From [Leptolyngbya] sp. JSC-1 (GTDB lineage: Bacteria; Cyanobacteriota; Cyanobacteriia; Elainellales; Elainellaceae): DNA of 32,000 nt. Positions within the stretch are counted from its first letter, which is position 1, and each line of letters starts with the position of its first letter. Shown piece after piece: positions 1 through 32,000 of this stretch. The stretch is from NCBI GenBank assembly GCA_000733415.1, contig KL662191.1, forward strand, positions 1,814,868 to 1,846,867, read 5' to 3'. The position numbers and the translations under genes were made by a program. The notes below the pieces were generated by a model. It was not told the origin of the DNA. It ran no database searches and saw nothing but the letters and a program-made list of their open reading frames with translations.

Positions 1-765
1 GTCGGTATTAGGATCAGGGGCCAACAGGGTGACTACATCGCCGTAAATGCTGGTGACTGCAAATGATTGGGATAGCACAGCCCCCCCTACTGTATCAAAC
101 GTCAGATCGACTCCTTCTCTATCCGTCCAATCCATCACTGCCTGCGCCACATCGGTCTGACGATACAAAATCACCCAATCAGCCCCCAGCGAACGCACAA
201 ACTCTGCCTTTTCTGAGGAGCTGACGGTGGTACAAACCGTTGCGCCAGCCAGTTTGGCAAGCTGAATTGCGATATGCCCAACGCCACCAGCTCCCGCCTG
301 AATCAACACCCGTCGCCCTGCTTCCAGCCGACCCCGGTCATACAACGCCTCCCAAGCAGTGATCAGCACCAACGGCACTGCCGCCGCTTCGGCAAAACTC
401 AGAGATGCAGGCTTGCGGGCCGCGAAGCGTTCATCCACTACGGCATACTCAGCATAGTTGCCGGGATGCCCTCCCAACCCGCCATTGCAGAAATAGACCG
501 CATCACCCACTTGAAAAGATTGCACGCCATCCCCGACCGCTTCCACAATCCCAGCTCCATCACAGCCCAAAATGGCAGGCAAGGCATCTGGATAGAAGGC
601 TCCCCGCTGGCGAATTTTAGTATCGATTGGATTTATCCCTGCTGCCTTCAAACGCACTAGCAGCTCGGTGCTGCGCTGGATTTGGGGTTTGGGAACCTCT
701 CGAACTTGCAGGACTTCTGGGTCACCCACTGCGGTCATTACAACGGCCTTCATCATCGGTTTCAT
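1..765 (-). CDS. Medium-chain dehydrogenase/reductase (NADPH:quinone oxidoreductase-like). The C-terminus lies outside the window.
   Basis: My translation of the minus strand from the ATG at 765 gives MKPMMKAVVMTAVGDPEVLQVREVPKPQ...GINPIDTKIRQRG...RRVLIQAGAGGVGHIAIQLAKLAGA. This shows a GroES-like N-domain and an AGAGGVG Rossmann motif. GAGGAG lies 5 nt upstream of the ATG. It is not in the ORF track because the stop is outside the window. Confidence 0.85.
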   Translation of the reverse strand, partial: MKPMMKAVVMTAVGDPEVLQVREVPKPQIQRSTELLVRLKAAGINPIDTKIRQRGAFYPDALPAILGCDGAGIVEAVGDGVQSFQVGDAVYFCNGGLGGHPGNYAEYAVVDERFAARKPASLSFAEAAAVPLVLITAWEALYDRGRLEAGRRVLIQAGAGGVGHIAIQLAKLAGATVCTTVSSSEKAEFVRSLGADWVILYRQTDVAQAVMDWTDREGVDLTFDTVGGAVLSQSFAVTSIYGDVVTLLAPDPNTD

Positions 766-959
766 GCCACTCCTCAATTCGTAGGTCTGAGTTCTGCGTT
801 CAGTATCTCAGCATAAAACCAAGGTTGAACCATCGGATGACAACAAGAAAATTACGTCCTAAGACAAAGCACCCGGACAGCAAATTCATGTGGCGGACAG
901 CTATCCAGATGCTTTGAGTTCCGAGCAGATGTTGCGTTGCTCGATAGATGGTAACTGAG

Positions 960-1298
960 TTAATCGGCCAAGCTCCCCACACTGAGGGGCACCATCTCGC
1001 CGGTGGTGGTGAGTCCTAACAGCATTGGCTCCTTTGGTCGGATTAATTGACCCGTGAGGACACAGCGCTCTTCTTGATTAGCAACTGCCTGTACGCTAGC
1101 CCGGATATCCTCCTGCGAACACCGAAATTGATACTCTCCTGATTTCTGCCGTACATAGTTCCAAAGCACATCGCGAATTAACGCCTGATAGCCTTGATTG
1201 CCAGACAACTCCTTGAGTTTCTCCTTCAGTTCCCGCTCTAGACGGATGCTGGTGACTTCCATATCGGTAGTGGCCGTGCGGTTAATCGTATACATCAC
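960..1298 (-). CDS. Ribbon-helix-helix (CopG/BrnA-like) domain protein with a C-terminal extension of about 65 aa
   Basis: ORF track, 112 aa. The segment VTSIRLERELKEKLKELSGNQGYQALIRDVLWNYV matches the RHH beta-strand/helix pattern (IRL...LK...GxxYQxLI) of BrnA/CopG antitoxins. No cognate toxin gene is adjacent. Confidence 0.6.
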   Translation of the reverse strand: MMYTINRTATTDMEVTSIRLERELKEKLKELSGNQGYQALIRDVLWNYVRQKSGEYQFRCSQEDIRASVQAVANQEERCVLTGQLIRPKEPMLLGLTTTGEMVPLSVGSLAD

Positions 1299-1646
1299 AG
1301 TTCCTCCAAAATTTGATCGCTAACTGAACAAAGAAAGTTTGAGCAAGGTTCAAGATTTGAGTTTTGCGGCTTGCTTCTGCGTAGCAGTGTCTTGTTGGCA
1401 CTGTCTGTGCATAACACGTAGTTTTGGATTATTTCCGGAATAGAACGATGGGCAGGTGTAGCTGCTCGGACAGCTACGAGTTGCTAGGACTATTCCTTAA
1501 ATTCAAAACCCACAACTTAAAACTCAATGCTTGTAAACCTCCTTGATTCAAACTTCCACGAAAGACTAGACACTTCCGTAATACAAGTGTAGTATGTTAA
1601 CTGAGAGATGCAAGCCTTATCTTTCCAGTTTTTCTAAAGGAGAACC

Positions 1647-2069
1647 ATGATTCGTTACCTCATGACCACTGATAGAGCGATAGCCGCAGCGCCCAATTGG
1701 GGTAGTGAGTGGTTGTCGCTGGTGGCATGTCAGCTGGCGGCATGTCAGTTGGTGGCATGTCGGTGGAGGTGGGGCAATGACACAGCAGGAATTGGTGCAG
1801 GTAATCACACACAAGTTAAGCATGCACAAGTTAAGCATGCACAATTTGAGCGTGCGCAAGTTAAGCATGCACAAGTTAAGTGCGCACAATTTGAGCGTGC
1901 GCAAGTTAATAGTGTTCGACCTATTTGGCGGCGGCTGGATCCAGCGATTCTGGGTCAATCCATTTTGGATCAATTCATTCTGAAACAGCGCTTAGATCGA
2001 GTCGGGTCGCAGAGAAGCGGGAGGTACGGCGGCAGCCAGCGAGGCAGTCTCGTACCAAGAGAGGACTAG
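1647..2069 (+). CDS. Hypothetical repeat protein (pentapeptide-like AQ[VF]xx units); coding status uncertain
   Basis: AAAGGAG lies 4-5 nt upstream of the ATG. In this frame the 15-bp repeats read AQVKH AQVKH AQFER AQVKH AQVKC AQFER AQVNS, which fits the A-(D/N/Q)-(L/F/V)-x-x pentapeptide pattern. Against this, two other frames are also open across the repeats, and the C-terminal part looks non-protein-like. Confidence 0.25.
   Translation: MIRYLMTTDRAIAAAPNWGSEWLSLVACQLAACQLVACRWRWGNDTAGIGAGNHTQVKHAQVKHAQFERAQVKHAQVKCAQFERAQVNSVRPIWRRLDPAILGQSILDQFILKQRLDRVGSQRSGRYGGSQRGSLVPRED
1721..1765. repeat. 15-bp tandem repeat x3 (ggYggcatgtcRgYt)
   Basis: Read directly: ggtggcatgtcagct / ggcggcatgtcagtt / ggtggcatgtcggtg. 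Confidence 0.9.
1810..1914. repeat. 15-bp tandem repeat x7 with a 45-bp higher-order period
   Basis: Read directly: cacaagttaagcatg, cacaagttaagcatg, cacaatttgagcgtg, cgcaagttaagcatg, cacaagttaagtgcg, cacaatttgagcgtg, cgcaagttaatagtg. Units 2-4 nearly equal units 5-7. Confidence 0.9.
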
Positions 2070-2166
2070 AAATACCTGCATTTGGTGTTCGGCCCCCGCT
2101 TCTACTCAACGGAAGTGGGGGTCATTGATTTGGTGGCATTTTTAGTACTGATGGAGTCTCTCGGTC

Positions 2167-2547
2167 ATGCTGAAAGTTACTTATTTGGACAGCGGTTTAT
2201 ATTTGGAACATCTGCAAGAAACCGTGGAAGACTGGTTAACCCTGCGGGTGATCTTAGCGGTGAGAATGGGCCATCGCTTGGTGATAGAGCGCAGCACAGC
2301 TTCGTTGCTGTTGCCCATTAATCTAGTGAAACGTTCTAACCTAGAAGCCTTAGCTTGCCAAGAACCTAATCTTTTCATATCTCCAGTAGATAGCGAATAC
2401 CTGGAAGTCAGCCTTCAGGGAACTTGGGTATGTTCTGATGAGAGCGGCGAAGGTGTATTTGTGACGGCACTCAACTCGACGATCGAGACGGTTTTGTTTA
2501 ATTTGTGGCAGGTGGCCGCCGTCGGGGCTTCTTCATTTATCTACTAG
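2167..2547 (+). CDS. Hypothetical protein (126 aa)
   Basis: ORF track. The composition looks protein-like and no better overlapping ORF exists. I do not recognise a family with confidence. Confidence 0.5.
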   Translation: MLKVTYLDSGLYLEHLQETVEDWLTLRVILAVRMGHRLVIERSTASLLLPINLVKRSNLEALACQEPNLFISPVDSEYLEVSLQGTWVCSDESGEGVFVTALNSTIETVLFNLWQVAAVGASSFIY

Positions 2548-3125
2548 AGGTCGATCGGGGCTTATTTACTAGGGGACTGATTGACGCTGGCATATTATCC
2601 TCAATCGGCCATTTCGGATTCGGAATCACTTGTAGTCTGAATGTATTATAATGTAGCACGGTGTTGCTAAATTCTTGCAGTTTGCCGGATGGCTAGCGCA
2701 AGTCTGAATTGTGATTAGTCATTGAATTAGAAATTGTCCTCCTTGGAACTGTAGTTGACTCCATCTTTCAGGCATCTAATTTTCTTCACTCTTCTGCCTC
2801 AGATATATCTACAACGCTCATTTAACCTTAGCTCCTTAGCTATCTCAGTATTTCAGCATTAATTCACCTTAGCTTTACCTCAGGATTCCTATGTTGCTCT
2901 ACATTCATTTCCTTGAATTTTTTGTTCCGGCCAAACAGGAGCCTGCCCAATCCCGCTCCAAGTCTGACTGCCAATCAAACTCAAATCCTGCTGCTGTCCT
3001 GGCGGCTCGCAAGCGCCAATCCGCTCAAGCAGTAACCAAGCAGCTGCATGAATTAAAGTCCAACTATTCTCTGGAGCGCCGCCTCTTCTGGTGAAACTCC
3101 AGATATTCAGGAGAGCAATTTAACT

Positions 3126-4106
3126 ATGCCAGTCCTAACAACACGCCCCTACAGAGGTGAAGTCGATCTACCACTGATTGTGGACTTACTGAATGCCTGT
3201 GAAGCGGTTGACCGCGAAGACAATTTTTATTCTGCTACTGATCTGGGCCTCAGCTTTGCCGAGCCAGACTTTGACCCAACGCAAAACGTGCGGTTGTGGG
3301 AGGATGAAGCGGGGCGCTTAATTGCCTATGCCGACCTCTGGACTCCGCCTGAACCTTTAGAGTCATTAGATGGATTTCTTTGGTTTCGGGTGCTGCCCAC
3401 CGAGCGTTGGCAAGGCATCGAGAGAGATATACTCGCTTGGGCTGAAGCACGGGTCCATCAGGAAGCCACGGCACACCAACTGCCCGCCAAACTGCAGCTG
3501 AGCTGTCGTGATTGCCAATCAAACTGCATTGTGTTCTATCAACAGCACGGATATAGTTACGAACGTCGTTTCCTAACTATGGCTCGATCGTTGACCGAAC
3601 CGATTCCTGAGCCAATTTTGCCAGAAGGGTTTCAAATTATCCAGACGCGGGGTGTCGAAGATGCGGCTGCGTGGGTAGAGATGTACAATCAAACGTTCAT
3701 CGATCACTGGAATTTCCATCCTCAAACAGTAGCCGAGCACAGCTACTGGCTATCAACGCCGGTTTACTGTCCAGAGCTAGATCTAATTGCCGTTGCTCCA
3801 GACGGAACCTTTGCGGCCTTTTGCCACGGCCATATTGATGCCGAAGAGAACCAACAAAAAGACCGGCGTGAAGGCTGGATTAATAGCTTGGGAACACGGC
3901 GTGGCTTTCGGCGCATGGGGTTGGCAAGAGCCATCCTGCTGGCAGGTTTACAGCGGCTGAAGGCAGCCGGAATGGATACCGCCAAACTGGGTGTGGATAC
4001 CCAAAATCCGAACTCAGCGCAAACGCTCTATGAGTCTGTAGGTTTTCAAACGCGATATGCATCTCTGTCTTATAGCAAGACAATTTCTAGCCAGACAATT
4101 TCTTAA
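3126..4106 (+). CDS. GNAT family N-acetyltransferase, two-domain (mycothiol-synthase-like architecture)
   Basis: ORF track, 326 aa. The C-terminal GNAT motif A is LGTRRGFRRMGLARAILLAGLQRLKAAG, followed by NPNSAQTLYESVGF. The size fits tandem GNAT folds. Confidence 0.85.
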   Translation: MPVLTTRPYRGEVDLPLIVDLLNACEAVDREDNFYSATDLGLSFAEPDFDPTQNVRLWEDEAGRLIAYADLWTPPEPLESLDGFLWFRVLPTERWQGIERDILAWAEARVHQEATAHQLPAKLQLSCRDCQSNCIVFYQQHGYSYERRFLTMARSLTEPIPEPILPEGFQIIQTRGVEDAAAWVEMYNQTFIDHWNFHPQTVAEHSYWLSTPVYCPELDLIAVAPDGTFAAFCHGHIDAEENQQKDRREGWINSLGTRRGFRRMGLARAILLAGLQRLKAAGMDTAKLGVDTQNPNSAQTLYESVGFQTRYASLSYSKTISSQTIS

Positions 4107-4137
4107 GAGCAAAAACAGCACAAATTGGCAACCTGAC

Positions 4138-4347
4138 TCATTTCACCTGCTCGATCGAATATTTCTGGTAGCCTTGTTCTGCCATCCATTTGGATAGCGC
4201 TTTCATTACAACAGGGGCACGACGATCGGGCAGGCGAATCAAACAGCCGTAGTCGAATAGCGGCGTTGGAGCCATTCTCTGAACTTTTTCAGACTCCCAA
4301 AAACTTTGGGGAATTTTGCTGTCAAACGTAATTTTGATGTGCTTCAT
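4138..4347 (-). CDS. Small hypothetical protein (69 aa)
   Basis: ORF track. AGGAAG lies 3 nt upstream of the ATG on the minus strand. No family recognised. Confidence 0.35.
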   Translation of the reverse strand: MKHIKITFDSKIPQSFWESEKVQRMAPTPLFDYGCLIRLPDRRAPVVMKALSKWMAEQGYQKYSIEQVK

Positions 4348-5135
4348 TCTCTTCCTGGGGCGCTAGTCAACTCATGGAGAACACCCTGATGAGAAAGGCA
4401 TTATAAAACAGTTGCCTTTAAACCATGCCTTGAACTAACTCAGCAGAGGAGCTACAGCCTCACATGTAGGGATCTATTCGGTGGTAGTTGCTGCGGTACT
4501 TTCTGAAGTACCTACCGGATTATCTGCTGTGGTACTTTTTGGGGCACTTCCCACTGGGGCAGTGTCTGGGGGATTAGACTGGAACACACCAAATGTAGCC
4601 CAAACCGTGTAGCCGTTATTACGCACTCCTCACCCATATATAAATTTCTACCACAAAAGAACGGTTGACTTCTGTACTTCCTCAAACAAAAAGGGGAGAT
4701 CCAGTAGATCTGGACTATAGCCTTTTCCTGGTTCGATTTAATACTTCTGAAAAATGAAACTACAGAAACCGCCATTTGTAGTAGATCACCTGAGGCTAAT
4801 TTAGCCTTTGTCGGGTTTACTTAAGCCGGAACTTGTGCTGCTGCCGGTGGGGGTGAGCGGTCAGCGGCAGGTTCACTTCACCCTGATTGCAATCTTTCTT
4901 AACCCATCTTGATTAGTTCAGTCAAGAGAGCAGACTTGTGCTAAAAACTCTCAACAAATCCTCATGAACCGTAACCCATTCCGAACAAGAAGCTTAAGGT
5001 CCAAGGAGACCTGATGTTCTCGTGGTAGCTTGTGGCTAGAAGGGAGCCGAATTCAGTTAGGCTCGTCTGCGGCCTTTGAGTTCGTTTGATTGCTTTCGTT
5101 CTATCTCTACTGTCGAACTTGTCGGAGATTCTGCC

Positions 5136-5612
5136 ATGATACAAACTCCACCGCCTCCTTCGATCACACCACGCCAAATGAATTTGCTGCGAGTTGTCAC
5201 AGCGATGGCTTGGGCCGATGGCGGTTTAGCCACTGAAGAAGTTGATGTGATGCTAGACCGATTCAGCAGCATTTTTGCAGCTGATGCGCCTCAGCAGCAA
5301 ATGCTACGCCAAGAATTACAAGACTACATGATGCAAAATATCCCGCTTGAGGAGCTGACACCCAAACTGCAATCGACCGAAGAAAAAGAGCTGGTGCTGT
5401 GGCTCGGCTATGAAGTGATCTGCTCTAGTGCCCGTTCGCCGGAAGAAGAGAATATCAATGAAGAAGAAGAAGCTGCCTATCGGAAACTGGTAGAGCTACT
5501 AGATTTGCCAGCAGAAACAGTGGAACGAATTCAGGCTGAAGTTGAAGCAAGCCATGAGTCCGGCAGTTTGATTGATAACCTGACGCGCAAGCTAGAAGAG
5601 TTTATGCGTTGA
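5136..5612 (+). CDS. TerB-like (tellurite-resistance TerB family) domain protein
   Basis: The ORF track opens this frame at 5076. I prefer the ATG at 5136 (MIQTPPPP...), which has GGAG 9 nt upstream. LLRVVTAMAWADGGLATEEVDVMLDRF is the typical TerB-like helix pair with the ADG...E motif. The C-terminal tail is acidic. Confidence 0.6.
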   Translation: MIQTPPPPSITPRQMNLLRVVTAMAWADGGLATEEVDVMLDRFSSIFAADAPQQQMLRQELQDYMMQNIPLEELTPKLQSTEEKELVLWLGYEVICSSARSPEEENINEEEEAAYRKLVELLDLPAETVERIQAEVEASHESGSLIDNLTRKLEEFMR

Positions 5613-5650
5613 CGGTATGAACAGTGACCTAAGTACCTGGACTTGTGCAG

Positions 5651-5678
5651 GAGCGATCGTTCGACCGCTCTTTTTTTG
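5651..5678 (+). terminator. Rho-independent terminator candidate downstream of the TerB-like gene
   Basis: The GAGCG (5651-5655) / CGCTC (5666-5670) stem is followed directly by TTTTTTT (5671-5677). Confidence 0.55.
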
Positions 5679-5995
5679 TTCTGTAATTCGAGCAAATCAA
5701 GGGTTAGTGTCTTAAACTGTGTTTCTTGAGCACTAGAGCCTCAATGCTATTTTAAGATTCCACAAGATACACAAAGAAGCCATAAGAAGTGCACCGATGC
5801 AGCCAGATCATGCGAATATCAATTGCATTGGTCGAAAAATTTTGCTTTCGCGATTTTGCAGTTTTAAGCTTGTGTCTCCTGTTTTGATGTTTGAGCTGAT
5901 CAATATCGCTTCGTTTTCTGATTTCCTTCATTTATTTCGAACCACAGCCTCCGTTCTCGATACACCCATTCATTCATCTATCAGTTGACTCAACT

Positions 5996-6997
5996 ATGAA
6001 CATTCGTTTCTCTCGTCGGGCTTTTCTGCAAACCGCATCATTAGCGACCGTTGCCATGGTCTTGCCGATTGCCAGTCACTCTGGTCAGGCAGCCCAGGTG
6101 ATGCAGCCTTCTCCGCAGTTGCGCAATCCCGGCTTTTACCGTTTCAAGTTGGGCGATTTTGAGCTGGTTTCGGTGAGCGATGGCACCCTGTCGGTTCCGG
6201 CGGCTGTATTTGCCGGTAATGCCAGCCCAAATCAATTGGCTGAAGTGCTGCAAGCTGGGTTTGAAACCGAAACCCTGACGGCCCATTGCAATGTTCTATA
6301 CGTCAACACCGGTCAACATCGAGTTTTAATTGACACGGGAAACGGCGCGTTGTCCGGTGATACAGCCGGTAAACTGTTGGCCAATTTGCAGGCGGCCCAG
6401 ATCAATCCCTCAGATATTGACACGATTATCATTAGTCATGCCCACGGCGATCACGTTGGCGGTTTGCTAGATGCGTCTGGCAATTCTGTGTTTACCAATG
6501 CTCAATTTTATGTGCCACGTTTAGAGCACGAATTCTGGATGCAGCCGCAGGTAAGTTTACCCAAGATGAGTTTAGATGAAGCGGCAAAGCAGAAGATGAT
6601 TGAAACCGCCAAGCGGCAACTCGGAGCTATCGAGTCGCGCCTGACGATTTTTGAGCCTGAGCAGGAGATTATTTCTGGATTTTCTGCGATGCCAGCGTCT
6701 GGGCATACGCCCGGCCAGGTCGCGATTCGTATCCGTTCTGGCAATCAGTTCCTGACCCATACCGCCGATGTTGTGCACACGCACCATATTAATCTCTGGC
6801 ATCCCGACTGGCAGCCCATCTTTGATGCTGACCCCGCTCAGGCTGTTGAAGCCCGTCAGCGAATTTTGCAGCAAATCTCGGACAGTCGCGAGCTGATGTA
6901 TGCCTATCATTTTCCGTTTCCGGGACTGGGCCATATTCGCCCTCGGGAAGGCGGTGGCTTTACCTGGGAGCCGGTAAATTGGCAGTTTGAAACATGA
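5996..6997 (+). CDS. MBL-fold metallo-hydrolase with a twin-arginine (Tat) signal peptide
   Basis: ORF track, 333 aa. The N-terminus FSRRAFLQTASLATVAM matches the S-R-R-x-F-L Tat consensus. The metallo-beta-lactamase motif is ISHAHGDHVGG (HxHxDH). Confidence 0.85.
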   Translation: MNIRFSRRAFLQTASLATVAMVLPIASHSGQAAQVMQPSPQLRNPGFYRFKLGDFELVSVSDGTLSVPAAVFAGNASPNQLAEVLQAGFETETLTAHCNVLYVNTGQHRVLIDTGNGALSGDTAGKLLANLQAAQINPSDIDTIIISHAHGDHVGGLLDASGNSVFTNAQFYVPRLEHEFWMQPQVSLPKMSLDEAAKQKMIETAKRQLGAIESRLTIFEPEQEIISGFSAMPASGHTPGQVAIRIRSGNQFLTHTADVVHTHHINLWHPDWQPIFDADPAQAVEARQRILQQISDSRELMYAYHFPFPGLGHIRPREGGGFTWEPVNWQFET

Positions 6998-7154
6998 TGA
7001 GACATGAAGGTTTTAGGTAAGTAGGTCAACCAAATTAAACGGTAGATATAGTGCGGGCATCTTGCCCACGCCCGCGAGACGCTAGCCCTACGGATCTTCA
7101 AAATAATGATGTTGATCTACTTGCAGCGTTTTTTACTCATGTGAGGTATGGGGG

Positions 7155-7214
7155 GTGTGGGGGCACTGCCCCTGCACCCCGTTTTTCGTACTTCACTAGC
7201 CTGAAAAAGGCTGT
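7155..7214 (+). repeat. Dispersed 60-bp element, copy 1, preceded by a short G-rich stub
   Basis: gtgtgggggcactgcccctgcaccccgtttttcgtacttcactagcctgaaaaaggctgt matches 16947-17006 at 57 of 60 positions by hand alignment. It contains a G/C hairpin followed by TTTTT. Confidence 0.85.
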
Positions 7215-7329
7215 ATCTAGCATAAATGGCAAAAGAGCGGATTCACAGCCTACTAAATTCAATCTGGAATATCCGCTGCTTTTGTAGCTCTTTTTCAAAA
7301 AAACCGTCTTAGTTACCAGCTTCCATCAA

Positions 7330-9150
7330 CTAGGCAATCAACTCACCTGTTTCCTGCAATGTATGCAGACGGTGATAGATGCCACCGTGATTCAACAACT
7401 CGTCGTGGCTACCAACTTCGATAATCTGCCCTTGGTCTAGCACCACAATTTTGTCTGCTTCTCGCACGGTACTGAGTCGGTGGGCAATGATGATGGTGGT
7501 ACGAGTGCCCAGAATACTGCGCATAGCAAGTTGAATCGTCCGCTCCGACTCGTAGTCCAGGCTAGAGGTGGCTTCATCAAACACCAGCAGATCAGGATTC
7601 ATCAACAGAGCGCGAGCAATTCCCAATCGCTGCCGCTGGCCACCCGATAGACGCACCCCTCGCTCGCCGACAATCGTCTTGTACCCCTTGGGTAACAACC
7701 GCACAAATTCATCCACCCGGGCAATCGCACAAGCCGATTCAATTTCGGTCATGGATGCCGTCGGGTTGCCGTAAATCAGGTTATCAAGCAGCGTGCCGTT
7801 GAAGACATCCACCTCCTGATGCACAATCGCCAACCGTTTGCGGTAGCCGGTAATATCGAGCTGCCGAATATCCTGACCGTCGATCAAAATTCGACCGGCG
7901 TTGGGATCAAAATAGCGGAACAGCAGTTTCACCAGCGTGGACTTGCCTGAACCGGACCGCCCTACTAGAGCCACGGTTTGATTCGGTTCAATCAGCAAGT
8001 CAATGTTCTGCAACACTGGGCGATCGGCGTCGTAGCCAAAGTTGAGCTGATCAAAATGCACCTTACCCGTAAACTGGTACTGTCGCACGGCGGTGGGGTG
8101 TGCCTCGGCTTGTTCCAGCAGGGCTGCATCGGTGCCAGAGGGCAGTTCCATGAATTCGTGTAATCGCTGCATCGAGGCATAGCGACGGGCGAACACTTCG
8201 GCAAGCTGGCTAATGGGTTCGAGTTCGGCATAGGCCATGCTAGAAATTGTCAGCACCGTGACAAAATGCCCCAGGGAAATCTGCCCCCGCACCGTGGCCC
8301 ATAGGGTTAATGCCAGCACCGTAAACACAGACGACTCGATCACCAAACGCTGCCAGGAAAACAGCTTGGTATAACCTTTGTGAATGCCGTAGTTGAGGAA
8401 AGTAAACTCCCGCTGGATGCGGCGTTTTTGGTGTTCTAGTTCTGCAGCTTCGGTAGCAAATGCCTTGACCGTTTTGATGTTTGTAATAATCTCCGACGTG
8501 CGACTTTCCGTATTCTCTTCGTGTTTATCCAGGATTTCCTCCTTCTTCATCAAACGAGTCAGATTCTTCAAGGTGAAGCTGAGAATGAAGACAAATGAAC
8601 AGAGAAACAGTATCGCGATCCGCCATTCAATCAGCAGAATCATCACAAAAATTCCGATTACGCGAATAATTTTCGGAATCATTTGCCCAGCAATCTCAGG
8701 ATAGGTCCAGGTATGATTTGATAAACCCCTGGCAACACGTCCAGAAACACGACCTGGATTATTTTCATCATAAAATTCTAACGGCAGGGTCAGAACTTTC
8801 CTAATCGCTTCCAGGGTGTGATCTCGTCTAGTTTTGAAGGCAATATCCCAGTGGAACCAACTGCTCAGCCAGGGTTGAACCGGCGCTCGCACAACCGTGA
8901 CAAGAAAAATGACGCCGAGCAGCAGCAGTAATGCCGCCTCACGGCCATTGGCTTGGGTTGGCACAGACTGATCGATCAAATTCTGCAAAGGCTGATCTAG
9001 CGGTTGATTCGACAAAACATTCAGCAGTTGACCCATGATGTAAGGCACAGCCAAATCGACCAGTTCAAATAAACTGCTGGCCGTAATGCTAAAAATTGAC
9101 AGCGACCAATAAGATCGGTAGTACTGCAGGATGTCGCGAAACTTGGCCAT
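7330..9150 (-). CDS. ABC transporter, fused permease/ATP-binding protein (MsbA-like type I exporter)
   Basis: The ORF track frame is 7330-9165. I prefer the second ATG at 9150 (MAKFRDIL), because GGAGG lies 7 nt upstream of it. The N-terminal half has six TM segments. Motifs are Walker A GRSGSGKST, signature LSGGQRQR and Walker B LLVFDEATS. Confidence 0.9.
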   Translation of the reverse strand: MAKFRDILQYYRSYWSLSIFSITASSLFELVDLAVPYIMGQLLNVLSNQPLDQPLQNLIDQSVPTQANGREAALLLLLGVIFLVTVVRAPVQPWLSSWFHWDIAFKTRRDHTLEAIRKVLTLPLEFYDENNPGRVSGRVARGLSNHTWTYPEIAGQMIPKIIRVIGIFVMILLIEWRIAILFLCSFVFILSFTLKNLTRLMKKEEILDKHEENTESRTSEIITNIKTVKAFATEAAELEHQKRRIQREFTFLNYGIHKGYTKLFSWQRLVIESSVFTVLALTLWATVRGQISLGHFVTVLTISSMAYAELEPISQLAEVFARRYASMQRLHEFMELPSGTDAALLEQAEAHPTAVRQYQFTGKVHFDQLNFGYDADRPVLQNIDLLIEPNQTVALVGRSGSGKSTLVKLLFRYFDPNAGRILIDGQDIRQLDITGYRKRLAIVHQEVDVFNGTLLDNLIYGNPTASMTEIESACAIARVDEFVRLLPKGYKTIVGERGVRLSGGQRQRLGIARALLMNPDLLVFDEATSSLDYESERTIQLAMRSILGTRTTIIIAHRLSTVREADKIVVLDQGQIIEVGSHDELLNHGGIYHRLHTLQETGELIA

Positions 9151-9675
9151 AAAATATCCTCCCATTGGGGTTGAAGGTGTCTAGAGCTTAGGTGTTCAAC
9201 TCAGGCTAGAGGGTAGGCAGCACAAAACGTTAGCGCTTGTGACTAGCGCGTTTGGGCTGCATCAAATTGGTTGCAATCGAGCAGGGAAAAACCCGAATCA
9301 GACAGCTTGGGAGGTGAGCGCAACAAAACTAGCTTGCCTAGGCGATTTGCTAGGCAAGGGGCGGCATCTGAAACGAATCTGAAAAATCTAAATTTGAGAA
9401 CCGAAACTTTGCCCTCAGGGCAAGCCCAACAAAGTTAATGAGTCCGGATAGTGGCAGCCTGGAGCGGCATTGCTTGAGTAGAGATCTGATTAATCATCAT
9501 AATTCAGTCATGAAGACTAGGATTTACGTATTGTAGCATGACTGTAGTATGTTGCAAGGGCCGGATGCTCCACAACGGCCTGAAAAACAAAAGGACAGCG
9601 TGATTAGTTCAGGCTGCCCTCCACAGTTTAACAATTTAATTGATTGGCTTAATTGATTAGCAACGATTAAACAGC

Positions 9676-9816
9676 TCAACCGACTGCATAGGCCGATTGC
9701 AACGCCCACACAATCAAGAATGCAATTGCGCCCAGGATCAAAATGCCAGAGAGCGCTACGACGGGTAGGCTGTCCGCCCCCTTAAATTCCATGATTCCTC
9801 GATTCAAGTCGGTCAT
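9676..9816 (-). CDS. Small membrane protein (46 aa, one TM helix)
   Basis: This is an internal start of ORF 9676-9864. The ATG (MTDLNRG...) has GGGAGGA about 10 nt upstream. The hydrophobic stretch is LPVVALSGILILGAIAFLIVWAL. No family recognised. Confidence 0.35.
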   Translation of the reverse strand: MTDLNRGIMEFKGADSLPVVALSGILILGAIAFLIVWALQSAYAVG

Positions 9817-10442
9817 AGGTTTGATGTCCTCCCACAACAGGATTAGCAGCAACCAAATTGCCAATAACTAGGTTAACAAGCGATTAACAAACATCAAACT
9901 GACGATCAATTTGATGCTGATTCAGCCAATTTCAGCCAAATCGAAGGCTCAAGGTCGAGTCTTCCTTCCCAATTCTAGCCAGAGTTCTGCCTCGATCAAG
10001 TCTAGAAAGCACACTTTAAGATTTTTTTCAAGAAAGATTTTGGGTCTATTTAGCCTGTTGATTCTACTCCTTGCCATCCGCGCCCAACGGCAAGAACCAT
10101 TCACCCTAAAGATCAGGCCGCGAGAGCAAAGCAATTCGACCGCTCCAGCATCTAACCCCTGGTAAATGGCCCGCTGGGGCTGCTAACGAGAAATTGAGCT
10201 GCTCATAGTTGAACCAGCTCTCGCCAATCCGCCAGCCCACAGCCGAACCAAACTGCTGATAGGCTTCGTAGTGAGTACCCACTTTTGCAAGAAAGTTAGA
10301 GAGGAGTTGTTTTTAAGTCTTTTTAGGTTGGCATGAACACTGTACTGTCTGCTATCTAGCTGCTATCTAAAGTTAAAAATAGCAAGTTTCTCGGCGTTCT
10401 ACTATATTTATCCTGTACGTAGAGCAGGCTTTTCAACGAACC

Positions 10443-11309
10443 ATGTCGAAGCCAATATTTGTGACTGGCGCAACTGGAAATGTGGGACAAGCAGTTATTG
10501 CTCTCTTATCCGAACAATCTATTCCAATGCGGATTGCAGCCCGCAGACCGCCAATCGAATCTAGCTCATCACTGGCGCAAACTGTCCATTTTGATTTCAC
10601 CAAGCCCGAAACTTATGCACCTGCCATTTCCGGGTGTCGCGCTGTGTTTCTGTTGCGGCCGCCAGCCATCGCCAACACCAAGCAAACGCTCAATCCCTTT
10701 ATTGACATCGCCTACGAGTCAGGGGCTGAACAGATTGTGTTCGTGTCGGTCACAGGAGCAGATCAGAATCCGTTTGTGCCTCATCATGCGGTCGAGCAGC
10801 ATCTAAAAGCTTGCAACCGCACTTACACTATTTTGCGGCCAGGGTTCTTTGCCCAGAATTTGGGCGATGCCTATCGGACGGATATTGTTGCAGATCATCG
10901 AATCTATTTGCCTGCGGGAACCGGCAACGTATGTTTCATCGATGCTCGCGATATTGCAGAAGTAGCAGTGCTTTCATTGTGCTTTCCGGAGCAACACCAG
11001 GGGAAAGGATACACGTTAGTTGGGCCAGAAGCACTGGCTTTCCATCAAGTTGCAGAGTTACTCAGTCAGCAGTTGAATCAGCAGATTACCTATGTTCCTG
11101 CATCGGTATTCGGCTACTGGCGTCATTTAAAGAAACGCGGCTTGCCAACGACTCAAATTGCCGTGCAAACAGTGCTGCATTTCGGCATCCGATTTGGACA
11201 AGCGAATATTCAGGACAGAACATTGGTTGAGCTACTGCCCCATCCACCCCGGCGTCTCTCAGACTATATTCGCGATCATCTACACCTCTGGCAGCTTAGC
11301 CCACACTAA
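10443..11309 (+). CDS. NmrA-like / atypical SDR NAD(P)-binding protein
   Basis: ORF track, 288 aa. The N-terminal Rossmann motif is IFVTGATGNVGQAV. Length and layout are typical of the NmrA/SDR-a5 family. Confidence 0.8.
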   Translation: MSKPIFVTGATGNVGQAVIALLSEQSIPMRIAARRPPIESSSSLAQTVHFDFTKPETYAPAISGCRAVFLLRPPAIANTKQTLNPFIDIAYESGAEQIVFVSVTGADQNPFVPHHAVEQHLKACNRTYTILRPGFFAQNLGDAYRTDIVADHRIYLPAGTGNVCFIDARDIAEVAVLSLCFPEQHQGKGYTLVGPEALAFHQVAELLSQQLNQQITYVPASVFGYWRHLKKRGLPTTQIAVQTVLHFGIRFGQANIQDRTLVELLPHPPRRLSDYIRDHLHLWQLSPH

Positions 11310-11459
11310 TGAGAGCGGCAATAAAAGATCCTGTAATTTGTTGTAGCCACAGGAATCAACCCTACCCTTCGTAAGGGGGCTAGGAGGGATCAATCAGAAT
11401 TTGCGATCTACTGAGGCTGCCCTTGTCCCATATCCCCAGGTTCTATCGCCTCTGATTCT

Positions 11460-12155
11460 CTACTCTTTCACGACCTTATTGATAAACGACGCGAACACGA
11501 TCAGGTTGTCTTGATAATGGCGTGTTCGGTAATCAAACCGACCAGCACAGGTAATCAACCGCAATGTAGGTTCAGGCGTTTTTCTGTAAACGGCATCGGT
11601 AGGGAACGCATCTTTAGGAACTTGCTGAAGCCGTTCCACCTTGAATCTCACGGCCTGCTCAGTAGGATCCATGATTTGGATTTCATCACCGGGTTGCAGC
11701 TCGCGCAGACGATAAAACGCGGCTGGACCTGACGTTGAGTCAAGATGACCCACAACTACGGCAGCTCCCGGCTCCCCAGGACGTGCTCCCCCCATCCACC
11801 ACCCCGCTCTAGCAAAATCCTCTGGAACCTGAAGAGTGCCGTCCGCATTCAGGCCAAGCTGAATTACATGTGTATTGACCTCAATGGCAGGAATATGAAT
11901 CCAGGTGGGGTCAATACCTGAAAAGTCAGGAGTTGCCTCTGCTGCCTGAACTGTCTGAGATGCCGCGAGTTCACCGCTATCAGCTGGTGTGACTGCTGGA
12001 GAGTCCGCAACCGCCGGAGCAGCCGCTGGAGCAGTCACTGGAGAAACAGAATTTGCCACGAGCCGATCAGAATTTACCGCACCCGTGGCCATTCTCTCAG
12101 CCATCCCCACTGTGGTACCCAGCATCATTCCAGACAGGAACGATAAATACAGCAA
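11460..12155 (-). CDS. Class F sortase (transpeptidase)
   Basis: ORF track, 231 aa with a TTG start. It has an N-terminal membrane anchor. The catalytic His context is AAVVVGHLDS, followed by FYRLRELQPGDEI and the catalytic Cys in TLRLITCAG. It matches the class F sortase pattern as I remember it. Confidence 0.8.
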   Translation of the reverse strand: MLYLSFLSGMMLGTTVGMAERMATGAVNSDRLVANSVSPVTAPAAAPAVADSPAVTPADSGELAASQTVQAAEATPDFSGIDPTWIHIPAIEVNTHVIQLGLNADGTLQVPEDFARAGWWMGGARPGEPGAAVVVGHLDSTSGPAAFYRLRELQPGDEIQIMDPTEQAVRFKVERLQQVPKDAFPTDAVYRKTPEPTLRLITCAGRFDYRTRHYQDNLIVFASFINKVVKE

Positions 12156-12176
12156 GAGCCATACGGTACCAGATGC

Positions 12177-12947
12177 TTATAAGGTTGCGGCCAACTCTGC
12201 AATCTCATCCGCACCTCTGATCGGAATTCGTCGATCAAAAGATTGATCAAAATCTTTAATTGAGCGAGCCGTTTCTGTAAGCAATTCTAATGGTGAGAGG
12301 ACTTTACCAATCGCAATCCAGGCCAGAATTAGCGCTAGCAACAGTACGCTAATAATCACTCGAGCGGCCACCAACACCGCTTGATCAATTTCTCTTTTTA
12401 AGTTACTGAGAGAATGCGCGACAACAAACACGCCAAAATTATTGTTTAGTGTTTAAATCGGTTGAGCTAGATAAATGATGGTCTCTCGTTCCGTGGATGT
12501 TTGCCCTTGAATCGGGGATTCAGTTTGAGCTAGCGATCGCAATAGGCTAATATTGCTACTCAAGGCATCGGGTAAAGCAATTGGACTAGTTTGATACACG
12601 TCCCCATTCAGTAGCGTAATTAAAAATTCATCATCATCAGGCACGCTACGAGATAAAAACACATCAAAAATGGCTGCAACATCGTTGCCAAAGGGCTTCC
12701 CGGTCGCCGGGTTGCGTCCATTTGCTAACTTTTGAATTTCCTCAACCTCTTGTTCTAGTGAGCGCTGGACCCGATCCAACAACTGGGCAAACAAAATTTG
12801 CCGGATTGTAAAGATTGCAACAACCGTTGAAAGGGCAATCAGAACCACCAACCAAACTAAAATCCGTGCCCGTGCACCGAGAAAAAATTTGCGCCATCTC
12901 ATGGCTAATACCTTACCCGAAGAGCCTGAAGCACTCAATCGCCTCAC
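12177..12947 (-). pseudogene. Sensor histidine kinase remnant: TM1, periplasmic domain, TM2 and HAMP only, with an in-frame TAA and no kinase core
   Basis: ORFs 12453-12947 and 12177-12431 are in the same frame, separated by a single TAA (12453-12455): ...IIYLAQPI*TLNNNFGVFVVAHS.... The second part ends in the HAMP-like RRIPIRGADEIAELAATL*, at the point where intact kinases continue with FNEML and the HisKA/HATPase domains. Those domains are absent. Confidence 0.65.
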
Positions 12948-13145
12948 GGAATCTCTCAGAGAATATACGTCACTGGGTAATCGGGATGCTTGGGATTAGG
13001 AACCAGCCTTTGGTTCTTGCAGTCCACCAACAGGTCCAGCTTTTCCAATACCACCTGCCCAATCAGTACCTCATCACCGGCTACTAGGGCATCTTCTATG
13101 GTTCGTCCCAACTATAGAGTCCCCTTTTGCCTAGCTTGTTGGACC

Positions 13146-13802
13146 TCAGCGACGGCGGGCTTGCAGCTTGCGGTACACCTCACGGATGTCTACCTGGTGA
13201 TGGGCCAGAGCTACCATCGTGTGATAGAGCAGGTCAGCGACTTCGCCAGCAATTGCGTCTTTATCATCGTCTTTGAACGCCATTACCACCTCTGCCGACT
13301 CTTCGCCGATTTTTTTCAGAATTTTGTTGTCGCCACCCTCGAATAACTTGCAGGTGTAGGAGTCTGGGTTGGGATGATCGCGGCGGTCGCAAATTACCTC
13401 AAACACCTGAGACAGTGTATCGGCTGGGGGAGCCTTGATCGACCCCTCGATTTGGTGGAAGCAGCTTCGTTCGCCGGTGTGGCAGGCAATGTCGCCAATT
13501 TGCTCGACGGTGACTAGAATCGCGTCGCTGTCGCAGTCATAGCGCATGGATTTGACCTGCTGCAAATGCCCCGAAGTTGCACCCTTATGCCAAAATTCTT
13601 GCCGCGAGCGGCTCCAAAACCAGGTTTCGCCGGTCTCCAGGGTTTTCTGGAGTGATTCCTGATTCATCCAGGCCATCATCAGCACCGTCCCATCTAAGTA
13701 GTCCTGAACAATGGCAGGCACCAAACCCTGTTCGTTGTAACGGATTTGCTCGACTGGAATGGCAGACTGGAAGGTTACAGCAGGAGTAGACATAGTTTTC
13801 AA
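13146..13802 (-). CDS. hisIE: Bifunctional phosphoribosyl-AMP cyclohydrolase / phosphoribosyl-ATP pyrophosphatase
   Basis: ORF track, 218 aa. The HisI core is GLVPAIVQD...[10 protein letters not shown]...[19 protein letters not shown]...[27 protein letters not shown]. The HisE part is [26 protein letters not shown]...EVADLLYH. Confidence 0.95.
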
Positions 13803-13803
13803 T

Positions 13804-13842
13804 GGGTTTCAACGGTTTTAACGGGTTTTAACGGGTTTCAAC
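13804..13842. repeat. Tandem motif of about 10 bp x4 (gggtttYaac) with phased A/T tracts, abutting the hisIE start
   Basis: Read directly: gggtttcaac ggttttaac gggttttaac gggtttcaac. It starts 2 nt from the hisIE start codon, inside the hisIE/hemL divergent region. Confidence 0.85.
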
Positions 13843-14026
13843 GTCTTGTAATAGCAGGTATTTTCATTATCGATGAAGGCACGACCGAGATAATCAATCG
13901 CTTCACTGGATCAGAGGGTCGATTAGGGCACTGCCGATTTAGGATAAGTAGAAGTGAGTCAATCAAGTCATCAATCGCTGTGACTTTGGATCGATAGTCG
14001 GTTGAAGCGTATAAGAGGAGAGAATT

Positions 14027-15325
14027 TTGGTTACTACGCCCCTTAAGACTACAAAATCAGAAGAAATCTTTGCAGCCGCTCAAAAGCTGATGCCCGGTGG
14101 GGTTAGCTCTCCGGTACGGGCCTTCAAATCCGTGGGTGGGCAGCCGATTGTGTTTGACCATGTCAAGGGTGCCTATATCTGGGATGTGGACGGCAATCAG
14201 TATATTGATTACGTCGGCACCTGGGGACCGGCCATCTGCGGCCATGCCCATCCAGAGGTGTTGGCAGCTCTGCGGGACGCACTCGAAAAGGGTACCAGCT
14301 TTGGCGCACCCTGCTATTTGGAAAACGTGCTGGCAGAAATGGTAATCGACGCTGTTCCCAGCATTGAAATGGTGCGGTTTGTCAACTCTGGTACTGAAGC
14401 CTGTATGGGTGTGCTGCGGCTGATGCGAGCCTTTACCGGACGCGACAAGCTGATCAAGTTTGAAGGCTGCTACCACGGCCATGCCGATATGTTTCTGGTA
14501 AAAGCCGGTTCCGGGGTGGCGACGCTGGGCTTACCCGATTCCCCTGGTGTGCCCAAATCCACCACAGCCAACACCCTGACCGCCCCCTACAACGATCTAG
14601 ACGCCGTCAAGCAGTTGTTTGAAGAAAATCCGGACCAAATCGCGGGCGTGATCCTAGAACCCGTCGTCGGCAATGCCGGATTCATTCCACCCGATGCTGG
14701 TTTTCTAGAAGGACTGCGCCTTTTGACCCAAGAGCATGGTGCGCTGCTAGTATTCGACGAAGTGATGACCGGCTTCCGGATTGCCTACGGCGGCGCGCAA
14801 GAGAAATTTGGCATCACGCCGGATCTGACCACGCTAGGCAAAATCATCGGCGGCGGTTTGCCGGTCGGGGCCTATGGCGGACGCAAGGAGATTATGCAGC
14901 TCGTGGCTCCTGCCGGTCCAATGTATCAGGCGGGCACACTTTCCGGGAATCCCCTCGCTATGACGGCTGGGATCAAAACCCTAGAGCTATTGCAGCGTCC
15001 GGGCACCTATGAGCAGCTCGACCGGATTACCAAAAAACTGTCGGATGGCCTGCTGCAAATCGCTCAAGAAACCGGCCACGCCGCCTGCGGTGGGCAAATC
15101 AGCGGCATGTTTGGCTTCTTCTTTACCGAAGGCCCGGTTCACAACTACGAAGACGCCAAAAAATCCGACACCGCCAAGTTCGGACGCTTCCATCGCGGCA
15201 TGCTAGAGCACGGCATCTATCTTGCCCCCTCCCAGTTTGAGGCTGGATTCACCTCCCTCGCCCACACCGACGAGGACATTGACCGCACCCTAGAAGCCGC
15301 TAGAGCCGTAATGGCAAGCCTTTAA
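14027..15325 (+). CDS. hemL: Glutamate-1-semialdehyde 2,1-aminomutase
   Basis: ORF track, 432 aa with a TTG start. Recognisable segments are [34 protein letters not shown] and [10 protein letters not shown]...[20 protein letters not shown] (PLP lysine context). Confidence 0.95.
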
Positions 15326-15364
15326 GCTTAAAGGCTAAACAACAACGAAAACAATGTGAACGAT

Positions 15365-15397
15365 GTCCTCTCTCAGGTGAGGACTATTTTTTGTTTT
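15365..15397 (+). terminator. Rho-independent terminator candidate downstream of hemL
   Basis: The GTCCTC (15365-15370) / GAGGAC (15379-15384) stem has an 8-nt loop and is followed by tATTTTTTGTTTT. Confidence 0.6.
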
Positions 15398-15621
15398 GAG
15401 GATTCTCAGATTTGGATCTTTTTGGAGCTTTAAAGTAGTATCGGTTCACTTGTACTAATTTTGGGCTGTACTAATTTTGGGCTGTACTCGTGAATTCGGA
15501 CCCATCAATCACCGCGTCGGTCACTTGGCTGATCAGTCCCTTGGCTAATGAGGATATATGACTAAAAGAACCAATAATAAGCAGTGTAAATCTTACAGTA
15601 TCAACGTGATTCAAGGCCAAA

Positions 15622-16212
15622 TTACTGGTTTTGCCTAAACTCTCTAACTGCTTGAGGTCGGGACTCAATCGCTGCGCACTGAGCCAGTCGTTCAAGATTG
15701 ATACCCTTAACGAATTGGCTTTTGTTTGCTTTTTGGTAGTTCGTTAGAACCAATTGATAGACACTGATCTCACCATCTTCCCAAAACCAGACCTCTTGAA
15801 CTCCTAATGCCTTGTATCGCTTAAGTTTGTCGGGTCCACCGCTGGTGATGATAACTTCTATTGCCAAGTCTGGAATTGATTTCCTTACACCAAAACAATA
15901 GGACTCATCTGCTTGAGCCGAAGCTACCGCTTCCTTTTCTTGAGAGAACGAACCCGTGGCAACAAACTCCATTCCCTGATTGAGCATGAAATCTTCGAGT
16001 AGATAACCAATATTGCCTTTCACAATTTCATGTTCTGGTGCAGTAGACAAAATCTCTAGCTCTCCCTCGTAGTAGAACAGGCGAACTCCAGGTGAGCCAG
16101 CGAAACCACTTTGAATCGCCTTAAAACTCTCCCAACTCACACCAGTTTGGATAAATCGCTGTTCAGCGGGTTTGCCTAGAAGCTGGGTCATCATGGTTGC
16201 CCTCTGCTGCAA
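15622..16212 (-). CDS. Uma2 family (DUF820) putative PD-(D/E)xK endonuclease
   Basis: ORF track, 196 aa; the start may be the MMTQ methionines at 16194/16191. ...YYEGELEILSTAPEHE...ADESYCFG...PDLAIEVIITSGGPDKLKRYKALGVQEVWFWEDGEISVYQL fits the Uma2 pattern (E...D-x-EV core, then Y...G-V-x-E-Y/VW). Confidence 0.85.
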   Translation of the reverse strand: MQQRATMMTQLLGKPAEQRFIQTGVSWESFKAIQSGFAGSPGVRLFYYEGELEILSTAPEHEIVKGNIGYLLEDFMLNQGMEFVATGSFSQEKEAVASAQADESYCFGVRKSIPDLAIEVIITSGGPDKLKRYKALGVQEVWFWEDGEISVYQLVLTNYQKANKSQFVKGINLERLAQCAAIESRPQAVREFRQNQ

Positions 16213-16508
16213 TCGTCTGCCTATGATCCACGATACGATACACTCAATCTAACTGTCACACTATATCTGTCACACTATGCCTGTGAACGGGGGCGTTCAC
16301 AGGCCGCTAGCAGCTTTATTCCTTATTCCTTCTGCAATGCTGTCACTCCTGGATCCTAAAGCACTGCTGCTTAGACGTAGACAGATAATATTCAAACCAC
16401 TGCCACAACCCAGAATGCAAGCTGCCCAACAGGAAAGGACTAGAAGCAATACAAATTTGAGTTCTAGGTCTTGAGTCTTCAGTTGATTTCCGCTCGATTT
16501 CAATTCAA

Positions 16509-16562
16509 AACTCAAAACTTAGAACTCAAAACTTAGAACTCAAAACTTAGAACTCAAAACTT
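16509..16562. repeat. 14-bp tandem repeat (aactcaaaacttag), about 3.9 units, abutting the smtA stop codon
   Basis: Read directly: three perfect units at 16509-16550 plus a partial unit. The array ends 2-3 nt from the smtA stop (16565-16567). Confidence 0.9.
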
Positions 16563-16564
16563 TT

Positions 16565-16729
16565 TTAGCATCCACATCCCGTGTGGCCACAGCCATGCTG
16601 ACCGTTCTGATGGCCGTCGGCACAGGCTTGGCTGCAATAGTATTTGCCTTCTTTTTCTACAGCCTGGTCTACGGAAACGACGCAAAGGCAAGGCTCACAG
16701 GCGCATTTCATTTGAGTAACGGTTGTCAT
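16565..16729 (-). CDS. smtA: Cyanobacterial SmtA/BmtA-type metallothionein (54 aa)
   Basis: It is absent from the ORF track (under 60 aa). My minus-strand translation is MTTVTQMKCACEPCLCVVSVDQAVEKEGKYYCSQACADGHQNGQHGCGHTGCGC. It is collinear with Synechococcus SmtA as I remember it (KCACEPCLC...YYCSEACADGH...GCGHTGCNC), and all Cys/His ligands are conserved. GGAGAA lies upstream of the ATG. Confidence 0.9.
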   Translation of the reverse strand: MTTVTQMKCACEPCLCVVSVDQAVEKEGKYYCSQACADGHQNGQHGCGHTGCGC

Positions 16730-16768
16730 TAGTTTTCTCCTAGGTCGCTTTCACATTATTAGAATAAC

Positions 16769-16788
16769 ATCTGAACAGATATTCAGAT
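16769..16788. promoter_or_regulatory. ArsR/SmtB-type operator candidate (ATCTGAA-N6-TTCAGAT, core TGAACA-GA-TATTCA) in the smtA 5' region
   Basis: The inverted repeat atctgaacagatattcagat lies 40 nt upstream of the smtA ATG. From memory, the core resembles the TGAACA-N2-TATTCA centre of the 12-2-12 SmtB/ArsR operator. Confidence 0.5.
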
Positions 16789-16867
16789 ATTGTTGTAAGT
16801 AAATCTTTAAAATCCAGATGGCTAAAAGCTGACGGCATAGCAGGCCAAATACAGTGTTTTTCACTCA

Positions 16868-16955
16868 TGTGGGGGTGTGGGGGTGTGGGGGTGTGGGGGT
16901 GTGGGGGTGTGGGAGTGTGGGAGTGTGGGAGTGTGGGAGTGTGGGAGTGTGGGGG
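16868..16955 (+). repeat. 8-bp G-rich tandem array: (TGTGGGGG)x5, (TGTGGGAG)x5, (TGTGGGGG)x1
   Basis: Read directly, 11 units. The plus strand carries many G3-G5 runs separated by 3 nt, so it has G-quadruplex potential. The last unit merges into the 60-bp dispersed element. Confidence 0.9.
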
Positions 16956-17006
16956 CACTACCCCTGTCCCCCGTTTTTCGTACTTCACTAGCCTGAAAAA
17001 GGCTGT
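16947..17006 (+). repeat. Dispersed 60-bp element, copy 2
   Basis: gtgtgggggcactacccctgtcccccgtttttcgtacttcactagcctgaaaaaggctgt matches 7155-7214 at 57 of 60 positions. Confidence 0.85.
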
Positions 17007-17199
17007 GATTTGGCCTAATTATTTGGCCTAATTATTTAGCCAACAGTTCTGCCTATTCCCTCTTGCACTCTTCAAAAAATAGTTATAAAATAACGATTGT
17101 TCGATATAAATAAATTCTGCCCCTGCTTGAGAAGTATGAAATGACACGCGCAAGCGTCATCATTGAAGGAGGTGAGAACCCGCCTAATCACATCGCATC

Positions 17200-17793
17200 A
17201 TGCCCAAAATCGTTGACCACGAACAATACCGTAAAGACCTGATTGCCAAATCCTTTGATTTGTTTGCTGAAAAGGGGTACGCCATTACCATGCGGCAGAT
17301 TGCCCAAGGCTTGGGGGTGTCTACGGGCACGCTGTATCACTATTTCCCCAGTAAGGAAGCGTTGTTTGAGCAGTTGGTGATTCAGCAGGCCAACCAGGAC
17401 CTGTTGCAAGTTGCCGATGAACTCAAGCAAGCCAACACCTTGACCGAACGGATTGAAGCCGCGTTTCTCTACCTGGAGAAGAACCAGGACTACTTCTTTA
17501 AGCAAATGATGATCTGGATGGATTTCAGTCAGCACCAAAATCGCGAAGGCAAAGAATGTAGTGAAGTGCTGCGACAGGTAGAGGAAAACATCTATGCCGC
17601 CATTGTTGACCTGCTAGGAATTGACGATCCCGATCTGCTGCATTTCATTTGTGCCCTGGTCGATGGGCTGATTATTGGTCAAATCTACGGCACTCCAACT
17701 TCAATTTCTCGCCAGGGCAAGCTTTTAGCCAAGATGGTGACGGCTTATTTGAAAGAAGACAGGAGACAGGAGTTAGAGGACAGTAACCATTGA
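17200..17793 (+). CDS. TetR/AcrR family transcriptional regulator
   Basis: ORF track, 197 aa. The N-terminal HTH is FAEKGYAITMRQIAQGLGVSTGTLYHYFPSKEALF. Confidence 0.9.
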   Translation: MPKIVDHEQYRKDLIAKSFDLFAEKGYAITMRQIAQGLGVSTGTLYHYFPSKEALFEQLVIQQANQDLLQVADELKQANTLTERIEAAFLYLEKNQDYFFKQMMIWMDFSQHQNREGKECSEVLRQVEENIYAAIVDLLGIDDPDLLHFICALVDGLIIGQIYGTPTSISRQGKLLAKMVTAYLKEDRRQELEDSNH

Positions 17794-17799
17794 TTTTTT

Positions 17800-17848
17800 G
17801 ACCACGAATGACCAATGACTCAATGATTAATGACCAATAACCAATAAC
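17800..17848. repeat. Heptamer tandem array (AATGACC-like, STRR-type)
   Basis: Read directly: gaccacg aatgacc aatgact caatgat taatgac caataac caataac. TGACCAA is the reverse complement of the TTGGTCA class of STRR heptamers known from filamentous cyanobacteria (from memory). Confidence 0.6.
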
Positions 17849-18054
17849 AGCCACAGCTTTCATTCTTGTTATCTCTGTGGCTTGCCACTCGAAACGACCT
17901 GCATAAGTACGAGTCGAGGAATCACTAATGATGAACAAACTCACCCAAACAGCCCAACCTATCCGGGAGCCTTAGCAGTTTTGCCGTAAAACCTGAGGAG
18001 AAACCCTAGCTGAGGCTGGGTTCTGATATTACTCTTCTCCTTAAATCGACGGTT

Positions 18055-18342
18055 ATGAAATCACAATGGCAACGCTACCGGGAACTGGAATTGATCTCCG
18101 GTCCGCTCCTGCAACTCCAGCAAGCCCCCTCCGGTTCTGCCCCTCGCTCTTGGCTACAAAACCTCTGGACTGCGATTGATCTGGCCCTGTTCCGCAACCT
18201 AGAGGCGCGCGTCTGGCAAAGTGCCGACCCAAAAACCGGCCAAGTTCGCTGGCATCTGTACAATCCTGAAACCGGCAAAACTCAGCATCTCAACTCGGAT
18301 GCAGAAGTGCGCCACTGGCTAGAGCAGATATTTCGTGATTAA
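18055..18342 (+). CDS. Small hypothetical protein (95 aa) upstream of devB
   Basis: ORF track. It lies on the same strand as devB, which starts about 20 nt downstream. No family recognised. Confidence 0.45.
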   Translation: MKSQWQRYRELELISGPLLQLQQAPSGSAPRSWLQNLWTAIDLALFRNLEARVWQSADPKTGQVRWHLYNPETGKTQHLNSDAEVRHWLEQIFRD

Positions 18343-18360
18343 CTCCAACCTACAAAACCT

Positions 18361-19674
18361 TTGCTTATGAGCCTGCAAAGTCTACCCAAACGCTCGTGGA
18401 TAATTGGCCTCTCGATTGCCGCAACGGTACTCACGGGCGGCCTGTTGCTGATGACCTTCTCCCAGTTCAGTGCCCAAACCCCGACAGAATCGGTTCCGAC
18501 TGCACCCAGCCCTCGTAAAGTGGGAGCCTTGGGGCGGCTAGAGCCAGAAGCCAAGGTGATTAAACTCTCTGCCCCAATAGCCCTCGATGGCGATCGGGTG
18601 GCGCAGCTCCTGGTCAACGAAGGCGACCGAGTTACCGCCGGACAGGTGATTGCGATTCTCGATTCTCGGGATCGGTTAGCGGATGCCCTACGGCAGGCCG
18701 AGCAGCAAGTGGCTGTGGCCCAAGCCAGATTGGCTCAAGTTCAGGCCGGAGCTAAAACCGGAGAAATCCAGGCTCAGCAAGCCACGATTGGCCGCCTCCA
18801 GGCTGAATTGACTGGCACCCAAGCCACCCAGACCGCCGAAATTGCCCGCTGGCAAGCTGAAGTCCGCACCGCTCAAGCCGAATTCGACCGCTTTCGTCAG
18901 TTGTTTGAACAGGGGGCCATCGCTGCCTCTGACCTAGACAGCAAACGCTTAGCGCTCGAAACTGCCCAGGCCCAGCTCAATCAGGCCCAAGCTGAGCAAA
19001 CCCGCACCCGCGAGTCGCTGCAAGCCGAGATCCGCCAAGCCCAGGCCACCCTGGACCAAATCGCCGAAGTGCGCCCGGTTGATGTACAGGCGGCCCAAAC
19101 CGAGGTGAAGGAAGCAATTGCGGCAGCAGCACGAGCCAAAACCGACCTGGAGCAAGCCTATATTCGTGCTCCAATCGATGCTCAGATTCTCAAAATCCAG
19201 GCGCGGGCGGGCGAAAAAATCGGAGATGCCGGGATTGTGGAACTGGCCCAAACCAATCAAATGGTGGCGGTGGCCGAAGTCTACCAGTCGGATATTGGCA
19301 AGGTGCAAATCGGTCAGCCGGCAGTGGTGACTGGTTCTAGCTTCGCAGGTGAGCTGCGGGGTACCGTCTCCCAGATTGGCCTGCAGGTGTCGCGGCAAAA
19401 TGTATTCAGCAACGAACCGGGCGAGAATCTGGATCGGCGGGTGGTGGAAGTTAAGATTCGCCTCAACCCAACCGATAGCCAAAAAGTAGCGGGTTTGACG
19501 AATCTACAAGTGCACACCGAAATTCTGGTTGGTCAACCCGAAATTGACCAGCCAGGACCCATCCCATCCCCGAAGGCCGATGCCGCACTCCAACTTCAGG
19601 TAGCCCAATCCCATTCCGCTTGTTCAACCTTAAAGATAACGAACGCTCGATTTAAGCTAAATCGAATTTGCTGA
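18361..19674 (+). CDS. devB: ABC exporter membrane fusion protein, DevB/HlyD family
   Basis: ORF track, 437 aa with a TTG start at 18361 or an ATG at 18367. It has an N-terminal TM anchor. GALGRLEPEAKVIKLSAP is followed by a long coiled coil rich in AQ and by the beta-barrel segment YIRAPIDAQILKIQARAGEKI. It sits in a gene cluster with devC and devA. Confidence 0.85.
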   Translation: MLMSLQSLPKRSWIIGLSIAATVLTGGLLLMTFSQFSAQTPTESVPTAPSPRKVGALGRLEPEAKVIKLSAPIALDGDRVAQLLVNEGDRVTAGQVIAILDSRDRLADALRQAEQQVAVAQARLAQVQAGAKTGEIQAQQATIGRLQAELTGTQATQTAEIARWQAEVRTAQAEFDRFRQLFEQGAIAASDLDSKRLALETAQAQLNQAQAEQTRTRESLQAEIRQAQATLDQIAEVRPVDVQAAQTEVKEAIAAAARAKTDLEQAYIRAPIDAQILKIQARAGEKIGDAGIVELAQTNQMVAVAEVYQSDIGKVQIGQPAVVTGSSFAGELRGTVSQIGLQVSRQNVFSNEPGENLDRRVVEVKIRLNPTDSQKVAGLTNLQVHTEILVGQPEIDQPGPIPSPKADAALQLQVAQSHSACSTLKITNARFKLNRIC

Positions 19675-19709
19675 TTTTTTCCATAACGAACGATTGATAT
19701 CCAGAGGTT

Positions 19710-20057
19710 ATGATGCTGCAACCGATCTATTTTCTGCTTTGCATTGTGGGCACAGTTCTGCCCTATTCGCAGGTTGGTTCGTTTCTGCTGCAAAACGGGT
19801 TGAATCTACCGCTCTTCGTCGAACAACTTTTTGCCACTCCAATCTCTAGCGCCTTTGGTCTCGATGTGGTGATTTCTGCCATCGTGCTGCTGATTTTTAT
19901 CGTTGCCGAAGGTACCCGCCTCGGTATGAAACGCCTGTGGATCTACATTGCCAGCACCTTCTTGATTGGTGTCTCGCTTGGTCTTCCTCTGTTTTTACTG
20001 ATGCGCCAACGTCAACTAGAGGCCACTGCCAACCCGACTAAATTGAACCCCCTTTGA
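19710..20057 (+). CDS. DUF2834-like small integral membrane protein
   Basis: ORF track, 115 aa, with 3-4 TM segments. PIYFLLCIVGTVLPYSQVGSFLLQNGLNLPLFVEQLFA...GVSLGLPLFLLMR resembles DUF2834 proteins as I remember them. Confidence 0.65.
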   Translation: MMLQPIYFLLCIVGTVLPYSQVGSFLLQNGLNLPLFVEQLFATPISSAFGLDVVISAIVLLIFIVAEGTRLGMKRLWIYIASTFLIGVSLGLPLFLLMRQRQLEATANPTKLNPL

Positions 20058-20354
20058 ATTCATCCACAGCGCCTATGCGGTCAAGTCCCATGCGATCAAT
20101 CGGTCCTTTGGTCTGGTTCCGCCTTTGTCGCCTCAAAATCTTTCCCTGGGTCAACTTTGCCATTGCCAGTTGGCACCTGATCCGCACCTGCGGCAGCCCC
20201 TCCGAAGCTACCCGCTTCGCCATCGCTCTCGCCAAACTCGATCACCTAGGACTCATTTCCCTGCTCAACGACTGCCTCTGGTAACGCCCCAACTCAAAAC
20301 TACGCGCTCTGCGCAGGCTACGCCACCAAAACTCAACACTCAAAACTGACCAAA

Positions 20355-21506
20355 ATGTTGCGTAAAACTCCCGTCGCTTGGCTCCAGTTAATGAAAGAGA
20401 AGACCCGTCTGCTGGTTGCAATTGCCGGCATTGGGTTTGCCGATATGCTGATGTTCGTTCAGCTTGGCTTTCTCGATTCGCTCTACGATAGCGCCACGTT
20501 GCCCCACCGGGCACTGCAAGCCGATTTGGTGATCACCAACCCCCAGTTCAAAAGCCTAACTTCGGTGCAGAGTTTTTCCAGAGAGCGGCTGTATCAGGCT
20601 CAAAGTGATGACGATGTGGCCTCGGTCAGTTCGATTTACATTGGCATGGGCGATTGGAAAAATCCCGAAACCAGACTTAAGCGCTCGATTCTGGTTTGGG
20701 GCGTGGAACCAACCTTGCCCAGCTTTGACCTGCCAGGATTAGCTGAGCGCACGGATAGCTTAAAGCAATTGAATCAGGTGTTGTTCGATCAGGCGGGTCG
20801 TCCAGAGTATGGACCGATTCCGGCTCTGTTGCAGCAAGGGCAGGATGATGCCGAACTAAACCGCCAGACTGTGCAAGTAGCCGGACTGTTCACGATGGGG
20901 TCGTCGTTTGTAGCAGATGGCAACATCATTACCAGCGACTCTACATTCCTCAAGCTTTACCAGGATCGCCGCTCAGACCAGGTAGACATTGGCCTGATTC
21001 AACTCAAACCTGGTGTTGATCTTCAGCAGGTGCAAGCTCGCCTCGCTGCTGCTTTGCCGCCAGACGTGCGCGTCTTGACGGTGGAGGAATTCGCTGCCGT
21101 TGAAAAATACTATTGGGAGAGCCAGGGTACAATCGGGTTTATTTTTGGGATTGGCGTTGTGGTCGGTTTTATCGTCGGTACGGTGATTGTTTATCAGATT
21201 CTCTACACAGATGTTGCCAATCATTTACCCGAATACGCCACGCTGAAGGCAATGGGCTACAACGACCGCTATCTGCTGACGATGCTGCTGCAAGAGGCGC
21301 TGCTGCTAGCCGCCTTTGGCTATATTCCTGGTTTCGCGGTTGCTGTGGGGCTATATCACCTCACTCATGCCATGACGCTTTTACCAATTGGAATGACCAT
21401 GAGCCGCGCCGTTATTGTTTTTATTCTTACATTAATTATGTGTAGCGTATCCGGAGCCGTTGCATCTCAAAAACTACGCTCAGCCGATCCGGCAGATATT
21501 TTCTAA
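20355..21506 (+). CDS. devC: ABC exporter permease, DevC family (FtsX-like)
   Basis: ORF track, 383 aa. The N-terminus MLRKTPVAWLQLMKEKTRLLVAIAGIGFADMLMFVQLGF closely parallels Anabaena DevC as I remember it. The C-terminal region is an FtsX-type 3-TM bundle. Confidence 0.9.
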   Translation: MLRKTPVAWLQLMKEKTRLLVAIAGIGFADMLMFVQLGFLDSLYDSATLPHRALQADLVITNPQFKSLTSVQSFSRERLYQAQSDDDVASVSSIYIGMGDWKNPETRLKRSILVWGVEPTLPSFDLPGLAERTDSLKQLNQVLFDQAGRPEYGPIPALLQQGQDDAELNRQTVQVAGLFTMGSSFVADGNIITSDSTFLKLYQDRRSDQVDIGLIQLKPGVDLQQVQARLAAALPPDVRVLTVEEFAAVEKYYWESQGTIGFIFGIGVVVGFIVGTVIVYQILYTDVANHLPEYATLKAMGYNDRYLLTMLLQEALLLAAFGYIPGFAVAVGLYHLTHAMTLLPIGMTMSRAVIVFILTLIMCSVSGAVASQKLRSADPADIF

Positions 21507-21562
21507 CAAACTTGATTAACTGCAATCGTCAACTAACGTCACTCAATAGATAATAAATCGTT

Positions 21563-22285
21563 ATGCAATTTCATCCTACGTCTGTTGCCGAATCCATCGT
21601 TACTGTGTCGGCTCCTGCTATCGTTGCCCATAAACTCAATCATTATTTTGGCACAGGTTCACTGCGTAAACAGGCATTATTTGAGATCAACCTCACTATT
21701 GCTGCCGGTGAAATCGTGATCATGACTGGACCGTCCGGATCGGGTAAAACGACGCTGCTGACGCTCATGGGTGGCCTCCGCTCGGCTCAGGAAGGCAGTC
21801 TCAAAATCTTGGGACAGGAGATTTGTGGAGCTACCAAACACCAGTTAACACAGCTCCGCAAGCAAATCGGCTATATTTTCCAGGCCCATAACCTGATGAG
21901 CTTCCTCACCGCTAAGCAAAATGTTCGCATGTCGCTGGAATTACACGACGAATACAACAGCACTGACCTGGATGCCAAAGCAACCGCCATGCTCGAAGCT
22001 GTGGGGCTGGGCCATCGGGTGGATTACTATCCCGAAAACCTTTCCGGCGGCCAAAAACAACGGGTCGCGATTGCCCGTGCCCTGATCAGTCATCCCAAAA
22101 TTGTTTTAGCGGATGAACCCACCGCAGCTCTGGATAAACAGTCCGGTCGGGAGGTGGTAGAGCTAATGCAGAACCTGGCCAAGGAACAGGGCTGCACCAT
22201 TCTGCTCGTCACCCACGACAACCGGATTCTCGACATCGCCGACCGGATTGTTTACATGGAAGATGGCCGTTTGGTAGAAGGTTGA
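21563..22285 (+). CDS. devA: ABC exporter ATP-binding subunit, DevA family
   Basis: ORF track, 240 aa. Motifs are Walker A GPSGSGKTT, signature LSGGQKQRVAIARAL, Walker B VLADEPTAALD and the H-loop VTHD. Confidence 0.9.
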   Translation: MQFHPTSVAESIVTVSAPAIVAHKLNHYFGTGSLRKQALFEINLTIAAGEIVIMTGPSGSGKTTLLTLMGGLRSAQEGSLKILGQEICGATKHQLTQLRKQIGYIFQAHNLMSFLTAKQNVRMSLELHDEYNSTDLDAKATAMLEAVGLGHRVDYYPENLSGGQKQRVAIARALISHPKIVLADEPTAALDKQSGREVVELMQNLAKEQGCTILLVTHDNRILDIADRIVYMEDGRLVEG

Positions 22286-22361
22286 GTTCGGTTGTGCCAA
22301 GCAGTTTTGCTGAACCTAGACCAGCGCTAAAATACAGCTATCGTTTAGAGGAACTGAATCT

Positions 22362-23027
22362 ATGCCTTCCTCGTTGCCCCAGTTGCCTCATAATGTCCTC
22401 GCGCCTCTGCAATGGCAATCAGCTACGTGGGAGGATTATTTGGCATACCGCGATCGACCGACCGATCAACGAATGCGGCTCTACTTCAACGGTCAAGCGC
22501 TTTTAGTCGATATGGGTAGCGAAGGAATCGATCATGCCAGCACCAGCGATCTGTTTTTGCTGCTGATCTACGTTTGGGTGAATCACCATCAGCCTAACTT
22601 AGCGGTCGGTTCCTTTGGCCGCTGTTTGCTAGAAAAACTGGGCTACCGAGCGGCTTCACCGGATTTGGTGCTGTATTTAGGTGACAGCATCCCACGACGC
22701 GAAGCTGGAGACCTGCGGCGAATTGATCTAAACGTTTGGCCTGTACCTGACTTGGTGGGTGAAATCGCTGATACCTCGCTAGCAAGTGACCTCGACGAAA
22801 AGAAGAAGCTCTACGCCGATCTACAAATTCCAGAATATTGGGTGATCGACGTGCAGGGAAACCGGGTGTTGGCGTTTCGGTTGCAGCCAGAAGGAGTGTA
22901 TTGTCAGTTGATTCAGTCAGTAACCTTGCCTGGATTGTCAATTCACCTCTTGGAACAGGCACTAGAGCGTTTAGGTGAAGAGCCGAATTTTGCCGTTGCT
23001 AACTGGTTTGGGCAGCAAATTCAATAA
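22362..23027 (+). CDS. Uma2 family (DUF820) putative PD-(D/E)xK endonuclease
   Basis: ORF track, 221 aa. ...ATWEDYLAYRD...RLYFNGQALLVDMGSEGIDHA...PDLVGEIADTSLASDLDEKKKLYADLQIPEYWVIDVQGNRVLAFRL fits the Uma2 pattern (D...E-I/V core, then Y...G-I-x-EYW). Confidence 0.85.
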   Translation: MPSSLPQLPHNVLAPLQWQSATWEDYLAYRDRPTDQRMRLYFNGQALLVDMGSEGIDHASTSDLFLLLIYVWVNHHQPNLAVGSFGRCLLEKLGYRAASPDLVLYLGDSIPRREAGDLRRIDLNVWPVPDLVGEIADTSLASDLDEKKKLYADLQIPEYWVIDVQGNRVLAFRLQPEGVYCQLIQSVTLPGLSIHLLEQALERLGEEPNFAVANWFGQQIQ

Positions 23028-23067
23028 CTTTCTGAATGCAGAAGGTTAGAATCTGGGAAGCCTCTGC

Positions 23068-25419
23068 ATGCTCCGTGAAATGGTTGCTCCCTATATTGTT
23101 CGTCCGGTTGCTGAAGATTTTTTGATTACGCTTGGCCATGCCTTGAAAGCGTCCGCTGAGTCGCCGCTGGTGTTTCATGCTTGGGGTGTGGGGGGCGTGG
23201 GTAAATCAACGCTGCTGAAGAAAGCCGGAGAAGCAAATCCGCAGTGGGCAACAGCAACCGTCTCCTTTGGAATGACAGAAGGGATTGACGAGCCAATTGG
23301 TTTAATGCAGACGCTGCACGCACAGTTGCGCCAAATTTTGACCTCAGCTTCTGCAAAGCCCGATCCATTTAGCGAACGTTATCAGCAGTATTTCGACACG
23401 ATTCACCAGCTAAAGACCGAATCGGAGGATGGCAAGGGAGCCGCGACGCCAGAGCAAATTGAGTTAGTCAAAAAAGGCGTGGGTTGGGCAGCCAAAGGAG
23501 CTGGAGAGTTTTTCCTGCCGAGCATTGCTGCGGAAACGCTGGGCAAACTTGGCGAGGCAACGGTAGAGGGAGCAAGACTAGCGCTCTCGGAGAAGGATCG
23601 GCTGGTGGATTTGGTGCAGCGCCATCGGGCTACGAAGGACAAGCGCGAGTTGCAGGAGTTGATTTTGCAGCCCGTGCCCAAACTAACGGCAGCATTGGTA
23701 GCAAGCTTAATGCTATGGGGAAAACAGCGGCCTATCTTACTGCTGCTCGACACCTACGAAAAAGCGCCTGTTGATATTGATAACTGGCTGTGGCGTTTGC
23801 TGTTGGGCAATCATCCAGAGTTGCGAACCGTGCCGGTGCGGGTGTTGGTGATGGGGCGTCACTGCATTTTGAATAGTGAAGGCTGGCGTAAGCTGCAACA
23901 AGATCGGGCGATTGTGCATGAACGTGCGTTGGAACAATTTGACTCAGCTCAAACGCAGGACTATCTACAGCGAATTGGCATCACCGATCCGGTTAAGATG
24001 CAGCAAATCTGGCAGGTGACGAAGGGGTTGCCCTATTACCTCAACTGGATTCGGGAGCAAAAGGAAAAACGGCGCGAGCTAAACTTTGCGGAGGGCAATC
24101 AGGAAATTGCGAAACTGTTGCTGCAAGGGTTAGACCAAACGCGCCAAAAGGTAATTCAGCTTGCCGCCTGCTGTCGCTGGTTTGACCGATCGCTGCTGGA
24201 ATTTTTGGCTCAGCAGTATGGGTTGGCGATTGAGTTTGACTGGCTGGTGCAGCAGAGCTTTGTGGAGATGATTGGACATCGCTATCGATTGGATGATGTG
24301 GCGCGAGATGTGTTTCGGCAGGCATTTTGGCAGAGCGATCGGGCAGGATTTGAGCGGATATTTGATTTATTGATGCGCTATTTCAAGAGTCTTTCCGATC
24401 GAGAAGTGCCGTCGAATGTCGCTCCGCCTGATCGATACGAAAACCCCGACTGGCGCGACCTGCGAACCGAATACCTCTACTATTTGCTGTTTACTCGCCA
24501 ACAAAATCTCCAGTTAACTTGGCTAACGCATTTGCTGGAAGCCCGCTACTTCAATCAAGATGAGCTGGTGCAGGTGCCATTGCAAAGCTTGGACTCGGAA
24601 GCAGATCTGGCAAACCATCCCTATCTCAGCTACCCGACTCGTCAGTTTTTACAGCAGTTGCGTCCGGCAATTGAGCACGGCTGGGCAGTGCTGGAGCAAG
24701 ACCCAATCGATTATCCCTATAACCAGGAGAAACATGGCCTATCGCGTGCAGCAACCCACAAAGCGATCGACCTCTGTTTAGGGCAAATCGAGCAGATGAC
24801 AGGCTTAGCTAAATTTGCGGCGTTGTTCTACAGATCGAAGCGCTGTCCCGAAGCTCAAAGGTTAGAGTGGTTGCAAAAAGCCAAAGCACAAGCGGAACAA
24901 ATCGCTACTGCCACCCATCCCGACTTTAGCAGCGGCTTGTTTCTGTGGAAAATTGGCAATGCGCTATCAGACTTAGGCCGCGAAGAAGAGGCGATTTCCA
25001 GCTATGACCAAGCGATTGCGATTAAACCGGACAAATACAACGCTTGGAACAACCGAGGTGATGTCTTACAAGCGCTAGGACGCAACGACGAAGCGCTCGA
25101 CAGCTACGATCGAGCCATTGCAATCAATCCCGACTATCGCTTTCCTCACAAAGGTCGGGGCACGGTGCTGATGCAGTTAGGTCGCTATGACGAAGCCCTG
25201 GCTAGTTATGATCGCGCCATTGCCCTCAAACCCGGTGACGCAGAAGCCCATTACGACAAAGCCCGCTGTCTGGCTCTTCAGGGCAACATTGCCGCCACCG
25301 TTGAAACCCTGCAACAGGCGATTGCCCTCAACCCCGACTACCGCGACCTGGCCCAAATGGAAGCTGACTTTGACCGAATACGGAGCGAAGAGCGGTTTCA
25401 GGCGCTGATCGATGCGTAA
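23068..25419 (+). CDS. STAND-type P-loop NTPase (NB-ARC-like) with C-terminal TPR repeats and no N-terminal effector domain
   Basis: ORF track, 783 aa. Walker A HAWGVGGVGKSTLL begins about residue 38. Walker B is ILLLLDTYE, followed by VRVLVMGR, then LEQFDSAQTQDYL and TKGLPYYLNWI (GxP-like). About five TPRs fill the last 175 aa or so (AISSYDQAIAIKPD..., ALDSYDRAIAINPD..., ALASYDRAIALKPG..., LQQAIALNPD...). Confidence 0.85.
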   Translation: MLREMVAPYIVRPVAEDFLITLGHALKASAESPLVFHAWGVGGVGKSTLLKKAGEANPQWATATVSFGMTEGIDEPIGLMQTLHAQLRQILTSASAKPDPFSERYQQYFDTIHQLKTESEDGKGAATPEQIELVKKGVGWAAKGAGEFFLPSIAAETLGKLGEATVEGARLALSEKDRLVDLVQRHRATKDKRELQELILQPVPKLTAALVASLMLWGKQRPILLLLDTYEKAPVDIDNWLWRLLLGNHPELRTVPVRVLVMGRHCILNSEGWRKLQQDRAIVHERALEQFDSAQTQDYLQRIGITDPVKMQQIWQVTKGLPYYLNWIREQKEKRRELNFAEGNQEIAKLLLQGLDQTRQKVIQLAACCRWFDRSLLEFLAQQYGLAIEFDWLVQQSFVEMIGHRYRLDDVARDVFRQAFWQSDRAGFERIFDLLMRYFKSLSDREVPSNVAPPDRYENPDWRDLRTEYLYYLLFTRQQNLQLTWLTHLLEARYFNQDELVQVPLQSLDSEADLANHPYLSYPTRQFLQQLRPAIEHGWAVLEQDPIDYPYNQEKHGLSRAATHKAIDLCLGQIEQMTGLAKFAALFYRSKRCPEAQRLEWLQKAKAQAEQIATATHPDFSSGLFLWKIGNALSDLGREEEAISSYDQAIAIKPDKYNAWNNRGDVLQALGRNDEALDSYDRAIAINPDYRFPHKGRGTVLMQLGRYDEALASYDRAIALKPGDAEAHYDKARCLALQGNIAATVETLQQAIALNPDYRDLAQMEADFDRIRSEERFQALIDA
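25326..25404 (+). repeat. 79-bp direct repeat, copy A (3' coding end of the STAND/TPR gene)
   Basis: cctcaaccccgactaccgcgacctGgcccaaatggaagcTgactttgaccgaatacggagcgaagagcggtttcaggcg recurs at 25896-25974 with 2 mismatches. Confidence 0.9.
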
Positions 25420-25435
25420 AGTCCTTTTCCTTCGG

Positions 25436-25663
25436 TTAAGAGGATTGCCCTAAATTTCGTCTTTTATTAATCTCCTTGAGAAGTTCTGCGAAGTTTTCTT
25501 GCTCAGCTTCTTCACTCGAAAATACAGGAGGCAATGTTGCCAAAACGGGTTCAGTTGCCAGTTTATCCATCAGAGCATAAAAAGCTTGCTGATCTTCTCG
25601 ATGCTCTAGCAGATAGGAGATTAAGACTTTGCGGTTCATGCTGTGGAAATCAGGCTGACTCAT
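25436..25663 (-). CDS. Small hypothetical protein (75 aa), second gene of a coupled pair (DUF6887-like from memory)
   Basis: ORF track. Its ATG overlaps the upstream gene's TGA (ATGA at 25660-25663). The N-terminus MSQPDFHSMNRKVLISYLLEHREDQQAFYALMDKL resembles a recurrent small cyanobacterial protein. Confidence 0.65.
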   Translation of the reverse strand: MSQPDFHSMNRKVLISYLLEHREDQQAFYALMDKLATEPVLATLPPVFSSEEAEQENFAELLKEINKRRNLGQSS

Positions 25664-25884
25664 AGAAATCTCCGCTCACCGTTAAGGCTGATTAGAACAA
25701 TCGTTTCTTCACCTGCCAAAATGAACACATCGCCTGTCCGCTCATCTAGACGAATGATAAAAATGGGCAAATACAGCTTGGTTAAGTTATAGCAAACGAT
25801 GAAGCTGTTCAGCGCTTGAACCTGGGTAGGAAGTGCAGGAATAGGTTTGCCCCCAAGAAACACAGCAGACATTAGTTTGCCCAT
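25660..25884 (-). CDS. Small hypothetical protein (74 aa), first gene of a coupled pair (DUF6888-like from memory)
   Basis: ORF track. ...LTKLYLPIFIIRLDERTGDVFILAGEETIVLISLNGERRFL resembles a recurrent small cyanobacterial protein. The start may instead be Met5 at 25872. Confidence 0.6.
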   Translation of the reverse strand: MGKLMSAVFLGGKPIPALPTQVQALNSFIVCYNLTKLYLPIFIIRLDERTGDVFILAGEETIVLISLNGERRFL

Positions 25885-25895
25885 TCCTGCCGTAG

Positions 25896-25974
25896 CCTCA
25901 ACCCCGACTACCGCGACCTAGCCCAAATGGAAGCCGACTTTGACCGAATACGGAGCGAAGAGCGGTTTCAGGCG
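25896..25974 (+). repeat. 79-bp direct repeat, copy B (orphan TPR-gene 3' end)
   Basis: It is 77/79 identical to 25326-25404 and remains open in the TPR frame. It reads ...LNPDYRDLAQMEADFDRIRSEERFQAIGE and ends at its own TAG (25984-25986). Confidence 0.9.
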
Positions 25975-26017
25975 ATAGGAGAATAGACTGAAATTAATAG
26001 CACTAGAGGCAGGCCAC

Positions 26018-26242
26018 ATGACTGAAATTCGCCAGCGCATTGACCAGTATCTCGATCAGTTATCAAATGAGCGACTCAACCTTGTTGCTGATTTTTTGGC
26101 CTACTTAGCCGATCGAGAAAGCGAAGCCGCCACTCAAGAGTTATTGAACATCCCTGGTTTTATTGAATCGTTTGAGAAAGGCAAACAGCAAATCGCTGAA
26201 GGAAAAGTGAGAAACTGGAGAACGATTCGCACGGATGTATGA
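26018..26242 (+). CDS. Putative type II antitoxin (partner of the RelE/ParE-like remnant)
   Basis: ORF track, 74 aa. Its stop overlaps the start region of the downstream RelE/ParE-like reading frame (ATG 26235, TGA 26240-26242), which is the typical toxin-antitoxin gene layout. I could not assign a family. Confidence 0.55.
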   Translation: MTEIRQRIDQYLDQLSNERLNLVADFLAYLADRESEAATQELLNIPGFIESFEKGKQQIAEGKVRNWRTIRTDV

Positions 26243-26431
26243 AATCGTTTTGTCGGCTGAAGCCGAAGCTGTATTCGCAACTGCTGATAGAGTCTTTGCC
26301 AAGAAAATAGCTAAATGTCTTGAGCAGCTTGAGCACAATCCTAAATTTCACCCCAATATCAGACCCCTAGCGAGGCAAATCAACAAGTTCAAGTTATAAC
26401 CATTGCTCATCGAAAAGATGTCTATGAATAG
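26235..26431 (+). pseudogene. RelE/ParE-family toxin remnant with an internal deletion and frameshift
   Basis: The frame from the ATG at 26235 reads MYEIVLSAEAEAVFATADRVFAKKIAKCLEQLEHNPKFHPNIRPLARQINKFKL* (stop 26397-26399). A different frame reads EANQQVQVITIAHRKDVYE* to 26431, which is the canonical RelE/ParE C-terminus. The central RVGDYRV-type core is missing. Confidence 0.6.
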
Positions 26432-26433
26432 GT

Positions 26434-29340
26434 TCAAGCCCAGGCAGGTTCTTTCCGCATCAGCGCTTCCACTTCTTCCCGATCCAGCGGTTTAGCAAAG
26501 AAAAAGCCCTGTCCGTACTCTGCACCGAGCGAACGCAACTGCCGCAACTGTTCGGCCAATTCCACGCCTTCCGCGATCACATTCATGCCCAAATTGTGCG
26601 CCAACGAAACAATCGCTCGGACAATTTCGGCACTTTCACTGTCGGTACTCATGTGGCTGATAAACGACTGATCGATTTTGACGGTATCAATCGGGAAACG
26701 GTGCAGATAGCTGAGTGACGAATAGCCAGTGCCAAAGTCATCGATCAGCAACTGGACTCCCATCGCTTTGAGCTGCTCTAGCATCACCTTGGCCGCCTCT
26801 GGGTTCTCCATGATTGCGCTTTCGGTAATTTCCAGCTTCAGGTTGAGGTTCCAGGCGTTTTGGAGGTCGGGGTGACGCAGCAACTGGCTGATCTGGTCCA
26901 ACAAACTGGGCTGGGAAAACTGCTTAGTCGATAGATTGACGCTGACCGAAAGCGGCATATCGGGTGAAAATTGCCGCTGCCACTGACCCAACTGCCGACA
27001 GGCTTCAGTAAGAATCCACTGGCCTAAGGGCACAATCAGACCCGTATCTTCGGCTAGGGGAATAAACTCGGTGGGCGGAATCAGTCCCCGCTCTGGGTGT
27101 TGCCAGCGCACCAAAGCCTCAAAGCCGCTAATTTTACCCGTTGCCAGCGCCACAATCGGCTGATACTGAATCCGAAATTCCTGCGGTTGTAGCGGACTGG
27201 CACTAGCGGCCACGGCTCGCCGCAAATCGGTTTCTAACTGCAACAACGCCACTGCCCGCTTGTGCATCGCCATATCGAATAGGGCATGACGCGAACGACC
27301 CAGCGTTTTCGCTCGGTACATGGCCGTATCGGCGTTGCGCAGCAAATCTTCCGGACGGTCACAGTCGGCTTCGTTCATGGCAATGCCAATGCTGGCCGAA
27401 GTAAACACTTCTTGGCCGCCGAGGTTGAAGGGCGCTTGCAGCGCTTGGTGAATCCGTTCGGCTAGGTGGCAGGCATCGTCGGCATCCCGGATGCCCTCTA
27501 GCAGCACCGTAAATTCATCGCCACCCAAGCGGGCAATGGTATCCACCGAGCGCAGACAGGCTTCCAAACGACGGGCAATCGCGATCAGCAACTGGTCGCC
27601 GACAATATGGCCCAAGCTATCGTTCAGCACCTTAAACCGGTCCAGGTCCATGAACAGAACGGCAAACCGATAGCCAGGAATCCGCCTACTGCGACCAATC
27701 GCCTGCTGCAACCGATCCATAAACAAAGCACGATTGGCTAGTCCAGTAAGGCTGTCGTGAAGGGCGTGGTGCAAGAGTTGCTGCTCGGCCCGTTTGCGTT
27801 CGGTGATGTCGGTTTGAGAACCGGCGATGCGATAGGCTTTCTGATTACTGTCGCATACGGCAAAGCCGCGACTCAGCATCCAGCGATAGGAACCATCTCG
27901 GTGGCGCATCCGGTGCTCGATTTCAAAATGCCGCGTTTGGCCTTGGAGGTGGGCTGTGATTTGCGCCTCTAGCCATTTGGTTTCGTCTGGATGTACCCGC
28001 TTGAACCACTCTTCGGGCCGGTTGCCGATCTCCCAATCCTCGTAGCCCAGCATTGCTTTCCAGCGGGGCGAGAAGTAGATTTGATCGGTGCGTAGATTCC
28101 AGTCCCAGAGGCCATCATTGGCTCCGTGCACGGCAAGGGCATAGCGTTCTTGGCTTTCGCGCAGTGCTTCTTCAAACTGTTTGCGGTCGGTAATGTCGAG
28201 TCCGACAAAAACGGCGGCCTGATTTTGCGAATACTTTTGCGCCGCTAGCAAATAGCTGCGGGTCGCGCCATCCACCTGCGCCGCCACCTCAACCGTACTG
28301 GACTCCACCGGACTGGCCAAGAACTGCTGCACAAACGCGGCAAATCCGGGACTGGCTTCCATAAAGCCCAGCTTTTTGCCAATAAAGTCCTCTGGGCGCA
28401 GTTTGAAGGTTTCCGCCAGGTAGCGATTAATGCCCAGGTATTCCAGATCCGAACTAAACCAAGACACACAGCCCGGAACCGCATCCAGCACCGCCTGAAG
28501 CTGATCTTTTGCCGCCTGAAGCTCTTGGCGGGCCCGCTTGCGATCGCTGACATCCCGACCAAAGACAGCAACGCCGGTGATCTGCTGATTCTCGCGAATC
28601 GGGTTGAAAGAAATTTCCACATCTGCCGGTAAATCAGGCACATCAAAATGCAGCTCGATCGCAAATCGCTCTCCGGCCAAGGCGCGATCATAACAGTCTT
28701 TCCAGAGGGGCTGCTGTGCCACCGGCAAACAGGCTACCAAATTGAGGCCAGGGCACAAGTTGAGGCTATACGCTTTCGCAAATTGCTGTTGGCAGGCCGA
28801 GTTCCAGACAATCAATTCGTACTGGTGATTGACCGACCAAACCGCATCCAGCGTGTGCTCGATTAAAGCCGTTAAATTTGCCGCTTTGGGATCCATGGGA
28901 GTTGTCACGTTCAGGGTTGATTTTACTAGTGTGATTAACTCTGGAGTGGCAATTTGACGACTAGGCAACACTAATACTGGTAAGCTTCCTACCTGCTGTA
29001 AGAGTTCCGTCAGGGCCGATGTTTGCTGAGTGGGAAGGGAATCAAATGTAATCAGCAAGTCCCATTTTTGATTCGCTAGGGCTAGGGAAAGCGTTTCGAA
29101 TGAATCAACCCATTGCCAGCCCAGAGGACAGCCGTTTTCTACCAATCCCCGACTGATCTCTGCTGCCTCTTCAATTGAATTGACCCAAATTAATCCCTGC
29201 CGCAGCGATTGACTCACCGCATTCCCTCCTTGCACCCTGATGGCAGTAATGGCGTATCCGTAAATGAAGTAGCTGAAATAGCTGAAGTAGCTGAAGTAGA
29301 TGGTTGATTGAACGTCCTCGCCGCAGTAATGAGCAGTCAC
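26434..29340 (-). CDS. Signalling protein: receiver-like N-domain, PAS domains, GGDEF and EAL (c-di-GMP turnover)
   Basis: ORF track, 968 aa. The GGDEF site is ARLGGDEF, with RSVD five residues upstream (an RxxD I-site). EAL-domain motifs are GFEALVRW and DDFGTGYSSL. At least two PAS-like blocks carry DITDRK/DVSDRK linkers. The true start is uncertain, because the first 40 codons or so cross a 9-bp repeat. Confidence 0.9.
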   Translation of the reverse strand: MTAHYCGEDVQSTIYFSYFSYFSYFIYGYAITAIRVQGGNAVSQSLRQGLIWVNSIEEAAEISRGLVENGCPLGWQWVDSFETLSLALANQKWDLLITFDSLPTQQTSALTELLQQVGSLPVLVLPSRQIATPELITLVKSTLNVTTPMDPKAANLTALIEHTLDAVWSVNHQYELIVWNSACQQQFAKAYSLNLCPGLNLVACLPVAQQPLWKDCYDRALAGERFAIELHFDVPDLPADVEISFNPIRENQQITGVAVFGRDVSDRKRARQELQAAKDQLQAVLDAVPGCVSWFSSDLEYLGINRYLAETFKLRPEDFIGKKLGFMEASPGFAAFVQQFLASPVESSTVEVAAQVDGATRSYLLAAQKYSQNQAAVFVGLDITDRKQFEEALRESQERYALAVHGANDGLWDWNLRTDQIYFSPRWKAMLGYEDWEIGNRPEEWFKRVHPDETKWLEAQITAHLQGQTRHFEIEHRMRHRDGSYRWMLSRGFAVCDSNQKAYRIAGSQTDITERKRAEQQLLHHALHDSLTGLANRALFMDRLQQAIGRSRRIPGYRFAVLFMDLDRFKVLNDSLGHIVGDQLLIAIARRLEACLRSVDTIARLGGDEFTVLLEGIRDADDACHLAERIHQALQAPFNLGGQEVFTSASIGIAMNEADCDRPEDLLRNADTAMYRAKTLGRSRHALFDMAMHKRAVALLQLETDLRRAVAASASPLQPQEFRIQYQPIVALATGKISGFEALVRWQHPERGLIPPTEFIPLAEDTGLIVPLGQWILTEACRQLGQWQRQFSPDMPLSVSVNLSTKQFSQPSLLDQISQLLRHPDLQNAWNLNLKLEITESAIMENPEAAKVMLEQLKAMGVQLLIDDFGTGYSSLSYLHRFPIDTVKIDQSFISHMSTDSESAEIVRAIVSLAHNLGMNVIAEGVELAEQLRQLRSLGAEYGQGFFFAKPLDREEVEALMRKEPAWA
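29265..29300. repeat. 9-bp tandem repeat x4 (tgaaRtagM)
   Basis: Read directly: tgaagtagc tgaaatagc tgaagtagc tgaagtaga. On the minus strand this encodes FSYFSYFSYF at the annotated N-terminus of the GGDEF/EAL ORF. Confidence 0.85.
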
Positions 29341-30219
29341 AATGGCTAATCACAACTGAGGAACTGAGAAACGCGCTGGTTTAAGGAATGTATCTAAATG
29401 TTTCGATCAAACTGGGGCTAAGGCAAAAGGTAGAAATTACTGAGTAGGTCAGTATCTTCACGGAAACATTAACTTTCAGTTCCGTAAAATTACAGGTCGG
29501 GGTACCGATCCATTCTTTGGAGACAAATCTCTGGGGGAAAGAGTTAGGAGCAGGAAGCAAGAGAAAAATCAGGATTGCAGCCGGTCAAAACAGTGAGTCA
29601 GTCTTGGGGCCGCTGGACTTGAGGACTGCTAAGGCCGTCTAGAGCACTATCTAAGTAGCGGTTTGACTGGGCTGGAATCTAACCGAATCTGGTTTAACCG
29701 AACCTAGTTAGACCGGGCTTACGTTTGATTCGAATCTGACCAGATCATACGCAGCGAACTGGGCTTAATCCGGAAGATTTTGCATCTCGGCTTTGCATTC
29801 TCTTAACCTTGTGCCTCGATCATGGAATCAGCATAGCCCTGTAACCAATGTCTGTCCCAGGTCTGACTTCCCAGGCTTGATCTCCCAAACGCTGATTCTC
29901 CGAGACATCTTCTCCAATACATCAACCTACACCACTTGCCGCTCAGGACTGATCTGAGCAGTTCAAGCTCTGCTGTCATGAGAAGCCGTTATTTTTCTTT
30001 ACATTCCTTCAATCGCTCTGGGTCTGGAGAAGATGATTAAATTTTTGTTACGGTTGAACTGGTAGACTCAGATTGCCCTTACTCCGATTCTGGCTGGCAG
30101 AGTTTCGGCTTTCATCTGGTTTTTCAAGTGATTCTGGTTCTTCAACTGATTGTTCTTCAACTAATTACTGACCGTTTCACTAATTCAGGTTCACACTTAC
30201 TGGCGTTCAAGGTGACTTC

Positions 30220-31950
30220 ATGCTGCGGCTAGAACACATTAGTAAAATTTACCCGACAGGTGAGGTGCTCAAGGATGTCAACTGGGAGGTAAAACCCGGC
30301 GACCGAATTGGCCTGGTGGGCGTGAATGGGGCCGGGAAGTCCACCCAACTCAAAATCATTACCGGCGACGAAGAGCCTTCGTCGGGTGAGGTGATTCGGC
30401 CCAGTAGCTTAAATATTGCCTATCTGTCCCAGGAGTTTGATGTTGATCCCCAGCGCACCGTGCGGGATGAACTGTGGCGGGCCTTTAAAGCGGCAAATGA
30501 AGTCCATGAAGGCTTAGCACAGGTGCAGCACCAAATGCAGTCTGCGGCTCCAGAGGAATTAGATGACCTGATCCATAAACTTGACCGGTTGCAACGTCAG
30601 TTTGAAGCACTGGATGGCTATGGTCTAGAAGCGCGGATCGAAAAGATTTTGCCCGAATTGGGCTTTAGCTTAGACGACGGGGATCGCTTGGTAGAGTCAT
30701 TTAGCGGTGGCTGGCAAATGCGGATGGGCTTGGGCAAAATTCTGCTGCAATCGCCCGATCTACTGCTGCTGGACGAACCCACCAACCATCTGGATCTAGA
30801 AACCATCGAATGGCTGGAAACCTACCTGAAGGGACTCAGCACGCCGATGGTGATTGTTTCCCATGACCGAGAGTTTCTGGACCGGCTCTGCACCCAAATT
30901 GTGGAAACCGAGCGGGGCATCTCCACTACCTACCTAGGAAACTACAGCGCTTATCTGGAGCAAAAGGCCGAAAACCAAACTGCTCAGCTCAGCGCCTACG
31001 AGCGTCAACAAAAGGAGTTGGAAAAGCAGCAAGCCTTTGTCGATCGGTTTCGAGCCAGCGCGACTCGCAGCACTCAGGCGAAAAGCCGTGAAAAGCAGCT
31101 GGAAAAAATCGAACGCATTGATGCGCCAATTGGAAGCGTTAAAGCCCTCCGGTTTCAGTTTCCACCTGCTCCCCGCAGTGGTCGAGAGGTGGTTCAAATC
31201 AAGGATCTGACCCATATCTACGACGATAATATTTTGTTTTTGGGTGCGAACCTGTTGATCGAGCGCGGGGATCGGATTGCCATTGTGGGGCCGAATGGAG
31301 CCGGTAAGTCTACCCTCCTGCGGCTGATCATGGGGATCGAAACGCCGACTGAAGGCGTGGTTAAGTTAGGGGATCATAACGTAATCCCTGGCTATTTTGA
31401 ACAGAATCAAGCCGAAGCTTTGGACTTAACAAAAACCGTTATGGCAACTATCCATGACGAAGTTCCTGATTGGAAGAACGAAGAAGTTCGCACGTTATTA
31501 GGACGATTTTTGTTCAGCGAAGATACCGTTTTCAAAACAGTTAGTACCCTCAGCGGTGGCGAAAAGGCTCGTTTAGCACTGGCCAAAATGCTGCTGCGTC
31601 CAGCCAATTTTCTGATTCTCGACGAGCCAACCAACCATTTAGATATTCCGGCGAAAGAGATGCTGGAAGAGGCTTTACAGAATTATGACGGCACCGCTAT
31701 TGTGGTATCCCATGACCGCTATTTTATTTCTCAGGTTGCCAACAAGATTGTTGAAATTCGAGATGGAGAACTGCGGCTCTATCGCGGCGACTATCACTAT
31801 TTCCTCGAAAAAGTTGAAGAGGAAAAAGAGCGGGTTAGGCTAGAAGCAATTGAGGCAGAAAAACGTGCCAAGGCTGCTGAGAAGAAAGCCAAGCAACGAG
31901 AGAAGCAAAAGCAAAAACAGGACGCTAGAAAGATAAAAGTTTCATCTTAG
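30220..31950 (+). CDS. ABC-F family ATPase (two ABC domains, no TM domain, Lys/Glu-rich C-terminal tail)
   Basis: ORF track, 576 aa. There are two Walker A motifs (GVNGAGKST, GPNGAGKST), two signatures (FSGGWQMR, LSGGEKAR) and two Walker B motifs (LLLLDEPTNHLD, FLILDEPTNHLD). An inter-domain linker is present and there is no membrane domain. Confidence 0.9.
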   Translation: MLRLEHISKIYPTGEVLKDVNWEVKPGDRIGLVGVNGAGKSTQLKIITGDEEPSSGEVIRPSSLNIAYLSQEFDVDPQRTVRDELWRAFKAANEVHEGLAQVQHQMQSAAPEELDDLIHKLDRLQRQFEALDGYGLEARIEKILPELGFSLDDGDRLVESFSGGWQMRMGLGKILLQSPDLLLLDEPTNHLDLETIEWLETYLKGLSTPMVIVSHDREFLDRLCTQIVETERGISTTYLGNYSAYLEQKAENQTAQLSAYERQQKELEKQQAFVDRFRASATRSTQAKSREKQLEKIERIDAPIGSVKALRFQFPPAPRSGREVVQIKDLTHIYDDNILFLGANLLIERGDRIAIVGPNGAGKSTLLRLIMGIETPTEGVVKLGDHNVIPGYFEQNQAEALDLTKTVMATIHDEVPDWKNEEVRTLLGRFLFSEDTVFKTVSTLSGGEKARLALAKMLLRPANFLILDEPTNHLDIPAKEMLEEALQNYDGTAIVVSHDRYFISQVANKIVEIRDGELRLYRGDYHYFLEKVEEEKERVRLEAIEAEKRAKAAEKKAKQREKQKQKQDARKIKVSS

Positions 31951-32000
31951 TAAAGCGATAGAAAAGATTAATCAGTTTTGGTATTAATACTTCGGTTTTG

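Follow-up and report, generated by a model that had tools for sequence, protein, structure and literature searches.

Little is understood of how small cassettes that lack a recombinase, toxin-antitoxin pairs among them, arrive at new positions in the chromosome. The closest relatives in organization are the chromosomal type II toxin-antitoxin cassettes such as ParDE and RelBE. The cassette described here, a DUF6888/DUF6887 gene pair, shares with these a pair of small genes in the same direction with a 4-nt overlap, a multicopy and patchy distribution, a location in a hotspot beside ParE and PIN modules, decay in some strains (the L165 allele has a MITE-like insertion, and a toxin gene next door is a pseudogene), and persistence although its flanking repeats could delete it. 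Neither protein resembles a known toxin or antitoxin in sequence, profile, or fold, and the gene order, with the larger and strongly conserved gene in the lead, differs from that of type II cassettes.

Tyrosine-integrase islands in the 3' ends of tRNA, tmRNA, or protein genes are flanked by repeats derived from the 3' end of the target and leave the target gene intact, as is seen here. Unlike these islands, the cassette carries no integrase and measures only ∼0.5 kb, and its repeats differ from locus to locus, vary in length, and can consist of a 5' gene end or intergenic DNA. Integron cassettes, including the attC-bearing toxin-antitoxin cassettes of superintegrons, are likewise small, often promoterless, and bounded by direct repeats of ∼60 to 130 nt, and the DUF cassette resembles them further in usually following a gene of the same orientation (76 of 92 loci). 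In contrast to integron cassettes, its repeats are host coding sequences without an attC-type hairpin (z-scores of −0.2 to −0.5), and intI, a cassette array, and R''/R' core sites are lacking.

Insertion with a flanking duplication is also brought about by FoSTeS/MMBIR template switching and, in naturally transformable bacteria, by homology-facilitated illegitimate recombination. The DUF cassette would agree with these processes in the absence of element machinery, the variable, locus-specific duplications, and the later spread by homologous recombination. It differs in that five events cluster at 69 to 86 nt, suggesting a ruler that those mechanisms do not predict. FoSTeS/MMBIR-type processes are not known to prefer one cassette family.

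Structure of the locus

The window, a 32,000-nucleotide stretch of [Leptolyngbya] sp. JSC-1 DNA, contains a host gene at positions 23068 to 25419 of the plus strand, delimited as an ORF and assigned by matches to Pfam TPR families and NCBIfam. It encodes a 783-aa NTPase/TPR protein with a C-terminal TPR end-of-group domain (NCBIfam NF047558 TPR_END_plus, residues 727 to 781; 89.5 bits, with a cutoff of 32). The NTPase part matches no Pfam family; its assignment is suggested by an N-terminal GxxGxGKS motif and by an AAA_16 match on the L165 counterpart. Exact-protein lookups of the window's own proteins return no record.

A 79-nt direct repeat encodes the core of the TPR_END_plus domain. Copy A (25326 to 25404, plus strand) forms the 3' terminus of the live TPR coding sequence (LNPDYRDLAQMEADFDRIRSEERFQA), and copy B lies at 25896 to 25974 on the same strand; the repeat search of the window gives 97% identity and a spacing of 570. 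The sequence-only reading had reported this repeat from a hand alignment, and a scripted comparison reproduces its count of 77 identical positions out of 79. It likewise bears out the two differences, G at 25350 versus A at 25920 (CTG/CTA) and T at 25365 versus C at 25935 (GCT/GCC), both synonymous and in third codon positions. The 39-nt repeat core occurs exactly twice in the 32-kb window and has no match in 100 shuffles. Both copies span the same 26 codons and continue as read earlier: copy A as RFQALIDA*, with the five-codon tail LIDA* at 25405 to 25419 of the plus strand, and copy B as RFQAIGE*, with the tail IGE* at 25975 to 25986 of the same strand and its TAG at 25984 to 25986. Although copy B can be read through in the TPR frame, it is part of no ORF of at least 40 aa and is thus regarded as a noncoding relic of the TPR 3' end rather than a gene.

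Since the ALIDA* ending fits the family consensus RFQALI at the C termini of 120 homologs, both tails are probably native, LIDA* thereby not being derived from the element. IGE* possibly corresponds to TGIAE* in L165 and AVVEESS*, the tail of L167, with ∼10 of 18 nt matching by eye. The fit of ALIDA* to the consensus, together with a host stop codon present in both copies at another locus (L064), makes it improbable that the element brought a replacement 3' end, as had been proposed.

The interval between the repeats (25405 to 25895) is the inserted cassette, with its genes on the minus strand. It measures 491 bp and is 94 to 99% identical to the corresponding interval of L001. Its noted AT richness holds, with 21 G+C in positions 25441 to 25500 versus 33 in 25321 to 25380 and 44% GC overall versus 52.6% in the TPR gene. 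As stated in the sequence-only reading, it contains only a minus-strand gene pair. The DUF6888 gene (25660 to 25884) is the first of the pair and a 74-aa ORF with a conserved core from about residue 17 (PF21828; E = 5e-23; 81.1 bits, cutoff of 27). The second, the DUF6887 gene (25436 to 25663), encodes 75 aa and overlaps the first by 4 nt (PF21826; E = 4.6e-16; 59.3 bits, cutoff of 24.2). The start of copy B lies at most 11 nt from the cassette start codon in three alleles.

DUF6888 and DUF6887 form a strictly conserved cyanobacterial pair, in this order in nearly all of the ∼160 cassette loci examined. The DUF6888 family comprises 239 clusters in 1.84 billion representatives. Its AF2 model (pLDDT of 84) shows one helix and four strands, and the DUF6887 model is helical. 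Neither model has a Foldseek match in the PDB with an E value below 0.3; the top structural match of DUF6888, Ugi, with an E value of 0.33, is uninformative. Homology to known toxins or antitoxins is found for neither protein, with Pfam and NCBIfam returning only DUF families and PADLOC and Foldseek returning nothing. The literature search yielded no paper naming DUF6888 or DUF6887. Judged by gene architecture only (two small adjacent genes of 74 and 75 aa, the 4-nt overlap, and the conserved order, as in type II systems), the pair may be an addiction-type, toxin-antitoxin-like module, which would persist despite flanking repeats able to delete it.

Integrase and transposase domains are absent from the interval and from the ten large ORFs of the window, in agreement with the earlier observation, and a promoter scan of positions 25250 to 26450 gave no hits. 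The insert ends lack terminal inverted repeats here and in the other loci of the three inspected, and no attC-like hairpin is predicted (DNA-folding z-scores of −0.18 to −0.54). The repeats thus include the target gene 3' end as in integrase islands, with neither a recombinase gene nor a shared att core or target; the combination of attC with a nearby intI found in integron cassettes is missing, as are the terminal inverted repeats, transposase, and fixed short duplication of transposons, IS elements, and MITEs. Searches for vehicles show no nucleotide match in plasmids and no relatives in viral contigs.

Alleles of the locus and the downstream hotspot

Two further alleles share the junctions of the window. 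In L001, the A and B repeats are 88% identical over 82 nt and 87.3% over the common 79 nt, and the body of the TPR gene is deleted. L165, from Leptolyngbya sp. IPPAS B-1204, has flanks that are 95 to 97% identical to the window, a cassette allele that is 82 to 88% identical, and repeats that are 76% identical; its cassette carries a MITE-like insertion. The identical junctions in three diverged alleles mark the duplication event as old; it predates the split of these alleles. The impression of a recent footprint does not hold, as L001 and L165 combine the shared junctions with copy pairs only 87% and 76% alike. Copy B of the window shares 97.5% of its positions with copy A, 92.4% with copy A of L001, and 86.1% with copy B of L001. 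It is closer to the A-type copies than to its own positional ortholog, which shows that copy A overwrote it in a recent gene conversion; the 77 identical positions are explained by this event. Near-identical flanking repeats can therefore reflect gene conversion and not a recent event.

Copy B preserves the way in which the TPR end originally joined the antitoxin gene downstream. This antitoxin-like gene (26018 to 26242, plus strand), a 74-aa ORF beside the relic, is conserved in L001 and L165 and has no family match; it belongs to the same variable hotspot. It is followed by a decayed ParE-type toxin gene (26235 to 26399, plus strand), which shows a 63-bp deletion relative to L165 in the alignment; the reconstructed toxin matches PF05016 ParE_toxin with an E value of 7.5e-12. 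The modules at this site downstream of a GGDEF/EAL gene differ among relatives, with ParE in L167, PIN in L175, and the decayed ParE in the window. Positions 22430 to 26700 are 90 to 99% identical to L001, versus 73 to 85% in the flanks, which shows that lineages have swapped the whole hotspot allele through homologous recombination.

Empty sites, to be sought in relatives according to the sequence-only reading, may be represented by L167 to L169, which show a single TPR end without a cassette, followed by a ParE toxin-antitoxin pair. The spacing between this TPR end and the pair in L167 equals that between copy B and the antitoxin gene. As an unoccupied site the locus is not clean: the flanks are only ∼80% identical, and L167's own deletion ends within ∼4 nt of the repeat boundary, so that L167 could derive from a cassette-filled ancestor. 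Its toxin-antitoxin genes have no nucleotide similarity to those of the window. Among the other GGDEF/EAL orthologs (L170 to L177), synteny is lost on the relevant side, and the best matches to the TPR gene are only 64% identical and lie in unrelated contexts. For none of the insertion events did the search turn up a clean pair of occupied and empty sites with highly identical flanks.

Cassette loci in other genomes

A survey of ∼107 nonredundant cassettes from other genomes, with shifted positions as controls, used a threshold of 40 bits for flank repeats; 17 of the 107 cassettes (16%) reach it, compared to 7 of 363 controls (2%) (Fisher P = 3e-7). The remaining ∼84%, for example, L002, have no flank repeat, and not all 17 positives are target duplications: the flanking repeat of L058 is a MITE-like dispersed element, and L022 is a partial tandem cassette. 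The flanking duplications are locus specific and 40 to 135 nt long, with the five best-bounded events at 69 to 86 nt.

As the sequence-only reading had asked of other copies of the pair, duplicated host gene ends do flank several of them (L064/L140, L032, L044, and L149). At L064, the duplication (69 nt at 97%) covers the final 21 codons of an ABC exporter gene along with its stop codon and 3 nt, and the relic abuts the native downstream gene. L140 is orthologous to L064, with a decayed copy. L032 has a duplication of 77 nt of the clpB 3' region (57 to 133 nt before the stop codon; 81%; E = 7e-17), and at L149, 86 nt of the 5' end of the downstream gene is duplicated. A fourth locus, at nagZ, is more complex. 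The repeat at L135 (81 of 83 nt) directly abuts the unit. At L127 and L138, of the freshwater subfamily, the upstream repeat copy also holds the 3'-terminal motif of the unit, a pattern that target duplication explains no better than tandem duplication combined with deletion or a target preference does.

The cassette family is mobile: a freshwater subfamily unit of 450 to 470 bp, 93 to 97% identical, occurs in four different contexts, its flanks being rich in dispersed short repeats. The view of the cassette as inserted mobile DNA, with the repeat as a duplicated host gene end leaving the TPR gene intact, is upheld. The comparison with tRNA-targeting islands is not, with locus-specific repeats lacking a common core and hairpins and in some cases representing a 5' gene end or intergenic DNA; the repeats at L064, L032, L135, L149, and L044 are unrelated sequences. 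Three further candidates were rejected. Some Nostoc and freshwater loci have HIP1 at the edges of their repeats, but GCGATCGC occurs only twice in the 32-kb window, not near the repeat. The motif GGGGTT is near the junction in the window and L064 and absent elsewhere. A preference for convergent 3' ends is unsupported, with 48 co-oriented and 44 convergent downstream neighbors.

Origin of the duplication

The locus probably, if by no means certainly, goes back to an old insertion of a recombinase-less mobile cassette at the end of the TPR gene with duplication of the last 80 to 95 nt of that gene. The two-gene cassette (DUF6888 and then DUF6887; ∼0.45 to 0.55 kb) would have entered at the very end of the gene, copy A being kept as the live terminus and copy B left as the relic. 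The favored route is an illegitimate insertion carried out by the host and accompanied by a long target duplication. Either a long staggered break would have been filled in during repair, or replication would have switched template to the cassette and then returned. Both would duplicate the target, so that element ends are not needed. The surviving insertions would be those preserving both flanking functions.

Integration of the Campbell type is unlikely. Here, a circle or concatemer of the cassette and a TPR-end segment from another TPR_END gene would have entered by a single crossover at the conserved 3' end, which corresponds to the "replacement 3' end" idea of the earlier reading. The widely conserved TPR_END_plus sequence offers homology with other TPR genes, recombination between the repeat copies is active, the copies of the older alleles are clearly diverged (76 to 87%), as if different from the start, and the upstream copies at L127 and L138 include the unit 3' end, as from a circle of unit and flank. 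Against this, a TPR_END adjoins the cassette in this one locus lineage only among ∼160 loci, the genes duplicated elsewhere (ABC exporter, clpB, and a 5' end) are unrelated, so that each would call for a separate earlier capture, and at L064 the host stop codon and the 3 nt after it terminate both copies. The stacking of two alleles is improbable as well. Copy B would then have arrived with the antitoxin-toxin module, incoming DNA from a TPR-antitoxin-toxin strain being anchored by GGDEF/EAL homology and illegitimately joined inside its own TPR end to the cassette of a resident TPR-cassette strain. The differing modules downstream of GGDEF/EAL, the exchange of whole alleles by homologous recombination, and the L167 TPR end, which begins at nearly the same nucleotide and is directly followed by a toxin-antitoxin pair, are in line with such an event. 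It leaves the same geometry unexplained at loci such as L064, where no second module follows the relic, and the toxin-antitoxin genes of L167 are dissimilar in nucleotide sequence to those of the window.

Site-specific integration by a recombinase acting in trans on a cis-mobilizable element, with the repeats as attL and attR, is highly improbable. Direct repeats from a gene 3' end are the classic att footprint, and the L167 deletion endpoint at the repeat boundary hints at a preferred break point; these points are outweighed by the lack of an integrase in the window, of a common core or constant length (41 to 135 nt) among independent events, and of inverted-repeat or hairpin signatures. Hardly credible is an origin of copy B as the end of another TPR paralog that was truncated independently and is unrelated to the cassette. 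TPR_END tails are common across cyanobacterial genomes, and TPR genes at this locus do become truncated (L001 and L167), but the position of copy B next to the cassette start codon in three alleles, its coverage of the same codons as copy A, its L167-like spacing to the antitoxin gene, and the recurrence of the relic-cassette-intact gene layout at unrelated genes speak against this. Very unlikely, too, is an autonomous minimal mobile element, with the DUF6888 and DUF6887 proteins directing integration through breaks staggered by ∼70 to 95 bp, which would explain the clustering at 69 to 86 nt, the absent terminal repeats, and the movement of a ∼450-bp unit between contexts; if true, it would constitute a new kind of DNA integration machinery.

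With its size of ∼0.5 kb, its mobility, and repeated locus-specific duplications of ∼70 to 90 nt that spare neighboring genes, the DUF6888/DUF6887 family represents a tractable case. If the duplications arise at insertion, either a host process that works at a set length or the two uncharacterized proteins themselves would be indicated as their source.

Duplication of a gene end around a two-gene cassette

The 3' coding end of the NTPase/TPR gene (copy A, 25326-25404) recurs as a relic (copy B, 25896-25974), and a repeat search of the window returns the 79-nt direct repeat, its spacing of 570 and its identity of 77/79 exactly as claimed in the sequence-only reading. A 39-nt core of the repeat occurs twice in the window, compared to 0 occurrences in 100 shuffles. 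The two mismatches (CTG/CTA and GCT/GCC) are in third positions and synonymous, and the C termini read RFQALIDA-stop in copy A and RFQAIGE-stop in copy B, with a TAG at 25984-25986; both points had been read correctly. The repeated segment codes for the core of the NCBIfam "TPR end-of-group" domain, and most of 120 TPR homologs carry the C-terminal cap consensus DFDxIRxDxRFQALI. The interval between the copies contains only two overlapping minus-strand genes, assigned by Pfam matches to DUF6888 (25660-25884) and DUF6887 (25436-25663). Its GC content is 44%, compared to 52.6% for the TPR gene, in agreement with the earlier and correct G+C counts of 21 and 33.

The DUF6888 model is confident (pLDDT 84) and shows one helix and four strands, with RxDERTG and LAGEE as invariant motifs, and the DUF6887 model shows three helices. 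Neither protein matches solved structures, defence models or named families. In a set of 1.84 billion representatives, this small family accounts for 239 clusters at 50% identity. A toxin-antitoxin-like role of the pair is suggested by architecture, copy number and context only.

The start of DUF6888 shows an 11-nt inverted repeat (window 25835-25845 / 25880-25890), in which the annotated ATG region pairs with a downstream CCTATTCCTGC and which may form a translational control hairpin. An imperfect direct repeat 30 nt apart (GGGCAAAC; window 25835-25845 / 25880-25890, 4195-4242 in the metagenome contig L001) suggests that the 14-residue N-terminal extension of DUF6888 arose by a small duplication. 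Several subfamilies (loci L064, ~4004-4018, L140, and L135, ~4040-4050) have no ATG, GTG or TTG before the conserved DUF6888 core. Ahead of this core lies AGGAG, followed 5-8 nt on by ATT ATx, suggesting a non-canonical ATT start and therefore possibly low translation of this first gene.

Alleles of the locus in relatives

The protein collection contains no TPR ortholog more than 64% identical; the ~64% homologs occur in unrelated contexts, each with a 66-aa gene just before. The metagenome contig L001, found via a DUF6888 93% identical to the window's, shows the gene order GGDEF/EAL, antitoxin-like gene, copy B', DUF6888, DUF6887, copy A', Uma2, ABC and FtsX, where A' and B' are the counterparts of copies A and B. 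This contig has lost the body of the TPR gene (window 23040-25275) but kept both repeat copies, whose identity is 88% over 82 nt and 87.3% over the 79 nt in common. A 13-nt tandem duplication (GTTGAGGCTTACA / GTTGAAGCTTACA; L001 4161-4186), absent in the window, coincides exactly with the inner edge of copy B'. Leptolyngbya sp. IPPAS B-1204 (L165), found via a 99% identical GGDEF/EAL protein, has flanks 95-97% identical to the window's and a diverged hotspot allele (82-88%) of unchanged architecture. Its junctions are identical to those of the window, and its repeat copies are only 76% alike. DUF6888 is broken here by a 157-bp insert (L165 11504-11660), probably a MITE, with internal hairpins (CCCTCCTTAAATAAGGAGGG, CCCCCTTTTTAAGGGGG) and TAAG on both sides. 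Because the duplication at the TPR end is common to these three alleles, it is old.

Over the 79 nt, copy B of the window shares 97.5% identity with copy A and 92.4% with L001 copy A but only 86.1% with its positional ortholog, L001 copy B. The sharing of states within genomes agrees with this: the two window copies have AGCGAAGAG and the two L001 copies AGCGACGAG, and AGTGACGAG is found in L167 as well as in both L165 copies. The window copies are under concerted evolution, copy A having recently overwritten copy B in the window's lineage, and their near-identity is no evidence for recent insertion. A core coding for MEADFD (AAATGGAAGCCGACTTTGA; window 25353-25372 / 25923-25942) is kept, including synonymous sites, in 7/7 TPR-end copies from four genomes (window, L001, L165 and L167), except for single changes in three copies (window copy A has GCT, L165 copy A has GAG, and L001 copy B has a T in place of the first A); the sequence around this core is 15-28% diverged.

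The loci L167-169, whose GGDEF/EAL protein is 87% identical to the window's, lack the cassette and have a single TPR end (NPNYRELVQMEADFDSVRSDERFRAVVEESS-stop), fused to the first 34 Uma2 codons and followed 30 nt on by an antitoxin/ParE pair. An 82-aa chimeric ORF (L167 11374-11622; L168 and L169 alike) is comprised of the 34 Uma2 codons, a 51-nt filler with a 16-nt tandem duplication inside it, and the final 31 TPR codons. These loci look like the empty site proposed as a check in the sequence-only reading, in that a single TPR end stands without a cassette, but their flanks are only ~80% identical and they have a deletion of their own. The right breakpoint of this deletion is ~4 nt away from the repeat's left boundary in the window, which may reflect a shared fragile point or derivation of the locus from copy B.

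Cassette loci elsewhere and the route of insertion

Scans of species-representative genomes and metagenomes yielded 160 cassette loci, cyanobacterial wherever the taxon is named, with DUF6887 directly after DUF6888 in nearly all. A freshwater subfamily demonstrates the mobility of the cassette directly: a 450-470 bp unit is 93-97% identical across four unrelated contexts, and similarity ends within a few nucleotides of the two genes. For 107 non-redundant cassettes, the 600 bp upstream were compared with the 600 bp downstream on the same strand; the control used windows of the same spacing, displaced by 1.8 or 2.7 kb. Flank repeats of at least 40 bits were found at 17/107 cassettes, compared to 7/363 shifted controls (Fisher p = 3e-7).

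The 17 positives are heterogeneous on inspection. L064 has a 69-nt duplication (97%) from a C39-peptidase ABC exporter gene, covering its last 21 codons, the stop codon and a further 3 nt. The geometry is that of the window, with the relic upstream of DUF6888 and the intact exporter gene convergent downstream; L140 is a more decayed ortholog. L032 repeats 77 nt of a clpB-like gene 3' region (57-133 nt before the stop) upstream of the cassette (81%, E 7e-17), and L149 duplicates 86 nt of the downstream gene's 5' end. Duplicated gene ends, which the sequence-only reading proposed to look for at other copies of the pair, are present at these loci. Intergenic repeats of 72-84 nt abut the unit at L135 and L133, the complex locus L044 has two convergent gene ends in three copies, and a 41-nt terminator-like repeat occurs at L023, L025 and L047. 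Two candidates were rejected as target duplications: L058, with MITE-like flanks, and L022, a partial tandem cassette. Many loci are without any flank repeat, such as L002, whose cassette fits tightly between ndhN and ldpA. Among ~92 loci (L003-L164), the upstream neighbor is co-oriented with the cassette in 76/92 (median gap, 166 nt) and the downstream neighbor shows no bias (48 versus 44); the cassette may depend on read-through transcription.

Terminal inverted repeats, hairpin potential in the flanking repeats, a boundary motif common to the loci, and plasmid or viral copies of the cassette were looked for and not found. As noted earlier from the sequence, there is no integrase or transposase, and the proposed likeness to tRNA-targeting islands fails, the cassette not being a site-specific element of that kind; a trans-acting integrase is unlikely. 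The idea that the element supplied a replacement 3' end fails at L064, where nothing was "brought" because the host stop codon is present in each copy. For the window, the tail ALIDA-stop of copy A fits the family consensus RFQALI, and the tail AIGE-stop of copy B (TGIAE-stop in L165) aligns loosely with AVVEESS-stop of L167. Both window tails are probably native and diverged; the original duplication would have reached about the stop codon (80-95 nt), with gene conversion homogenizing only the 79 nt still similar. That copy B is a separate truncated TPR paralog is improbable.

The evidence is best fitted by an insertion that requires no element ends and duplicates its target. Candidate routes would be a replicative template switch or a long staggered break repaired by fill-in; homologous recombination would later spread the allele, and gene conversion would act on the copies. 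The duplication leaves intact the gene upstream and the sequence that runs into the next gene downstream, which may explain the survival of these insertions. Possible alternatives are Campbell-type integration of DNA already bearing a TPR end and homology-facilitated illegitimate recombination that stacked two alternative hotspot alleles. The freshwater loci, in which the upstream copy also holds the unit's 3' motif, may instead have arisen by tandem duplication and a subsequent deletion. None of the host pathways explains the clustering in length of the five independent duplications (69, 77, 79-82, 81-84 and 86 nt). The cassette is an old insertion of a mobile, recombinase-less gene pair with a long host-gene-end duplication. 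The earlier insertion reading is supported in part, as to a mobile cassette inserted with a duplicated gene end; the event is old and the 97% identity stems from gene conversion. The window copy is classed as a small selfish cassette in a hotspot.

Exchange and gene content of the hotspot

Window ~22430-26700 is 90-99% identical to L001, compared to 73-85% for the surrounding genes, and the near-conspecific L165 carries a more distant hotspot allele than L001. This indicates that whole hotspot alleles are swapped between lineages by homologous recombination, recently so for the block shared with L001. The toxin-antitoxin modules downstream of the GGDEF/EAL gene vary by relative, with ParE in L167 and PIN in L175. 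In the window, a 74-aa antitoxin-like gene (26018-26242) is followed by a decayed ParE-type toxin gene (26235-26399), from which 63 bp present in L165 have been deleted; the L165 toxin gene is itself frameshifted. The reconstructed toxin protein matches PF05016 (E 7.5e-12). The 74-aa gene is intact in the window, L001 and L165 and so is an orphan antitoxin.

The NTPase/TPR gene (window 23068-24960; L165 12022-14960; L001 4803/4804 junction) is highly polymorphic, as would be typical of defence-type genes. L165 has calls of 450 and 529 aa, with an N-terminal part differing from the window's despite the 95-97% identical flanks. The window contains two Uma2-family (putative restriction endonuclease-like) genes (22362-23027 and 15622-16212), and the one adjoining the TPR gene has further matches to PDC-S03 and PDC-S17, candidate defence families in PADLOC.
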